Part shown: positions 1 to 64,000 of the stretch, piece after piece
How positions within the stretch are numbered: the first letter of the stretch is position 1
Layout: the number at the start of each line of letters is the position of its first letter
Assembly: GCA_965219415.1 (NCBI GenBank)
Contig: CBDCNP010000002.1
Coordinates: 5,472,001-5,536,000 of the forward strand
Direction of reading: 5' to 3'
DNA length: 64,000 bases
Source: Candidatus Marinacidobacterales bacterium
Lineage (GTDB): Bacteria > Acidobacteriota > Vicinamibacteria > Marinacidobacterales > DATDRI01
The notes under the pieces: generated by a model
Databases searched by the model: none
Told to the model about the DNA's origin: nothing
Seen by the model: only the letters and a program-made list of their open reading frames with translations
Made by a program: the position numbers and the translations under genes

Positions 1-572
1 GCCCGGTCGACCTACTCTTGCATGTAGAGCGTATCCAGAGCCTTCACCGTACCGTGGTGCAGACGTTCCATCTCGGCCACCGCCTTGTTCGGCATATCCC
101 GGCACAGCTTGCCCACATGCGTCGCAAAACGCTGGGTGTAGCGCGAGTTGTTCGCCAGCCAGTCTAGGTGTTCTACATGCACACCGCCGCACCCAGAACA
201 GTTGACGCGCCAACGCTCGTATTCCAGATAGATCCGCCAGCCTGCCAACGACAGGTCGCGGACCCGGCACACTTGCTTGTCATAGCGCCCCCGGCACCGT
301 TGCCCACAGTAAGAGCACACAGCTGTTTTTTTCGCCTCTTGAGCTGGATGACACGGGCGTATCGGTCACCGAATAGACCCTTCAATCCGGCACCAACCAC
401 GAAACCTGGCAGCGCAAACAGCGAGCGGATCGACTGGGAATTTTTCACTCGGTTAGCCTATCCTAAAAATGGACCACTTTTCAGCACCTGATGAAGTACT
501 CGATACCTTTTCCACACAATGAGTTACACTGTTTTTCCGTCAGAACTTACCCACACGAATCCGCGTAAACCC
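1..572 (-). mobile_element. ISL3-family element, left end and N-terminal transposase (frameshift at an A7 run, premature stop at 12-14; runs off window)
   Basis: End GGGTTTACGCGG at 572; ORFs 173-448 and 12-320 join across CGAAAAAAACAGC; zinc-finger CSYC...VRDL...CSGC and RYTQRF motifs typical of ISL3; same end recurs at 63040. Confidence 0.8.
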
Positions 573-858
573 TCATAAAGATACAAGGCAAACGCCAATA
601 CCTCTGGCGCGCGGTAGATCAAGATGGTGATGTGCTCGATATCCTCGTCCAGCCTCGCCGTGATCGGAAAGCCGCCAAACGATTCTTCCGCAAGCTGTTG
701 AAGGGGCATGCTCGCTCGCCCTGGCGGCTGGTCACCGACAAGCTGAAAAGCTACAGCGCCGCTCACCGCGAGGTCATGCCCTCCGTCGTCCACGACACCG
801 ACCAGTACAGAAACAATAGAGCCGAAGTCTCGCACGAGCCGACGCGACAACAGGCGAT
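573..858 (+). pseudogene. IS6-family transposase internal fragment
   Basis: Reads KRQYLWRAVDQDGDVLDILVQ...LVTDKLKSY...NNRAEVSHEPTR, IS6 DDE signatures; truncated on both sides. Confidence 0.85.
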
Positions 859-997
859 CTCGGCCTCGAAACCATCTTGCCTTCCAACGACCGCTACTTC
901 ATCGACACCCTACACTTTAGCCTCGTGGGTCACACGTACCTGGCGGAACGCCTGGCACGTCAGCTCGCCAAGTTCGGTGTGCTGTAACCGGGAACGC

Positions 998-1163
998 CGT
1001 CGTGTCCAAAAACACAAACGAACAAGACCCGCGCGCCGGGACGTTTCGGATTAGAGGTGTCTACGGTACTGTCAAGTTTTCCACGGCCTGACGGCCACCC
1101 CGAATGAATGAAACGAGGTAGTCTCTGGAGGTGGCACCGGCTCAAGAGGTCGGCTCAAACGTT
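998..1163 (+). repeat. Stacked ends: end C (CGTCGTGTCCAAAAACACAAACG) followed by an IS6-type end (GGTACTGTCAAGTT at 1065)
   Basis: C recurs at 22230rc, 27461, 28829rc, 37459rc, 40833, 48893, 63933; the IS6-type end recurs inverted at 2767-2780 and 49935-49948. Confidence 0.75.
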
Positions 1164-1312
1164 GGTGCTTCCGCCATCAAGTGTTGCTACGCGGCTACGG
1201 GCAGTGGTACAGGTGCGGAAGAGACCGGGTTGCGCGCCCTACTGAGCAGGAAAACCTCGATCCGCGACCACAAAGGAATCGTCGTCGCCAAGAAGATGTC
1301 TCGAAAGGTGAG
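1164..1312 (+). repeat. Element end A1 (GGTGCTTCCGCCATCAAGTGTTGCTACG), an empty IS110 target
   Basis: Near-identical to 10463-10482 plus 11928-12056 and to 27945-28019rc; truncated by IS256. Confidence 0.85.
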
Positions 1313-2684
1313 GAGCTCTTGTCAATAGGTGTGTAAAAAAGTTCAGGCAGCAGCAACCTTCGACGACTCCGTTACCCTGTCTCCATCTTCAAATCGAACG
1401 TCCAGGTGAACCTCTTGCATCAGCTCCGGTGCGTTGAGCCGGCGAAAATTCTTCTCCGCAACCAGAAGCAGTTTGAAGATTGTCGCAGTGGCGGACTCGA
1501 TTTTCTTGAACCTTTTGGCCGCATCCGTTCTCAATCTCAGTGCAGCGAACGGTGATTCCACGACGTTGCTCGTGCGAAGGTGTTGCCAGTGAGGCTTGGG
1601 AAAGGAATAGAAGCTGACCATCCGCTCCCAGTCCTCGTCGAGCACGTGCGCGGCCCCCGGAAGACCCTTGCGCAAGCACCAATCCTGGAACTTGGCCTTC
1701 TTCGTCTCGCACTCCTGCAGGCTGGTGGCGTAGGGGATCGCCGTCAACAGCGGCTTGGCCTGCGCCTGGTCCCTTTTCGGAATCCGGTCCAGTACGTTGA
1801 GGATTCGGTGGTTCCAGCACCGCTGCTCCTCAGCTTCTGGAAATACGTTTCGGGTCGCGGCCCAGATGCCGAGATGACCGTCACCGATCACCAAACGGGG
1901 ACATCTCAGACCGCGCTTCTTCAGTCTCCGTAGCAGCGACGACCATGACGCTTCGGATTCTCGATGCCTGGCCTCCAGCGTCAGGACGATTTTCGTCCCG
2001 TCGGACAGGCCACCAACCGCAACTAGCACCGCCGCCTTGTCCTTCTCAAGGCCGGCCTTCACGTACACGCCATCTACCCACAGGGACACGAGCTCGAGTT
2101 CGTCCAGTGGGCGAGCTAGCCACTGCTCGTACTCTCCCTGCCATTTCTGTTTCAGCCGCGACACCGTGCTGGGAGAAAGTGGAGCGTCCTCCCCTAGAAG
2201 CCCGCGGAGCGCCAGATCGAAATCTCCGTGAGCTAATCCATGCAGGTACAGCTCCGGAATCAACTCGCTCACCGTTTCGCTCCGACGCTTGAACAGCGGA
2301 AGCACTCGACTTTCGAACCTCTCCTCCACGTCCCGTACTCTCGGCCGGCGAACCGTCACTGTGCCCACGCTCATCGTCAGCTTCCGAGGCTTACCGTATC
2401 CATTTCGATAGCCCGCCGTTGTGTCCACGGGCTTCCGTCTCTCCGATTTCTCACGCCCGAGAAGCTCCGTGACTTCGGCTACCATCAGCTCCTGCACCCA
2501 ATCCTGGATCTCGAGCCTCGCCCACTTCTCCAGCGACTCCCAAGCCACCCTTGACGAGCTCCGTCGTCCTGTGGTCTTTTCCTTCATGGCGGTGTCTCCT
2601 TCCGTTGGCCCCTTCAGGCCGTGTTTCGTGACGCGGAAGGTTACTCCGCCTTTACTTTATTTCCACACCTTCTGAGGGTAGCTC
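1313..2684 (-). mobile_element. IS256-family insertion sequence
   Basis: Imperfect IRs GAGCTCTTGTCAATAGGTGTGTAAA / GAGCTACCCTCAGAAGGTGTGGAAA enclosing a full transposase; no matching TSD seen. Confidence 0.85.
1343..2587 (-). CDS. IS256-family (Mutator-type) transposase, 414 aa
   Basis: YRNGY, RPRVR, WVDG, IGDGHLG, QRCWNH, RTSNVVES motifs. Confidence 0.93.
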   Translation of the reverse strand: MKEKTTGRRSSSRVAWESLEKWARLEIQDWVQELMVAEVTELLGREKSERRKPVDTTAGYRNGYGKPRKLTMSVGTVTVRRPRVRDVEERFESRVLPLFKRRSETVSELIPELYLHGLAHGDFDLALRGLLGEDAPLSPSTVSRLKQKWQGEYEQWLARPLDELELVSLWVDGVYVKAGLEKDKAAVLVAVGGLSDGTKIVLTLEARHRESEASWSSLLRRLKKRGLRCPRLVIGDGHLGIWAATRNVFPEAEEQRCWNHRILNVLDRIPKRDQAQAKPLLTAIPYATSLQECETKKAKFQDWCLRKGLPGAAHVLDEDWERMVSFYSFPKPHWQHLRTSNVVESPFAALRLRTDAAKRFKKIESATATIFKLLLVAEKNFRRLNAPELMQEVHLDVRFEDGDRVTESSKVAAA

Positions 2685-2857
2685 TCGATCATCCGACCGC
2701 AAGATGTTGGCAACGCGGTGCGCTCAAGTCCCATTATCCAGCGGCCCGCTCCGAACTCGAGACCTGAACTTGACGGTACCAGCATTGTAGCTCTTGGGGA
2801 TTGACAGCGCTTTCGTCCGTGCGAAGAATGAGTCTCTTAGGAAAGGAGAGAAGGGTG

Positions 2858-4393
2858 ATGGCGAACGACGAAGTGGGGGTCGCGCGCCGTTACCACGAGC
2901 AAACGAAGCACAGCCCAGAGAGCGTGCGGCGTGACCGGCACTTTCTCGACTGGGACAATCAACCCCTGCCGTTCAAGCTTTATCGTGGGCTCGAAGAGGT
3001 GCCGCTTCCGTCGGTCGAGGCTCGCCCAGGACCCGCGGCCCTCCACGCACTACTAGAAAGTGCGGAGGGGGCGATTGAGTCGCTGACTCTGGAGTCGCTC
3101 TCCCGTGAGCTTTTCTACACGGCGGGTGTGACGAAGCGACTGCGTCATGCCCGCGGAGAGATGGCGTTTCGGGCGGCCGCCTGCACCGGCGCTCTCTATC
3201 ACGTCGAGTTGTACGTCGCGATCGGCGAGGTCACGGGGCTCGACGCCGGTCTCTATCACTACGGACCGACGCAGCAGGTCCTGTCCCTTCTTCGTCCCGG
3301 TGATTGGCGAGCACACCTGGCCGAGGCGACGGGGGACGAGCTACACGTCGCAGTGGCGGAGGCTGTCCTCGTACTCACGACGACGTTTTGGCGCAACGCC
3401 TGGAAGTACCAGGCGCGCGCCTACCGCCACGCGTTCTGGGACAGCGGGACGATGATTGCGAATCTTTTCGCGGAGCCAGGCTCCCTCGCGCTCGCTCATC
3501 ATCTGGTTGTCGGTTTCGCTGAGCCACCGGTGAATGCGCTCTTGGACGTCGATCCCGCCAAAGAAGCGACGGTGGCCCTCGTTGCTATCGGCGAGAGTCG
3601 CACCGCAGCGCCTCCCGTTCCTTCAGCTCCGGAGCCTCTGGGCTACGCGACGGAGCCTCTGTCTCCGAGTGAGGTGGACTATCCGCTCATCCAAGAAATG
3701 CATGAAGCCTCGTCGCTTGCGAACGGAGTGGAGGCTCGCCTTTGGCGCGAGCGCGCGACCTCGTCCTCCCATGATACGACAGAGAGCGGACTACTCGTCC
3801 CATTGGGATCGGACGCTCAAGCTTCCGATTCGCTCGAGCAGGTGATCCTAAGGCGTGGCTCGTCGCGACGCTTCGAGCGGGCGCCGATCGAAAAAGAAGC
3901 ACTTGCGACGGTTCTGCACGCGGCGTTCCAGCGCGTTCCAGCGGACGCGCTCGCCCTCAAGACGACGTTGTGCGACGCCTACGTGATCGTCAATAGCGTG
4001 AAGGGTCTCTCCTCCGGCGCCTATATCTATCACCCGGAATCGAAATCTCTCGAGCTTCTCCGCGAGGGAGATCTTCGATCGCAGGCGCGCTTCCTCGATC
4101 TCGAACAGGATCTCGCCGGCGACGCGGCCGTCAATGTCTACCTGCTCGTCGATCTGGAACCGGTCCTTGGGCGGTGGGGCAACCGGGGATACCGCGTGGC
4201 TCAAATCGAAGGAGGGATTCTCGGGGGGAGGATGTACCTGTCGGCCTATGCGCTCGGTTTAGGGGCCAGCGGCCTCACCTTTTACGACGACGCGGTCACG
4301 AGCTTTTTTTCGCCCCACGCCGACGGGAAGTCGGTCATGTTTCTGACCGCCATCGGCATTCCCATGAAACGTCGGGCGCTTTTCCAGGCCTAA
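2858..4393 (+). CDS. SagB/ThcOx-family dehydrogenase with two nitroreductase-like domains
   Basis: YHEQTKH, RAAACTGALYHVELY, WKYQARAYRH..WDSG, second domain RRGSSRRF and RGYRVAQIEGG; ATG 2858 after GGAGAG. Confidence 0.85.
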   Translation: MANDEVGVARRYHEQTKHSPESVRRDRHFLDWDNQPLPFKLYRGLEEVPLPSVEARPGPAALHALLESAEGAIESLTLESLSRELFYTAGVTKRLRHARGEMAFRAAACTGALYHVELYVAIGEVTGLDAGLYHYGPTQQVLSLLRPGDWRAHLAEATGDELHVAVAEAVLVLTTTFWRNAWKYQARAYRHAFWDSGTMIANLFAEPGSLALAHHLVVGFAEPPVNALLDVDPAKEATVALVAIGESRTAAPPVPSAPEPLGYATEPLSPSEVDYPLIQEMHEASSLANGVEARLWRERATSSSHDTTESGLLVPLGSDAQASDSLEQVILRRGSSRRFERAPIEKEALATVLHAAFQRVPADALALKTTLCDAYVIVNSVKGLSSGAYIYHPESKSLELLREGDLRSQARFLDLEQDLAGDAAVNVYLLVDLEPVLGRWGNRGYRVAQIEGGILGGRMYLSAYALGLGASGLTFYDDAVTSFFSPHADGKSVMFLTAIGIPMKRRALFQA

Positions 4394-4482
4394 CACGTGA
4401 TCGGCCACGACCCGGCGAGCGCGCACTAGCAGGGTGCTGAAAAATGCATCTGCACCCCGCGCGAGCGGCAGCCGCAATATCT

Positions 4483-4745
4483 GGTGCTTCCGCCATTAAG
4501 TGTTGGTGAGATGACGCTAAGACTTTACGGTGCATTAAATTACTGCCTTGGTGTACAACTCGCGATCTCGGTCCACAATTGTCCTGTACTCGCGGATACG
4601 AGGTTCCCCATGAGCATTTTCAAACGCACTCAGCGGAAGTATGTGAAGAAGGCCTATCGCGTGAGGAATTGGCGTGAATATGAGACGGGTGTGCCTTCTA
4701 TTTATTCATCCGCGCGCCCCGAACTTGATTAATCTCTGGTCTGCC
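4483..4745 (+). repeat. Nested remnants: end A2 (4483), IS5 left-end fragment (4544-4689), end F (4690)
   Basis: Each part matches longer copies elsewhere (38031, 22279, 52179). Confidence 0.85.
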
Positions 4746-4859
4746 GGCGGTGCGTGACGCTTCGCAGCGGAGCACGACGCAGCGCGTCGGGAACGTCGAA
4801 CAGCCCCCGCAAGTAATCAACTGCGGCATCTGTCCATTCAATGCAGCAGCAAATTCATC

Positions 4860-5353
4860 TTAGTCGCTCAGCGGCGCGATCGTGCCGTACATGAGCCCAC
4901 CGTACTCGCCGTGCTGCCAGCTGCCAGCGTACCGTTCCGCGTAAAACATGACCCGCGCCGTGAAGGTACCGTCGAGCCCTGGGATGACCATGTCCGTAAT
5001 GGTGACTATGGGGGTATCACCCGCCCACCGGATGGGCACGACGACCGGCAGCGTCATGTCGACACTCCCGTAGGTCATGTGAACGTCGAACCGCCAACGG
5101 TGCTCGCCGACCTTTGCCACTCTGGTGATCTCGTAGCGTTCCGGCTTGTCGTCGCGACGCTCACGGCCTTTGAGCGTGTAGTGGCCGGTAAGCACCACGT
5201 TCTGCATCCGCTCGGCGCGAACCCCCGCTCGAGTTCCGAGAGTGACTCCAGGGGGATGGCTTGACCGGTGCCGGTGATCGCGACGAGCCACCCGGCCCCG
5301 AACGCCACGACTAGTGCGGCAATGCCAAGGGCAATCTTCAGCAATGAGCGCAT
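4860..5353 (-). pseudogene. Membrane-anchored hypothetical protein split by a 2-bp insertion near 5215
   Basis: N-terminal TM ORF MRSLLKIALG...ELERGFA continues in another frame as ERMQNVVLTGHY...WAGDTP...YAGSWQHG. Confidence 0.65.
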
Positions 5354-5451
5354 GGCCGGATTATAGGCGATCCGCGCCGGGCTGGCCGAAGGTGGAGATC
5401 AGACCGGCTGTCGTCCGCAATAAAGAAGATCGCAACTCGCTGCCCAGTCGG

Positions 5452-5516
5452 AAACACAGACACTAAGCTGCTGATTTATGGTCTATTTCAAATGGGCCGA
5501 GTTTTGGCACAGGACG
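5452..5516 (+). repeat. Element end B (...GAGTTTTGGCACAGGACG)
   Basis: Recurs ending at 39316, 40618, 43493, 49910, 57382, 63585 and inverted at 52269, 63268, 63838. Confidence 0.85.
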
Positions 5517-5620
5517 GGAGAAAGCTCAGCCCGGACATGATCCGGCAACGTCTGCAGAGCTCCGAACTCACCTGCTCGCCCCTTAAGCACTGGTACGTAC
5601 ATGTCGCAACCACCTTTAGG

Positions 5621-6706
5621 CTAGAGATCGCCCCAGTCCACCGTTGCCTTGAGATCGTTGCACTCCTCGCGCCGGATTGCACCATCATGCTGCAGTCGCC
5701 CGACCACGATTCCTGGAGAGATTCTTAGCTCATACGCGAACCAACGAATCGCGGTGCAACTTCTGGCAGGTCGCCTAATAAAACTTTTGTACTGCCGAGG
5801 CGGAATCAAGAAATCACGCGCGAACTGGTTGGCCTCCTCTTCCTTCTGGCTCTCACCATCTTCTGCTTCAATGAACACTTCTCGTTTTCCATGAAGAAGC
5901 AGATGCCCCGCTTCGTGGAACAGCGTGAACCAAAAATGATCATCAGTCTTGTACCGAAGACTCAGCTGGATCATGGCTTTCGTCGAGGTCAACCATTGCG
6001 TTGCTCCCCAGACACGCGTCTTCGGCAATTCAGGCACGAACACTAGAGCTACGCCTGCCTCACAGAAGCGAAGCTGAAGCTCGCGTTGAAAACCATGCTT
6101 TAGTTCCCGGGTTACCACACGAACGGAGTGAAGCAATTTTCGGAACCGGACGGCGTCAAAGCCACTGCACTGAATACTTTGTGCTTCAAGTTCCCCTTGG
6201 CGCAGCCAGGCCGCAAGCGCGAATCGATTGGCCTGAAATGCTTTTGAACGATGGAAGGATGTTTCGCTAGTCCACAGGTCTTGCCATGATTCAGGCGATG
6301 CCACACCAAAGAACGACAAGAGCACACTGGCTTGTTCGGAAACACCCCGTACGTCCTTGATCCACCCCCGATTAACGATCGCGCGGTATGGAAACTGACG
6401 GACCCAACTGCCATAGGTCCCGAGTGCTTCTGCTTCTCGCTGTCGTGCCAAGGTTTCCCGATAGTTGCGCTCTCGGGCGTTCCAGAAGGATGTAGGAACA
6501 CGCAGTACTCTCTCCAGTTGCAGTGCCGTCTCAGGCGTGAGGGCGGCCTTCCCCTGAACAATCTCATTGATCGTCTTCTTGGGGCGGCCAGTACGTTCAG
6601 CGAGTTCGGCCTGCGACATGCCTCGTTCCTCCAAGAGCTCCTGGAGAGTCTCGCCAGGCGGAGACACGGACGTCGGTGCGTACTGGTTGATGTGAGATTC
6701 AGTCAT
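5621..6706 (-). CDS. higA: HigA-type XRE-HTH antitoxin fused to an ImmA/IrrE metallopeptidase domain
   Basis: PPGETL..GMSQAELAERTG..TINEI HTH; FWFTLFHEAGH (HExxH) and EEEANQFA; overlaps the upstream toxin. Confidence 0.88.
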   Translation of the reverse strand: MTESHINQYAPTSVSPPGETLQELLEERGMSQAELAERTGRPKKTINEIVQGKAALTPETALQLERVLRVPTSFWNARERNYRETLARQREAEALGTYGSWVRQFPYRAIVNRGWIKDVRGVSEQASVLLSFFGVASPESWQDLWTSETSFHRSKAFQANRFALAAWLRQGELEAQSIQCSGFDAVRFRKLLHSVRVVTRELKHGFQRELQLRFCEAGVALVFVPELPKTRVWGATQWLTSTKAMIQLSLRYKTDDHFWFTLFHEAGHLLLHGKREVFIEAEDGESQKEEEANQFARDFLIPPRQYKSFIRRPARSCTAIRWFAYELRISPGIVVGRLQHDGAIRREECNDLKATVDWGDL

Positions 6707-7034
6707 GAGTGTCGGTCACCTCAACTATTGCGACTGCTGTCACCAAATTCCAGTCGAGCCCCCCGTCTGGCTTCAAAGGGAGCGGCGAGTGAGCCGGTCG
6801 AAAAATGAGTCGATTCGGTTCATCGAGATCGAGCGAGATCTGGTTCGCCCGATTTCCCTTCAGCTCGTGGCAGCGTCCTGGCAACGTTCGCATCACACTG
6901 AGAGTCGGGGCTGCCGCAAGGTCGTCCAGACGACGACGAATGAGCTTGGCGCGCTGCCGGTTAAGGCGTTTGATTAGCTGGCGATCGTCGTTGCATAGCT
7001 TGCCGAGCTTGTCGTCTTCGAATTCGATATCCAC
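6699..7034 (-). CDS. higB: HigB/RelE-family toxin
   Basis: MDIEF..RRLDDLAAA..PGRCHELKGNR..SLDL..RLIF..EVTDTH; toxin-first order upstream of HigA. Confidence 0.85.
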   Translation of the reverse strand: MDIEFEDDKLGKLCNDDRQLIKRLNRQRAKLIRRRLDDLAAAPTLSVMRTLPGRCHELKGNRANQISLDLDEPNRLIFRPAHSPLPLKPDGGLDWNLVTAVAIVEVTDTHD

Positions 7035-7040
7035 TGGAGA

Positions 7041-7072
7041 ATATGTTAACGTAAAAGGTTAACATATATCAA
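7041..7072 (-). promoter_or_regulatory. higBA promoter with palindromic operator
   Basis: ATATGTTAAC-N7-GTTAACATAT (7041-7067); minus strand TTGATA-N18-TAACAT lies 8 nt before the GTG start. Confidence 0.7.
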
Positions 7073-7140
7073 TCCTTCTGACCGCTCGCGTCGGTCACAG
7101 CGAATCACATCCCCCGCAGCGTTGCCGCTACGGTTTGGAG

Positions 7141-8065
7141 TTATTCGCCCGAGGCCGTGGCCGTCGCCGTCGCTTGATCCAGGTAACGCGCCCAATCCTC
7201 CATAAGCCGCCGTCGAAGTTCGAACAAGTCGGTTCGGCGGTACGCTGCCTCGACCCGGTCCTTAAGCGTGTGAGCCAAGGCCGCTTCGCAGACCTCGCGC
7301 GAGTAGTTCGTGCACTCGGCGCTCCAGACCCGGAACGACGACCGAAACCCGTGCGGCGTGCAGTCGGTCCGCTTCATGCGCCGCAGGACCATGTGGAACA
7401 CCATGTTCGACAGCGGCTCACCGACCCTCCGGCTCGGGAAGACATATGGCCCACCGTCGCTCCGCTGCCGGGCTTCCTCAAGAATCTCCACGCACCGCGC
7501 CGCCAGGGGCACGCGGTGCGCCCGCTCCGCCTTCATCCGCTCGGCCGGCACCGTCCAGGACTTGGCCCCCAGGTCGACCTCGTCCCACGTCGCCAGCAAC
7601 ACTTCGCTCGTGCGTGCGGCCGTCAGAATGAGAAATTCGACCGCGAGCCGAACCTCCTTGCCGACATGGGCGTCCCGAAGCTCCGCAATGAAGCCGGGCA
7701 CCTCGGGGTAGGGCATCGACTTGAAGTGATTTCCTTCTCCCCGCCGGCGGTTTGCCGGCAACGACTGTGCCGACCTTCGAGGAGGCGGCGCGGGAAGTCC
7801 ACCGATCGCGGGCCGCGACGTTTCGGAACGAGGAGCACGCGGCACAGTGGATCGGGACGCTCGAGAAGCACGTGTTTCTGGTCTTCGGTTCTCAGCGATT
7901 GGACCGGATCGAGTCGGGCGACGTGCTGACGGCGTTGTCGCCGATCTGGGTCGAGCGGCCGGAGACGGCACGCCGGGTGCGGCAGCGAATCCGGACGGTA
8001 TTGGACTGGGCCAAGGCGAAGAACTTCCGAACCGGCGAAAATCCGGTCGAGGGGACCATCGAGGC
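7141..8065 (-). pseudogene. P4-like tyrosine integrase: catalytic half on minus (7141-7763), core-binding half inverted onto plus (7764-8065), N-terminus missing
   Basis: LTAARTSE, HGFRSSF, ALAH..AAY on minus; PTFEEAA..PETARRVRQRI..ENPVEG on plus. Confidence 0.85.
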
Positions 8066-8485
8066 CCCCCGGTCAGCACCCGCTCCCCATTTGGCGCAAA
8101 CGTGTCCCTCGAAAATCGAGATTAGAGACCAAATCCGAAAATGAGGCCCGTTCAGCCCTTCTGGCGCGTCTCTGGTGACACCTATCCCTGGAAAACCTCG
8201 CCAACCGCGCGGAAAACCTCACCTGTCTCTGCAGTGCCACAATTTGCCGGACTGGGTGGCGGATGGTGCAGTCTGGAGCTATCCGGTCTTCACTGGAAAC
8301 CACCAAAACAGGGAATTTGGGCCATTTTTGTGCTGATTGGGCTGTTTTCTCACGTGCTAACCTTCCAGGTTTCAAATGGTTAGCAGGCAATTCCCTGTTC
8401 TGCAAGAACAGGGAATTTGAGATGTTCGATCAGGGAATCGCTCCGGGACGAACAGGCAATTGAGATGACCGATCAGGGAAGTGCC
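8066..8485. repeat. Repeat D, probable element end, followed by clustered CAGGGAA motifs
   Basis: Homologous to 27750-27943 and 29139-29320rc; AACAGGGAATT-like motifs in both orientations at about 8307-8480. Confidence 0.65.
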
Positions 8486-8516
8486 ACGAGCAGCACATGA
8501 GCAGCACATGACGGGT

Positions 8517-9632
8517 TCAATTCGAGCACACAAGCGGCGCCTCATACTCTAGCGCGAGCAGCCGGAAGTAGTTCTCGCCGAGGGCGATGTTCCGGAAGGC
8601 AGCGTCGCTCAGATGGCGATTGATGCGACTCGTGACCTCCAGCTCCCTTCGGTAGACGTCGAGAGCCTTGTCCCGCGACGCCAGGAAGTCCGTTCCAGGT
8701 AGAATCCGGTCGGAGTAGGCGTTCAGGAAAGGCACATACACCGCCCGATCTTCCGGGGTCGCGAAGTAGGCGTCGTCAATCACCCGCCAGGACAGGTCCA
8801 GCATCAGGTTCGAATAGCGTTCCAGCATCGACATCATCAGCTCAACGTGCCAAGCGGCGTCCATGGCGGTGAGTTCACGCGACAGTCCCATGTGGACCCA
8901 GACGATCGCGTTCTCGGGATACAGGCGCAGCACCTCCTCCATCAGCGGCAGGTATCGGGTCGGGGCGTCGTCGTTTCCTAGGTCTGCATGGATGGCGAGC
9001 GGCATGCCGCGCGCCCGCAACGCCTCCATGAAGGGAGCCCAGTCGCTGATGGTGGCTGGCGGGACCGGCTCGTGCCCGCTGTCGAACAGCGCCTGCTTCA
9101 CGAGGTTGACTTCACCCATCCACGTGAAGGCGCCGGGGTATTCTTGCTCCAGGAGTTGCATCCCGGAGAGGACCGACGCAGGCTGCGACAGGTCCGGGAA
9201 CGTCATCGAGAGCGTCAGGTGAGTGTCAGCCGGTGCCTTCGTCATGTAGTTGGCGGCGTTGACGAAGTCGTTCTTCAGCGTCGGCGTCACCGGCGTGCCG
9301 GGGCAGTCCAGGTAGTAGGTGCAGGAGGAGGTTACTGGGAGCATCTGGCCGATGCCATAGACGTTGGCGAACAAGACACCGGTCTCCTCGAAGTACTGCA
9401 GGACTTCCTCGAACGGGATGGCGGGGCCGCCGAACGGACGGAAGTGCACGTGGGTGTCGACCACTGAGGTCTGAGGCTGCACGGAGCGGTCGTAGCACGG
9501 AGCGTCGCCGCTTCGGAACATCTCCAGCGTCAGCCCCGGGGATGCGTCGATGGTCGTCGCGCTCTGCCAAGTGCAGCCGATGGCACCTGACAGGCTCAGT
9601 GTCATGAGCAACAGAAGAGGGCTTTGGTGCAT
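8517..9632 (-). CDS. Amidohydrolase-family TIM-barrel metallohydrolase, probably exported
   Basis: VVDTHVHF, MGEVN, AIHAD, WVHMG, PGTDF; hydrophobic leader ending AIGC; start uncertain (ORF opens at 9752). Confidence 0.8.
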   Translation of the reverse strand: MHQSPLLLLMTLSLSGAIGCTWQSATTIDASPGLTLEMFRSGDAPCYDRSVQPQTSVVDTHVHFRPFGGPAIPFEEVLQYFEETGVLFANVYGIGQMLPVTSSCTYYLDCPGTPVTPTLKNDFVNAANYMTKAPADTHLTLSMTFPDLSQPASVLSGMQLLEQEYPGAFTWMGEVNLVKQALFDSGHEPVPPATISDWAPFMEALRARGMPLAIHADLGNDDAPTRYLPLMEEVLRLYPENAIVWVHMGLSRELTAMDAAWHVELMMSMLERYSNLMLDLSWRVIDDAYFATPEDRAVYVPFLNAYSDRILPGTDFLASRDKALDVYRRELEVTSRINRHLSDAAFRNIALGENYFRLLALEYEAPLVCSN

Positions 9633-10563
9633 GGACCCAAGAAGTATAATGTGATGGCTTTGAAAATAGTACGTCAAGTGTGCGCGATGACATCCTTTAT
9701 TGGGCGCGATGGCGTTCGTCGGCACATGCAGGTCAACTAACATAGCATTCAAAGGCCTCCAACGCCCCGCAGCACCGGTGTCGAGTTTGATTTCGAGCTC
9801 GCGCCGACCCGCAATTTCGACTTTGCCATTTCACGAGCTTCAACAACTCCCAGATGCAATCCACCGTGCAGCCAACCTCGGCAACGAGAATCCTGGAGGG
9901 GCGGCGGCTACCGACCGTGCCCCAGTTCCAGTTCGCCGCCATCGGCCACCTACCAGTGGCAGACGGGGAGTCGGTACCCTACGTGACCGCTAGTTGCCAG
10001 CACGTCGGCGAGCCCGTCCGCGAGGGCATCGACTGGCGCAGGCCCCCCCCGCGATGGCTTGCCGCGCATCGACCTCGGGGACCTCCCGGTCGCCATCCAC
10101 GACCGCTCCATGTGGAGCGTGCGACGCTTGGTGCACACCCGCATCCTCACGAGCCTTCGCACCTGCTCCAGCCGAAGCGTGCGCTACAACGGCCACCGCG
10201 TCGCGACCAAGAGGTACAGTGAGGCCACAAGGTGCGCCGCCGACCACGGAACGACGTTCACTTCGAGTGGTTCGTTCGGCATCATGTCTGCCGACCGCCC
10301 ACGCCGCTCGCGGAACTCGCCGCCGGGGCGGGTGCCACGAATCATCACGTCAGCAGAATCGTCTGGCCGGCACGCTCGATCTCTCTGTTCGGTCATACGC
10401 TCTCACATAGTCGGTTCAAGATCCGAGTCCGTGGCAGCATGCACCAATAATATGAATATTGAGGTGCTTCCGCCATCAAGTGATGGAATGGACTCCTCCA
10501 CTGACATAGACGGCATCGATGTGCCAAAGTCAGTCGAATACGCATCGAAAAGGAGGAGTCCGA

Positions 10564-11595
10564 ATGAAAGATACGACAATCGCTGTGGATCTTGCAAAGA
10601 ACGTCTTCGAGATTGCCATCTCGGGAGAAGCGGGGAAGGTGTCCAAGCAACTCCGTGTGAGTCGACCCAAATTGGTGTCGTTCTTTGCCAAACAGAGCGC
10701 TGCCACCGTGCTTCTCGAAGCCTGCGGCTCGGCTCACTTCTGGGCAAGGACGTTCCGAAGGTTGGGACACGACGTCGTCCTGCTCCCACCTCACCTCGTG
10801 AGGCCGTATCGACGCGGGAGCAAGAACGACCGCGCCGACACGAAGGCGTTGCTCGAGGCCTACAGGAACGAGGAGCTTCTTCCCGTACCCATCAAGTCCG
10901 TGCACCAGCACACCCTCGCTGCGCTCCATCGCCTGCGCTCAGGATGGCTCTCCACACGGACCGCACGCATCAATGCCGTACGCGGGCTCCTGCGCGAACT
11001 CGGATTCATCATCCCAAAGGGCGCTCACTTCGTCGTGCCCGCCCTCTTCGAACTCGTCGAAGACGCTGATTCTGATTTGCCCGACGTGCTCCGTTCGCAT
11101 CTCCGTGATGCCTGCTCCGAGATTCGAGAACTCAAGGACAAGTGCGCTAGCATCGAGCACGAGCTCAAGGCGCTCACCAAGCAGCTTCCTGAAGTCCAAC
11201 GACTTCTCGCCATTCCCGGCATCGGACTTCTGGCCGCGACCGCCATCGTGGGCTTCGTCGGCGATCTTCGCCGCTTCCCATCGGGGCGCCGCTTCTCGAG
11301 CTACCTCGGCCTAGTTCCCAAGGAAAACTCCAGTGGCGACATTCGCCGCCTCGGACGCATCACCAAGCGTGGCGACTCCTACCTCCGTATGCTCCTCACC
11401 CAGGGCGGGCGCGCCGTGCTCCGCGCGGCGAACGTCAGCAAGAGCCCGCCCGACAAGCTCCGCGCCTGGGCTCGGAAGGTCCACCGCTCGCGGGGACACA
11501 ACAAGGCCGTGATTGCTGTCGCCAACAAACTCGCCCGGATCGTCTGGGCCGTCTCCACCCGCGAGAGTGAATTCCAGTCGCCGGTGGCCGCTTAG
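10564..11595 (+). CDS. IS110 DEDD recombinase, 343 aa
   Basis: AVDLAK, LLEAC, KNDRAD, IPGIG, GLVPKENSSG, ITKRGDSYLR; RBS AGGAGG. Confidence 0.95.
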   Translation: MKDTTIAVDLAKNVFEIAISGEAGKVSKQLRVSRPKLVSFFAKQSAATVLLEACGSAHFWARTFRRLGHDVVLLPPHLVRPYRRGSKNDRADTKALLEAYRNEELLPVPIKSVHQHTLAALHRLRSGWLSTRTARINAVRGLLRELGFIIPKGAHFVVPALFELVEDADSDLPDVLRSHLRDACSEIRELKDKCASIEHELKALTKQLPEVQRLLAIPGIGLLAATAIVGFVGDLRRFPSGRRFSSYLGLVPKENSSGDIRRLGRITKRGDSYLRMLLTQGGRAVLRAANVSKSPPDKLRAWARKVHRSRGHNKAVIAVANKLARIVWAVSTRESEFQSPVAA

Positions 11596-11659
11596 ATTTA
11601 GAGGCTCCACTTTCGTGTTTTCCTTTTTCCCTTCCAAAAGAGGCTGCGACGATACCCAT

Positions 11660-11830
11660 CCAACTGATGGCGTACCGGTCGGACCGGCGCGGGGTCAAGC
11701 CAATAGCAACACTGGCCCTAAGAGGTCGTTCAAAGTGATTGGCTCCTCGCGCGCGGATTTTCCATCATGGCCCGGAGCACCCAAGACGCTCCTCACTGAG
11801 GCCGAAGATACGTTTGCAGTCTGACCCACT
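11660..11830 (+). ncRNA. Predicted bridge/seek RNA of the IS1111-type element (boundaries approximate)
   Basis: Stem GCCAAT/ATTGGC (11699-11743) encloses target-matching segments; second loop has TTCCATCAT (11760-11768) and AGATA (11806-11810) matching the circle junction. Confidence 0.8.
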
Positions 11831-12332
11831 CGTCACGACGCGATGGATGCGCAGCTTCGATGGAAGATTTATTAAGAAAGGGGCGTGACTAGAAAGAAAG
11901 GGGCTTGACTAGAGGAGTCCAGATATGTTGCTACGTGGCTGCGGGCAGTGGTACAGGTGCGGAAGAGAGCGGGTTGCGCGCCCCAGTGAGCAGGAAAACC
12001 TCGATCCGCAACCACAAAGGAATCGTCGTCGCCAAGAAGATGTCTCGAAAGGTGAGCCGTCGCGTTGGTGAGATCGGCCTGCACAGCCGGAGTTCAGATC
12101 TCACGTCCGAACTTCAGAGCTCCGTGCGGTCGGACGAAGTTGTAATAGCAACGGAGCAACTCCAGGGGTGCTTGCGCTGTTTACTGTTGGTGATGTGTAC
12201 GTATCCCGTTGCAAAAGAGTCTCTTACGCTCTATTTAGCGCGCAGCGAAGGTCACGAGCGCTATTTTGGCTGTAACTTAATGCACCGTAAAGTCTTAGCG
12301 TCATCTTACCAACACTTAATGGCGGAAGCACC

Positions 12333-12726
12333 AAACTGTGCATAAGTTGCCGTCCTCGCACGACGACGTAGACGAGCCGGCAACAGTAAACGGAGCAAGC
12401 ACCCCTACGCGGGCGTTGTGCGGATATGAAGAGGATGAAAGGAACGCTCCAAGGAACCGCACTCCTACTTGCGGTCACATGCGGTCTCCTGACATGGTTT
12501 CTCGCGGATGCCAATCCGCCTTTGGCCCAGGATGAAGCGACCCTCGGTATCTGCCTGAATAGCGAGCGCGAGCCTGTCGTACGAGTCGAAGCCTGCCGCA
12601 CCGCCGCCGAGCAGAGAAACGTCTCAACGCAATTCAACCTCGGCGGCATGTATTACAACGGCGAGGGCGTGCTGCAGAACGACGCCGAAGCAGTCAAGTG
12701 GTACCGTCTGGCCGCCAAGCAGGGGC
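12333..12726 (+). pseudogene. Truncated copy of the Sel1-repeat gene (upstream region, signal peptide, first repeat)
   Basis: Near-identical to the reverse complement of about 50975-51367; cut by end A on the left and IS3 on the right. Confidence 0.88.
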
Positions 12727-13300
12727 TGGGCTTGATCCGGTTTCGTGGACACTTTCTGAAAGGCGGATACGATGTCCACAGTGGCAAAGATAACGCAGCC
12801 GCGGCGACCCCGCCGGGAGTTTGATGACGAGTTCAAGGGAGGTGCGGTCCGGCTGGTGCTGGATGAGGGCCAGAGCGTGGGTCGGGTGGCCCACGAGCTT
12901 GACCTCACCGAATCTGCATTTCGCAACTGGGGTCCGTCAAGCCCGGGCCGATCGGACGAAGGGCCGGACGGGCTTGACGAGCGAGGAACGCGAGGAGCTG
13001 CGGCGGCTCCGCAAAGAGAACCGGCGGTTGCGGGTGGAGCGTGATGTGTTAAAAAAAGCCGCGGCACTGCTACGACAACGCCGTCATCGAGAGCTGGTTC
13101 TCCACGGTCAAGCACGAGCTTGGGGAGCACTTCCTCAGTTGCGGCGAGGCCAAGATGGCCCTCTTCGACTTCATCGAGGTATTCTACAACCAGAGACGAC
13201 GACACTCGACCCTCGGCCAGGTCAGTCCCGCCGAGTTTGAACGAACGGATGATGACTTCGCCAGCTTAACTAAACCGTCCACGAAACCGGATCAAGCCCA
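12727..13300 (+). mobile_element. Internally deleted IS3-family element
   Basis: IRs TGGGCTTGATCCGGTTTCGTGGAC / GTCCACGAAACCGGATCAAGCCCA; frameshifted orfA joined to the orfB tail CYDNAVIES..FYNQRRRHSTLG. Confidence 0.87.
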
Positions 13301-13357
13301 GCGTAGGTGTAGCGGCTCTGGACCGGAACGTCCCGGGACGGGTAAACTCGACACGGG

Positions 13358-13837
13358 ATGGAAAGGAGCGAAAAGAGGACGCACGTCAGAACAGCGGTCC
13401 CGAACGCATGGAAGACCATAGATCTGCCTGCGCGTAGAGCGTCCGTCACGCTCGATCGAGTGTTCTCCCGGGAGGAAATGGACCATATCCGCCAGGGAGT
13501 GATACCCGAGGTCATGGAAGACAAGTGGTTCATCTACTGGAAGGATGACGCGTTGTTCTTCCATCGGAGTTGGACCGGATTCTGCATTTACGTCGTACGT
13601 TTCGCCGCAGACGGGGGCACCTGGAGGATGATTCAGGCGGACGTGAATCGAGACCGTCGGCAGTACGAGGGAACGGATGACGACAGGGACGCGCGGTTGA
13701 TTTCGTACCTGATTGACGTGCTGTTGCTTAACAGACACGCGGAATTCCCACATACTGGTTCGTCTGCTGGAGAATCGGCGATCGCGAACTGGAGTCTGGT
13801 TGGCAGGGCCATGACGGGACGGCATCGATACGACTGA
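13358..13837 (+). CDS. Hypothetical protein (IPEVMEDKWFIY..FHRSWTG domain), copy 1
   Basis: 159-aa ORF conserved in frame in the diverged copy at 20460. Confidence 0.75.
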   Translation: MERSEKRTHVRTAVPNAWKTIDLPARRASVTLDRVFSREEMDHIRQGVIPEVMEDKWFIYWKDDALFFHRSWTGFCIYVVRFAADGGTWRMIQADVNRDRRQYEGTDDDRDARLISYLIDVLLLNRHAEFPHTGSSAGESAIANWSLVGRAMTGRHRYD

Positions 13838-13960
13838 GATATCGGCTTCGAACTCGCGGCGGACGCCGCCAAGTCGATGATGGTCTTTCTCTTGGGGAAC
13901 GACCATCGTCGGCAAGTCCAGCGGCGAGGCTTCGAGCAAATGCTAAACGCTTGGTGACGC

Positions 13961-15411
13961 TTGAGAACCTTCGTTTTATCCGGCATCCCCTCTCTACTCT
14001 GTGTTGCAGTTGCGTTCGCTCAGAGCGAGAGTGAGCGAGTCAGTCCCGTACTCCGTACGAGCGTCGCCTCCTCTCCATCCGACACCGAGCACGTCATTTG
14101 GATCTACTTCGGAGATAAAGGCGATACTGCGGCAAGGCTTGTAGAGGGCAAGAACCTCGTCTCCGAGCGAGCGCTCGATCGTCGCAGCCGCCGAGGAGTC
14201 GGGCGTTCATCGATCGATTTCGAAGACATCCCCCCTTTGCCGCGATACCTCGAGACCGTGCGGCTTCGCGTCGCACGAGTCCGCCATGTATTTCGTTGGT
14301 TCAATGCGGTGAGCGCGGAGGCGGATGGCTCTCAGATTGCGGAGCTTGCAACATTGCCTTTCGTTCGCCAAGTCGATCTCGTGCTGCGTTATCGCCGAGG
14401 GAGAAGCGAGCCAATGTATTCGACCGAGCCTGCGGGATCCCTTCGCGAGAAACCGTCTCGACTCACCATCGACTACGGGAATTCCTTCAGCCAACTCGAG
14501 CAGATCAACGTGCCGGCGCTTCACAATATGGGTCTCGACGGTGAGGGCATCGTGATCGCCGTCTTGGACACCGGATTCAAGAATCTTCTCCATCAGGCTT
14601 TCCAGCACCTCGATATCCAGGCTCGGTGGGATTTTGTCAATGGGAATCGGTCGGTGGCCAATGGCCGCGACCGAGGTGACGGCGACCACGGCAGCCGCGT
14701 TTTGTCCGTCTTGGGAGGTTACTCCGAGGGGGAACTGGTCGGGCCCGCTTACGCGGCGACGTTTCTACTCGCGAAGACCGAGGATACTGAGAGCGAGACG
14801 CCGGTGGAGGAGGACAACTGGGTCGCTGCCGCAGAATGGGCGGAGGCTCAAGGGGCCGATATCATCAGTACGTCCCTCGGCTACCTGGATTTCGACGCAC
14901 CGTTTTCCGACTACACGTTTCAGGACATGGATGGGGAGACGGCGATGACAACGGTTGCGGCACAAATGGCTGCCGAACGAGGTGTAGTGGTGGTGGCGTC
15001 CGCCGGCAACTCAGGTTTTCATCCCGATCGCAATACGCTTGCCGGACCTGCCGACGGCGAGCAGGTTCTCACCATCGGCGCGGTCGACTCTTTCGGCATC
15101 CGCGTCGATTTCAGCTCGGTTGGGCAGACCGCCGACGGGCGCATCAAGCCCGACGTCATGGCACAAGGTGCGTTGGTCAAGACGGTCGACCCGAATACCC
15201 CGGACCAGTATACGTTCTCGGACGGCACTTCGTTTTCTTGTCCTCTGGCGGCGGGTGTCACCGCTCTTGTTCTTCAAGCGCATCCCGATTGGACGGTGGC
15301 CCGCGTTCGACGAGCGATGCGCCTGACTGCGGATGGAGCGTCGCACCCCGACCGACACTCATGGGGTGGGGGATCATCGACGCCCTGCAGGCGGTTACCT
15401 TCACACCCTAG
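13961..15411 (+). CDS. Secreted S8 subtilisin-like serine peptidase with a C-terminal frameshift near 15355
   Basis: IAVLDTG, HGSRV, SAGN, IKPDVMA, GTSFSCP triad motifs; expected tail LMGWGIIDALQA lies in another frame. Confidence 0.9.
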
Positions 15412-15431
15412 CTAGTTCCTGTCCAGAAGCC

Positions 15432-16681
15432 TGTAAGGGATTGAGAAAAAAGGAGAAATCGCAAATTCAGGGCTAGTCTTCTGAGGGGGTGTCGATTAGG
15501 ATCGTGTCGTTGAAAACATCCGATTCTAAATGACTTAACTCCAAAGGAGACCAGCCCTAAATGCGAAAAACGATCAACCCACAGCCAAATCTACGTGCGC
15601 CCTGGCTGGAGCTGGAGCACGCACGCGAACTCGAAACGATCTCGTCGCCGCTCGATGCCCATCCTAAACTCAATGAGCTGGTACTGCAAGACCTGAAGTC
15701 GGTCACCCCATCGGCAGGGAGCGATGTTGGTCGTGGGGGAATGAGCACGGAGCAGGTTCTCCGGGCGTTGTTGGTCAAGCAGCTGAATCAGCTCAGCTAT
15801 CGGGAGCTGGCGTTTCACTTGGCAGACTCTCGAAGCTATCGGACGTTTTGCCAGCTCGGCATCATAGAGCCGACCCCGTCGAAGTCGACCCTAGCAGCAA
15901 ACATCAAAGCCGTGAAGTTCGAAACGCTGGAGCAGATCAACCGAGAGCTGGTGAGCGTTGCCGAGGATGCTGGGATCGAAAAGGGAAGAAAAGTACGAGT
16001 GGAACTGCACGGTAGTGGAATCAAACATTCATCCGCCTACAGACTCCGAGCTTCTTTATGACTGTGTTCGGGTTCTCACTCGCCTGATGTGCGGAGCTCG
16101 CGAACTGCTGGGTACAGTAGTGGTCTTCGGCAATCGAACGCGTCGAGCGAAGAGACGTCGACTGGGAGTTCTGAACGCGAAGGATAAGCAACAAAGGCGT
16201 CGCGTCTATCGAGATCTACTGAAGGTGACGGAAGAAACCTATCGCTCCGCTCAACGCGTTGCAGAACAGTTGGAAGAGTCGGGCTTGACCGAGCCTGTGA
16301 AGCGAGCGAGTACGGAGAGGATCGCCGCGGATTTTGCGCACTTTCTCGTCCTCACCAAGAAAGTCATCAACCAAACCCAACGCCGAGTGATCGACGAAGA
16401 GCGTGTGCCTGCAGAGGAAAAGGTCGTTTCTGCCTTTGATGGCTTCCAAGTTTGCCTTTGAAGAAAACGCGCCATCGTAGGCGACCTGGCGCGGGGCCCG
16501 CTCGTAGAGTTCGACTTGACGGTCGATCATGGTTTCCGCGAGAGTTGAATCGGCCGGATTCCCATCCAAGATCACGCAATCCAAAATCATCGAGGACGAA
16601 CCACCAGTCAGACACACCTTGTGACCGTAGAGGGTCTCGCGCCGGTCTTTGCGAATAATGTCGGTGTGTTCTTCGAAGACA
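15432..16681 (+). pseudogene. ISNCY/IS5-like transposase, frameshifted, truncated, with segment 16431-16681 inverted
   Basis: LSYRELAFHLADS, CTVVESNIHPPTDS, EEKVVS on plus; the continuation VFEEHTDIIRK..YGHK..GNPADS..AYDG is on minus. Confidence 0.8.
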
Positions 16682-16683
16682 AG

Positions 16684-16910
16684 ATCCCCGCGTCCTCGTA
16701 GACGGTCGGCAGCAGCACCCAGCCCTCCGCTTTGTGGCTCGCGACATATGCGGCGCAGGCTTCTCGCTGCGCATCGAGGGAGTTGAAATCCTGCTCAAGA
16801 CCCTCTTCCGCACTCTTTCGGGTATAGATGGCACAACGGATTTTCTTCATGCCAGGCCTTGCGCTTGGGCGTCAGACCGAAAAAGCGCGGCCCTGACCAG
16901 TGGGTGGCCA
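16684..16910 (-). pseudogene. DUF2924 C-terminus and large serine recombinase N-terminus fragments
   Basis: THWSGPRFFGL followed by MKKIRCAIYTRKS.EEGLEQDFNSLDAQREAC. Confidence 0.8.
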
Positions 16911-17960
16911 TGACCCGAGGAACAGCGCATTCTGGCGGGCAGTGAGGCAAGAGGCTCTCGAACCGTCGTATAGGTCTAGTGCGAGTCGGCCCCGCCCCGG
17001 TGCGACATCGATCCTCGGGGTGTTCGACGACGAGGGCTTCCTTCCTCTCCTCGGCTGCGCCAAGACTTGGTCGCCACCTCCCGGATACTGTGTGCAACCC
17101 CCGGACAATCCGATCAGTAACTTCGAGTACTATGCAGTGGCTGAAGACGGGGGGCTTGAGGCCGTTCATCAGGTCATGTTCGAGTCTATCGGTCTTCTTG
17201 GACCCGGTCCCCGCGCGCTCATGAATCAGGGCGTGCTTGTGTTCCAAGAGGATCAGTCGAACGAGTTCTACCTCGTGAGCGGACCCGACGTCAGCGGCGC
17301 CGATCTTGCGCTCGTTCAGGACGACCTGTTGGATGCGTTCACCGACGTCTTCGGTGGGGTTCCAGAGCCTTCGCGTATACGCGGATGGCACAGGTGGCGG
17401 GCTGCACGGTGAAGCCCGCTGGATAAGCCCCAAGGAGCGTTGGAGAGCGTCGTCCAGCTTCATCGTACGATGTCCCCACCGACACTGCGCTTCGTCGGCG
17501 GCATCCGAGTACCTGGCGGTTATCTCGGCATCGAAGGCTTCCTTCCCCGGCTGCGAGCACCTGAGGCGATTGAACTTTCGGTGGTCCTCGATGACCGCGC
17601 ACTCGCGTGCAAGCGAACCGATGAGGACGAATGGTCGCTCCCATCGGATCTCCCCAGCTCACTTCCCGTGCGGTGCAATGTCGTCGGGCGCTGGCAGTTT
17701 GGGGGCGGTGGCCACCGGACGAGCGAGCGTGTTCTCCACCTCATGTGTGCCACGGTCGACGACCACTTCCGTCCCCTGGCCTCGGGAAGCTATTTCATGG
17801 AGAGCTGCCGGCCCGGCCAGAAGCCAATTGTCGGCGGACAGCTCATTCCGCTAGGCATCACCACTGCCGACGGTGCGAGTAGCATCGATCTCGTCGATTA
17901 TGAGCCCTCGATTCGGTTCCTGGGACCCGGCCACGGTGAGTTGTCAATCAAGCGCAAGAC

Positions 17961-19398
17961 GAATGTGTGCCACTCTTAGTTGAAATTTGAAACGGCTCCC
18001 TCTCGGGTGGTTTGATGACGTTGTCAAAAGCGAAATCAAGCCGCTCAAGAAAGGAGCCGATATGGGAAGTCTGCTACGAAAGGTCAAGGAAGGCAAGAAG
18101 ACGCGTCGTCTAGGTGAAGTAGAGGTCATGGAGCAAGAGGGATACGGGGAGCTTGAGGTGGACTCGAAGGTCGAGATGATCCGCGCACTGGTGCCTCTCG
18201 GCCTGATGCAAGTTCACGAGTTGCTGGACGCCGAGGTCAGTGAGCTTGCGGGAGAGCGATACGTTCGGAAATCGGAGACGGTGCAGGGACGACGTCACGG
18301 GACGAATCCGGGCACGGTGAAACTCGCGGGTCAGCGAGTTCCGATCCGCGTTCCCCGTGTTCGCGGCCGCGACGGAGAGATCCCGTTGAGCTCGTACGAG
18401 AGTCTGAGTCACCGCGGAGAGGTGGACGAGTTGGTTCTACGAAGAGTGCTGTACGGGATCTCGTGCCGGAACTATGAGTCGGCGTCGGAATTGGTCCCGG
18501 GCGCGATCGGTCTGTCGAGTTCGTCGGTGTCGCGCGGCTTCGTCGAAGCAAGCGCAGCGAAGCTGCGTGAGATGCAGGAGCGTGATCTCTCGGGTGAGGA
18601 CGTGGTGGCGATGGTCCTGGACGGCAAGACGTTCGCCGACGCGACGATGGTGGTGGCTCTCGGCATCACGTTATCCGGGGACAAACGCTTCCTCGGCTTC
18701 GTGGAGACAGACACTGAGAACGAGCGTGTTCTTAGGCCGTTCCTGCGTTCATTGGTCGAGCGGGGTCTCGATATCTCTGAAGGGCTGCTGGTGGTCATCG
18801 ACGGCAGCAAGGGGCTGCGAGGAGCCGTGACCAAGGCCTTTCGCAGGCGGGTCGTCGTGGGCCGTTGCCAGTGGCACAAACGAGAGAATGTCGTGAGCTA
18901 TTTGTCCAAGAGCGAGCAGTCGTTGTGGCGCAAGCGGCTGCAGCGCGCGTACGGCCGGCCGACGCACAAGGAGGCGCTTGAGGCCCTCGAGCAACTCCAC
19001 CGCGAGCTGGAAGAGAGGAATCAGTCTGCGGCCTCTAGCCTCGAAGAGAGGCTGGAGGAGACCCTGACCTTGCATCGTCTTGGCGTGTACGGGGTGCTCG
19101 GTCACTCACTAAAGACGACGAACTGCATCGAGTCCGTCAATGCGCTTATCGAGGAACGTTGCGCGAAGGTCGATCACTGGAAGACTTCGAACCAACGCCA
19201 ACGCTGGCTCGCGACCGCGCTCACCGACATCGAGCCGCGCCTCCGGAAGGTGATGGGCTACCGACACCTTCCAAAGCTGCGTGAAGCGCTCAAGCGTGAA
19301 CTGAAGATCGAGACCGCGAAAAAGAATACGTCGAGGAAGAACGTTGCTTAAACGAACCGGGAGCCGTGGAAAATTTCAACTAAAAATGGGCTTGACTC
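17961..19398 (+). mobile_element. IS256-family element with 8-bp TSD CGCAAGAC
   Basis: TSD at 17953-17960 and 19399-19406; IR core TTAGTTGAAATT / AATTTCAACTAA. Confidence 0.93.
18062..19351 (+). CDS. IS256-family transposase
   Basis: VPRVR, VLDGK, VIDGSKGL, RCQWHK, KTTNCIES; RBS AAGGAG. Confidence 0.92.
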   Translation: MGSLLRKVKEGKKTRRLGEVEVMEQEGYGELEVDSKVEMIRALVPLGLMQVHELLDAEVSELAGERYVRKSETVQGRRHGTNPGTVKLAGQRVPIRVPRVRGRDGEIPLSSYESLSHRGEVDELVLRRVLYGISCRNYESASELVPGAIGLSSSSVSRGFVEASAAKLREMQERDLSGEDVVAMVLDGKTFADATMVVALGITLSGDKRFLGFVETDTENERVLRPFLRSLVERGLDISEGLLVVIDGSKGLRGAVTKAFRRRVVVGRCQWHKRENVVSYLSKSEQSLWRKRLQRAYGRPTHKEALEALEQLHRELEERNQSAASSLEERLEETLTLHRLGVYGVLGHSLKTTNCIESVNALIEERCAKVDHWKTSNQRQRWLATALTDIEPRLRKVMGYRHLPKLREALKRELKIETAKKNTSRKNVA

Positions 19399-20112
19399 CG
19401 CAAGACTGGCTTCGACTGGTTCGCATTGGGACCCAAGAACCATCCGGAACTCCTCGTATTCATCGGTAACGTTCGACGACCGACACCCCCTGCAGACATG
19501 CGATCCCCGGCAGACGGCGACCGTCGACACTGGCGGGCTGCTGTCGCCAAGGCCAGCGACGTGCGGGTTCGCACGCCAGATGGCTTATACCATGACGTTC
19601 ACGACTTCGCAGAAGTGTTGGCACTGCAACGTCATATGGTTTACCACAACCCGGCGCGAGACGCCCCGACCTGCCAGGCGACGGGGTTGGACACCATCGC
19701 AAGTGAATCACCTCATCGTAGCGAACCGCTCGACGCCACGGTAGCAGTGGCTGACGCACTGGCAGCGCTTTCGACCAGTCGAAGCGGGCTGCGGTATCGT
19801 ACGGTACAGCAACTGTTCGAAGACCTTACCGGGGTCAAAGACCATCGGTTGCACCATGAGTTGATTCGTGCGTGGACCGAGTGTGGTGCGTTCGACTTGG
19901 TGCAAAGTCAGTCCTATCGCTCGACGAGCCTCCTCGCCCGGCGGCCGCGGTTTGTGGTGGTCCGACGAGGGCCGTTACTCGAAGCCTCACTAATTGGACT
20001 CGTCACTCCGGCACGGGCAGCTCAGGTCCGTCGGCTCGCGCAAGAGCGGGGAGTGGTGGCCCACGAGGTGCAGCCGGGGTGTCCGTGGGCAGCCGACGAT
20101 CTGGAGAATTCG

Positions 20113-20260
20113 GGTGCTTCCGCCATTAAGTGTTGGTGAGATGACGCTAAGGCATTACGATGCATAAAATTACAGCCATCATCTATTATCGCTGTGCTCC
20201 GCAAAAAGTCTATCCAGCGTTAATTGCGCTGCCATGCTCGGCTGCTTCGTTTAGGAGTTC
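20113..20260 (+). repeat. End A2 (20113) followed by end E (TGTGCTCCGCAAAAAGTC, 20193)
   Basis: E recurs at 51473, 57632rc, 62848. Confidence 0.75.
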
Positions 20261-20459
20261 GGGCGCGCCAGCTGGACGGGACGGATGCTCTGGAGGAGAA
20301 CTCTGCTCGGGCTCGCCTATCGCAGAGCCAGTGCCGCGTCGGCGGGTCTCCGCGAATTTTAACAAGGCCTCAAGGATTCCAGCTTTCGGTTCTGTTCGCG
20401 TTTTCGGATACGACGGGCTCTGGACCGGAACGTCCCGGGACGGGTAATATCGACACGTG

Positions 20460-20939
20460 ATGGGAAGGAGCGAAAAGGGGACGCACGTCAAAACAGCGGT
20501 CCCGAGCGCATGGAAGACCAGCGATCTGCCTGCGCGCAGAGCGTTCGTAACGCTCGACCGAGTGTTCTCGCGGGAGGAAATGGACCATATCCGCCAGGGA
20601 GTGATACCCGAGGTCATGGAAGACAAGTGGTTCATTTACTGGAAGGATGACGCGTTGTTCTTTCATCGAAGTTGGACCGGGTTCTGCATTTACGTCGTAC
20701 GTTTCGCCGCAGACGGAGACACCCGGAGGATGATTCAGGCGGACGTGAATCGAGACCGTCGGCAGTACGGGGAGACGGATGACGACGGGGACGCGCGGTT
20801 GATTTCGTACCTGATTGATGTGCTGTTGCTTGGTAGACACGCGGAATTCCCACATGCCGGTTCGGACCCTGGAGAATCGGCGATCGCGAACTGGAGTCTG
20901 GTTGGCAGGGCCATGATGGGACGGCATCGACCCGACTGA
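20460..20939 (+). CDS. Hypothetical protein, copy 2 of 13358-13837
   Basis: Same length and motifs, roughly 90% identical by eye including flanks. Confidence 0.75.
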   Translation: MGRSEKGTHVKTAVPSAWKTSDLPARRAFVTLDRVFSREEMDHIRQGVIPEVMEDKWFIYWKDDALFFHRSWTGFCIYVVRFAADGDTRRMIQADVNRDRRQYGETDDDGDARLISYLIDVLLLGRHAEFPHAGSDPGESAIANWSLVGRAMMGRHRPD

Positions 20940-21404
20940 GATATCGGCTTGGAACTCTTGGCGGACGCCGCCAAGTCGATGATGGTCCTTCTCTGCGGTG
21001 AGCTGAAGCTACCGTGGTCGTGGGACGACACGAAAAGGCGCAGTTTGGTGGAACGTCTCCGATCGGCCGCTACGCGGGCTTGGAACGCGTTCGCCGAGAG
21101 ACATGGATTGACTGTGCACGTGGCAGGGATCTACGGAATGCACGTAGCTGCTCAGTCGACCCCAGTAGAGTTGCGCCGGGCATTCGGAATCCGCGCATTC
21201 GACGACGAGTTGGGCGATCTCCTGGTGCCCGCGTTTCGCGAGCGAGTGCTGGCTCTGGCGCGCCGGCATGCGCGCGAGACGGTGCACGGCATCTGCGTGG
21301 CTCTCGTCGATAGAGAAGATGTCTTCTATGCGCGCCATCACCGCTTCAAGGCCACCTTGTGGTGAGACGTTGTCTTTATGGCGGAAGCACCGCACAGGAC
21401 GGGC

Positions 21405-21530
21405 TCCGGACGCCTTCGATGCTATTCGTGTGCACGTCGCCGATCACCCACACCTCCGCCTTGTGATTAACGGTCTCATGGCGGGTGTCGTCGTCGGCAA
21501 TGCCCAGATAGGAGCGCAGTTCGTCGGGCG
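21405..21530 (-). pseudogene. IS1595-family transposase fragment
   Basis: DELRSY..HETVNH..WVIGDVHTNSIEG. Confidence 0.7.
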
Positions 21531-21653
21531 TTTCGTCCGGACTACCTTGTGGGGAGAGCGTTTTTTGCCCTAGGATGGTATCTTCTTGCGCAGCCGCCGC
21601 TGCCAGCACGGAGGCGGACGGTGCACAACGCTGACCATTAGGAGAGTCTAGAA

Positions 21654-22160
21654 ATGTCGAAAAATCACTGCCATCCGGCGACTTGGTTTGGAACCTGCGC
21701 AATCGGATTGACCTGTGTTTTCGCGATGGGCTTCGCGGCAGCCTGCTCTTCGGGCGGAGGAAGCGGTGAAGAGGCCGCGACCGAAGAGGCAGAGCACGAG
21801 ATGGATATGGAGGGCTCGGGCGCCCCGCGCGTCTGGTTCATCCAGCCGGAGCAAGGGGCAGTCGTCACGTCACCGGTCGCCTTCGAGTTCGGCTCCGAGA
21901 ACATCACTCTCGAGCCGAAGGGCGACGTCCACCCTGGCGCCGGACACCATCACATCGGTGTCGATACAGAATGCCTTCCCGTTGGCGAGCTCATTCCCGA
22001 GGCCGACCCTTGGGTTCACTTCGGGGACGGTTCTGCGGTCATCGAAATGCAACTTACTCCCGGTGAGCACACGCTCGCGCTCCAGCTCGGAGACGGCGAG
22101 CACCGGACCCTGGACGAGCCCGGCCTCTGCGAAACCATCACAATCACGGTAAAAGAATAA
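21654..22160 (+). CDS. DUF4399-domain lipoprotein
   Basis: Lipobox AAAC; VWFIQP..VTSPV..GHHH..HFGDG..LTPGEHTL.LQLGDGEH. Confidence 0.82.
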   Translation: MSKNHCHPATWFGTCAIGLTCVFAMGFAAACSSGGGSGEEAATEEAEHEMDMEGSGAPRVWFIQPEQGAVVTSPVAFEFGSENITLEPKGDVHPGAGHHHIGVDTECLPVGELIPEADPWVHFGDGSAVIEMQLTPGEHTLALQLGDGEHRTLDEPGLCETITITVKE

Positions 22161-22231
22161 ACCTAAGGAAGCAAGGCCGCGGCGATGAGTGGCGTTGCGG
22201 GTCTTGAGTTCGTTTGTGTTTTTGGACACGA

Positions 22232-22278
22232 GTGCGTCCAGCGAAGGCTGGCATGTTCAGTGGGAGAGAGTCCCACCG
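22232..22278 (+). ncRNA. Probable group II intron 5' end remnant
   Basis: Starts GTGCG, then CCAGC-GAAG-GCTGG and GTGGG-AGAGAGT-CCCAC hairpins; truncated by IS5. Confidence 0.5.
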
Positions 22279-23365
22279 TGCCTTGGTGCACAACTCTCGA
22301 TCTCGGTCCACAATTGTCCTGTACTCGCGGATACGAGGTTCCCCATGAGCATTTTCAAACGCACTCAGCGGAAGTATGTGAAGAAGGCCTACCGCGTGAG
22401 GAATTGGCGTGAATATGAGGCGGGTCTACGCAACCGCGGGAGCCTGACCGTCTGGATCTCGCTCACCGCCGGCAAGCTTGTGAACTGGGACGCGCCCCGG
22501 CCAAGGAGGAGGAAACCGGGCCGTCAACGCAAGTACTCGAACCACGCCATCGAGACGGCTGTCACCCTGGGCATGGTGTTTCATCTGTCATCTAGGCAGA
22601 GCGAGGGATTGCTGCGGTCGTTGTTCGCTCTGATGAAGCTAGACAATGATGTGCCCGATCACACCACGATCTCGAGGCGCAAGCCGAAGCTGGGTAAGGT
22701 CCCCTTCTACCCAGTCAAGCAGAAGACGCCGTTGCACATCTTGTTCGACAGCAGCGGTCTCGCTGTCCACGCCGGCCAGCTGCGCAGAGCACAAAAGAGC
22801 AGGGACTATCGCAAGCTCCATCTGTGTGTCGACGAGCAGAGTGGCGAAGTCGTCGCCGGCGAGCTGACGAGCAAAAGAGCCCGCGATTCATCGCGGGTTG
22901 CATCGCTTGTCGGACAGATCGACAGTCCCATCTCATCGGCCAGAGCTGACACCGCATACGACGCCGGCGGCGTCTATGAGGCAATCGAGAATCACAGCGC
23001 TCATCGCTCGCCGAGGGTGCTGATACCGCCGCGCAAGGGCGCCCTGCTCGCATCGGGGCCGGCGAGCAGCCGACAGCGCAATCGCAACATTGCAGCACAA
23101 GCTCGGCTCGGCAAACGAAAGTGGCACACAGAATCGGGCTACAGCAAACGGAGCAAAGTCGAGACAACGTTCCATCGCTACAAGGCTATCGTGGGCTCAG
23201 CGATGCGAGCGAGAGGGTTGGCGGCACAGAGAGGTGAGGCAAGGATCGGGTGCAAGATTCTCAACACCATGACGGTGCTCGGGATGCCTGATAGCGAGAT
23301 GATCGGATGATGGGAGTCGGGGCCAAGCGAGCTCTCGGCCTCTATCGGAGTTGTGCACCAAGGCA
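22279..23365 (+). mobile_element. IS5-family (IS903-like) element, copy 1, 1087 bp
   Basis: TIR TGCCTTGGTGCACAAC. Confidence 0.92.
22345..23310 (+). CDS. IS5-family transposase, 321 aa
   Basis: YRVRNWREYEAGLRNRGSLTVW, PDHTTISRR, FDSSGL, ADTAYD, GYSKRSKVET. Confidence 0.92.
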   Translation: MSIFKRTQRKYVKKAYRVRNWREYEAGLRNRGSLTVWISLTAGKLVNWDAPRPRRRKPGRQRKYSNHAIETAVTLGMVFHLSSRQSEGLLRSLFALMKLDNDVPDHTTISRRKPKLGKVPFYPVKQKTPLHILFDSSGLAVHAGQLRRAQKSRDYRKLHLCVDEQSGEVVAGELTSKRARDSSRVASLVGQIDSPISSARADTAYDAGGVYEAIENHSAHRSPRVLIPPRKGALLASGPASSRQRNRNIAAQARLGKRKWHTESGYSKRSKVETTFHRYKAIVGSAMRARGLAAQRGEARIGCKILNTMTVLGMPDSEMIG

Positions 23366-24432
23366 GCCAGCGGGTACCGATCCGTGTGCCACGGGTTCGG
23401 AGCATCGAGGGAGGAGAGATTCCGCTTCGCTGCTACGAGGCGGTGAGCCACGGCGGTGAGGTGAATGATCTTCTGCTGAAACGAGTTCTCTACGGAATCT
23501 CTTGTCGCAACTACGAGGCGGCAGCGGAAGCGATTCCGGGCGCCATCGGGCTGTCGAGCTCAACGGTGTCCCGAGGGTTCGTGCAAGCGAGCGCTGCGAA
23601 GCTGCGGGAGATGCAGGAACGGGATCTGACCGGCGAGGATGTGGTGGCGCTGTTTCTGGATGGGAAGACATTCGCCGAGGCAACGATGGTCGTGGCTCTG
23701 GGCATCACGCTTTGCGGGGAAAAACGCTTCTTGGGCTTCGTGGAGACGGACACGGAGAACGCGCAGGTGTTGACGCCGTTCCTGCGTTCACTGCTCGAGC
23801 GGGGACTCGATATCTCCCAGGGTCTGCTGGTGATCATCGACGGCGGCAAGGGTCTCCAAGCGGCAGTCAAGAAGGCATTCCGTAAGCGGGCCCTGATACA
23901 ACGCTGCCAGTGGCACAAACGTGAAAACGTAGTGAGCTACCTGTCCAAGGGCGAGCAGGCGTCATGGCGCAAGCGGCTCCAGTGGGCCTACAACAGGCCG
24001 GAGTACGAAGAGGCCCTCACTGCGCTCGAGCAACTCCACGGTGAGTTAGAAGAGCGGAACCAATCCGCAGCTGGCAGCCTGGAGGAAGGCCTCGAGGAGA
24101 CGCTGACGTTGCATCGACTCGGCGTGCACGCGGTGCTGGGCCGTTCGTTCAAGACGACGAACTGCCTTGAGTCCGTCAATGCTCTCGTCGAGGAACGCTG
24201 CGCGAAGGTCGACCACTGGAAGAACTCGAGCCAACGCCAGCGCTGGTTGGCAACGGCGCTCGTAGACATCGAACCGCGCTTGAGGAAGGTGGTGGGCTAC
24301 CGCCATCTTCCCAAGCTTCGCGAAGCTCTCAAGCGGGAACTGAAGATCGAGGCGAAGACATCAACCGTATCGAAGAAGAAGGTCGCTTAAACGTGAGCCG
24401 TGGAGAGTTTCAACTAAGAATGGGCTTGACTC
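23366..24432 (+). pseudogene. 5'-truncated IS256 element, relative of 17961-19398
   Basis: QRVPIRVPRV...KTTNCLES to stop at 24390; right IR intact; cut by IS5. Confidence 0.88.
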
Positions 24433-24575
24433 CGCATCCCTTTGCAAAAAAAGCGCTTACGCTCCATTTAGCGCGCGGCGAAGGTCGCGAGCGCTATTTT
24501 GGCTGTAATTTAATGCAGCGTAAAGTCTTAGCGTCATCTCACCAACACTTAATGGCGGAAGCACCGCACAGGACG
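24433..24575 (-). repeat. End A2 fused to the last 10 bp of end B
   Basis: GCGGAAGCACC-GCACAGGACG, also at 21381-21401. Confidence 0.8.
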
Positions 24576-24646
24576 CGATCTTCCTTTTTGCGGGTCACAA
24601 CCGCTTGGTCCGGCGCCGTGATTTATACTCGAAGATTGCCAAAGTC

Positions 24647-26479
24647 ATGAACATACTCGGAATCTCAGCCTTCTATCATGACAGCGCCGCCTGCCTTGTG
24701 CAGGATGGCGACATCGTGGCCGCCGCTCAGGAGGAGCGATTCACGCGAAGAAAGCACGACTACAACTTTCCGAAACACGCGGTCGACTACTGCCTGAAGG
24801 AAGGTGGACTTTCGGCAGCGGACATGGACCTGGTGGTCTTCTACGACAAGCCTCTGTTGAAATTCGACCGTATCCTGGAGACGTACCTTGCCTATGCGCC
24901 GCGAGGGTTCAAGCTGTTCCTCAAGGGTCTCCCGCTGTGGCTGAAACAGAAGCTGCGAACGCCTCACGAGCTCGACCGGGGGCTCGAGGGGCGCTATCGG
25001 AAGCGGTATCTGTTCACGCGGCACCACGAATCCCACGCCGCGAGTGCTTTCTTTCCCTCTCCCTTCGAGCAAGCGGCCATCCTGACACTCGACGGCGTCG
25101 GCGAGTGGTCGACGGGCAGTATCGGGATCGGCGACGGGAACCGGATTCGACTCCTGAAGGAGCTTCGCTTTCCGCACTCTATCGGACTGCTCTACTCGGC
25201 CTTCACGTACTTCTGCGGGTTCAGAGTGAACAGCGGCGAGTACAAGCTCATGGGGCTGGCTCCCTACGGCGAGCCTCGCTATGCCGATCTGATGCGTGAG
25301 AAGTTGATCGACCTCAGGCCCGACGGATCCTTCCGGATGGACATGTCCTACTTCGCCTTCTGCTACAAGGGGGTGATGACCTCCTCGAAGATGGATCGGC
25401 TCCTTGGCGGGCCGCCGAGAGCTGCGGAGGGTCCGCTCACTCAGCGCGAGATGGACATCGCGGCCTCCATCCAGGAGGTCACGGAGGACATCATGCTTCG
25501 GACGGCACGCTACGCGCACGAGCTGATCGGCCTGCCGAATCTGGTCATGGCGGGCGGCGTCGCGCTCAATTGCGTGGGCAACGGCCGGATTCTGCGGGAG
25601 GGCCCCTTCGAGAACGTTTGGATCCAGCCGGCCGCGGGCGACGCCGGTGGGGCGCTCGGCGCGGCACTCTTCGTCTGGCACCAGCTTCTCGACAAGGCAC
25701 GGGAGCCTCTGCAGGAGGGTGACTACCAGAAGGGTTCGCTACTCGGCCCGAGCTACTCCCGGGACGAGATAGAGACGTTTCTGGACAGTGCCGGTGCCGT
25801 CTACCGCTACTTCGAATCCGAGGACGAGCTGGTAGAGACGCTGGTCGCGCTGGTCGACTCGGAGCAGGTGGTCGGGCACATGGAAGGCCGGATGGAGTTC
25901 GGGCCACGGGCACTGGGAAGCCGGTCCATCCTCGGCGATGCCCGCTCTCGTGAGATGCAGTCGCTCATGAACCTGAAGATCAAGTTCCGCGAGTCGTTTC
26001 GGCCCTTTGCTCCGTCCGTGCTCAGAGACAAAGTCGATGAGTACTTCGAAACGCGTCCCGACGAAGACAGCCCCTATATGCTGCTAGTCGCCCCGGTTCG
26101 CGCCGACAAACGGCTCCCAGTCAACGGAGACGGCGCACAAGGGCTCGAGAAGTTGAAGCAGGCGCGCTCGGTGGTTCCCGCGGTCACCCATGTGGACTAT
26201 TCGGCGCGAGTCCAGACCGTCGATCCGAAGCGCTACCCTCGTTTCTATCGCCTGCTGGAGCGGTTCCATGGGAGGACGGGGTGCCCGGTGATCATCAATA
26301 CAAGCTTCAACGTGAGGGGAGAGCCGATCGTGTGTACGCCGGAGGACGCCTATCGTTGCTTCATGGCCACCAACATGGATGCGCTCGTCATCGGGAACGT
26401 CCTCCTTGAGAAGGACGACCAGCCGCAAGCCACCCGGCACGAAATCGACATGTATCTGGCACGGTTCCAGCTGGACTAG
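24647..26479 (+). CDS. Carbamoyltransferase, NodU/CmcH/SxtI family
   Basis: ILGISAFYHDSAA, QEERF, HHESHAASA, DGVGE, GEYKLMGLA, GGVALNC, EFGPRALG, NTSFN. Confidence 0.95.
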   Translation: MNILGISAFYHDSAACLVQDGDIVAAAQEERFTRRKHDYNFPKHAVDYCLKEGGLSAADMDLVVFYDKPLLKFDRILETYLAYAPRGFKLFLKGLPLWLKQKLRTPHELDRGLEGRYRKRYLFTRHHESHAASAFFPSPFEQAAILTLDGVGEWSTGSIGIGDGNRIRLLKELRFPHSIGLLYSAFTYFCGFRVNSGEYKLMGLAPYGEPRYADLMREKLIDLRPDGSFRMDMSYFAFCYKGVMTSSKMDRLLGGPPRAAEGPLTQREMDIAASIQEVTEDIMLRTARYAHELIGLPNLVMAGGVALNCVGNGRILREGPFENVWIQPAAGDAGGALGAALFVWHQLLDKAREPLQEGDYQKGSLLGPSYSRDEIETFLDSAGAVYRYFESEDELVETLVALVDSEQVVGHMEGRMEFGPRALGSRSILGDARSREMQSLMNLKIKFRESFRPFAPSVLRDKVDEYFETRPDEDSPYMLLVAPVRADKRLPVNGDGAQGLEKLKQARSVVPAVTHVDYSARVQTVDPKRYPRFYRLLERFHGRTGCPVIINTSFNVRGEPIVCTPEDAYRCFMATNMDALVIGNVLLEKDDQPQATRHEIDMYLARFQLD

Positions 26480-26482
26480 ATC

Positions 26483-26923
26483 ATGATCGTCCAGCTAACC
26501 CTCGACCCATCGAGCCGGCAACTACGGCAGTTCGGGTTCATCGCTCTGGGAGCTTTTGCGCTCCTCGGTGGCCTGATCCTATGGAAGGGAAGTATCTTCG
26601 GCGTGGCGCTTGGCTCTGCGGCGCGGCCGACGGCGTACGTTTTGTGGGGGCTCGGATTGCTTTCGGGTGCGTTCTCCCTGCTGAAGCCCGCCGCCAACCG
26701 ACCGCTGTTCGTCCTTCTCGGGGTCGTGACCTTTCCCATCGGATGGGTCCTCTCGCACGTTGTGCTCGCGGTTCTTTTCTACGGGCTACTGACGCCCATC
26801 GCACTGTTCTTTCGGCTGATCGGTCGCGATCCCCTCACGCGCCGGTGGGAACCCGAACAGAAAAGCTACTGGGTCGATCTGCCGGAGGCTTTTGACAAAA
26901 AGGACTATTTCCGTCAGTTTTAG
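26483..26923 (+). CDS. SxtJ-family membrane protein
   Basis: LRQFG, three TM segments, TPI..FRLIGRDPL, SYW, RQF C-terminus; directly after the carbamoyltransferase. Confidence 0.85.
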   Translation: MIVQLTLDPSSRQLRQFGFIALGAFALLGGLILWKGSIFGVALGSAARPTAYVLWGLGLLSGAFSLLKPAANRPLFVLLGVVTFPIGWVLSHVVLAVLFYGLLTPIALFFRLIGRDPLTRRWEPEQKSYWVDLPEAFDKKDYFRQF

Positions 26924-26942
26924 CGGACGGGAGGACACGTTG

Positions 26943-27134
26943 GTGCCAAAAGACGACGATCTGGCTCAGCTCGCTCAGGAAGACCGCCAGAGTCTCGCCT
27001 CCGAGTTTCGGGACTTCCTGAAACACAACAAGAAGTGGTGGCTGCTGCCCATCCTCGTCGTCATCCTCGGACTCGGCCTTCTCGTCTTTCTCAGCGGAAG
27101 CGGAGCTGCGCCCTTCATCTACACGCTCTTCTGA
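26943..27134 (+). CDS. SxtK-like small membrane protein (DUF5989)
   Basis: FLKHNKKWWLLP...APFIYTLF; RBS GGAGG. Confidence 0.85.
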   Translation: MPKDDDLAQLAQEDRQSLASEFRDFLKHNKKWWLLPILVVILGLGLLVFLSGSGAAPFIYTLF

Positions 27135-27244
27135 TATAGGCTCTCCCTTCACTCTCTGGGTTTTCCGAGTTCCGGGTTTCCTGCTGTACTGGGTTTCCTG
27201 TGGCGTCCGTTGCGGACTTCCTGGATTCGTTGTCGCGGATTCGC

Positions 27245-27460
27245 TCATCTCTTGGAGCGCGGCGTTGCCTCCTCTTTCAAAAAAGGCTGCAGGTGCCGAT
27301 AGACAATCCGTGCCGCTCGTTCGTGCCCCCTCGGCGGTGAAGTGTGACTCGTCCTGGAAGAAACTCTTTCTATTCTTGAAGTCGTGATAGAGGTCGATGA
27401 GAGGTAGCGCGTGGACTCGTGCGATCTCCGCCGTGACCTCGTTGTAGCTCGGGGCGAAAG
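27245..27460 (-). pseudogene. SGNH/GDSL hydrolase C-terminal fragment
   Basis: YNEV..LPLIDL..FFQDESHFTAEG(H)..A, DxxH motif; cut by end C at 27461. Confidence 0.65.
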
Positions 27461-27695
27461 CGTCCTGTCCAAAAACACAAACGAACTCAAGACTGGCGCG
27501 CCGGGCCGTTTCGATCGTCATCGACCCGTGGCGAGCCCCAGACCTGGGGCGTGTCGGAGGCGATGTCGGCCTCCGCACGCGCAGGGAAAACACCGTCCAG
27601 CAACGGGATGCCACGCTCCCGGGCGGAGACCTGAATCCAGGCCCGGGCCGCACCTGGACCAGAACGTGCTAGGCCAGCTACGCCACGGTAACCTC

Positions 27696-27943
27696 AGTCT
27701 CGATTCTGAGCCCCTCGGGCGGCCTCTTTTCCGTTGCCCGCAAGGTCTCCGGTCAGAGCCCGCTCTCCTATTTGGCGCAAACGTGGCACTCGAAAATCGA
27801 GACTAGAGACGAAAACCGAAAATGTGGTTAGTTCAGCTCTTCTAGCGCGTTTCTGGTGACACCCTATCTCTGCAAAACCCCGCCAACCGCGCGGAAAATC
27901 CCACCCGTCTCTGCGGGGCCACAATTGGCAAGACTGGGTGGCG
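27696..27943. repeat. Repeat D, copy 2
   Basis: Homologous to 8070-8260 and 29139-29380rc. Confidence 0.75.
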
Positions 27944-27944
27944 G

Positions 27945-28019
27945 GGCGCGCAACCCGGTCTCTTCCGCACCTGTACCACTGCCCGCAGCCGCGTAGCAAC
28001 ACTTGATGGCGGAAGCACC
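27945..28019 (-). repeat. End A1, empty IS110 target
   Basis: CGTAGCAACACTTGATGGCGGAAGCACC. Confidence 0.85.
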
Positions 28020-28020
28020 C

Positions 28021-28434
28021 ACCGCGCTCGAGCAACTCCACGGTGAGTTAGAAGAGCGGAACCAATCCGCAGCTGGCAGCCTGGAGGAAGGCCTCGAGGA
28101 GACGCTGACGTTGCATCGACTCGGCGTGCACGCGGTGCTGGGCCGTTCGTTCAAGACGACGAACTGCCTTGAGTCCGTCAATGCTCTCGTCGAGGAACGC
28201 TGCGCGAAGGTCGACCACTGGAAGAACTCGAGCCAACGCCAGCGCTGGTTGGCAACGGCGCTCGTAGACATCGAACCGCGCTTGAGGAAGGTGGTGGGCT
28301 ACCGCCATCTTCCCAAGCTTCGCGAAGCTCTCAAGCGGGAACTGAAGATCGAGGCGAAGACATCAACCGTATCGAAGAAGAAGGTCGCTTAAACGTGAGC
28401 CGTGGAGAGTTTCAACTAAGAATGGGCTTGACTC
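28021..28434 (+). pseudogene. IS256 3' fragment, duplicate of about 24020-24432
   Basis: Identical translation ALEQLHGEL...SKKKVA and the same right end. Confidence 0.88.
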
Positions 28435-28829
28435 TGACGCTAAGACATTACGGTGCATTAAATTACAGCCAAAATAGCGTTCGTGACCTTCGCTTCGCGC
28501 TAAATGGAGCGTAAGCGCCTCTTTTGCAAAGGGATGCGTACACATCACCAACAGCAAACAGCGCAAGCACCCGTCGTCCGTTAGGCGAAGCTTTCTCCCG
28601 CAAAGCCGAGCTTTGGGGACTCTGTTCTCATCGAGCACGTCAACGATAGCCGCCTGTTGGTCACGCTGGACCCAACCAGCGATGGCGACGACCAACAATG
28701 TCAAGGGTCGCATCGGCGGGCTCATGACCGAGGATTCTAGCTTCCATTGGCGAACCAAGCCTAGGCACCTCTAATCCGAAACGTCCTGGCGCGTGGGTAT
28801 TGAGTTCGTTTGTGTTTTTGGACAGGACG
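28435..28829 (-). mobile_element. Partial A2 mini-element plus 5' fragment of the integrase-core element with end C
   Basis: LLVVAIAGWVQRDQQAAI..RLTDD; end TTTTTGGACAGGACG. Confidence 0.8.
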
Positions 28830-29138
28830 GGCTCGCCGAGGCGGGTATTGAGCCGTCCGTCGACAGCCGAGGCACTCTTACGATAACGCTTTGGCTGAAT
28901 CCATCATCGGCCTCTACAAGACCGAGGTGACCCGTCGACGCGGGCCCTGGCGTGGTCTCGAAGACGTCGAGTTCGCCACCCTCGAGTGGGTGCATTGGTA
29001 CAACACGCAACGACTCTTGGAGCCGATCGGAAATGTCTCCCCCGTCGAGTACGAGATGAACTACTATCGGTCGCAGGAAGGCTCGCTAGAGATGGCGAGA
29101 CTCAACTAAAACAGTCTCCGGAAAACCCGGGGCGGTTC
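28830..29138 (+). pseudogene. IS3-family orfB 3' fragment with right end
   Basis: SYDNALAESIIGLYKTE..WVHWYN; end CCGGAAAACCCGGGGCGGTTCA, also at about 55080-55196. Confidence 0.85.
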
Positions 29139-29380
29139 AGTCTGGCCAATTGTGGCACTGCAGAGACGGATGAGATTTTCCGCGCGGTTGGCGGGGTTTT
29201 GCAGGATTGGGTGTCACCAGAGACGCGCTAGAAGGGCTGAACTGGCCTCATTTTCGGTTTTGGTCTCTAATCTCGATTTTCGAGGGACACGTTTGCGCCA
29301 AAGGGGGGAGCGGGCCGCTGACAGGGCCGTGCAGCGTCGGAAAAGAGGCCGCCCGAGGGGTCCAGAATCAAGGCCAGGGC
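29139..29380. repeat. Repeat D, copy 3 (inverted)
   Basis: Reverse complement of the 27696-27935 copy. Confidence 0.75.
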
Positions 29381-29561
29381 TATGGCCCTCCGTCGCTCGG
29401 CCCTGGACGAAGGGGTCGTAGACCTGTGCAATCAAATCGCGCTTGCCTCCGAGGGAGACTATGCTGTGCTGGCCGATCACGGTATTTTCAGTATCGATGG
29501 CACGATCCGACTCGGGCAAAATCAGTTCTCAACCGATGGCTCGATATGAATGACCGAAGCA

Positions 29562-32304
29562 ATGACTGACAAGAACCGCACCCCCGAACAAAAGGCGCGC
29601 GACATCATCGACCAGCTTCTGGACCAGTCTGGCTGGAAGGGCAGTCGAAGAACAAGATAGACTTCAGCGCTGGCTTCGGCATCACCATCCGCGAATACCA
29701 GACGGATGTCGGTCCCGCCGACTACGTTCTGTTCATCGACAAGAACCCGGTCGGCGTCATCGAGGCAAAACCCGAGGACTGGGGTCAGAAGATTACGACT
29801 GTTGAAGAGCAGTCTGCCGGTTACGCGGCCGCAAAGCTGAAATGGCTCAACAACAAGGAGCCGCTTCCCTTCATCTACGAGAGCACGGGCGTCGTGACGC
29901 GCTTCACCGATGCCCGCGACCCGAAGCCTCGCTCGCGCGAGGTCTTTAATTTCCACCGCCCTGAAACGCTGGCCGAGTGGTTCACACAACCCGCGCCGTT
30001 GCGCGCACGGCTACGCACCATGCCCAGCCTCAACCCCTCAGGCCTCAGGGCGTGCCAGATCACAGCGATTGAAGGGCTCGAAGAGTCGCTGCGGGACGAC
30101 CGCCCGCGGGCCCTCATCCAGATGGCGACCGGGTCCGGCAAGACATACGCCGCCATCACATCGATCTATCGTCTGCTGAAGCACGCTGACGCCAAACGGA
30201 TCCTGTTTTTGGTGGACACCAGGAATCTCGGTGAACAGGCCGAGCAGGAATTTACGGCCTACGTGCCCAACGACGACAATCGTAAATTCACGGAGCTCTA
30301 CAACGTGCAGCGGCCGAAATCCTCCTTCGTTGCCAAGGACAGCCAGGTCTGCATCAGCACCATCCAGCGTATGTACTCGCTGTTGAAGGACCAGGAGTTG
30401 GATGAAGCCGTAGAGCAGATCAACCCGGCGGAGATGGTGCAGCCCAAACAACCGATGCCGGTCGTCTATAACGGCAAGATTCCACTTGATTTTTTTGACT
30501 TCATCATCATCGACGAATGCCACCGCTCAATTTACAACCTCTGGCGCCAGGTCCTTGAATATTTCGACGCCTATCTCATCGGCCTGACCGCCACGCCGGA
30601 CAACCGCACTTATGGGTTCTTCAAGAAGAACGTCGTCAGCGAGTATGCCCATGAGCAAGCCGTCGCGGACGGTGTCAATGTCGGCAACGAAATTTATGTC
30701 ATCGACACGGAGAAGACCAAGCATGGCGGCCAACTCAAGGCGGACCAGAAGATCCAGAAGCGCGAGCGCCTGACACGCCGAAAGCGCTGGGAGATCCCAG
30801 GATGAGGACGTCACCTATGCCGCCCGGCAACTCGACAGAGACATCGTCAACCCTGATCAGATCCGCACTGTCGTCCGCACCTTTCGCGACAAAGCTGTCG
30901 GAGATATTCCCCGGCCGCGGCGAAGTCCCAAAGACGCTTGTTTTTGCCAAAACCGACAGCCACGCCGACGACATCATCCAGACCGTGCGCGAGGAATTTG
31001 CTGAACGCAACGAGTTCTGCAAGAAGATCACGTACAAGGTCGAAGAAGATCCGAAATCTGTCCTCGCCCAGTTCCGAAACGACTACTACCCGCGCATCGC
31101 TGTGACCGTAGATATGATCGCCACGGGCACCGACGTCAAGCCGCTCGAATGCCTGCTCTTCATGCGCGACGTGAGGAGCCGCAACTATTTCGAACAGATG
31201 AAAGGCCGCGGCACCCGCACACTCGACCATGATGATCTCAAGAAGGTCTCGCCCTCAGTCGCCTGTGGCAAGACGCATTATGTGATTGTCGACGCCGTCG
31301 GTGTGACGAAATCGCTCAAAACCGCCAGCCAGCCGCTCATCACAAAGCCTTCCGTGCCGCTCAAGGACCTGGCCATGGGCGTGATGATGGGTGCCAGTGA
31401 CGAAGACACGGTGAGCTCCCTCGCTGGCCGTCTCGCCCGCCTCAACCGGCAGCTCCACCACCAGGAGCAGGAGCGCATCCGGGAGAAGGCCAGCCGCATA
31501 GAGCTCGCCGACATCGATCCCGATCGCGTTGAAGCCAGGGCCCGCGAGATCGAGCCGATCGCAGACGGCGCTGAGCCGACACTGGCCGCGCGCGAAAAGG
31601 CTCAGGATGAGCTGGTCAGTGACGCCGCCACGGTGTTCAACAGCGAGCTGATTGAGTTGATTGACTCCATCCGCCGTGACAAGGAACAGACCATCGACTA
31701 TGAGGGCCTCGACACCGTGCTACGGGCCGAATGGGAGGGCGACGCCAAGGAGAATGCAGAGGCGATGGCACAGGACTTCCAGCAATATCTGGAAGCCAAC
31801 CGCGACGAGATCGAAGCCCTGACCATCTTCTACGCCCAGCCACACCGGCGCAGACAGCTTAGCTACGCGATGATCCGCGAAATCTTCGATAAGCTTAGAG
31901 CTGACAAGCCCCGCCTAGCCCCCTTACGCGTCTGGCAGGCCTACGCCCTGCTCGACGACTGCAAGGGTCGGCAGCCTGCCACTGAACTAACGGCGCTCGT
32001 GGCGCTGATCCGCCGCGTCTGCGGCATTGATGCGAAGATCTCGCCCTATTTAGAAACCGTGCGGCGCAACTTCCAGAACTGGATCATGACTCACCACAGC
32101 GGCGGAGGACAGAAATTCAATGAGGAGCAGATGGAATGGCTGCGCATGATTCGCGACCACATCATCAGCTCCTTTCACCTAGACCGAGACGACCTCGACA
32201 TGGCTCCGTTCGATGCCAAGGGCGGCATGGGGCAGATGTACAAGCTCTTCGGCGACGAGATGGAGAGCGTGATTGATGAATTGAATGAAGCGTTGGCAGG
32301 ATAA
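29562..32304 (+). pseudogene. hsdR: Type I restriction subunit with three frameshifts (near 29640, 30797, 30892)
   Basis: PADYVLF..VIEAK nuclease, MATGSGKT, DECH, GLTATP, TGTDVK, QMKGRG. Confidence 0.9.
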
Positions 32305-33852
32305 ATGACAACCGATTGTGAAAGGAGGGCGATCCCCTACGGATGGCAACGATGTGTCCTGCCCGACTTCACGTGCATCGTAATGGGACAGTCGCCGTCC
32401 TCGAATACCTATAACCATAGTGGCGACGGCCTTCCCTTCTTCCAGGGAAAGGCGGAGTTTGGTGACCTATACCCAACGATCAACATGTACTGCTCACAGC
32501 CCAACAAGATTGCCAAGCAGGGTGCAACTCTCCTGTCGGTTAGAGCCCCAGTCGGACCGACCAATCTCGCACAACACGAGTGTTGTATTGGTCGTGGTCT
32601 GGCAGCTCTTCATCCTTGCGGGGGGATAGAGCCGAAGTTCCTCTTGTATCTCTTCAGAAGCATGGAACCCGTGCTATCGGGCAAGGGGACAGGTTCGACA
32701 TTCAAAGCCATTACCAAGGCGTTCGTTGCAGGTCTTGAATTCAACCTGCCGCCGCCTCTCGAGCAGCGACGCATCGTCGCCAAGATCGAGCAACTGTTTT
32801 CCGAACTGGACAAGGGCATCGAGAGCCTGAAGACGGCGCGCACACAACTGGCAACCTACCGCCAAGCTGTGCTCAAACACGCCTTCGAAGGCAAGCTAAC
32901 GGCGCAATGGCGCGAAGAGAACAAAGACAAGCTTGAGAAACCCGAGCAATTGCTCGCTCGCATCAAGCGAGAGCGGGCGGCGCGCTACGAGCGGCAACTC
33001 CAGGAGTGGAAGACCGCTGTCAAAATGTGGGAGGAGAGCGGTAAGGCTGGCAAGAAGCCTCCGAGGCCGAAGAAGCCGCTAGAAATAGCTGATGTTCCCC
33101 ACGATGTGATCGCGAAACTACCGCAGTTGCCAGAATCGTGGGTATGGCGAAAGCTTGGGTCGCTGACTTGCGGAGTGAAATACGGGACAGCTGCAAAGTC
33201 TGCGAAGGCGGGCACAGCACCAGTACTTCGCATGGGAAATATCCAGAATGCGAAGTTTGATTGGGCGGACCTTGTCTATACCTCAGACGATGATGAGATC
33301 TCGGAATATCTGCTTCACGATGGCGACGTCCTCTTCAACCGTACTAACAGTCCTGAACTAGTTGGCAAAACTGCCATTTACAGGGGCGAACGCCGAGCGA
33401 TCTTCGCAGGATACCTCATTCGTGTGAACCACATCCGTTCGGTTGCTGACAGCCAATACGTAAACCTGTTTCTCAACTCGCACGTTGCCCGGAAGTACGG
33501 CAACAGTGTCAAAACTGACGGAGTCAACCAGTCAAACATCAACGGCACCAAACTCTCAAACTACCCATTTCCGTGCTGTTCGATTGAAGAACAGCGCGAA
33601 GTCGCCAGCATTCTTGAGAAGACGCTGTCGCTCGTTGATGAAACGGAAGCGGGTATCAGTCAGGAACTGCAGAAGGCAGATGCACTTCGCCAATCGGTTC
33701 TGAAGAAAGCCTTCGCCGGTCAACTCGTCGCGCAGGACCCCAGCGACGAGCCTGCGTCGGTTCTTCTGGACAGGGTCAAGGTGGTTAAGGATCAGGCCAG
33801 AAAGAACGGTGAGACCACCGAGAAAACCAGAAAAATGAGGACCGTCGTATGA
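32305..33852 (+). CDS. hsdS: Type I R-M specificity subunit
   Basis: Two TRDs with conserved PPLEQRRIVAKIEQLF and SIEEQ..LRQSVLKKAF.G.LV.QDP. Confidence 0.92.
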   Translation: MTTDCERRAIPYGWQRCVLPDFTCIVMGQSPSSNTYNHSGDGLPFFQGKAEFGDLYPTINMYCSQPNKIAKQGATLLSVRAPVGPTNLAQHECCIGRGLAALHPCGGIEPKFLLYLFRSMEPVLSGKGTGSTFKAITKAFVAGLEFNLPPPLEQRRIVAKIEQLFSELDKGIESLKTARTQLATYRQAVLKHAFEGKLTAQWREENKDKLEKPEQLLARIKRERAARYERQLQEWKTAVKMWEESGKAGKKPPRPKKPLEIADVPHDVIAKLPQLPESWVWRKLGSLTCGVKYGTAAKSAKAGTAPVLRMGNIQNAKFDWADLVYTSDDDEISEYLLHDGDVLFNRTNSPELVGKTAIYRGERRAIFAGYLIRVNHIRSVADSQYVNLFLNSHVARKYGNSVKTDGVNQSNINGTKLSNYPFPCCSIEEQREVASILEKTLSLVDETEAGISQELQKADALRQSVLKKAFAGQLVAQDPSDEPASVLLDRVKVVKDQARKNGETTEKTRKMRTVV

Positions 33853-35375
33853 ACACCGCCCCCATCGTTTCCAAAGTCTGGAGCTTCTGTACCACCCTGC
33901 GCGATGACGGGGTCGGCTATGGCGACTACCTGGAGCAGCTCACCTATCTGATCTTCCTCAAGATGGCCGACGAGTATGCCAAACCGCCTTACAATCGCAA
34001 TGTCGGCATCCCCGCCGAATACAACTGGCAAAGCCTGAAATCGAAGAGGGGCTCAGAACTCGAAGGCCACTACATCGCTCTGCTTCACGAGCTCGGCACC
34101 AAGACGGGCATGCTGGGGCAGATCTTCACCAAGGCTCAAAACAAGATCCAGGACCCGGCTAAGCTCTATCGTTTGATCGACATGATCGACGATACCGAGT
34201 GGGTGACCATGGGTGCCGACATCAAGGGCGACATCTATGAGAACCTGCTGGAGAGGAATGCCGAAGACACCAAGTCGGGCGCGGGCCAGTATTTCACGCC
34301 GAGAGCCCTCGTCCGTGCCATGGTCGAATGTGTACAGCCCGAACCGGGCATGCTCATCGCCGACCCTGCCTGTGGCACGGGCGGTTTCTTCCTGGCCGCC
34401 TACGACTTCATTACCAATTCGGACAACTTCAAGCTCGACAAGAAACAGAAGGCGTTCCTGAAGCACGAGGCGTTTCACGGCAACGAGATCGTCGCCAACA
34501 CGCGCCGCCTGTGCCTGATGAACATGTTCTTGCACAACATCGGTGAGATCGAGGGAGGCGCGCCCATATCGCCGAATGACTCGCTTGTGGCCGATGCTGG
34601 CAAGCGCTTTGACTATGTGCTCGCGAACCCGCCTTTCGGCAAGAAGAGTTCCATGAGCTTCACGAACGAAGAAGGCGAACAGGAAAAGGACGACCTGACC
34701 TACAACCGGCAGGACTTCTGGGCGACCACCTCGAACAAACAGCTCAATTTCGTGCAGCACATTCGCACGATGCTCAAGACCACGGGCCGCGCTGCCATAG
34801 TAGTGCCAGACAACGTGCTGTTTGAAGGCGGCGCCGGAGAGACGATCCGCAAGAAGTTGCTGGACAACACCGACCTGCACACCATCCTGCGCCTTCCGAC
34901 CGGCGTGTTCTACTCGCAGGGGGTCAAGGCCAATGTGATTTTCTTCGATAACCGCGAAGCCAGCCCTAATCCCTGGACGAAGCAAGTTTGGTACTACGAC
35001 TACCGTACCAACATCCACCACACGCTAAAGAAGAAGCCCATGCGCCTTGACGATCTCGCGGACTTCGTCCACTGCTACAACCCGCAGAACCGGCACAAGC
35101 GCAAGGCGACCTGGGACGAAAAGGACGCACCGGAAGGCCGTTGGCGCAGCTACAGCTACGAGGAGCTCAGAGCGCGCGACAAGACCAGTCTCGACATCTT
35201 CTGGCTCAAGGACAAAAGCCTGACGGACCTGGACAACCTTCCGGAGCCCGACGACCTCGCCGAGGAGATCATCGAAACCCTTGCGGCTGGCTTGAATAGT
35301 TTTCGCGAGGTGCTCGCCAGTTTGCGCCAGGGTTCACAGGGGAACGAGCGACGCTCCGGACCGCGCCCGCGATGA
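33849..35375 (+). CDS. hsdM: Type I R-M N6-adenine methyltransferase
   Basis: GAGQYFTPR, DPACGTGGF, LANPPF, ILRLPTG. Confidence 0.95.
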   Translation: MNTAPIVSKVWSFCTTLRDDGVGYGDYLEQLTYLIFLKMADEYAKPPYNRNVGIPAEYNWQSLKSKRGSELEGHYIALLHELGTKTGMLGQIFTKAQNKIQDPAKLYRLIDMIDDTEWVTMGADIKGDIYENLLERNAEDTKSGAGQYFTPRALVRAMVECVQPEPGMLIADPACGTGGFFLAAYDFITNSDNFKLDKKQKAFLKHEAFHGNEIVANTRRLCLMNMFLHNIGEIEGGAPISPNDSLVADAGKRFDYVLANPPFGKKSSMSFTNEEGEQEKDDLTYNRQDFWATTSNKQLNFVQHIRTMLKTTGRAAIVVPDNVLFEGGAGETIRKKLLDNTDLHTILRLPTGVFYSQGVKANVIFFDNREASPNPWTKQVWYYDYRTNIHHTLKKKPMRLDDLADFVHCYNPQNRHKRKATWDEKDAPEGRWRSYSYEELRARDKTSLDIFWLKDKSLTDLDNLPEPDDLAEEIIETLAAGLNSFREVLASLRQGSQGNERRSGPRPR

Positions 35376-35409
35376 GCGCCGCGACGGGAACGGGCCAGCG
35401 AGGTTGCGG

Positions 35410-35567
35410 GAGGGCGCGATCGAGGAGGGCCAAGTCACCGTGTTCGCCGCGGTCGATCATTGCACTGCGGAGTGTGTCGGCATCCATGCGGTCAAACGGG
35501 CGACTCGTTTTCAGGCCCTGGACCCGATCCGGCAAGGCGTTAACGAGCACTTCGGCGGCTTTCACGC
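35410..35567 (+). pseudogene. Integrase-core (IS3-like) transposase fragment
   Basis: VFAAVDHCTAECVGIHA..RFQALDPIRQGV. Confidence 0.55.
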
Positions 35568-36654
35568 TGCCTTGGTGCACAACTCGCGATCTCGGTCCAC
35601 AATTGTCCTGTACTCGCGGATACGAGGTTCCCCATGAGCATTTTCAAACGCACTCAGCGGAAGTATGTGAAGAAGGCCTATCGCGTGAGGAATTGGCGTG
35701 AATATGAGGCGGGTCTACGCAACCGCGGGAGCCTGACCGTCTGGATCTCGCTCACCGCCGGCAAGCTTGTGAACTGGGACGCGCCCCGGCCAAGGAGGAG
35801 GAAACCGGGCCGTCAACGCAAGTACTCGAACCACGCCATCGAGACGGCTGTCACCCTGGGCATGGTGTTTCATCTGTCATCTAGGCAGAGCGAGGGATTG
35901 CTGCGGTCGTTGTTCGCTCTGATGAAGCTAGACAATGATGTGCCCGATCACACCACGATCTCGAGGCGCAAGCCGAAGCTGGGTAAGGTCCCCTTCTACC
36001 CAGTCAAGCAGAAGACGCCGTTGCACATCTTGTTCGACAGCAGCGGTCTCGCTGTCCACGCCGGCCAGCTGCGCAGAGCACAAAAGAGCAGGGACTATCG
36101 CAAGCTCCATCTGTGTGTCGACGAGCAGAGTGGCGAAGTCGTCGCCGGCGAGCTGACGAGCAAAAGAGCCCGTGATTCATCGCGGGTTGCATCGCTTGTC
36201 GGACAGATCGACAGTCCCATCTCATCGGCCAGAGCTGACACCGCATACGACGCCGGCGGCGTCTATGAGGCAATCGAGAATCACAGCGCTCATCGCTCGC
36301 CGAGGGTGCTGATACCGCCGCGCAAGGGCGCCCTGCTCGCATCGGGGCCGGCGAGCAGCCGACAGCGCAATCGCAACATTGCAGCACAAGCTCGGCTCGG
36401 CAAACGAAAGTGGCACACAGAATCGGGCTACAGCAAACGGAGCAAAGTCGAGACAACGTTCCATCGCTACAAGGCTATCGTGGGCTCAGCGATGCGAGCG
36501 AGAGGGTTGGCGGCACAGAGAGGTGAGGCAAGGATCGGGTGCAAGATTCTCAACACCATGACGGCGCTCGGGATGCCTGATAGCGAGATGATCGGATGAT
36601 GGGAGTCGGGGCCAAGCGAGCTCTCGGCCTCTATCGGAGTTGTGCACCAAGGCA
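35568..36654 (+). mobile_element. IS5-family element, copy 2
   Basis: Same TIR and length as copy 1. Confidence 0.92.
35634..36599 (+). CDS. IS5-family transposase
   Basis: Near-identical to 22345-23310. Confidence 0.92.
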   Translation: MSIFKRTQRKYVKKAYRVRNWREYEAGLRNRGSLTVWISLTAGKLVNWDAPRPRRRKPGRQRKYSNHAIETAVTLGMVFHLSSRQSEGLLRSLFALMKLDNDVPDHTTISRRKPKLGKVPFYPVKQKTPLHILFDSSGLAVHAGQLRRAQKSRDYRKLHLCVDEQSGEVVAGELTSKRARDSSRVASLVGQIDSPISSARADTAYDAGGVYEAIENHSAHRSPRVLIPPRKGALLASGPASSRQRNRNIAAQARLGKRKWHTESGYSKRSKVETTFHRYKAIVGSAMRARGLAAQRGEARIGCKILNTMTALGMPDSEMIG

Positions 36655-37459
36655 TCGAGCGGGTAGGAGATTCCGATCGACCTGCATCATGAACGCGCCG
36701 TCCGGCCTGGGAGTGATTCCGGCAATGTGTACTTTTCGCGAAGGCAGCTCGATGACGACGAGCACATAGTAGCTCACGAGCCTGCGAACCGTGGCGACCT
36801 CGACGGTGAAGAAGTCGGTCGCAGCAACGGTTTCCCAATGGGCGGCGAGGAACGGCGCCACGGCGTCCGCTCACCTCGCTCCGGCGCGGGCTCGATGCCG
36901 TGTTCCCGCAGAATATTTGCGATGGTGCTCCTGGCTACGGTATGGCCGAGATTCGTGAGGGCGCCGCGAATTCGTGTATATCCCCACTTCGGATTCGAAT
37001 GCGCCATCCCCACGATGAGCTCGCTAATCTCGGCCATGACCCGGGGCCGTCCGAGCTGTTGCCGCCGCGCGCTGCAGTCCCACTTCCGCGCAATGAGCCT
37101 TCGGTGCCAAGCCAGCAGGGTTTCCGGTGTGACGATGCCGGCGACTTCTGCCAAGAGTTTCCGGCCAAGCGCCTTGCCCTTTACCGCGAGCCGACGTCGC
37201 TCGTCGTCCGTGAGACGAAGCTGCCTCCCGCAAAGCCGAGCTTTAAGGACTCTGTTCTCCTCCAGCAAGTAAACGATAGCCGCCTGTTGGTCACGCTGTA
37301 TCCAACCAGCGATGGCAACGACCAATAATGTCAAGAGCTGGATCGGCATCCTCATGACCGAGGATTCTAGCTCCCATTGGCCAACCAAGTCTAGACACCT
37401 CTAATCCGAAACGGCCCGGCACGCGGATCTCGAGTTCGTTTGTGTTTTTGGACAGGACG
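36655..37459 (-). mobile_element. Integrase-core (rve) element: end C and 5' two-thirds of a frameshifted transposase
   Basis: [40 protein letters not shown]; cut by IS5. Confidence 0.85.
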
Positions 37460-37547
37460 GCATTAGAATAGCGCCGTTTGAGTATCGCTCGAAGCTCAAC
37501 CACCTAATACGTCGAGTTAGCTGCAAACGAAAAAGGAGACTTGAGAA

Positions 37548-37865
37548 ATGGCGAAAAAAACCATGACCCAAACCCAAATCGTGGCTCAGATGTCGGAAAC
37601 GATGCAGGTTCCGAAGAAGCAGGCCGCTGCATGGTTCAAGTCGATTGCCGATCTCGCGGTAAAAGAAACGAAGCGAACGGGCCAGTTCGTCATTCCCGGA
37701 ATCGGAAAACTCGTGAAAGCGAAACGAAAGGCTCGCAAGGGACGCAACCCCCGGACCGGCGAACAGATTCGAATCCCGAAAAAGACGGTGGTCAAGTTTC
37801 GAGTAGCGAAAGCTTGCCAAGACGCCGTCGTCCCACTGAAGAAGAAGCTCACAAGCGACGCCTGA
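37548..37865 (+). CDS. hup: HU-family DNA-binding protein
   Basis: IPGIGKL..RKARKGRNPRTGEQIRIP.K.VVKF; RBS AAGGAG. Confidence 0.93.
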   Translation: MAKKTMTQTQIVAQMSETMQVPKKQAAAWFKSIADLAVKETKRTGQFVIPGIGKLVKAKRKARKGRNPRTGEQIRIPKKTVVKFRVAKACQDAVVPLKKKLTSDA

Positions 37866-38030
37866 GAATGTTCTACTGATCGACGGATGCACGCCGATGA
37901 TCTATGCGTAAAAAGCGCACGAGGGATCGGGCAAAGGCGGACACTGAGAAGCCGATGGAAACCAAACCATTGCAGGTTCCAGAGACCCCACCAATCCGGC
38001 CGGAGGTGCCAACGGAGGAGGAAAATGTTG

Positions 38031-38195
38031 GGTGCTTCCGCCATTAAGTGTTGGTGAGATGACGCTAAGACTTTACGGTGCATTAAATTACAGCCAAAAT
38101 AGCGCTCGTGACCTTCGCTGCGCGCTAAAGGAGGGTAAGCGCCTTTTTTGCAATGGGATGCGTACACATCACCAACAGCAAACAGCGCAAGCACC
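38031..38195. mobile_element. 165-bp MITE (A2)
   Basis: Ends GGTGCTTCCGC / GCGCAAGCACC; inverted copy at about 12167-12332. Confidence 0.8.
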
Positions 38196-38297
38196 CGAGC
38201 GATGTCCGTCGGCGAGAAGTACAGCGAGTACACGCCATGGGGCTTCAACGGCGCCCTATTACTACGTGCGGCTCGGGTACGGATGGGGCAGTTAATC
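38196..38297 (+). pseudogene. Possible TonB-dependent receptor C-terminal fragment
   Basis: YSEYTPWGFNGA/YYYVRLGYGW, resembles a beta-barrel terminus, with a frameshift. Confidence 0.4.
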
Positions 38298-38439
38298 AAC
38301 GGCTTCAGTCCGCTCGACCGATTCTCAAGGCACTGTCAAGATAAAGAATTCTGGTTCGCCGATCGGTTATGCCAAGCGGTGAAGCGCCTAGGGGTTGAAT
38401 CGTGCAATAGCGCCAATCAGAACGCGTAACGCAGGGAAC

Positions 38440-38730
38440 TGTCGGGCGTGACAAGGGCTACGACGTGGCGCGCTTCGTTCGACCGGCTTCGCGCGCTCGA
38501 GGTGACCCCCACATCGCGCAAGAGGGTACAAGCGCCATCGACGGCTGGACCACCCAGCATCCTGGCTACCAGGTCAGTCAGCGGAAAGCGGAAGCTGGTC
38601 GAGCAGGTCTTTGGCTGGCTCAAAACCGTCGGCGACCTGCGGAAGCTACGCCACCGGGGAGGGGCAACTGGTCGACTGAATCGTCACCCTCGCGGCGGCC
38701 GCGTACAACTTGGTGCGAAGCATGCGCGAG
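38440..38730 (+). pseudogene. Degraded IS5/IS1182-like transposase C-terminus
   Basis: DKGYD, PHIAQ, SAIDG.TT.HPGYQVSQRK, VEQVFGWLKTVG.LRKLRHRG across frames. Confidence 0.7.
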
Positions 38731-39169
38731 CGCCACAACTGGAACCCGTGGCACTCAGGCATTCCTGACAAGTAAGATGGCAGATCAATGGCAAGGAACA
38801 AACAAAAGCACGAGGAAACCGAAGGCTCAGACCAGCACTCCTCCGCGCCAGATGAACGCCCCAGAACCGACCTCACAATCGCAAAGAAACTCGTCAGGGA
38901 GGACGAGAGCTTCCCCTTGCCAGTTTGGCCATGGTCGTCCTTGTTGGAATCCTGTCCCTTCCATAAAATCGAGCTGTATGAGATTGGCGAACTGCCTACA
39001 ACCAGGATGCTTTGGTCGTCTTCATGTAGGACGTTTTGAGAGCCGGCGCCGGCTCTACTCAGGGGTAGAGGTGTAAGCTGGTGCGAAGTCCGGCAGCCGT
39101 TCCGAGCGGATCGGCTCAAGCAGCGCGTCGAGTGTAACAATGATGGAGACCACCCACCTTTGGAATGGC

Positions 39170-39316
39170 TGTGCCTTCTATTTATTCATCCGCCAGCCCA
39201 TGGGTCGGAAGTCAGCCCTGCGGCGCGAAATACCCTGGATTCTGCGCGGATTCCAAGGGCGTCTAAGCTGCTGATTTGTGGTCTATTTCAAAAGGGCCGA
39301 GTTTTGGCACAGGACG
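39170..39316. mobile_element. About 147-bp MITE bounded by ends F and B
   Basis: TGTGCCTTCTATTTATT...GGCACAGGACG; copies at 49763-49910 and 57235-57382. Confidence 0.8.
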
Positions 39317-39383
39317 CGGTCTTGGAAGAACACTTTCAGCTCGCCTTCTAGCGTTTCCCGGCCGTGCTTTCTCGTAGGCTCTC

Positions 39384-40470
39384 TGCCTTGGTGCACAACT
39401 CCGATAGAGGCCGAGAGCTCGCTTGGCCCCGACTCCCATCATCCGATCATCTCGCTATCAGGCATCCCGAGCGCCGTCATGGTGTTGAGAATCTTGCACC
39501 CGATCCTTGCCTCACCTCTCTGTGCCGCCAACCCTCTCGCTCGCATCGCTGAGCCCACGATAGCCTTGTAGCGATGGAACGTTGTCTCGACTTTGCTCCG
39601 TTTGCTGTAGCCCGATTCTGTGTGCCACTTTCGTTTGCCGAGCCGAGCTTGTGCTGCAATGTTGCGATTGCGCTGTCGGCTGCTCGCCGGCCCCGATGCG
39701 AGCAGGGCGCCCTTGCGCGGCGGTATCAGCACCCTCGGCGAGCGATGAGCGCTGTGATTCTCGATTGCCTCATAGACGCCGCCGGCGTCGTATGCGGTGT
39801 CAGCTCTGGCCGATGAGATGGGACTGTCGATCTGTCCGACAAGCGATGCAACCCGCAATGAATCACGGGCTCTTTTGCTCGTCAGCTCGCCGGCGACGAC
39901 TTCGCCACTCTGCTCGTCGACACACAGATGGAGCTTGCGATAGTCCCTGCTCTTTTGTGCTCTGCGCAGCTGGCCGGCGTGGACAGCGAGACCGCTGCTG
40001 TCGAACAAGATGTGCAACGGCGTCTTCTGCTTGACTGGGTAGAAGGGGACCTTACCCAGCTTCGGCTTGCGCCTCGAGATCGTGGTGTGATCGGGCACAT
40101 CATTGTCTAGCTTCATCAGAGCGAACAACGACCGCAGCAATCCCTCGCTCTGCCTAGATGACAGATGAAACACCATGCCCAGGGTGACAGCCGTCTCGAT
40201 GGCGTGGTTCGAGTACTTGCGTTGACGGCCCGGTTTCCTCCTCCTTGGCCGGGGCGCGTCCCAGTTCACAAGCTTGCCGGCGGTGAGCGAGATCCAGACG
40301 GTCAGGCTCCCGCGGTTGCGTAGACCCGCCTCATATTCACGCCAATTCCTCACGCGATAGGCCTTCTTCACATACTTCCGCTGAGTGCGTTTGAAAATGC
40401 TCATGGGGAACCTCGTATCCGCGAGTACAGGACAATTGTGGACCGAGATCGCTAGTTGTGCACCAAGGCA
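39384..40470 (-). mobile_element. IS5-family element, copy 3
   Basis: Same TIR and length. Confidence 0.92.
39439..40404 (-). CDS. IS5-family transposase
   Basis: Near-identical 321-aa ORF. Confidence 0.92.
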   Translation of the reverse strand: MSIFKRTQRKYVKKAYRVRNWREYEAGLRNRGSLTVWISLTAGKLVNWDAPRPRRRKPGRQRKYSNHAIETAVTLGMVFHLSSRQSEGLLRSLFALMKLDNDVPDHTTISRRKPKLGKVPFYPVKQKTPLHILFDSSGLAVHAGQLRRAQKSRDYRKLHLCVDEQSGEVVAGELTSKRARDSLRVASLVGQIDSPISSARADTAYDAGGVYEAIENHSAHRSPRVLIPPRKGALLASGPASSRQRNRNIAAQARLGKRKWHTESGYSKRSKVETTFHRYKAIVGSAMRARGLAAQRGEARIGCKILNTMTALGMPDSEMIG

Positions 40471-40618
40471 GGGTCGTGACCGTGCTTGCCAAGAGGGCGC
40501 TCAAGCTCGTCAAGGGTTGAAATCTTGTTTCCAGGAGCTAAGGGCCCGGTCGCAAACACAGACACCAAGCTGCTGATTTATAGGCTATTTCAAAAAGCCC
40601 GAGTTTTGGCACAGGACG

Positions 40619-40832
40619 GGGTATACACGCATTCGCGGCGCCCTCTCGAATCTCGGCCATACCGTAGCCAGGAGCACCATCGCCAATATTCTGCGAGAAC
40701 ATGGCATCGAGCCCGCGCCGGAGCGAGGTGAGCGAACGCCGTGGCGCACGTTTCTCGCCGCCCGTTGGGAAACCGTTGCTGCGACCGACTTCTTCACCGT
40801 CGAGGTCGCCACGGTTCGCAGGCTCGTGACCT
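40619..40832 (+). pseudogene. Integrase-core transposase internal fragment between ends B and C
   Basis: [24 protein letters not shown]. Confidence 0.75.
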
Positions 40833-40891
40833 CGTCGTGTCCAAAAACACTGAAGTGACCCCGCTTTCGTGGACAGGTTAAGAGTTAGGGA

Positions 40892-41743
40892 TCAAGCGTC
40901 GCGATAGTACCTCCTTTCGAATTGGATAGGCGAGCAATAGTCGATGGCGGAGTGTCGTCGTCGCGGGTTGTACCAGCCTTCGATGAAATCGAAGGTCGCC
41001 ATGCGCGCCTCAGCGTGGTAGCGAAACGACCGGCGCTCGATCAGCTCGCACTCGAGCGTCGCGAAGAAGCTCTCGCACATCGCATTGTCGTAACAGTCCC
41101 CGACCGAACCCATCGACGGTCGCGCCCCGGCCTCCCGGCATCGCTGGCCGAACGCTAGTGACGTGTACTGCGTGCCCTGGTCCGAGTGATGGATGACGTC
41201 GCCGGGCTTGCGTTGGAACAGCGCCATGTCGAGGGCGCTCAAGACGAGCGACGTCCGCAGGTGGGTAGCCATTGCCCATCCGACGATGCGTCGGCTGAAG
41301 GCGTCCAGCACGACGGCGAGGAACAAGAAGCCCGACCACGTGGGCACGTAGGTGATATCGGCGACCCACAGGCGGTCGGGCCGGTCCACCTCGAAATTCC
41401 TGTCGACGAGATCGGGGGCGGGACGGGCGTCGTCACAGCGAATCGTAGTGTGCGCCCTCTTGCGCCGGTGAACACCTTGAATGCCAGCCTCGCGCATCAG
41501 CCGCGCTACACGCTTGCGTGAGACGTGGAGCTCGTGTGTCTCTCGTAGCTCGTGGAGGATCCTCGGCGCGCCGTACGTGCTCCGCGACGCGGTGTGAATC
41601 GCCCGGATCTTCTCAAGCAACTCCGCATCCGACACCGCGCGGGCCGACGGGGCACGCTCAAGCCACGCATAGTAGCCGCTGGCGGAGACGTCCAGCAGTC
41701 GGCACATCGTGGCAACCGGTAGTGAATCCTGGTTCGCCCTCAC
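40892..41743 (-). CDS. IS3 transposase OrfB
   Basis: WVADITY, HHSDQG, CYDNAMCESFF. Confidence 0.92.
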   Translation of the reverse strand: MRANQDSLPVATMCRLLDVSASGYYAWLERAPSARAVSDAELLEKIRAIHTASRSTYGAPRILHELRETHELHVSRKRVARLMREAGIQGVHRRKRAHTTIRCDDARPAPDLVDRNFEVDRPDRLWVADITYVPTWSGFLFLAVVLDAFSRRIVGWAMATHLRTSLVLSALDMALFQRKPGDVIHHSDQGTQYTSLAFGQRCREAGARPSMGSVGDCYDNAMCESFFATLECELIERRSFRYHAEARMATFDFIEGWYNPRRRHSAIDYCSPIQFERRYYRDA

Positions 41744-42054
41744 GAATCGGAAGGCTTCGGTGGTACCGACTCGGTCTCCCGAGCGAACCAGGCCGCGGCT
41801 TTTGAGAGGATCTCCCGCTCCAACCGTAGTTGACGGTTCTCCCGTCGCAGGCGGCGGAGCTCCGCACGCTCCTCACTCGTCAGACCGTCCTGCCTGCGAC
41901 CCTCGTCGAGATCCGCCTGGTTCACCCAGTTCCGGATCGTCTGGCCCGAGGGCTCAAACTCTCGCGCCAGCTCTTCGGAGCCGCGGCCAGCTCGCACCAG
42001 CTCTACCATTTGGCGCCGGAACTCGGCCGCGTATCTGTTTCCCTGCTTTGACAT
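41740..42054 (-). CDS. IS3 transposase OrfA
   Basis: HTH plus ELRRLRREN..ILSKAAAWF. Confidence 0.9.
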   Translation of the reverse strand: MSKQGNRYAAEFRRQMVELVRAGRGSEELAREFEPSGQTIRNWVNQADLDEGRRQDGLTSEERAELRRLRRENRQLRLEREILSKAAAWFARETESVPPKPSDS

Positions 42055-42208
42055 CGTGGACTCCTGTCTCCCAAAGGATTAGGTGTCCACGAAAGCGGGT
42101 CAAGTCCAACACAAACGAACTCAAGATCCTTGCGCCGCCTTGGCCCGGTCGCAAACACAGACACTAAACTGCTGATTTGACCTTGCCCAGGAAAAGTGGA
42201 CGGGTTGA

Positions 42209-43087
42209 TTATCTCGCATGAGCAGTTTTGAGATCATGAATCCGTTCGAACACCATTGGGCTGTTGTAATCGAGTGACGAGTGGAGTCGATATGGATTGT
42301 AGAACCCCTCGATGTAGCTCGCGACCGCGTCTTTGGCCATACGTCGTGTTGGCCAACTACGTCGGTGGAGGAGTTCGGTCTTGAGTGTGCCGAAGAAGCT
42401 CTCGGTCACGGCGTTGTCCCAGCAATCACCCTTGCGGCTCATCGAGCACACGATGCCGTACTCATCGAGCACGGCCTGGTAGGTCGCAGCCGCGTATTGA
42501 GTACCACGGTCTGAATGATGCACCAAGCCACTTTCCGGCAGGCGGCGCCCCAAGGCTATGTGAAGCGCCTCGAGAGCAAGCTCCGCGCGCAGGTGGGGCT
42601 GCATCGCCCAGCCGACGACACGACGCGAGAACAGATCGAGGATGACCGCCAAGTAGAGCCAGCCTTCCCAAGTCCGGATGAAGGTTATGTCCGTCACCCA
42701 GAACTGGTTCGGTCGTTCGGCTTCGAAGTTCCGACCGAGCACGTTGGGTGCGACAGGACGATCGTGCTTGCTGTCGGTCGTGCGGCGAAAACGCTTGCTG
42801 GGCAGGCCCTGCAGACCCATCTCACGCATCAGCCGTGCCACTCGCTGCTTGCCCACCTCGACGTTCTCCCCGTCAAGCTGGCGACGTACACGCTCCCTGC
42901 CGTAGGTACCACGGCTATGGGCGTGGATCGCTTGGATGCGCAGCTTCAGCTTCCCATCCTCACACTGTCGCTTGCTGGGCGCGCGCTTCATCTGAGCGTA
43001 GTAGCCGCTGGTCGATACCCTCAGGACTCGGCACATCACCCGCACCGGGTAGTTGGCCCGCTCCGCGTGAATGAAATTGAATCTCAT
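42209..43087 (-). CDS. IS3 transposase OrfB
   Basis: WVTDITF, HHSDRG, CWDNAVTESFF. Confidence 0.92.
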   Translation of the reverse strand: MRFNFIHAERANYPVRVMCRVLRVSTSGYYAQMKRAPSKRQCEDGKLKLRIQAIHAHSRGTYGRERVRRQLDGENVEVGKQRVARLMREMGLQGLPSKRFRRTTDSKHDRPVAPNVLGRNFEAERPNQFWVTDITFIRTWEGWLYLAVILDLFSRRVVGWAMQPHLRAELALEALHIALGRRLPESGLVHHSDRGTQYAAATYQAVLDEYGIVCSMSRKGDCWDNAVTESFFGTLKTELLHRRSWPTRRMAKDAVASYIEGFYNPYRLHSSLDYNSPMVFERIHDLKTAHAR

Positions 43088-43380
43088 TCGCTTTCTTTCG
43101 CGAAGAAGGCCGCCGCCTTTTTTAATATTTCTCGCTCTTGCTCCAACGTGCGCACTCGACGTCGTAGCGAACCCAGCTCATCACGTTCCGCCGTCGTCAG
43201 AGCCTCGCGTGGACCTTCACCGTGATCAACTTTGTATTGTTTCACCCAGTTTCGAAGGGATGATTCCGTCAGGTCCAGTTCCTTAGCGACCTGGCCGATG
43301 CTGCGCTCGCCTTCCCTGAACAACCGGACCGCTTCCTTCTTGAACTCCCCCGTGAACTTCCTGCGTCGTCGTTTTCCCAT
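43084..43380 (-). CDS. IS3 transposase OrfA
   Basis: RRKFTGEFKKEAV..ILKKAAAFF; A6G slippery motif. Confidence 0.9.
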   Translation of the reverse strand: MGKRRRRKFTGEFKKEAVRLFREGERSIGQVAKELDLTESSLRNWVKQYKVDHGEGPREALTTAERDELGSLRRRVRTLEQEREILKKAAAFFAKESE

Positions 43381-43711
43381 GGACGCCTCCAGGCGCATTG
43401 TCGCGCCTCGGTTGGTGTCCACAAAACCCGGGCAGGGCCACTAAACTGCTGATTTGTGGTCATTTCAAAAGAGCCGAGTTTTGGCACAGGACGGGGAACC
43501 CACGCAGGAAGCCGTTCCACTAGGCGGATTCTCGTAGCGGGCAGGTCACTTTCACCTCTACGGTGTTACGACCTGTGATGACATCTGCTACATCATACGC
43601 CAACCTTACCAACCTCTTGCCACTACGAGCAGCGCCATAACCGTCGGCGTCCACGCATTCCGCGTGAAGTCGTCGTGGGGGAGAACGGTGTGGCCGGGGA
43701 CGCTGGAGCGA

Positions 43712-44431
43712 TCAATCGGAATGAGTCGAAATTCCATCTTTGGTACCGTTCGAACCATGCAGCCTGGACAGTATTTGACCCATCAGATTGTTGATCGTCT
43801 GATACCTTTCGACCGGTGCCGCAAGAATTTCCTCTTCGGACTGAACGTACTTTGACGGCAGCAGCTCTCCCCGACATTGCTCGACAAGCTGACGGGCCGA
43901 TTCGGGGGTAGTTTCCAGATGAAACTGAAGCCCCAGCACACGGTTTCCAAACTGGAACGCTTGGTTTTCACAGGCTTCGCTCCTGGCCAGCAATCGCGCA
44001 CCATGCGGCAAATCGAAGGTCTCGCCGTGCCAGTGGAACACATCCATAGAGGACGGCAAGCTGAACTCGTTCTCCGCAGACGCCGCGTAGACGGGGAACC
44101 AGCCGATCTCCTTCGCGGGGTTCGGATAGACCTTTGCACCCATAGCGCTGGCAATCAGCTGGGCCCCGAGACACACGCCCAGAACCGGCTTCCCCGTCTG
44201 GATGCAATCGCGAATAAAACGTTTTTCGTCCACCAGCCAGGGATGCTTGGTCTCATCGTTCACGCTCATAAGGCCGCCCATCACGATCACGAAGTCGACA
44301 TCCCGGGCGGCAGGCAGATCGGTTGATTCGAAGAACGGCGTGTGTGTTAGCTCATATCGGGCTGACCGGAGCCATGACTCGATGCTGCCGAGTCCTTCGA
44401 ATGGAACGTGCTGCAAGTAATGAGCTCTCAT
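43712..44431 (-). CDS. Class I glutamine amidotransferase (GMP-synthase-like)
   Basis: LQHVPFEG, GVCLGAQ, FHWHGETF, LQFHLE. Confidence 0.9.
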   Translation of the reverse strand: MRAHYLQHVPFEGLGSIESWLRSARYELTHTPFFESTDLPAARDVDFVIVMGGLMSVNDETKHPWLVDEKRFIRDCIQTGKPVLGVCLGAQLIASAMGAKVYPNPAKEIGWFPVYAASAENEFSLPSSMDVFHWHGETFDLPHGARLLARSEACENQAFQFGNRVLGLQFHLETTPESARQLVEQCRGELLPSKYVQSEEEILAAPVERYQTINNLMGQILSRLHGSNGTKDGISTHSD

Positions 44432-44892
44432 TGAGTCACATCCAGCCGACTGGTGCCTTGTTCCCCCGAACCGTACCGGCACTTCCGCTTCTTCCGTCGG
44501 TACGCCCAAGATCGTAGGGAATCGTTCCTCGTCGACACGGCAGCCCGAAAGGATGCCGGCCTTTTCCAGCCAAAGCCGCATGATGCTCGCATGCTTTCCG
44601 CCGCGAGGAAAGTGGATACCACATTCGCCGAGCCAAGTCCGCAGTTTCACGAGATTGACGGTCTCACCGGTGGGCCCGCATGCCGCGAGCGACTCGGTGG
44701 CCTACTTCGTTATTACTATCGTGCGGCTGCCTGAGTAGATACGTTCGAGTGCCGTCCAAGCCGCCCCGTGGGTTTCGTATCGTCGTGGCGTTGACCTCGG
44801 CTGGCGGCCCATCGAATCCTCGCTTCGCGCAGATCCGGTCATCGACCCTCCACAGGCCGACGTCGAGCTCGACGTACTATTTGCACCATACG

Positions 44893-45021
44893 CGATTTTC
44901 GTCCCGTCGGACAGGCCCCCAACGGCAACCAGTACCGCCGCCTTGTCCTTCTCGAGGCCAGCCTTCACGTACACGCCATCTACCCACAGGTACACCAGCT
45001 CGAGTTCGTCCAGTGGGCGAG
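44893..45021 (-). pseudogene. IS256 internal fragment related to 1343-2587
   Basis: RPLDELELVYLWVDGVYVKAGLEKDKAAVLVAVGG. Confidence 0.8.
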
Positions 45022-45229
45022 ACATTCGTCGCTACTACTCGAACATGGATGTCTACGATCGTCTGGTGCCGGAGGACCTTATGGCGGTGCCGTGCCCGAT
45101 TCCAACGTTTGAATCCGACATGTCGAACAGCTAGAATTTGGCTAGAAGGGGTAGACCTTATCTCAGCCGATCGAATCCAAGCACAGTGATACGCTACGGT
45201 CGAGACGGAGGAAGCTTCGGAGGCAAGTC

Positions 45230-45390
45230 CATAGCGATAAGACGAATCTGGCACGGATGGACCACTCCGGAGAATGCGGATGCACACCAAGGCCTTACAA
45301 TGAGATCTTCCCGGGCAATAGACGCGAAGAACATCCGCAGCTATCGAGGGGTCGAGTTACTACGCCGCGAACGTGAGGACGAGGTCGAGC
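45230..45390 (+). pseudogene. ABM-like (dimeric alpha-beta barrel) protein fragment
   Basis: IRRIWHGWTTPENADA..YRGVELLRR..EVE across frames. Confidence 0.4.
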
Positions 45391-45493
45391 CTATGTGCTC
45401 GAGTCTGCCCAAAAGGTCCTGAAACGCTGGGGCCAGGTTTCTGCACACTACGAGGTCGTGGAAACTCGTTCAGCGAACTGAAATCATCCGGCG

Positions 45494-46915
45494 ATGACTC
45501 TGCGTTCATCCGTGCCGATGAGTTTTCCTCCGGTTCCGGCAGACCTACGCACGAAGAACCCTTTTCGCTACCTCAAATTTTACGGCCCCGGTGCGATCAT
45601 AGCATCCGTTTCAATCGGGGGCGGGGAGACGATCGTCGCTTCTCGCGGGGGAGCCATCTTTGGTTTCGCGCTCATCTGGTGCATCCTGCTGGTCGCGATC
45701 TTGAAGGCGATGCAGGTTTACTCTGGGATGCGGGTGATGACACTGACCGGAAACCACCCGACGCACTATTGGGCCCAGATGAAAGGACCCCGGGCCTGGT
45801 TTCCGATTCTCCTGAGCCTCGTGGCGTTCATCATCATCGCCGCGACGTTCTCCGCTCTGCCCAAAGCGCTTGCCACGCTCTTGATGCAGTTACTGGGACG
45901 CGGTCCCGATTCGACCGCCTATGGGATGAACCTCAATGTGCTCTCGAGCGTAGTTCTCGTCGTCTGTGGCCTGGGTGCACTTAGAAGCAGCTACCGAACC
46001 CTCGAGCTCGCTCAGACGGTCATAGTCCTTCTCTTTCTCGCTCTTATTGTTGCTTCGTTCCTCGCGCTGAGGCCCGATCTGTGGATCGTTCTGAAGAACG
46101 TGCTCGTAATCTCGATCCCCGAGTACCCCGATTGGGTTCAAGAGAAGTATCCGACGATCGTGGCCCGCCCCAACTGGGTCGAAGTCATGACTTTCGTCGG
46201 ACTCATCGGCGGAAACAGCGGCGACTACATCGCGTATCTGAGCTTCTTGAGGAACAAGAAGTGGGGTCTTGCCGGAAGTATTGATGATGGAGCCCCGTCC
46301 GTCGACACGGAGGACGAGAGCAAGAAGGGCAAACTGTGGCTTCGTGCTCCCCTGACCGACATGCTCCTATCTTTCAGCTTGGTTGCCGTGCTCTCCGTCA
46401 TCTTTCTGGTTCTCGGGGCCATGGTCCTTTCTCCCGCGCGTCTCGTGCCCGACGCCTCGGAGCTCTTGAGTGTTCAAGCCAGATTCCTCACCGAGTTACA
46501 CCCGAGGCTGGCGCCCCTATACGTTGTTGGAATCGTCACCGTTTTCTTGGGTACGATCTACGGGACCTTCGAGCTCCAGACCCGTGCGCTCTTCGAATGT
46601 GGACGGGTTACCTCGGAGCGGCTGAGACGGACTTCGATCGACAGCGTGAGAAGTTTCGTCATCATCTACGGTACGGTGAGCGGACTCCTTCTGATTTGGA
46701 CGGGATGGGACCCGGTGGCGATCGTAACCCCCGGCGTTTTGGTCAGCGTTTTGGCATCGGGTCTGTGGTGTTTCGTGATTCTATGGGTGGATCGCCGCTT
46801 TCTCCCGAAATACTTTCAGATGCCTGTTGGGTTGGCCGTGGGGCTTGTGCTGGCGGGGATCATTCTCGTGGGCTTCGGTCTTCGTTCTACCTATGACTAC
46901 CTGGCGCAATTCTGA
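45494..46915 (+). CDS. Nramp-like (APC superfamily) membrane transporter
   Basis: GPGAIIASVSIGGGE and about 11 hydrophobic segments. Confidence 0.8.
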   Translation: MTLRSSVPMSFPPVPADLRTKNPFRYLKFYGPGAIIASVSIGGGETIVASRGGAIFGFALIWCILLVAILKAMQVYSGMRVMTLTGNHPTHYWAQMKGPRAWFPILLSLVAFIIIAATFSALPKALATLLMQLLGRGPDSTAYGMNLNVLSSVVLVVCGLGALRSSYRTLELAQTVIVLLFLALIVASFLALRPDLWIVLKNVLVISIPEYPDWVQEKYPTIVARPNWVEVMTFVGLIGGNSGDYIAYLSFLRNKKWGLAGSIDDGAPSVDTEDESKKGKLWLRAPLTDMLLSFSLVAVLSVIFLVLGAMVLSPARLVPDASELLSVQARFLTELHPRLAPLYVVGIVTVFLGTIYGTFELQTRALFECGRVTSERLRRTSIDSVRSFVIIYGTVSGLLLIWTGWDPVAIVTPGVLVSVLASGLWCFVILWVDRRFLPKYFQMPVGLAVGLVLAGIILVGFGLRSTYDYLAQF

Positions 46916-46943
46916 GGGCGACCCGAGGTAGTACAATCAGCCT

Positions 46944-48875
46944 ATGAAAGTCGTGCGCACGACCTGCATTCTCGATTGCATGGACACCTGCTCGGTGCTT
47001 GCGCACATCGATGGAGATCGGCTCGTTCGTTTGCAGGGGGATTCGGACCATCCCATTACCCAAGGTTTCCTCTGTCACAAGGTCTCGAAGTATCCGGAGC
47101 GGGTCTATCACCCGGATCGTCTCCTCTATCCTCTGCGGCGTTCCGGCAACGGCTTCGAGCGCGTTTCATGGGACGAAGCGATCGACTACGCCGGTACCGA
47201 GCTTTCACGCCTCCGGAAAGAGCACGGTCCTTGGACGCTCTTTACCCTCAAAGGGCACGCGTCGATGGGCGCGCTCAAGCGTCTCTACGATCGGTTCATC
47301 AGGCTTTGGGGTGGGGCGTCCCGTGCTCACGGAAACTACTGTGCAGGGGAAGCCTTCCTCGCTTTTTCTCGGTCCTTCGGCAAGATCCTCTGTCACGACC
47401 CAAGGGATGTTCTGAATAGCCGCACGATCGTGCTCTGGGGAAGAAATCCCGCCGCGGCTCAAATTCACCTTGTTCCTTGGTTTCGGAAGGCCAAAGAGCA
47501 AGGCGCACGCATCATCCTTGTAGATCCCGTGGTCACCGAAAGCTCGGCCCTCGCCAACCTGCAAATCAAACCGAGGCCCGGCACCGATCACGATCTGGCC
47601 CAGGCAGTCGCCCGGGTCGTTCTGGACAAAGGATGGATGGACGACGATTTCGTTTCCGGCCATGCCGAAGGCTTCGCCGCCTATCGCCAGGGCGTTATCT
47701 CGGTCGATGTGGAGGAGCGCGCACGCCGCGCCGACGTCGCTCTCGGAGAGGTACTTGCGCTCGCGCAAGCGATAGCTCGTGAGCGGCCCGCAACGATCTT
47801 CCCGGGAATCGGGCTACAGCAGTACTCCCATGGTGCCGAGATCGTCGCACACGTCGCCTCGCTTGCGGTCCTGACCGGCAACATCGGCGTACCAGGAGGT
47901 GGCGTCAACTTCGGCCGCTGGCCTTGGGGAGAACTCGATGGATCGATTACCGGGAGTGACCTCGGTGCCGAACACAGAAACGTCCCGGTTGGTCACATCG
48001 CGGAAAGCCTCGATACGTTCGATGATCCGCCCATCACCGCCACTTTCATCACCGGGGCGAATCCAGTGGCCCAGCAGGCGCGGCCGGAGACCGTTCGCGA
48101 AGCTCTCCTGAATCGGGAGTTCAATCTGGTGGTGGAACAATTCATGACCGATACGGCCGAGTGCGCGCACCTTGTCCTTCCGGTAACGACGTTTCTCGAG
48201 GATGAAGATCTTGCGTTCAGTGGATCCCATTTCACCGCGAGTGTCACCGAGCCCGTCATTCCACGACCGGGTGAGGTGAAGTCGGATCTCAATATCTATC
48301 AGTTGTTGGCGGACCACCTCGGTTTCGGCGAGGGAATGGCCGGCACGACCGCCGAATGGATCGATCGCGCCGTCCGGCCATGGGAAGGGGAGGGATGGAG
48401 CTACCGAATGCTGAAGGCGAGCCCGCAAGCTTTTCCCGAAGCGGAGCTTATACCGTTCGAAGGAGGAGAATTTCACACACCATCGAAGCGCTTTGTCTTC
48501 CCGACTGAGAAAGCCGAGACACCTTCGATCGAGGACGAGTTTCCGCTGCGTCTCATCTCGGGTGCGACCAGAAAGGGCACCAACACGCAGCTGGTCAACA
48601 TGAAGCCTGCCGGGCTTCCGAGCGTCAAAGTACATCCCGAAACCGCGAAGCGTTTTGGCGTGGCAGATGGTGGAAGGGTACAACTCCGTTCCGCGGTTGG
48701 GACGGTCGAGGTGACGCTGGAGCTAGATGCGCGCCAACGACAAGATCTGGTTGTGTGTCGAAAGGGCGGCTGGTGGAAGACAGGCCACTCTATGAGTCCG
48801 TTGCTCGATAATCGATTCACACCCGGTGGGGGAGTCGCCTACAACGAAACCGCGGTCCGTTTGGAAAAAGCCTAG
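46944..48875 (+). CDS. Molybdopterin-dependent oxidoreductase (DMSO reductase superfamily)
   Basis: CxxDCxDxC...C.K Fe-S motif, RVSWDEA, WGRNP, TDTA..A.LVLP, VHPETA C-terminal domain. Confidence 0.9.
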   Translation: MKVVRTTCILDCMDTCSVLAHIDGDRLVRLQGDSDHPITQGFLCHKVSKYPERVYHPDRLLYPLRRSGNGFERVSWDEAIDYAGTELSRLRKEHGPWTLFTLKGHASMGALKRLYDRFIRLWGGASRAHGNYCAGEAFLAFSRSFGKILCHDPRDVLNSRTIVLWGRNPAAAQIHLVPWFRKAKEQGARIILVDPVVTESSALANLQIKPRPGTDHDLAQAVARVVLDKGWMDDDFVSGHAEGFAAYRQGVISVDVEERARRADVALGEVLALAQAIARERPATIFPGIGLQQYSHGAEIVAHVASLAVLTGNIGVPGGGVNFGRWPWGELDGSITGSDLGAEHRNVPVGHIAESLDTFDDPPITATFITGANPVAQQARPETVREALLNREFNLVVEQFMTDTAECAHLVLPVTTFLEDEDLAFSGSHFTASVTEPVIPRPGEVKSDLNIYQLLADHLGFGEGMAGTTAEWIDRAVRPWEGEGWSYRMLKASPQAFPEAELIPFEGGEFHTPSKRFVFPTEKAETPSIEDEFPLRLISGATRKGTNTQLVNMKPAGLPSVKVHPETAKRFGVADGGRVQLRSAVGTVEVTLELDARQRQDLVVCRKGGWWKTGHSMSPLLDNRFTPGGGVAYNETAVRLEKA

Positions 48876-48892
48876 GGGCGCTGCCGCGTGCC

Positions 48893-49762
48893 CGTCGTGT
48901 CCAAAAATACAAACGAACTCAAGACCCCGCGCGCCGGGGCGTTTCGGATTAGAGGCGCCTAGGCTTGGTTCGCCAATGGAAGCTAGAATCCCCGGTTATG
49001 AGGACGCCGATCCAGCCCTTGACACTGTTGCTAGTCGCCATCGCTGGTTGGCTCCAGCGTGACCAACAGGCGGCTATCGTCTACTTGCTCGAAGAGAACA
49101 GAGTCCTCAAGGCTCGGCTTTGCGGGAGGAAGCTTCGTCTGACGGATGACGAGCGATGTCGGCTCGCGGTAAAGGGTAAGGCGCTTGGCCGGAAACTTCT
49201 GACAGAAGTCGCCGGTATCGTCACACCGGAAACCCTGCTGGCTTGGCACCGAAGGCTCATTGCGCGGAAGTGGGACTACAGCGCGCGGCGGAAACAGCTT
49301 CGGACGGCCTCGGGTCATGGCGGAGATCAGCGAGCTCGTCGTGGAGATGGCGAAGTCGAATCGGGTATACACGCATTCGCGGTGCCCTATCGAATCTCGG
49401 GCATACCGTAGCCAGGAGCACCATCACCAATATTTTGCGGGAACACGGCATCGAGCCCGCGCCGGAGAGAGGTAAGCGGACGCCGTGGCGCACGTTTCTC
49501 ACCGCCCATTGGGAAACCGTTGCTGCGACCGACTTCTTCACCGTCGAGGTCGCCACGGTCCGCAGGCTTGTGACCTACTATGTGCTCGTCGTGATTGAGC
49601 TGTCATCGCGAAAAGTGCAGATTGCTGGAATCACTCCCAGGCCGGACGGCGGATTCATGATGCAAGTCGGTCGGAATCTCACCGACCCACTCGACGGCTT
49701 TCTGCGCGGCAAGCGATTCCTCATCCTGGACCGCGACCAGAAGTTCACCATGGAGTTTCGCC
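48893..49762 (+). mobile_element. Integrase-core element: end C plus frameshifted, 3'-truncated transposase
   Basis: Homologue of 36655-37459; reaches [11 protein letters not shown] and is then cut by end F. Confidence 0.85.
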
Positions 49763-49910
49763 TGTGCCTTCTATTTATTCATCCGCCAGCCCCATGGGTC
49801 GGAAGTCAGCCCTGCGGCGCGAAATACCCTGGATTCTGCGCGGATTCCAAGGGCGTCTAAGCTGCTGATTTGTGGTCCATTTCAAAAGGGCCGAGTTTTG
49901 GCACAGGACG
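49763..49910. mobile_element. F-B MITE, copy 2
   Basis: Near-identical to 39170-39316. Confidence 0.8.
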
Positions 49911-50001
49911 GGGTCGGTCAGCTAGTTTTTCGTCAACTTGACAGTACCCTGTAGGGCGTCGCTGTCTGATGGCGGCTCAGACATCGGGGCAGGCGCATCG
50001 G

Positions 50002-51273
50002 TCACTGTTCCCGGCTCCCACTCGCTCTGGCGAGATGCTGGGCCTCGGCGGTCTGCTCAGGGGTTATCCTCTCCTTCACAAGATCGCGAGCTTTTCTCGC
50101 ATCTTCATCTCCTCTAGCCCCTGCAAGGTTGAACCACATATGGGCTTGGATATCGTTTTGCGGCACGCCTTCGCCGTTCGCATACAGGTAGCCGAGGTTG
50201 TTCTGCGCTAAGGCGTATCCCTGCTCGGCGGCCAGCCGGTACCACTTAACCGCTTCGGCATCGTCGTGCGGCACGAGCACGCCGTAGCGATACATGAACC
50301 CGAGGCTGTTCTGCGCTGAGGCGTCCCCCTGCTCGGCGGCTAGCCGGTACCACTTGACCGCCTCGGCATCGTCTTGCGGCACGCCTTCGCCGTTCGCATA
50401 CAGGTAGCCGAGGTTGTTCTGCGCTGAGGCGTATCCCTGCTCGGCGGCCAGCCGGTACCACTTGACCGCTTCGGCGTCGTCTTGCAGCACGCCTCGACCG
50501 GACGCATACATGTAGCCGAGATTGAACTGCGCTGAGGCGTATCCCTTCTCGGCGACCAGCTGGTACCACTTCACTGCCTCGCCATCGTCTTGCGGCACAC
50601 CTCGACCGGACGCATACATGTAGCCGAGGTTGTCCTGCGCTAAGGTGTGCCCCTGCTCGGCGGCCAGCCGGTACCACTTGACCACTTCGACGTCGTCCTG
50701 CAGTACGCCCCGACCGGACGCATACATGATGCCGAGGCTGAACTGTGCTGAGGCGTATCCCTGCTCGCCGGCCAGACGGTACCACTTGACTGCTTCGGCG
50801 TCGTCTTGCGGCACGCCTCGACCGGACGCATACATGTAGCCGAGATTGAACTGCGCTGAGGCGTATCCCTTCTCGGCGATCAGCCGGTACCACTTCACTG
50901 CCTCGCCATCGTCTTGCGGCACGCCTCGACCGGACACATACATGTAGCCGAGGTTGTCCTGCGCTAAGGTGTGCCCCTGCTTGGCGGCCAGACGGTACCA
51001 CTTGACTGCTTCGGCGTCGTTCTGCAGCACGCCCTCGCCGTTGTAATACATGCCGCCGAGGTTGAATTGCGTTGAGACGTTTCTCTGCTCGGCGGCGGTG
51101 CGGCAGGCTTCGACTCGTACGACAGGCTCGCGCTCGCTATTCAGGCAGATACCGAGGGCCGCTTCATCCTGGGCCAAAGGCGGATTGGCATCCGCGAGAA
51201 ACCATGTCAGGAGACCGTATGTGACCGCAAGTAGGAGTGCGGTTCCTTGGAGCGTTCCTTTCATCCTCTTCAT
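50002..51273 (-). CDS. Secreted Sel1-like repeat protein with nine 36-aa repeats
   Basis: AQxNLGxMYxxGxGVPQDDAEAVKWYRLAAEQG repeats; N-terminal signal/TM. Confidence 0.95.
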   Translation of the reverse strand: MKRMKGTLQGTALLLAVTYGLLTWFLADANPPLAQDEAALGICLNSEREPVVRVEACRTAAEQRNVSTQFNLGGMYYNGEGVLQNDAEAVKWYRLAAKQGHTLAQDNLGYMYVSGRGVPQDDGEAVKWYRLIAEKGYASAQFNLGYMYASGRGVPQDDAEAVKWYRLAGEQGYASAQFSLGIMYASGRGVLQDDVEVVKWYRLAAEQGHTLAQDNLGYMYASGRGVPQDDGEAVKWYQLVAEKGYASAQFNLGYMYASGRGVLQDDAEAVKWYRLAAEQGYASAQNNLGYLYANGEGVPQDDAEAVKWYRLAAEQGDASAQNSLGFMYRYGVLVPHDDAEAVKWYRLAAEQGYALAQNNLGYLYANGEGVPQNDIQAHMWFNLAGARGDEDARKARDLVKERITPEQTAEAQHLARASGSREQ

Positions 51274-51472
51274 ATCCGCACAACGCCCGCGTAGGGGTGC
51301 TTGCTCCGTTTACTGTTGCCGGCTCGTCTACGTCGTCGTGCGAGGACGGCAACTTATGCACAGTTTGGCGCAAGCTAAAGTCCGGTAACGTGAAAATCTG
51401 ATGTAACCTATTGTACTACAAAGTTCTTCTCCTCTCTCACAATAACAATTCGCTCGCGTCGCGAATGGGGGT

Positions 51473-52290
51473 TGTGCTCCGCAAAAAGTCGATCCAGCGG
51501 TACGCGATCTTCTTTTTTGCGGATCACATGTCGGCTTTCTGTCCTCGAGCCGATACCTCATTCACGACCGGGACTCGAAGTTTTGCGAGTCGTTCCACCG
51601 GACCATCGAGGCGGTTGGCGTCGCGCCCGTCAAGCTGCCCGCCACGGAGCCCGGATTTGAACTCGTTCGCGGAGCGCTGGGTGAAGTCAGTCAAAGAGGA
51701 ATGTCTCTCGAAGCTCATCCTGTTCGGCGAGAAGTCGCTCCGTCATGCGCTTAGGGAGTACGTCGTCTACCATCACCACGAGAGAATCATCAAGGCAAGG
51801 AGGAATCTGCTGCTGTTCCTAGCCAACGACCAGTTACCTCAGTCCGAGCGCAAGGTGCCGTCCCGTGAACGGCTTGGGTCTCCAGGGCGCGGTCCGTGGA
51901 CGTCGATTCAAGACGACGAAGCCGGATTCGAGCGGCGCTCGCCCGATGGACCTCGTGGAGCGCGACTTCAACGCCACACGCCCGAACGAGCTCTGGGTCT
52001 CGGACCTGACCTACATTGCCACGTGGCGCGGCTTCGTGTATGTCGCCTTCGTCATCGACGTCTTCGCTCGACTCATCGTCGGCTGGCGAGCGACGACATC
52101 GTTGACTGCCGGCATCGCTCTCGATGCGTTGGAGCAGGCGCTGCACGAGCGCCGACTAGACCCAGAACATCCATTGGTTGTGCCTTCTATTTATTCATCC
52201 GCGCGCACCGAACTTGATTAATCTCCGGTCTGCCAGCACCATGCCGACATGATTTCGTCGTTGGTTCCCGTCCTGTGCCAAAACTCGGCC
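51473..52290 (+). pseudogene. End E, integrase-core C-terminal fragment, IS3 orfB fragment, end F and inverted end B
   Basis: PPRSPDLNSFAERWVKSVKEECL; then GLQGAVRG..WVSDLTY..IVGW. Confidence 0.75.
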
Positions 52291-52465
52291 CAGCCGGCAT
52301 TGACGAAAGAACTGCGCCTCTTGAAATCAGGCTAAAACTCTAGCACGCGAACAGGTTACGCGGCGGCCGCCAACACTTGACTGCGGAAGCACCGTCTACA
52401 CCCATGATCAGATCCACGCCAAGCTACCATGGCTACGGCTTGTCTTCCGCGTCGTGTCTTAAAAG

Positions 52466-54940
52466 TTACCGTGCCGCACCCTCGGCCAAGCCTTCGAGAA
52501 ACTTGCGAGCGTCGCGAAAACGCGCTTTCAGTCGCGGGATCGGCGTCGAACCATACCCCTCATCGAGCCGGCGCTCCGCGACATCGAGCGCCGCGAGAAG
52601 CTCCGCGGCCGACCGACGCGCCGCGGAGGGGTCGGTGCTTCCCCGCTCGCCGATCCAGATCGGAGAGCTGTGGGCGAACGGGTAGCCGTTCATCCCCGGC
52701 CATTGCTCCTCGCCTCCATGAACACGGATCGCGATCCAGCCACCGGAAGGTATCGGCACGGTTCCAGAGTAGCGCTTTTCACCAGGTGTTTCGGGCCCGG
52801 CTTCGGCATGAACCACCTTGCCGTTCACGATGAGTTCGATCTTCTCGACGGGCATGGGCGTCGAAAGTCGCAAGCTCCAGGACCCCAAGCCGCCGTCACC
52901 GTCGATCACGTCGCCAGGCGCACTTTCGCCGACGCGAAAGTCCACGAGCGGACCGGTGCTGACGAAGCTTCGTCCCTGCTTGAGCGCGTGTAGGTAGCGC
53001 TCGAACGTCATCGGCTCATCGACCCGTACGTACACTCGCGTCGCGCCTACGGTCATGGTTCGGTAGTAGTCCGCCATGATGTCCGTGCCTGCGGAAGCAG
53101 CGACAGGAGCACCCACGTTGAGGAAGCGGTACCAGACGTCGTGGGTTCCCAGCTCGCTGATCCAGAGACATGCCAGCTCAAGGGTATCGAGATCGCCGAG
53201 AACCGCGTCCGGAATCAAGTTGATGGGAATCGCTCTCATCGCCTCCTCGTCATGGAACGGTTCGGAGCGCGAAACGGGATGCATGTAGCTGGTGACACCT
53301 CCCTGTTTTCGAGCGAAACGAAGCACGTCATGGTTGGGTCGATCGTCCTGTCCGTAGACCGGGTAGTCCGGGCCCCAGTACCAGGGCCAGTGGGGCTCTA
53401 CGATGCCGATGAGCCCGAGATGTCCGAGCAGGTGAGAGCGCACTTCCTGCCCGAAAGTCAGGAAGGGGAGCACTTCGATTCGGCGATACTCGAAGTGTTC
53501 GAGATCATTAAAGCGGTGGTGGAGATTCGCCATGAGCGGCGTCCCGACGTCGACGTCCTCGGCTTGGAGAGGAAGCAGGAGGTCCTCGGGCGCCAAGCGG
53601 TATGGCCCCCCGTAGTTCATATGGTAGTGGTGGTCTGCGGAGTACCAGCCGTCCTGGCGCGGTTCCCACAGAAACTCGAACGGTAAATCCACCGGTGCCA
53701 TCGAGCCCGGCTCGACCTGTACCGTCCGTGTGATGGTCTTTGCCGAAAAACCGTGGCTTGCCTCGATACGCACCTCGCCCGCCGGTACTTCGACGCTGAC
53801 GACGCCGGGCGAGTAGAAGTATACCTTGCCGTGTACACCATCGAAGTGAGGCATGCTCGAGCTGGCCGGAAGCGCGGGGTGACCGTTGGCGTCCGCGACA
53901 TGAAGGCGCGCCGGCAACGGGGACGCGCTTTCCGCACGCGTCGTTCGGATGACGACGCGCCCAGTGGGCACGCCCCAGTCCCACGACCGAATCGGAACTC
54001 GCTTCGCCTTCCCCCCCGTGGCCGGAACGGCGAATAGCTCGAACTCGAGCTCATCGTTCGCTTCCACGAAGTACACCGTTTTACCGTCGTGGCTGAACGC
54101 CGGGGAGATCGGAAGACCCGAGCGTGCGTTGAGACGAATGGCGTCATCGTCGTTCCAGTCGACGAGGTAGAGGTCGTAGCCGTCAGGGCTCGGCCAGTTC
54201 ACCGCAAGTGTCTTCCCGTCGGGGCTCAGGCCCGGGTGGGTCTGGGACATGATCGACTGTGTTCGGAGCGTGCGCTCCAAGCCTGTCTCTCGATTGGAGT
54301 AGACGAGCCGGTCCGGTCCCCCCCGACCCTTGGAGAGGAACACCAGTGACTGCCCATCTAGCGGCAGCGGGCGAATCTCGATGCCGCGATGGGACGTCAC
54401 CGGCATCCGCTCGGCGGTGGCGAGCTGAAACCGCCAAATATCGAGGGTCCCCGCTTGGCCGGAGCTGTAGTAGAGGAACTCTCCGTCGGACGAGTAGATC
54501 GGGTCGAGCTCGATCGCGTCCGTCTCCACGATCGGTTGCACGTCACCGGTCTCGATATCCAGAACCCAAATGTCCAGGTCCGAGCTGTCGTCGCGTAGAA
54601 ACGCGATGCGGCTGCCGTCCACCGACCACGTCGGGCGGGAATCCATCGCACCCCCTTTCGTGAGTCGACGGGCGGCCCCCGACTCAAGGTCGACGAGCCA
54701 CAACCATCCGCGCGACGCAATCGCGATGCTCTTTCCATCGGGCGACGGTGCCGGGTCGGTCGGCCCGGCAGCAAGGATCGGCAGCTCGAATCCCTCGAGG
54801 TAGACGTGGTGACGATAGCCCTCGATTTTGGGATAGCGGTTGGTCCATTGGGATCGTGCCCACGAAGGAGCGACGAGGAGCCCGACCGATAAGGCGAGCG
54901 CAACGAAAGTAGAGCCGGTAACGGAAGCGGCGGTTTTCAT
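52466..54940 (-). CDS. Exported TolB/PD40 beta-propeller fused to a CehA/McbA-type (PHP-like) metallohydrolase
   Basis: SPDG repeats; GWYSADHHYH, GQEVRS..GHL, YMHP, SAGTD, GRSFVSTGP. Confidence 0.82.
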   Translation of the reverse strand: MKTAASVTGSTFVALALSVGLLVAPSWARSQWTNRYPKIEGYRHHVYLEGFELPILAAGPTDPAPSPDGKSIAIASRGWLWLVDLESGAARRLTKGGAMDSRPTWSVDGSRIAFLRDDSSDLDIWVLDIETGDVQPIVETDAIELDPIYSSDGEFLYYSSGQAGTLDIWRFQLATAERMPVTSHRGIEIRPLPLDGQSLVFLSKGRGGPDRLVYSNRETGLERTLRTQSIMSQTHPGLSPDGKTLAVNWPSPDGYDLYLVDWNDDDAIRLNARSGLPISPAFSHDGKTVYFVEANDELEFELFAVPATGGKAKRVPIRSWDWGVPTGRVVIRTTRAESASPLPARLHVADANGHPALPASSSMPHFDGVHGKVYFYSPGVVSVEVPAGEVRIEASHGFSAKTITRTVQVEPGSMAPVDLPFEFLWEPRQDGWYSADHHYHMNYGGPYRLAPEDLLLPLQAEDVDVGTPLMANLHHRFNDLEHFEYRRIEVLPFLTFGQEVRSHLLGHLGLIGIVEPHWPWYWGPDYPVYGQDDRPNHDVLRFARKQGGVTSYMHPVSRSEPFHDEEAMRAIPINLIPDAVLGDLDTLELACLWISELGTHDVWYRFLNVGAPVAASAGTDIMADYYRTMTVGATRVYVRVDEPMTFERYLHALKQGRSFVSTGPLVDFRVGESAPGDVIDGDGGLGSWSLRLSTPMPVEKIELIVNGKVVHAEAGPETPGEKRYSGTVPIPSGGWIAIRVHGGEEQWPGMNGYPFAHSSPIWIGERGSTDPSAARRSAAELLAALDVAERRLDEGYGSTPIPRLKARFRDARKFLEGLAEGAAR

Positions 54941-55079
54941 GGTGACCTCGGGTCGACTCGCAACCGGGCGCAATCCCTATCAGCCGCGCGGGTGCGATTC
55001 TTGGGCGTGCATTATAATCCCTGTATGTCCAGGGACCGGACGTGTCGCATCAAGCAATATCCGCTCGAGTTGGAAGCCA

Positions 55080-55196
55080 TCGATCGGAAACATCCCACCG
55101 GTCGAGTACGAGATGAACTACTATCGATCCAAGGAAGGCTCGCTAGAGATGGCGAGACTCAACTAATACAGTCTCCGGAAAACCTGGGGCGGTTCA
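55080..55196 (+). repeat. IS3 right-end remnant, same element as 29020-29138
   Basis: IGNIPPVEYEMNYY..RLN and end GGGGCGGTTCA. Confidence 0.8.
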
Positions 55197-55230
55197 CCCT
55201 TTTCGTTTGTGATTTCTCCTTTGGGTTCCT

Positions 55231-56122
55231 GGATGTGTCCCGAGGTCCGTGGAAAAAGAACGGTGCCCTCCACTCCGTCATCAGAGTATCATATCAGGCG
55301 GCAACCTCCGCGTGTTCGAGAACCTCGCTCAGACGTTGGTAGCCGTCGATGCGTCGTAGTTGAATCTGGCCAGAGGCGATAAGCCCAAACAGCAAAGCGA
55401 CCGCAGACTCCTCGCTGGAGAACGACGCTTGGGTTTTCGTCCGGCGTCGAAACTCGCGGTTGAGATTCTCCAGAGCTTTGGTCGTTCGAAACGATTTCCA
55501 CATGGCACGAGGGAATTCGTAGAAGGTCAGCAGCTGATTACCGGCCTCCTCTAGGCTTCGGACGACGGCCGGCGCGAGAGGCGTCCACTTGGCGACGAGC
55601 TCGTCATAGGCTTTGCGAGCATCGAACCCGTTCTTGGCGTAGACGATCCGGTTGTAGTCACGCCGGAGCTCACGGCGTGCGTGCGCCGGGCAATGTTGGA
55701 GCAAGTTGGCGCGCTTGTGCTCGGTACATCGCTGCAACCGGCACCCCGGCCACTTCTCCAGCGCTTTCGTCAGCCCCTTGTGGCCGTCGCTGATCACTAG
55801 CTTGGGAGCCTGGAGTCCCTCCAGCACGGAGCCCCAATGCGTCGAGGCTTCGCTCACCGCCAGACGCAATGACAACAGACGTTTGTGCCCGTCTGGCGCG
55901 ACCCCGAGCGCGGCCAGTACGGGTACGCTGATCACACGTTTCGCCATCCGCACTTTCAGGTGGAAGCCGTCCAGGTAAACGATCGCGTAGACCTCCTCGC
56001 TGAGAGCACGGTTCTGCCATTCCTCGAAGCGCTCCTTCAGCCGGCTAACCACGCGAGACACCGCGCTCTTCGATAGGTGCTCCTCACCGAGCAGTGGTTT
56101 CAGCGCTTTGCGGATCCGGCGG
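55231..56122 (-). pseudogene. 5'-truncated IS256-family element (third type)
   Basis: LSKSAVSR, YLDG, ISDGHKGL, QRCTEH, ENLNREFRRRTK; cut by IS5. Confidence 0.85.
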
Positions 56123-57210
56123 TGCCTTGGTGCACAACTCCGATAGAGGCCGAGAGCTCGCTTGGCCCCGACTCCCATCATCCGATCATCTCGCTATCAG
56201 GCATCCCGAGCGCCGTCATGGTGTTGAGAATCTTGCACCCGATCCTTGCCTCACCTCTCTGTGCCGCCAACCCTCTCGCTCGCATCGCTGAGCCCACGAT
56301 AGCCTTGTAGCGATGGAACGTTGTCTCGACTTTGCTCCGTTTGCTGTAGCCCGATTCTGTGTGCCACTTTCGTTTGCCGAGCCGAGCTTGTGCTGCAATG
56401 TTTGCGATTGCGCTGTCGGCTGCTCGCCGGCCCCGATGCGAGCAGGGCGCCCTTGCGCGGCGGTATCAGCACCCTCGGCGAGCGATGAGCGCTGTGATTC
56501 TCGATTGCCTCATAGACGCCGCCGGCGTCGTATGCGGTGTCAGCTCTGGCCGATGAGATGGGACTGTCGATCTGTCCGACAAGCGATGCAACCCGCGATG
56601 AATCGCGGGCTCTTTTGCTCGTCAGCTCGCCGGCGACGACTTCGCCACTCTGCTCGTCGACACACAGATGGAGCTTGCGATAGTCCCTGCTCTTTTGTGC
56701 TCTGCGCAGCTGGCCGGCGTGGACAGCGAGACCGCTGCTGTCGAACAAGATGTGCAACGGCGTCTTCTGCTTGACTGGGTAGAAGGGGACCTTACCCAGC
56801 TTCGGCTTGCGCCTCGAGATCGTGGTGTGATCGGGCACATCACTGTCTAGCTTCATCAGAGCGAACAACGACCGCAGCAATCCCTCGCTCTGCCTAGATG
56901 ACAGATGAAACACCATGCCCAGGGTGACAGCCGTCTCGATGGCGTGGTTCGAGTACTTGCGTTGACGGCCCGGTTTCCTCCTCCTTGGCCGGGGCGCGTC
57001 CCAGTTCACAAGCTTGCCGGCGGTGAGCGAGATCCAGACGGTCAGGCTCCCGCGGTTGCGTAGACCCGCCTCATATTCACGCCAATTCCTCACGCGATAG
57101 GCCTTCTTCACATACTTCCGCTGAGTGCGTTTGAAAATGCTCATGGGGAACCTCGTATCCGCGAGTACAGGACAATTGTGGACCGAGATCGAGAGTTGTG
57201 CACCAAGGCA
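56123..57210 (-). mobile_element. IS5-family element, copy 4, with a 1-bp insertion frameshift near 56401
   Basis: Same TIR, 1088 bp. Confidence 0.9.
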
Positions 57211-57234
57211 GACTATTGGCGGGAAGGCGGAGGG

Positions 57235-57382
57235 TGTGCCTTCTATTTATTTATCCGCCAGCCCCATGGGTCGGAAGTCAGCCCTGCGGCGCGAAATACC
57301 CTGGATTCTGCGCGGATTCCAACGGCGTCTAAGCTGCTGATTTGTGGTCTATTTCAAAAGGGCCGAGTTTTGGCACAGGACG
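57235..57382. mobile_element. F-B MITE, copy 3
   Basis: Near-identical to 39170-39316. Confidence 0.8.
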
Positions 57383-57464
57383 GGGAACCCGAATAGTTGG
57401 CCGCAACGTCGCCCTCCCACGGCATTGGTGTCACCTCGTTCGAATAGACGAGGATCTCCACGAC

Positions 57465-57632
57465 CGCCTAGGGTCCAGAACAATAGGCCGGATATTCGGA
57501 AACAGTCGCATGAACGAGCCTCTCCACGTTCATAAGACGCCAGTGGCATCGTCGGGTCGACCGGTATGGAGTAGCCGATCGTGGCAGGTCTAAACCGCGC
57601 AATCAATGCCGGATCGACTTTTTGCGGAGTGT
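57465..57632 (-). repeat. End E long copy, inverted relative to 62848-63012
   Basis: CTCCGCAAAAAGTCGATCCGGC...TATTGTTCTGGAC shared. Confidence 0.75.
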
Positions 57633-57679
57633 GCAATTTTCGTCCGCCACAAATGTGCAATTTACAGCCGCCGCTAACA
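57630..57679 (-). repeat. IS21-type terminal remnant
   Basis: TGTTAGCGGCGG end with tandem AATTGCACA subrepeats 24 bp apart. Confidence 0.6.
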
Positions 57680-58018
57680 TCATCCATTTGAGCCGACACC
57701 CTGGGCATCAGCGGGGGAACCGTCCGGCGCAGCAGCAGGCTTCTGGTCAGGATCCATTGTCGTCCTCTTGGTCGTGACTCGGCCCAGGGCGCTCCGCGAT
57801 AGGCGGGCGTGCCACTGCTCCCGATGCTCCTAGGTGTGGTAAACAGGTACCATGGGGCGTTCCAGTCCTCCCGAGACGCGTGATTTCGCCTGGAAAAAGG
57901 GACGGGGCGAGCTTAGGACCGAGCGGGAGATTCAAGGCGTGCCTCTGCTCGTTCAGCTTGACTTGCAAAAGATCTTCGAGGAGGCCCAGAGTCCAGTGAT
58001 GCATCGGGAGGGTGAGAA

Positions 58019-61000
58019 TTGACTGACGGTTTCCAGAGAACGCTGGACCACATACGGTCCATCGCCGATTCCGAAGCTGAAAAGGGGCGCCTCTTCGAGC
58101 GGCTGATGAAGACGTACTTCGTCAAGGATCCCCTCTACAAGGAACGGTTCTCCAAAGTCTGGCTGTGGTCCGAATGGGCGAACCTGAAGCAGGGATTCGA
58201 TGGCGCCGATACCGGTATCGACCTGGTCGCCGAGGAGCGTGAGGGCGGTTACTGTGCCATTCAGTGCAAGTGCTACGCGCCTGGCACCCAGATTTCGAAG
58301 CCTCATCTCGATTCGTTCATCTCCGCATCGGCCCGTGACCCCTTCACCACCCGTATCGTGGTCGATACCGGCGACGGATGGGGGCCGAACGCGGTCAAGA
58401 CCATTACTCCACTGAAGCCCGCATGCACCGTGCTGCGGTTCGGCGATCTCGCGAGTCGGCCGTTCGACTGGCCAGACCTGATCCACGATGAACCGGAAGA
58501 CCTTTCCTTTAGGCACGAGCCGTTCAGCCTGCGCCCCCATCAGAAGCTCGCGTTCGACGACGTGACCGGCGGATTCAATGATCACGATCGCGGCAAGCTG
58601 ATCATGGCGTGCGGCACGGGCAAGACCTTTGCAGCGCTGCGCATAGCGGAAGCCGTTGCGGGTATCGGGGGGCGGGTGCTCTATCTGGTGCCGTCGATAT
58701 CGCTGTTCCAGCAATCGATGCGGGAATGGGCAACGCAACGGTCGATCCCGCATCGGTATATCGGGATCTGCTCCGATACACGCGCCGGACGAAACGACGA
58801 GGACGCGTCGCTCCAGGAGCTTGAAATCCCGGTCACCACGGACCCCAAGGCGATCTCCCAGGTACTCAGAGAAGCGCGGCCAGACGCGATGACGGTAGTC
58901 TATTGCACCTACCACTCGCTTGGCATCGTGGAAAATGCACAAGACGACGGAGCGCCGGCATTCGACATTGTTCTCTGTGACGAAGCGCACAGAACGACCG
59001 GCGTGGAGCGTCCCGGCGACAAGACGTCACCGTTCGTGCTCGTGCACGATGAGCAAAGAATTCGGGCTGCGAAGCGCCTCTACATGACCGCCACCCCGCG
59101 TCTCTATACGGAAGGCGCGAAGGCGAAAGCAGCAAGCCACGATGTCGAAGTGTTCTCCATGGACGATCCGGCGACCTATGGGCCGGAGCTTCACCGTCTT
59201 CCCTTTTCCAGGGCGGTCGAGCAGGACCTGTTATCCGACTACAAGGTTGTAGTCCTCGCCATGTCCGAGCAACACGTCGATTCCGCGTTGCAGGCGCATC
59301 TGGCGTCGGGCGACAGCGAGATCAACATCACCGACGCGGCGAAGATCGTCGGTTGCTGGCGCGCGTTGCAGAACCCGGAGAACAAGCGTCTCAGCGACGC
59401 ATCTATCCAGCACCTAACCCGCGCGATCGCGTTCACCAACACCATTGTTTCCTCGAAGCGGCTGGAAGCGCATTGGGACGGTATCGTCGGGCACGCCATC
59501 GATTTGTTGCACGAGGCGGAGCGGCCGGACGCGTTCCGCTGCAAAACGCGCCACGTCGATGGACAGCATCACGCGCTTGAGCGTAAGGCCCGTATCGAAT
59601 GGCTCAAGGCCGATTCCGAGGGAACCTGCCGCATTCTCTCGAACGCCCGGTGCCTATCCGAGGGCATCGACGTGCCGGCGCTCGACGCCGTGCTCTTCAT
59701 GAACCCGAAAAACTCGCAGGTCGACATCGTGCAGGCCGTCGGCCGCGTCATGCGTAAGGCCGAGGGCAAGCAGTACGGCTACATCGTGCTTCCGGTCGCC
59801 GTGCCGGCGGGCGTCGACCCGGCCGCGGCTCTCGACGACAACGAACGGTTCGCCGTGGTCTGGAGCGTCTTGCGGGCGCTGCGCTCGCACGATGACAGGT
59901 TCGATGCCGAGATCAACAAGATCGACCTCAATGACACGCCGACCGATCGGATCATCTTCAGCGGTGATGGGCTCGATGGACAGGGCACCCCCGAACTGCC
60001 CTTTCCGCCGCTCGACCTGCCACCCGGCGCGATATTCTCCAAGGTTGTCGAGAGATGCGGAGACCGGAAATACTGGGAGACCTGGGCCAGGGACGTTGCA
60101 GATATCTTCTCGCGGCTCGTCCACCGGATCGAGGCTCTTCTGGCCAGTCCCGATAACGAAACCCTGCGCGACTGGTTCGACGCTTTCCACGAGGAGCTCA
60201 AGGTCTCGATCAACGCCTCGATCAGCCGGGATAGCGCCATCGAAATGATGGCGCAGCATACCTTGACGCGGCCGGTCTTCGAGGCACTGTTCGAGCACTA
60301 CGATTTCGCCGCCGGCAACCCGGTGGCGCAGGCGCTGGACTCCCTGGGGCGGGATTTCGGAGAGTTCGGCCTCGAGAACGAAACCCGAGATCTGGAACGC
60401 TTCTACGAAAGCGTCCGCATGCGCGCCCGCGGCCTCGACAACAGCGAAGCGCGGCAGCACGTGCTGATGGAACTCTACGAAAAGTTCTTCTCCACGGCCC
60501 TCAAGAAGGACGCAGACCGTCTCGGCATCGTCTACACACCGGTAGAAGTCGTGGATTTCATCGTGAACAGCGCCGACCACGTGGTGCGCCAAGAGTTCGG
60601 CCGCAGCTTGAGCGACGAAGGCGTTCATCTCCTCGACCCGTTCACCGGCACCGGCATCTTCCTCGTCCGGCTGCTTCAGTCCGCGCTGATCCGTGATACC
60701 GATCTCAAGCGGAAATACCACGGAGAGCTTCACGCCAACGAGCTCGTCCTACTGGCCTATTACATTGCGGCCATTCACATCGAGGAAGCATTCCACGGCC
60801 GTCGCGGGCCAGACAGCGCTTATGCGCCCTTCGACGGCATCGTACTGACCGATACGTTCAATCTATACACGGATAGGACCGGCTTTCCGAAGGCATGGCT
60901 TCCGGACAACAGCGAGCGTGCGGAGCGCCAGCAGGATCTGCCGATCCAGGTCATCGTCGGCAATCCGCCGTGGTCGGCAGGCCAGAGGAGCTCGGCGGAC

Positions 61001-62749
61001 AACAACCCCAACGTCGACTATCCCGAGCTTCAGAAGCGCGTCGGCGAAACCTATGCCGCACGGTCTGGCGCCGCGAACAAGAACAGCCTCTACGATACCT
61101 ACAAGATGGCGATCCGCTGGGCGTCGGACCGGATCGGCGACCAGGGCGTCGTTGCCTTGGTCACCAACGGCTCCTGGATAGACGGCAACGTGGATTCGGG
61201 CGTTCGCGCCTGTCTGGCCGAGGAGTTTAGTTCGATTTATGTACTAAACCTGCGGGGGAATGCGAGGACGTCTGGGAAGTTGCGCCGTGAGGAGGGTGAC
61301 AACGTATTCGGCCAGGGCTCCCGGGCACCGGTTGCAATCACAATCCTGGTCCGCAACCCGGATGCCACTCACAGCGGCTGTCACATCCGCTACCGCGATG
61401 TCGGCGACTATCTGAAGCGCGAGGAGAAACTGGCGATCCTGCGCAAGGCGGGCTCTATCACAGGTATTGAGGACTGGCGGACGATTGAGCCAGACCGGCA
61501 TCACGACTGGATCGGCCAGCGCAGCGATGCGTTCCAAAGGCTCTATCCGATGGGGTCGAAGGGCGCGAAGGCCGGCAAGGCGGGCGATGCGATCTTCAAG
61601 CTGTACAGCAATGGTTATTACACTGGTAAGGATCCTTACATTTACAATTTCTCGCGCGCCGCCTGTGTGGCGAATGCCCGCGCGATGGTGGGCGATTATC
61701 AGGACGCCATGGAAGTTCGGAAAGAACATCAGGAGTACACAATTAACGACGTAACAAAAATTCATTCAGAAAATGCCAAATGGGACCAAACTCTCAAAGC
61801 CAGATTCCAAGCTGGGCGGCAAGCAAAATTTTCATCAGATCATATTCGACGAGTTGCATATCGCCCCTTTGTTGCAACGCACTGCTATGCGGATGACCTA
61901 TTTTCCAAGAGGCCGGGGATAAGGGGCACTATGTTTCCCGATGCCGCGCACGACAACCGCGCGATCTGCGTTCCGGGTGTCGGCTCGACTAAACCTTTCT
62001 CAGCCCTCATGGTCGACACGATGCCAGATCTACACTTCGTCGCCTTCGGCCAATGCTTCCCGCGCTACCGTTTCCAGGAACCGACGGATGCGCAGGGCGC
62101 GCTGCCGGGTATCGGACCGAAGTTGGAACGGATCGACAACATCACGGAAACCGCACTACGTACCTTTCGCGTTCGCTATGACGACAACACGATCACGAAG
62201 GACCTGACCTTCGATTACGTCTACGGCGTGCTCCATGCGCCGGGCTACCGCGAACGCTTTGCCAACGACTTGGCGAAAGAACTGCCGCGTATCCCCTTGG
62301 CGGACGATTTCCATTCGTTCGCGAGGGCGGGACGTGAACTGACGGAGCTTCATTTGGGGTATGAAACCTGCGAGGAATATCCGCTCGAATGCGTGCTCGC
62401 ACATGAAGGGAAAGCACGGCCCGAGGATTTCCGCATTGGCGAGCGGGCGATGCGATATTCCGATGACGACAGGACAGTCCTCATCGTCGACGACCATCTC
62501 CGGCTCGGCAGGATCCCGCCAGAGGCGCACCAGTACCAGGTCAACGGGCGGACACCGCTAGAATGGTTCATTGACCGCTACCGAATCACTCGGGACAAGG
62601 AAAGCGGTATCGTCAACGACCCCAATGCTTGGTTCGACGATCCACGCGAACTGATCGCGGTGATCTGCCGCATCATCCATGTCAGCGTGGAATCAACGCG
62701 CATCGTCGAGAGATTGCCCGAACCGATCTTGGAGCCGAAGCACTTGTAG
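58019..62749 (+). CDS. Type ISP restriction-modification enzyme (LlaGI/LlaBIII-like), 1576 aa
   Basis: Mrr-like DTGIDLVA..IQCKCY; SF2 MACGTGKT, DEAH, MTATP, EGIDVP, QAVGRVMR; MTase LDPFTGTG, GNPPW; C-terminal YRPF..LPRIP..GRTPLEW. Confidence 0.93.
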   Translation: MTDGFQRTLDHIRSIADSEAEKGRLFERLMKTYFVKDPLYKERFSKVWLWSEWANLKQGFDGADTGIDLVAEEREGGYCAIQCKCYAPGTQISKPHLDSFISASARDPFTTRIVVDTGDGWGPNAVKTITPLKPACTVLRFGDLASRPFDWPDLIHDEPEDLSFRHEPFSLRPHQKLAFDDVTGGFNDHDRGKLIMACGTGKTFAALRIAEAVAGIGGRVLYLVPSISLFQQSMREWATQRSIPHRYIGICSDTRAGRNDEDASLQELEIPVTTDPKAISQVLREARPDAMTVVYCTYHSLGIVENAQDDGAPAFDIVLCDEAHRTTGVERPGDKTSPFVLVHDEQRIRAAKRLYMTATPRLYTEGAKAKAASHDVEVFSMDDPATYGPELHRLPFSRAVEQDLLSDYKVVVLAMSEQHVDSALQAHLASGDSEINITDAAKIVGCWRALQNPENKRLSDASIQHLTRAIAFTNTIVSSKRLEAHWDGIVGHAIDLLHEAERPDAFRCKTRHVDGQHHALERKARIEWLKADSEGTCRILSNARCLSEGIDVPALDAVLFMNPKNSQVDIVQAVGRVMRKAEGKQYGYIVLPVAVPAGVDPAAALDDNERFAVVWSVLRALRSHDDRFDAEINKIDLNDTPTDRIIFSGDGLDGQGTPELPFPPLDLPPGAIFSKVVERCGDRKYWETWARDVADIFSRLVHRIEALLASPDNETLRDWFDAFHEELKVSINASISRDSAIEMMAQHTLTRPVFEALFEHYDFAAGNPVAQALDSLGRDFGEFGLENETRDLERFYESVRMRARGLDNSEARQHVLMELYEKFFSTALKKDADRLGIVYTPVEVVDFIVNSADHVVRQEFGRSLSDEGVHLLDPFTGTGIFLVRLLQSALIRDTDLKRKYHGELHANELVLLAYYIAAIHIEEAFHGRRGPDSAYAPFDGIVLTDTFNLYTDRTGFPKAWLPDNSERAERQQDLPIQVIVGNPPWSAGQRSSADNNPNVDYPELQKRVGETYAARSGAANKNSLYDTYKMAIRWASDRIGDQGVVALVTNGSWIDGNVDSGVRACLAEEFSSIYVLNLRGNARTSGKLRREEGDNVFGQGSRAPVAITILVRNPDATHSGCHIRYRDVGDYLKREEKLAILRKAGSITGIEDWRTIEPDRHHDWIGQRSDAFQRLYPMGSKGAKAGKAGDAIFKLYSNGYYTGKDPYIYNFSRAACVANARAMVGDYQDAMEVRKEHQEYTINDVTKIHSENAKWDQTLKARFQAGRQAKFSSDHIRRVAYRPFVATHCYADDLFSKRPGIRGTMFPDAAHDNRAICVPGVGSTKPFSALMVDTMPDLHFVAFGQCFPRYRFQEPTDAQGALPGIGPKLERIDNITETALRTFRVRYDDNTITKDLTFDYVYGVLHAPGYRERFANDLAKELPRIPLADDFHSFARAGRELTELHLGYETCEEYPLECVLAHEGKARPEDFRIGERAMRYSDDDRTVLIVDDHLRLGRIPPEAHQYQVNGRTPLEWFIDRYRITRDKESGIVNDPNAWFDDPRELIAVICRIIHVSVESTRIVERLPEPILEPKHL

Positions 62750-62847
62750 AGCATGGGAGTCGGCCGCACAGATGCGACCAGCGTAACAATCCCGAATCGG
62801 ATGGGTCGCATGAGTCGGCAGAAGCAAGGGCGTAGGACGGAGGCCCG

Positions 62848-63039
62848 TGTGCTCCGCAAAACGTCGATCCGGCGTTGATTGAGCGGTTTAGAGCTGCCAT
62901 GCTCGGTTGCTTCGTGCTGTTCGACCCGACGATTTCACCGGCGTCTTATGAACGTGGGGCGGCTCGCTCTTGCGACTGTTTTCCGAATATCCGGTCTATT
63001 GTTCTGGACGCTAGGACTGACCTGTGCCTTCTATTTATT
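62848..63039 (+). repeat. End E long copy followed by end F (63023)
   Basis: Matches 57465-57632rc; F is interrupted by ISL3 after TATTTATT. Confidence 0.75.
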
Positions 63040-63265
63040 GGGTTTACGCGGATTCGTGTGGGTAAGTTCTGACGGAAAAACAGTGTAACTCATTGTGTGG
63101 AAAAGGTATCGAGTACTTTCATCAGGTGCTGAAAAGTGGTCCATTTTTAGGATAGGCTAACCGAGTGAAAAATTCCCAGTCGATTCGCTCGCTGTTTGCG
63201 CTGCCAGGTTTCGTGGTTGGTGCCGGATTGAAGGGTCTATTCGGTGACCGATACGCCCGCGTCAT
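63040..63265 (+). mobile_element. ISL3 left-end fragment, same element as 1-572
   Basis: Near-identical to the reverse complement of about 348-572; cut by end B. Confidence 0.85.
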
Positions 63266-63585
63266 CCCGTCCTGTGCCCAAACTCGGCCCTTTTGAAAGA
63301 CCATGGCTGTAATTTAATGCACTGTAAAGTCTTAGCGTCATTTTACCAACACTGAATGGCGGAAGCACCCATGAGGTCTGTGTGAGCGGCAGGGCTGCCC
63401 GATCGAACAACGGTTGCCTGACCAACAGTAGGAATTGCACATGGTACGTCATGATGGGATCCGAAGATAACACCCTCGGGCCAGACGATTGTAAAGCCCA
63501 CGGCCCTTGGCACCATCGCAATACACAGACGCTAAGCTGCTGATTTATCGGCTATTTCAAGAGGGCCGAGTTTTGGCACAGGACG

Positions 63586-63837
63586 GGGTACGCCACCGCG
63601 CGTGTCGAGAGACCAGATGCGGGTCGAAAGAGGCAGAGAGATTCTCTGCGTTCTTCGCGGGGGAGACGGGAGCGGGTTGTGCGATCCGGTTCTTCCCCGA
63701 GCACCAGACCAGTAGGGTCTGACCGGGAGCCAGGGTTGTATCCGGGAAAACCCACTTCTTGGGCTGCCCCACGTCGTCGCTGAGACCGAAACCGCCGAGA
63801 TTGAGCGGGCGGCTTCCTATGTTTACCAGCTCGACCC
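63586..63837 (-). pseudogene. Lamin-tail-domain (LTD) fragment between two inverted B ends
   Basis: VELVNIGS..LNLGGFGLSDD....KWVFP.TTLAPGQ.LLVW. Confidence 0.65.
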
Positions 63838-64000
63838 CGTCCTGTGCCAAAACTCAGCCCTTTTGAAATAGACCACAAATCAGCAGCTTAGACGCCCTTG
63901 GAATCCGCGCAGAATCGAGGGTATTTCGCGCCCGTTGTGTCAAAAACACAAACGCACTCAAGACCCACGCGCCGGGACGTTCTGGGATGATTTTGCCGGG

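Follow-up and report, generated by a model that had tools for sequence, protein, structure and literature searches.

An IS1111-type insertion sequence in an acidobacterial genome and its predicted RNA guides for the terminal repeat of an IS1-like element

What directs an insertion sequence (IS) to one position inside the terminal repeat of another mobile element? The question is raised by a locus in the genome of a Candidatus Marinacidobacterales bacterium (contig CBDCNP010000002.1), of which we analyzed a stretch of 64,000 nucleotides (the window); features lie on its plus strand unless stated otherwise. The source genome appears repeat-rich and symbiont-like. The host of the IS is an IS1-like element of about 1200 nt with its MITE derivatives, and the insertion is found 20 nt inside one terminal repeat. 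The outer 20 nt of this repeat in the host MITE, GGTGCTTCCGCCATCAAGTG (10463-10482, with the TG core at 10481-10482), represent the left target half. The rest of the MITE (11928-12332) starts with the right target half, TTGCTACG, and is closed by the other terminal repeat, ..TTACCAACACTTAATGGCGGAAGCACC (12306-12332). In direct reading, the left flank CCATCAAGTG (10473-10482) is followed by ATGGAATGG, and the right end of the IS, ..CCAGATATG, stops at 11927, next to TTGCTAC (11928-11934). All coordinates that the original prediction had given for flanks, stem and loop strands were correct.

The boundaries of the IS, 10483 and 11927, are fixed by empty sites, which gives a length of 1445 nt including one copy of the TG core at the right end. 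Two uninterrupted copies of the target had been noticed before and were indeed found near 1174 on the plus strand (host end 1164-1190, with CCATCAAGTGTTGCTAC at 1174-1190) and near 28009 on the minus strand (host end 27993-28019, with CCATCAAGTGTTGCTAC at 27993-28009); three or more matches to the uninterrupted site were seen in none of 100 shuffles. Occupied sites contain the IS and one TG more than empty ones and are otherwise alike, as expected for site-specific insertion without target duplication. The host termini at this locus are 1870 nt apart, which is 425 plus 1445 nt. An IS1-type transposase has an N-terminal zinc-binding domain and a DDE domain; the host transposase matches NF033558 (transpos_IS1) with E = 9.3e-24 and 84.5 bits, below the cutoff of 100, and PF03400 with E = 3e-4, below its cutoff as well; a target duplication of the IS1-like element was not evident in the flanks examined. 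The ends called 'A1' and 'A2' in the original prediction both exist, but they belong to the same IS1-like elements, as the two unlike ends of each, and do not mark two kinds of element.

The gene at 10564-11595 encodes a transposase, or bridge recombinase, of 343 aa, as judged from Pfam, NCBIfam, alignment and structure matches. The protein has the transposase domains DEDD_Tnp_IS110 (PF01548, E = 6.9e-12) and Transposase_20 (PF02371, E = 3.2e-24) and scores 302.9 bits with NCBIfam NF033542, 'IS110 family RNA-guided transposase' (cutoff 140, E = 2.9e-90). Residues D9, E52, D89 and D92 are invariant among four relatives (alignment A1). The C-terminal domain matches the structures of the IS621 and ISCro4 transposases (E ~1e-8 to 9e-8), and its SG is aligned to the SG of ISCro4. 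The motif YLGLVPKENSSG is of the GL-P----S(t)G type, which section 6 of PMC11187229 gives for the IS1111 family together with a transposase length of 330-350 aa. Also typical of IS1111, most of the non-coding sequence follows the gene (332 nt, 11596-11927, versus 81 nt upstream, 10483-10563). A perfect 10-bp pair of subterminal inverted repeats is formed by TGGACTCCTC (10489-10498) and its reverse complement GAGGAGTCCA (11912-11921), and both are kept in relatives; such repeats measure 7-17 bp in the available text of PMC11208160 and usually 11-13 bp in that of PMC11187229. Outside the repeats lie ATGGAA on the left (6 nt, 10483-10488) and GATA plus the TG core on the right (11922-11927; 6 nt, or 4 plus TG). 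These extensions, whose count depends on the assignment of the core and on the repeat length, may speak against an IS1111 element, since in the available text of PMC11187229 the left extension has 7 (or 6) bp and the right one 3 bp. Nevertheless, the domain matches, the long 3′ non-coding region, the subterminal repeats and the RNA segment order described below argue for the IS1111-type membership that had been proposed.

The 3′ non-coding region harbors a predicted homologue of seekRNAs and bridge RNAs (11664-11838; covariance model R1, 149.6 bits), in which a small 5′ hairpin precedes a target-binding stem-loop (11688-11751) and a donor-binding stem-loop (11753-11817) follows. The minimum free energy fold of 11596-11927 recovered the expected structure, a GCCAAU/AUUGGC stem (GCCAAT at 11699-11704, ATTGGC at 11738-11743) that encloses an inner hairpin and a pair of loop strands; its z-score is -3.3 and an equally good fold was obtained in none of 100 shuffles. 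A search for the RNA with nhmmer gave 78 matches in 75 of 81 loci (80 metagenome loci and the locus L116, 54% at the amino acid level, which scores 57.5 bits with R1). The scaffold is kept in an alignment of 69 relatives and shows compensatory base-pair changes; the covariance model R1, a check suggested beforehand, was built from it. Paired cells amount to 86.8% in these sequences, compared to 31-52% with the partners slid, and both sides changed in 23 pairs, compared to 7-13; neither the pairing nor the two-sided changes were reached by any of 500 shuffles. From two sequences, a long-range helix (11677-84 with 11819-26) is a possible alternative to the small 5′ hairpin. No Rfam family reached its gathering threshold in the window, with only weak, chance-level matches in 10400-12000, and a promoter scan of 10400-12000 found no sigma-70-like promoter. 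Four RNA-labelled runs consist of contig fragments only, partly from relatives, none of which spans 11696-11749, so that they are no evidence either way; one 152-nt contig from them is identical over 11499-11650.

Could this be an element that died recently, with a nonfunctional recombinase or RNA and a pattern left by past activity? Several copies are shortened or rearranged, and an RE-TG-LE circle or tandem junction was found neither in the assembly nor in the loci examined, a result that is silent on transient circles. However, the full 343-aa protein without stops is encoded by 29 genome copies (identity 99-100%), and 31 RNA copies score 149.6-152.7 bits with R1; we therefore consider recent death unlikely. 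The genome has 26 full-length copies of the IS (99.4-100% identity) and partial ones in addition; a divergent IS110-family paralogue was found neither at E < 1e-5 nor with the RNA model. Copies this similar suggest that the IS spread recently.

Listing the flanks of all genome copies, as had been proposed, showed essentially one site. All 33 left ends are preceded by ..ATCAAGTG; the outer 20-mer is CATCAAGTG in 32 cases and TATCAAGTG in one, and upstream of it each left end has a sequence of its own. TTGCTA follows 28 of the 29 right ends, and since one copy sits at a TTGG end, the site specificity is not absolute. The original prediction had also anticipated a preference for TTGCTA ends, and the occupancy bears this out: 28 of the 107 TCAAGTG|TTGCTA ends carry the IS (26%; 79 are empty), compared to 1 of 100 TCAAGTG|TTGG ends (99 empty; Fisher p = 2e-8) and 0 of 200 TTAAGTG ends (p = 7e-19).

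The same pattern might arise if the copies spread passively, as cargo or composite of the IS1-like host or its MITE, with shared flanks that go back to one or few events. Every copy does reside in a mobile host element, and 10 pairs of host termini are 1689-1692 nt apart, as expected for a 244-nt MITE plus the IS. However, the host sequences around the copies are less alike than the copies themselves: the 200-nt host flanks differ in all 26 full copies and fall into at least three sequence families (86-93% alike within two multi-copy clusters, 86-93% alike or less between families), whereas the IS copies are 99.96% alike, which argues for independent insertion events. Moreover, the insertion severs the outer 20 bp of the host repeat, and the interrupted end would thereby lose its function; it carries the stop codon of the IS1-like transposase, and the host ORF is left intact. 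In other genomes, relatives are found at this site as well as at sites outside repeats that share its core. Passive spread is thus very improbable.

How, then, is the site recognized? In the target-binding stem-loop, the 5′ strand AGCAACACU (11705-11713) is complementary to AGTG|TTGCT on the top strand, which comprises the core and the right target half. The 10-nt guide predicted originally, TAGCAACACT at 11704-11713, does match the target in 10 of 10 positions, but T11704 is more probably paired with A11738, at the end of the stem, than part of the guide. The 3′ strand GUUCAAAGUG (11728-11737), which includes TTCAAAGTG at 11729-11737, has the sense of the left target ..TCAAGTG, with 5 contiguous matches (AAGTG), or 7 with one A bulged out. 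In the donor-binding stem-loop, TTCCATCAT at 11760-11768 (5′ strand, UUCCAUCAU as RNA) is complementary to A-TG-ATGGAA, in which the TG core stands between the right-end base that precedes it and the initial 6 nt of the left end. The 3′ strand AGAUACG (11806-11812) corresponds in sense to the right end AGATA-TG, except that a C stands opposite the core T. The assignment of these loop strands is likely by analogy with published seekRNAs and bridge RNAs. The shortness of the contiguous match in the target-loop 3′ strand and the C in the donor-loop 3′ strand speak against a guide function. Furthermore, each match alone is just moderately unlikely, since chance produced a match of at least 10 nt to one or the other strand of the 30-nt empty site in 20 of 3000 Markov-simulated 300-nt sequences and a match of at least 9 nt to the predicted circle junction in 63 of 3000 simulated 300-nt sequences (about 1-2%); their strength lies in their position in a conserved scaffold and in the covariation in relatives.

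Such guide-target covariation had been set as a test, and it is present. The target-loop columns are the most variable of the otherwise conserved RNA (alignment A2); the 5′ strand covaries with the right flanks and the 3′ strand with the left flanks. The longest match averaged 6.2 nt between 5′ strand and own flank, compared to 3.9 with non-self flanks (59 relatives), and 4.2 compared to 3.15 for the 3′ strand (55 relatives); these means were reached in 0 of 5000 permutations each, a figure that overstates independence because the relatives are akin to one another. L116, whose left end was not found, is outside these counts, and L152 and L181, in which guide and right flank mismatch and the right end may be misassigned, are included. 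The switches are position-specific: GAUAAC occurs with GTTA, GACAAC with GTTG, GAGAAC or GGGAAC with GTTC, and AUAGC with GCTA. A close relative, L017 (91% nucleotide identity), altered both, with loop strands AUAACAAUCG and UUUGCAGCG and the site CTCCAGTG|ATTGTTAT, a target that rests on one site since L017 is single-copy in its genome. The donor loop behaves likewise: its 5′ strand tracks the left ends (UCCCAU with ATGGGA in L102, UCUCAU with ATGAGA in L039), and its 3′ strand tracks the right ends (AGATA, ATATA and ATACA groups) and ends in CG in 68 of 69 relatives.

That the recombinase protein alone or the DNA structure of the host repeat sets the site, with the loop matches as by-products, would suit the short 3′-strand match of 5 contiguous nt and the chance level of single matches, but it is most improbable in view of loop columns that vary in step with the flanks across relatives (59 for the 5′ strand, 55 for the 3′ strand), of the joint change in L017, and of published experiments, in the available parts of PMC11187229 and PMC11208160, in which RNA of this family was required and programmable. 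Anatomy, site specificity, end preference, RNA conservation and covariation together support the seekRNA/bridge-RNA recombinase with a TG core that had been postulated. Very probably, 10483-11927 is an intact IS1111-family IS whose DEDD/serine recombinase is guided by an RNA from its 3′ non-coding region.

The following mechanism would result from guidance by the RNA. An RNA transcribed from the 3′ non-coding region would guide the recombinase to the site CATCAAG-TG-TTGCTAC, 20 nt inside the IS1-like end. The 5′ strand of the target loop, AGCAACACU, would pair with AGTG|TTGCT, the top-strand sequence of core and right target half, whereas its 3′ strand, ..CAAAGUG, would read the left target and core (..CAAGTG) by pairing with their bottom strand. 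Likewise, UUCCAUCAU and AGAUACG of the donor loop would read both element ends across the circle junction. The element would be excised as a circle and recombine at the TG core without a target duplication.

The mechanism is known, and the element is a fresh example of it. Its closest counterparts are the IS1111-attC elements ISPa25, ISKpn4 and ISPst6, which in the available text of Siddiquee et al. 2024 (PMC11187229) have the same layout of transposase, 3′ non-coding region and subterminal repeats. ISPa25, for which section 9 of PMC11187229 predicts a seekRNA, is also found by R1 (115 bits), so that the scaffold is homologous; its transposase is 46% identical. In the predicted RNA, the complement of the target top strand precedes that of the bottom strand in the 5′ to 3′ direction; the same section gives this order for IS1111 seekRNAs, those of the attC group included. 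In contrast to this group, all copies here are in the terminal repeat of an IS1-like element and not in attC, and the host is an acidobacterial metagenome-assembled genome and not a proteobacterial integron. IS621 (Durrant et al. 2024, PMC11208160; structures 8WT6 and others) shares the DEDD and SG-motif recombinase, the target and donor loops and a 2-nt core, but it belongs to the IS110 group, with the RNA in the left end and a reversed order of the loop strands according to the available text of PMC11208160, and protein similarity is confined to the C-terminal domain (E = 9e-8).

Plasmid matches to the transposase have 41% identity. L210 on the Salmonella plasmid NZ_MG874043.1, with 41% protein identity, is an unnamed IS110-family element in the terminal repeat of IS903 that R1 matches at 64 bits; the IS903 repeat around it is represented, one side each, by its loop strands GCUUUGUUGA and UUUAUUCAA. 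It is another IS1111-type element aimed at an IS end, although its host IS is of the IS5 family and resides on an enterobacterial plasmid. IS4321/IS5075, as Partridge and Hall are said to have described in 2003, target the 38-bp terminal repeats of Tn21-family transposons. They resemble the present case in that an IS1111 element enters the terminal inverted repeat of a second mobile element, always at one position and in one orientation, but the host here is an IS1-like IS of about 1200 nt with its MITEs and not of the Tn3 family, and the target sequence differs. The guide/target pair may be new; a limited full-text search of the literature gave no contradiction, and the target tables of the 2024 papers might list this element or a similar one.

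Where did this specificity come from? A GTTRR right flank, which presumably resembles the core site of attC, is found in 35 of 59 nearest metagenome relatives, and the core of the target-loop 3′ strand is CG in 64 of 69 relatives, whereas it is TG here (..CACU / ..GUG strands). A variant of 93% identity also occupies non-repeat sites, and the part common to its sites is just (TC)AAGTG|TTGCT. In a second family of this order, 6 of 19 genomes have a match to the element, with 92-98% protein identity in 5 of them, and the element is absent from all 7 other genomes of the family of the window. The quick tree of the relatives is midpoint-rooted and gives no donor or direction. It is tempting to speculate that an attC-type IS1111 element was naturally retargeted onto the end of another transposon family by concerted changes in both target-loop strands, the core dinucleotide included, but we hold this only tentatively, at slightly less than even confidence. 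If true, the element would be a hyperparasite that severs the outer 20 bp of one particular end of IS1-like elements and holds 26% of these ends in this genome, and it would also have moved between co-resident acidobacterial lineages.

To our knowledge, no natural bridge-RNA or seekRNA system has been studied before in the phylum of the source. As read from the DNA, the system would be fully specified, with recombinase, RNA scaffold, both guide pairs, the TG core, and occupied, empty and off-target sites. One mobile element selectively colonizes, and probably disables, one end of another, highly expanded element. The element of the window, its 93% variant and L017 have different loops and sites and thus provide a natural record of retargeting within one lineage, from which rules on guide length, on bulges and on the choice of the core might be learned for IS1111-type systems.

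The IS1111-type element of the window lies at 10483-11927 (1445 nt, one TG copy counted), bounds that follow from comparison of its flanks, ..CCATCAAGTG on the left and TTGCTAC.. on the right, with the uninterrupted 17-mer site at 1174-1190 (plus strand) and 27993-28009 (minus strand). None of 100 shuffles gave three or more matches to the 17-mer. TG is single in the empty sites and present at both junctions of the occupied ones. All sequence features named in the original prediction were found in place, and its claim of an IS110/IS1111 recombinase is borne out by a 343-aa ORF (10564-11595) that matches Pfam DEDD_Tnp_IS110 and Transposase_20 as well as the NCBIfam model 'IS110 family RNA-guided transposase' (302.9 bits; cutoff 140); the C-terminal domain matches the structures of IS621 and ISCro4. 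The gene is preceded by 81 nt and followed by 332 nt of non-coding sequence, and the subterminal inverted repeats TGGACTCCTC (10489-10498) and GAGGAGTCCA (11912-11921) form a perfect 10-bp pair. The left repeat, as TGGACTCCTCC (10489-10499), is also complementary to the Shine-Dalgarno region GGAGGAGTCC (10552-10561), which directly precedes the transposase start codon; if transcription enters from outside the element, a TGGACTCCTCC/GGAGGAGTCC hairpin could mask the ribosome-binding site. GGAGGAGTCC also precedes the ATG in two relatives, L102 and L116.

The genome (8.05 Mb in 3 contigs) contains 26 full-length copies of the IS and partial ones. A TG-core site within a multicopy end had been predicted as the target, and a list of all genomic flanks agrees: 33 of 33 left ends follow ..ATCAAGTG, with CATCAAGTG in 32 and TATCAAGTG in one, and the right ends (n = 29) are followed by TTGCTA in 28 cases and by TTGGCGG in one. 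What lies upstream of GGTGCTTCCGCCATCAAGTG, a 20-mer, differs from case to case (30 distinct contexts for 33 ends), so that this 20-mer marks the outer edge of a repeated element. This host is an IS of about 1200 nt with many MITE derivatives of about 244 and about 425 nt; the window element sits in a MITE at 10463-12332. Termini with at most three mismatches to GGTGCTTCCGCCATCAAGTG number 481 in the genome, and each host copy ends in ..CAAGTGTTGCTAC on one side and in ..AAGTGTTGG.. on the other. We call the host IS1-like because transpos_IS1 is the best NCBIfam match of its ORF (E = 9.3e-24), with a score of 84.5 bits that is below the curated cutoff of 100. The CTA in TTGCTAC is the TAG stop codon of the host transposase on the opposite strand; thus, the insertion point is 3 nt past the end of the host ORF, and the outer 20 bp of the repeat are split off.

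The expected preference for TTGCTA ends is indeed seen in the occupancy. Ends of the type TCAAGTG/TTGCTA (slash, junction) are occupied in 28 cases and empty in 79, compared with 1 and 99 for TCAAGTG/TTGG ends (Fisher's test, p = 2e-8) and 0 and 200 for TTAAGTG ends; against all other termini, p is 7e-19. The occupied ends are not copies of one single event. The 200-nt host flanks of all 26 full copies differ; they are 86-93% alike within two multi-copy clusters, with further families besides, while the IS copies are 99.96% alike.

The minimum free energy fold of the 3' region recovers the predicted architecture, a GCCAAU/AUUGGC stem that encloses an inner hairpin together with two unpaired loop strands (z = -3.3); Rfam had no match for this region. 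Relatives were drawn from three sources. Genomes gave 70 loci, almost all from Candidatus Marinacidobacterales MAGs (protein identity 89-100%), alongside one Steroidobacteraceae locus (46%) and a few remote matches (24-44%). Genomes of the same order contributed loci at 61% and 54%, and metagenomes another 80 at 46-63%. Run over 81 loci (the metagenome set of 80 plus L116), an HMM from five seed sequences matched 75 of them, with 78 matches in all; in the three loci with known coordinates (window, L102, L039) the matched segment lies about 70-90 nt past the stop codon. Of the 69 sequences aligned, 64 are metagenome loci retained after filtering on length, score and edges; the other five are the window, L018, L017, L102 and L039. 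A seven-helix structure pairs 86.8% of the alignment cells, versus 31-52% with the 3' partners slid by 1-3 columns, shows changes on both sides in 23 of 33 pairs (7-13 when slid) and in 154 cells (18-41 when slid), and its values were reached by none of 500 shuffles; the structure was drawn in part from the same sequences, which biases this test in its favour. The covariance model built from the alignment scores 149.6 bits in the window (11664-11838) and finds 31 copies across its genome, every one inside an IS copy. The model also finds ISPa25 of a class 1 integron at 115 bits, and the window RNA therefore has a homologue in an IS1111 element that is already named; an IS110-family element of a Salmonella plasmid (L210) scores 64 bits. 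For ISPa25, a seekRNA like that of ISKpn4 is predicted in PMC11187229.

Within this predicted RNA, the columns of the two target-loop strands vary most; both the donor-loop strands and the element ends are conserved. Ends and flanks of the relatives were located by fuzzy matching to conserved end motifs. After removal of rows whose end was uncertain or whose flank was cut, each guide was set against its own flank and, for comparison, against those of the other elements. The reverse complement of the 5' strand matches its own right junction over a mean longest run of 6.2 nt versus 3.9 for non-self (n = 59), and the 3' strand its own left flank over 4.2 versus 3.15 (n = 55); neither value was reached in 5000 permutations, and the guide-target covariation foreseen for homologues is therefore present on both sides. 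Guide and flank switch together at single positions: GAUAAC goes with GTTA, GACAAC with GTTG, GAGAAC or GGGAAC with GTTC, AUAGC with GCTA (window and L174) and AUAGA with TCTA (L149). In L102 and L109 (61% aa identity), loop strands GCAACUGCGU and GUCCGGACG match ACG/CAGTTGC and GTCCAGATG, and in L039 (46%) GTCTTTG and ACGATCCTT are matched by the loop strands. L017, 91% identical in nucleotides to the window element, has loop strands AUAACAAUCG and UUUGCAGCG and lies as a single copy at CTCCAGTG/ATTGTTAT. A 93% variant in another MAG is also found at sites outside the host repeat, which share only (TC)AAGTG/TTGCT, that is, the reverse complement of AGCAACACU and a little more. The donor loop follows the element's own ends, UUCCAU with ATGGAA, UCCCAU with ATGGGA and UCUCAU with ATGAGA for the 5' strand and left end, and AGAUACG with AGATA, AUAUACG with ATATA and AUACACG with ATACA for the 3' strand and right end. 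The complement of the top strand is on the 5' side in the window RNA, which is the order that PMC11187229 reports for IS1111 seekRNAs and is reversed relative to IS110-type elements.

The match is imperfect at two points: the target-loop 3' strand matches in a run of no more than 5 nt (AAGTG), which grows to 7 if one A is bulged, and the donor-loop 3' strand has a C opposite the core T. Across the alignment, 3' strands end in CG in 64/69 target loops and 68/69 donor loops, and the junction dinucleotide is TG on the left in 51/59 and CG on the right in 32/61. This asymmetry (L129-L208 in the alignment) may reflect different donor and target cores with a fixed crossover point. In the window lineage, both strands of the target loop carry TG, in keeping with its TG-core target, which may be read as a concerted change.

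Contigs of RNA-labelled runs gave fragments only and left the target loop uncovered, a scan for sigma-70-like promoters found none, and no circle junction was present in the assembly. At 11873-11912, on the inner side of the right repeat, a tandem duplication of 20 nt (AAAGGGGCGTGACTAGAAAG / AAAGGGGCTTGACTAGAG..) contains TTGACT, a possible -35 element of a promoter completed across the circle junction; the duplication is shared by the other copies in the genome and absent from the 98% and 93% variants.

The window's genome (estimated contamination 8.45%) has the IS, whereas 7 of 7 others of the family lack it; another family of the order has a match in 6 of 19 genomes, with best protein identities of 92-98% in five and 61% in the sixth (G041); this distribution hints at horizontal transfer between co-occurring lineages. 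Six other Marinacidobacterales MAG loci (L001, L009, L010, L015, L016, L026) carry tandem partial duplications of the IS 3' part, with the right end joined to a target-like site inside the transposase gene (..CCGTG/ATTGCTGTC..); they have the appearance of self-insertions or of aberrant recombination events at a pseudo-target. Other mobile elements are densely packed in the window (1343-2587, 17987-19351, 22189-23310, 23353-24390, 35634-36599 and further repeats), including several near-identical copies of IS256-family (Transposase_mut) and IS5-type (DDE_Tnp_1) transposases. A repeat of about 77 nt ending ..GGCCGAGTTTTGGCACAGGACGGG often adjoins IS1-like ends, and a 108-nt tandem repeat at 50018-51181 (about 9-10 copies, 61-83% alike) lies within a minus-strand ORF (50002-51273).

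At the protein level, the window element shares 46% identity with the ISPa25 transposase and about 41% with IS110-family transposases that are frequent on plasmids of enterobacteria. A quick tree with midpoint rooting places it in one group with L018 and L017 (support 100), whose sister is a metagenome element flanked on the right by GTTRR (support 97). They lie inside a clade in which GTTRR right flanks are common (35/59 overall), and this motif resembles the attC core site. IS1111 members aimed at terminal repeats of other transposons are known; IS4321 and IS5075 are cited by title in both PMC11187229 and PMC11208160. The L210 element (NZ_MG874043.1) sits in an IS903 terminal repeat, both sides of which are read by its loop strands; the left junction has TA where the IS903 repeat has TG. 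Limited full-text literature searches located no account of an IS1111 element directed at an IS1-like end, nor of one from Acidobacteriota. Altogether, the observation is confirmed and the interpretation originally given to it is supported; new here are the target and the host lineage, and the kind of system is already known. The main value of the element is that of a well-documented natural example of retargeting.
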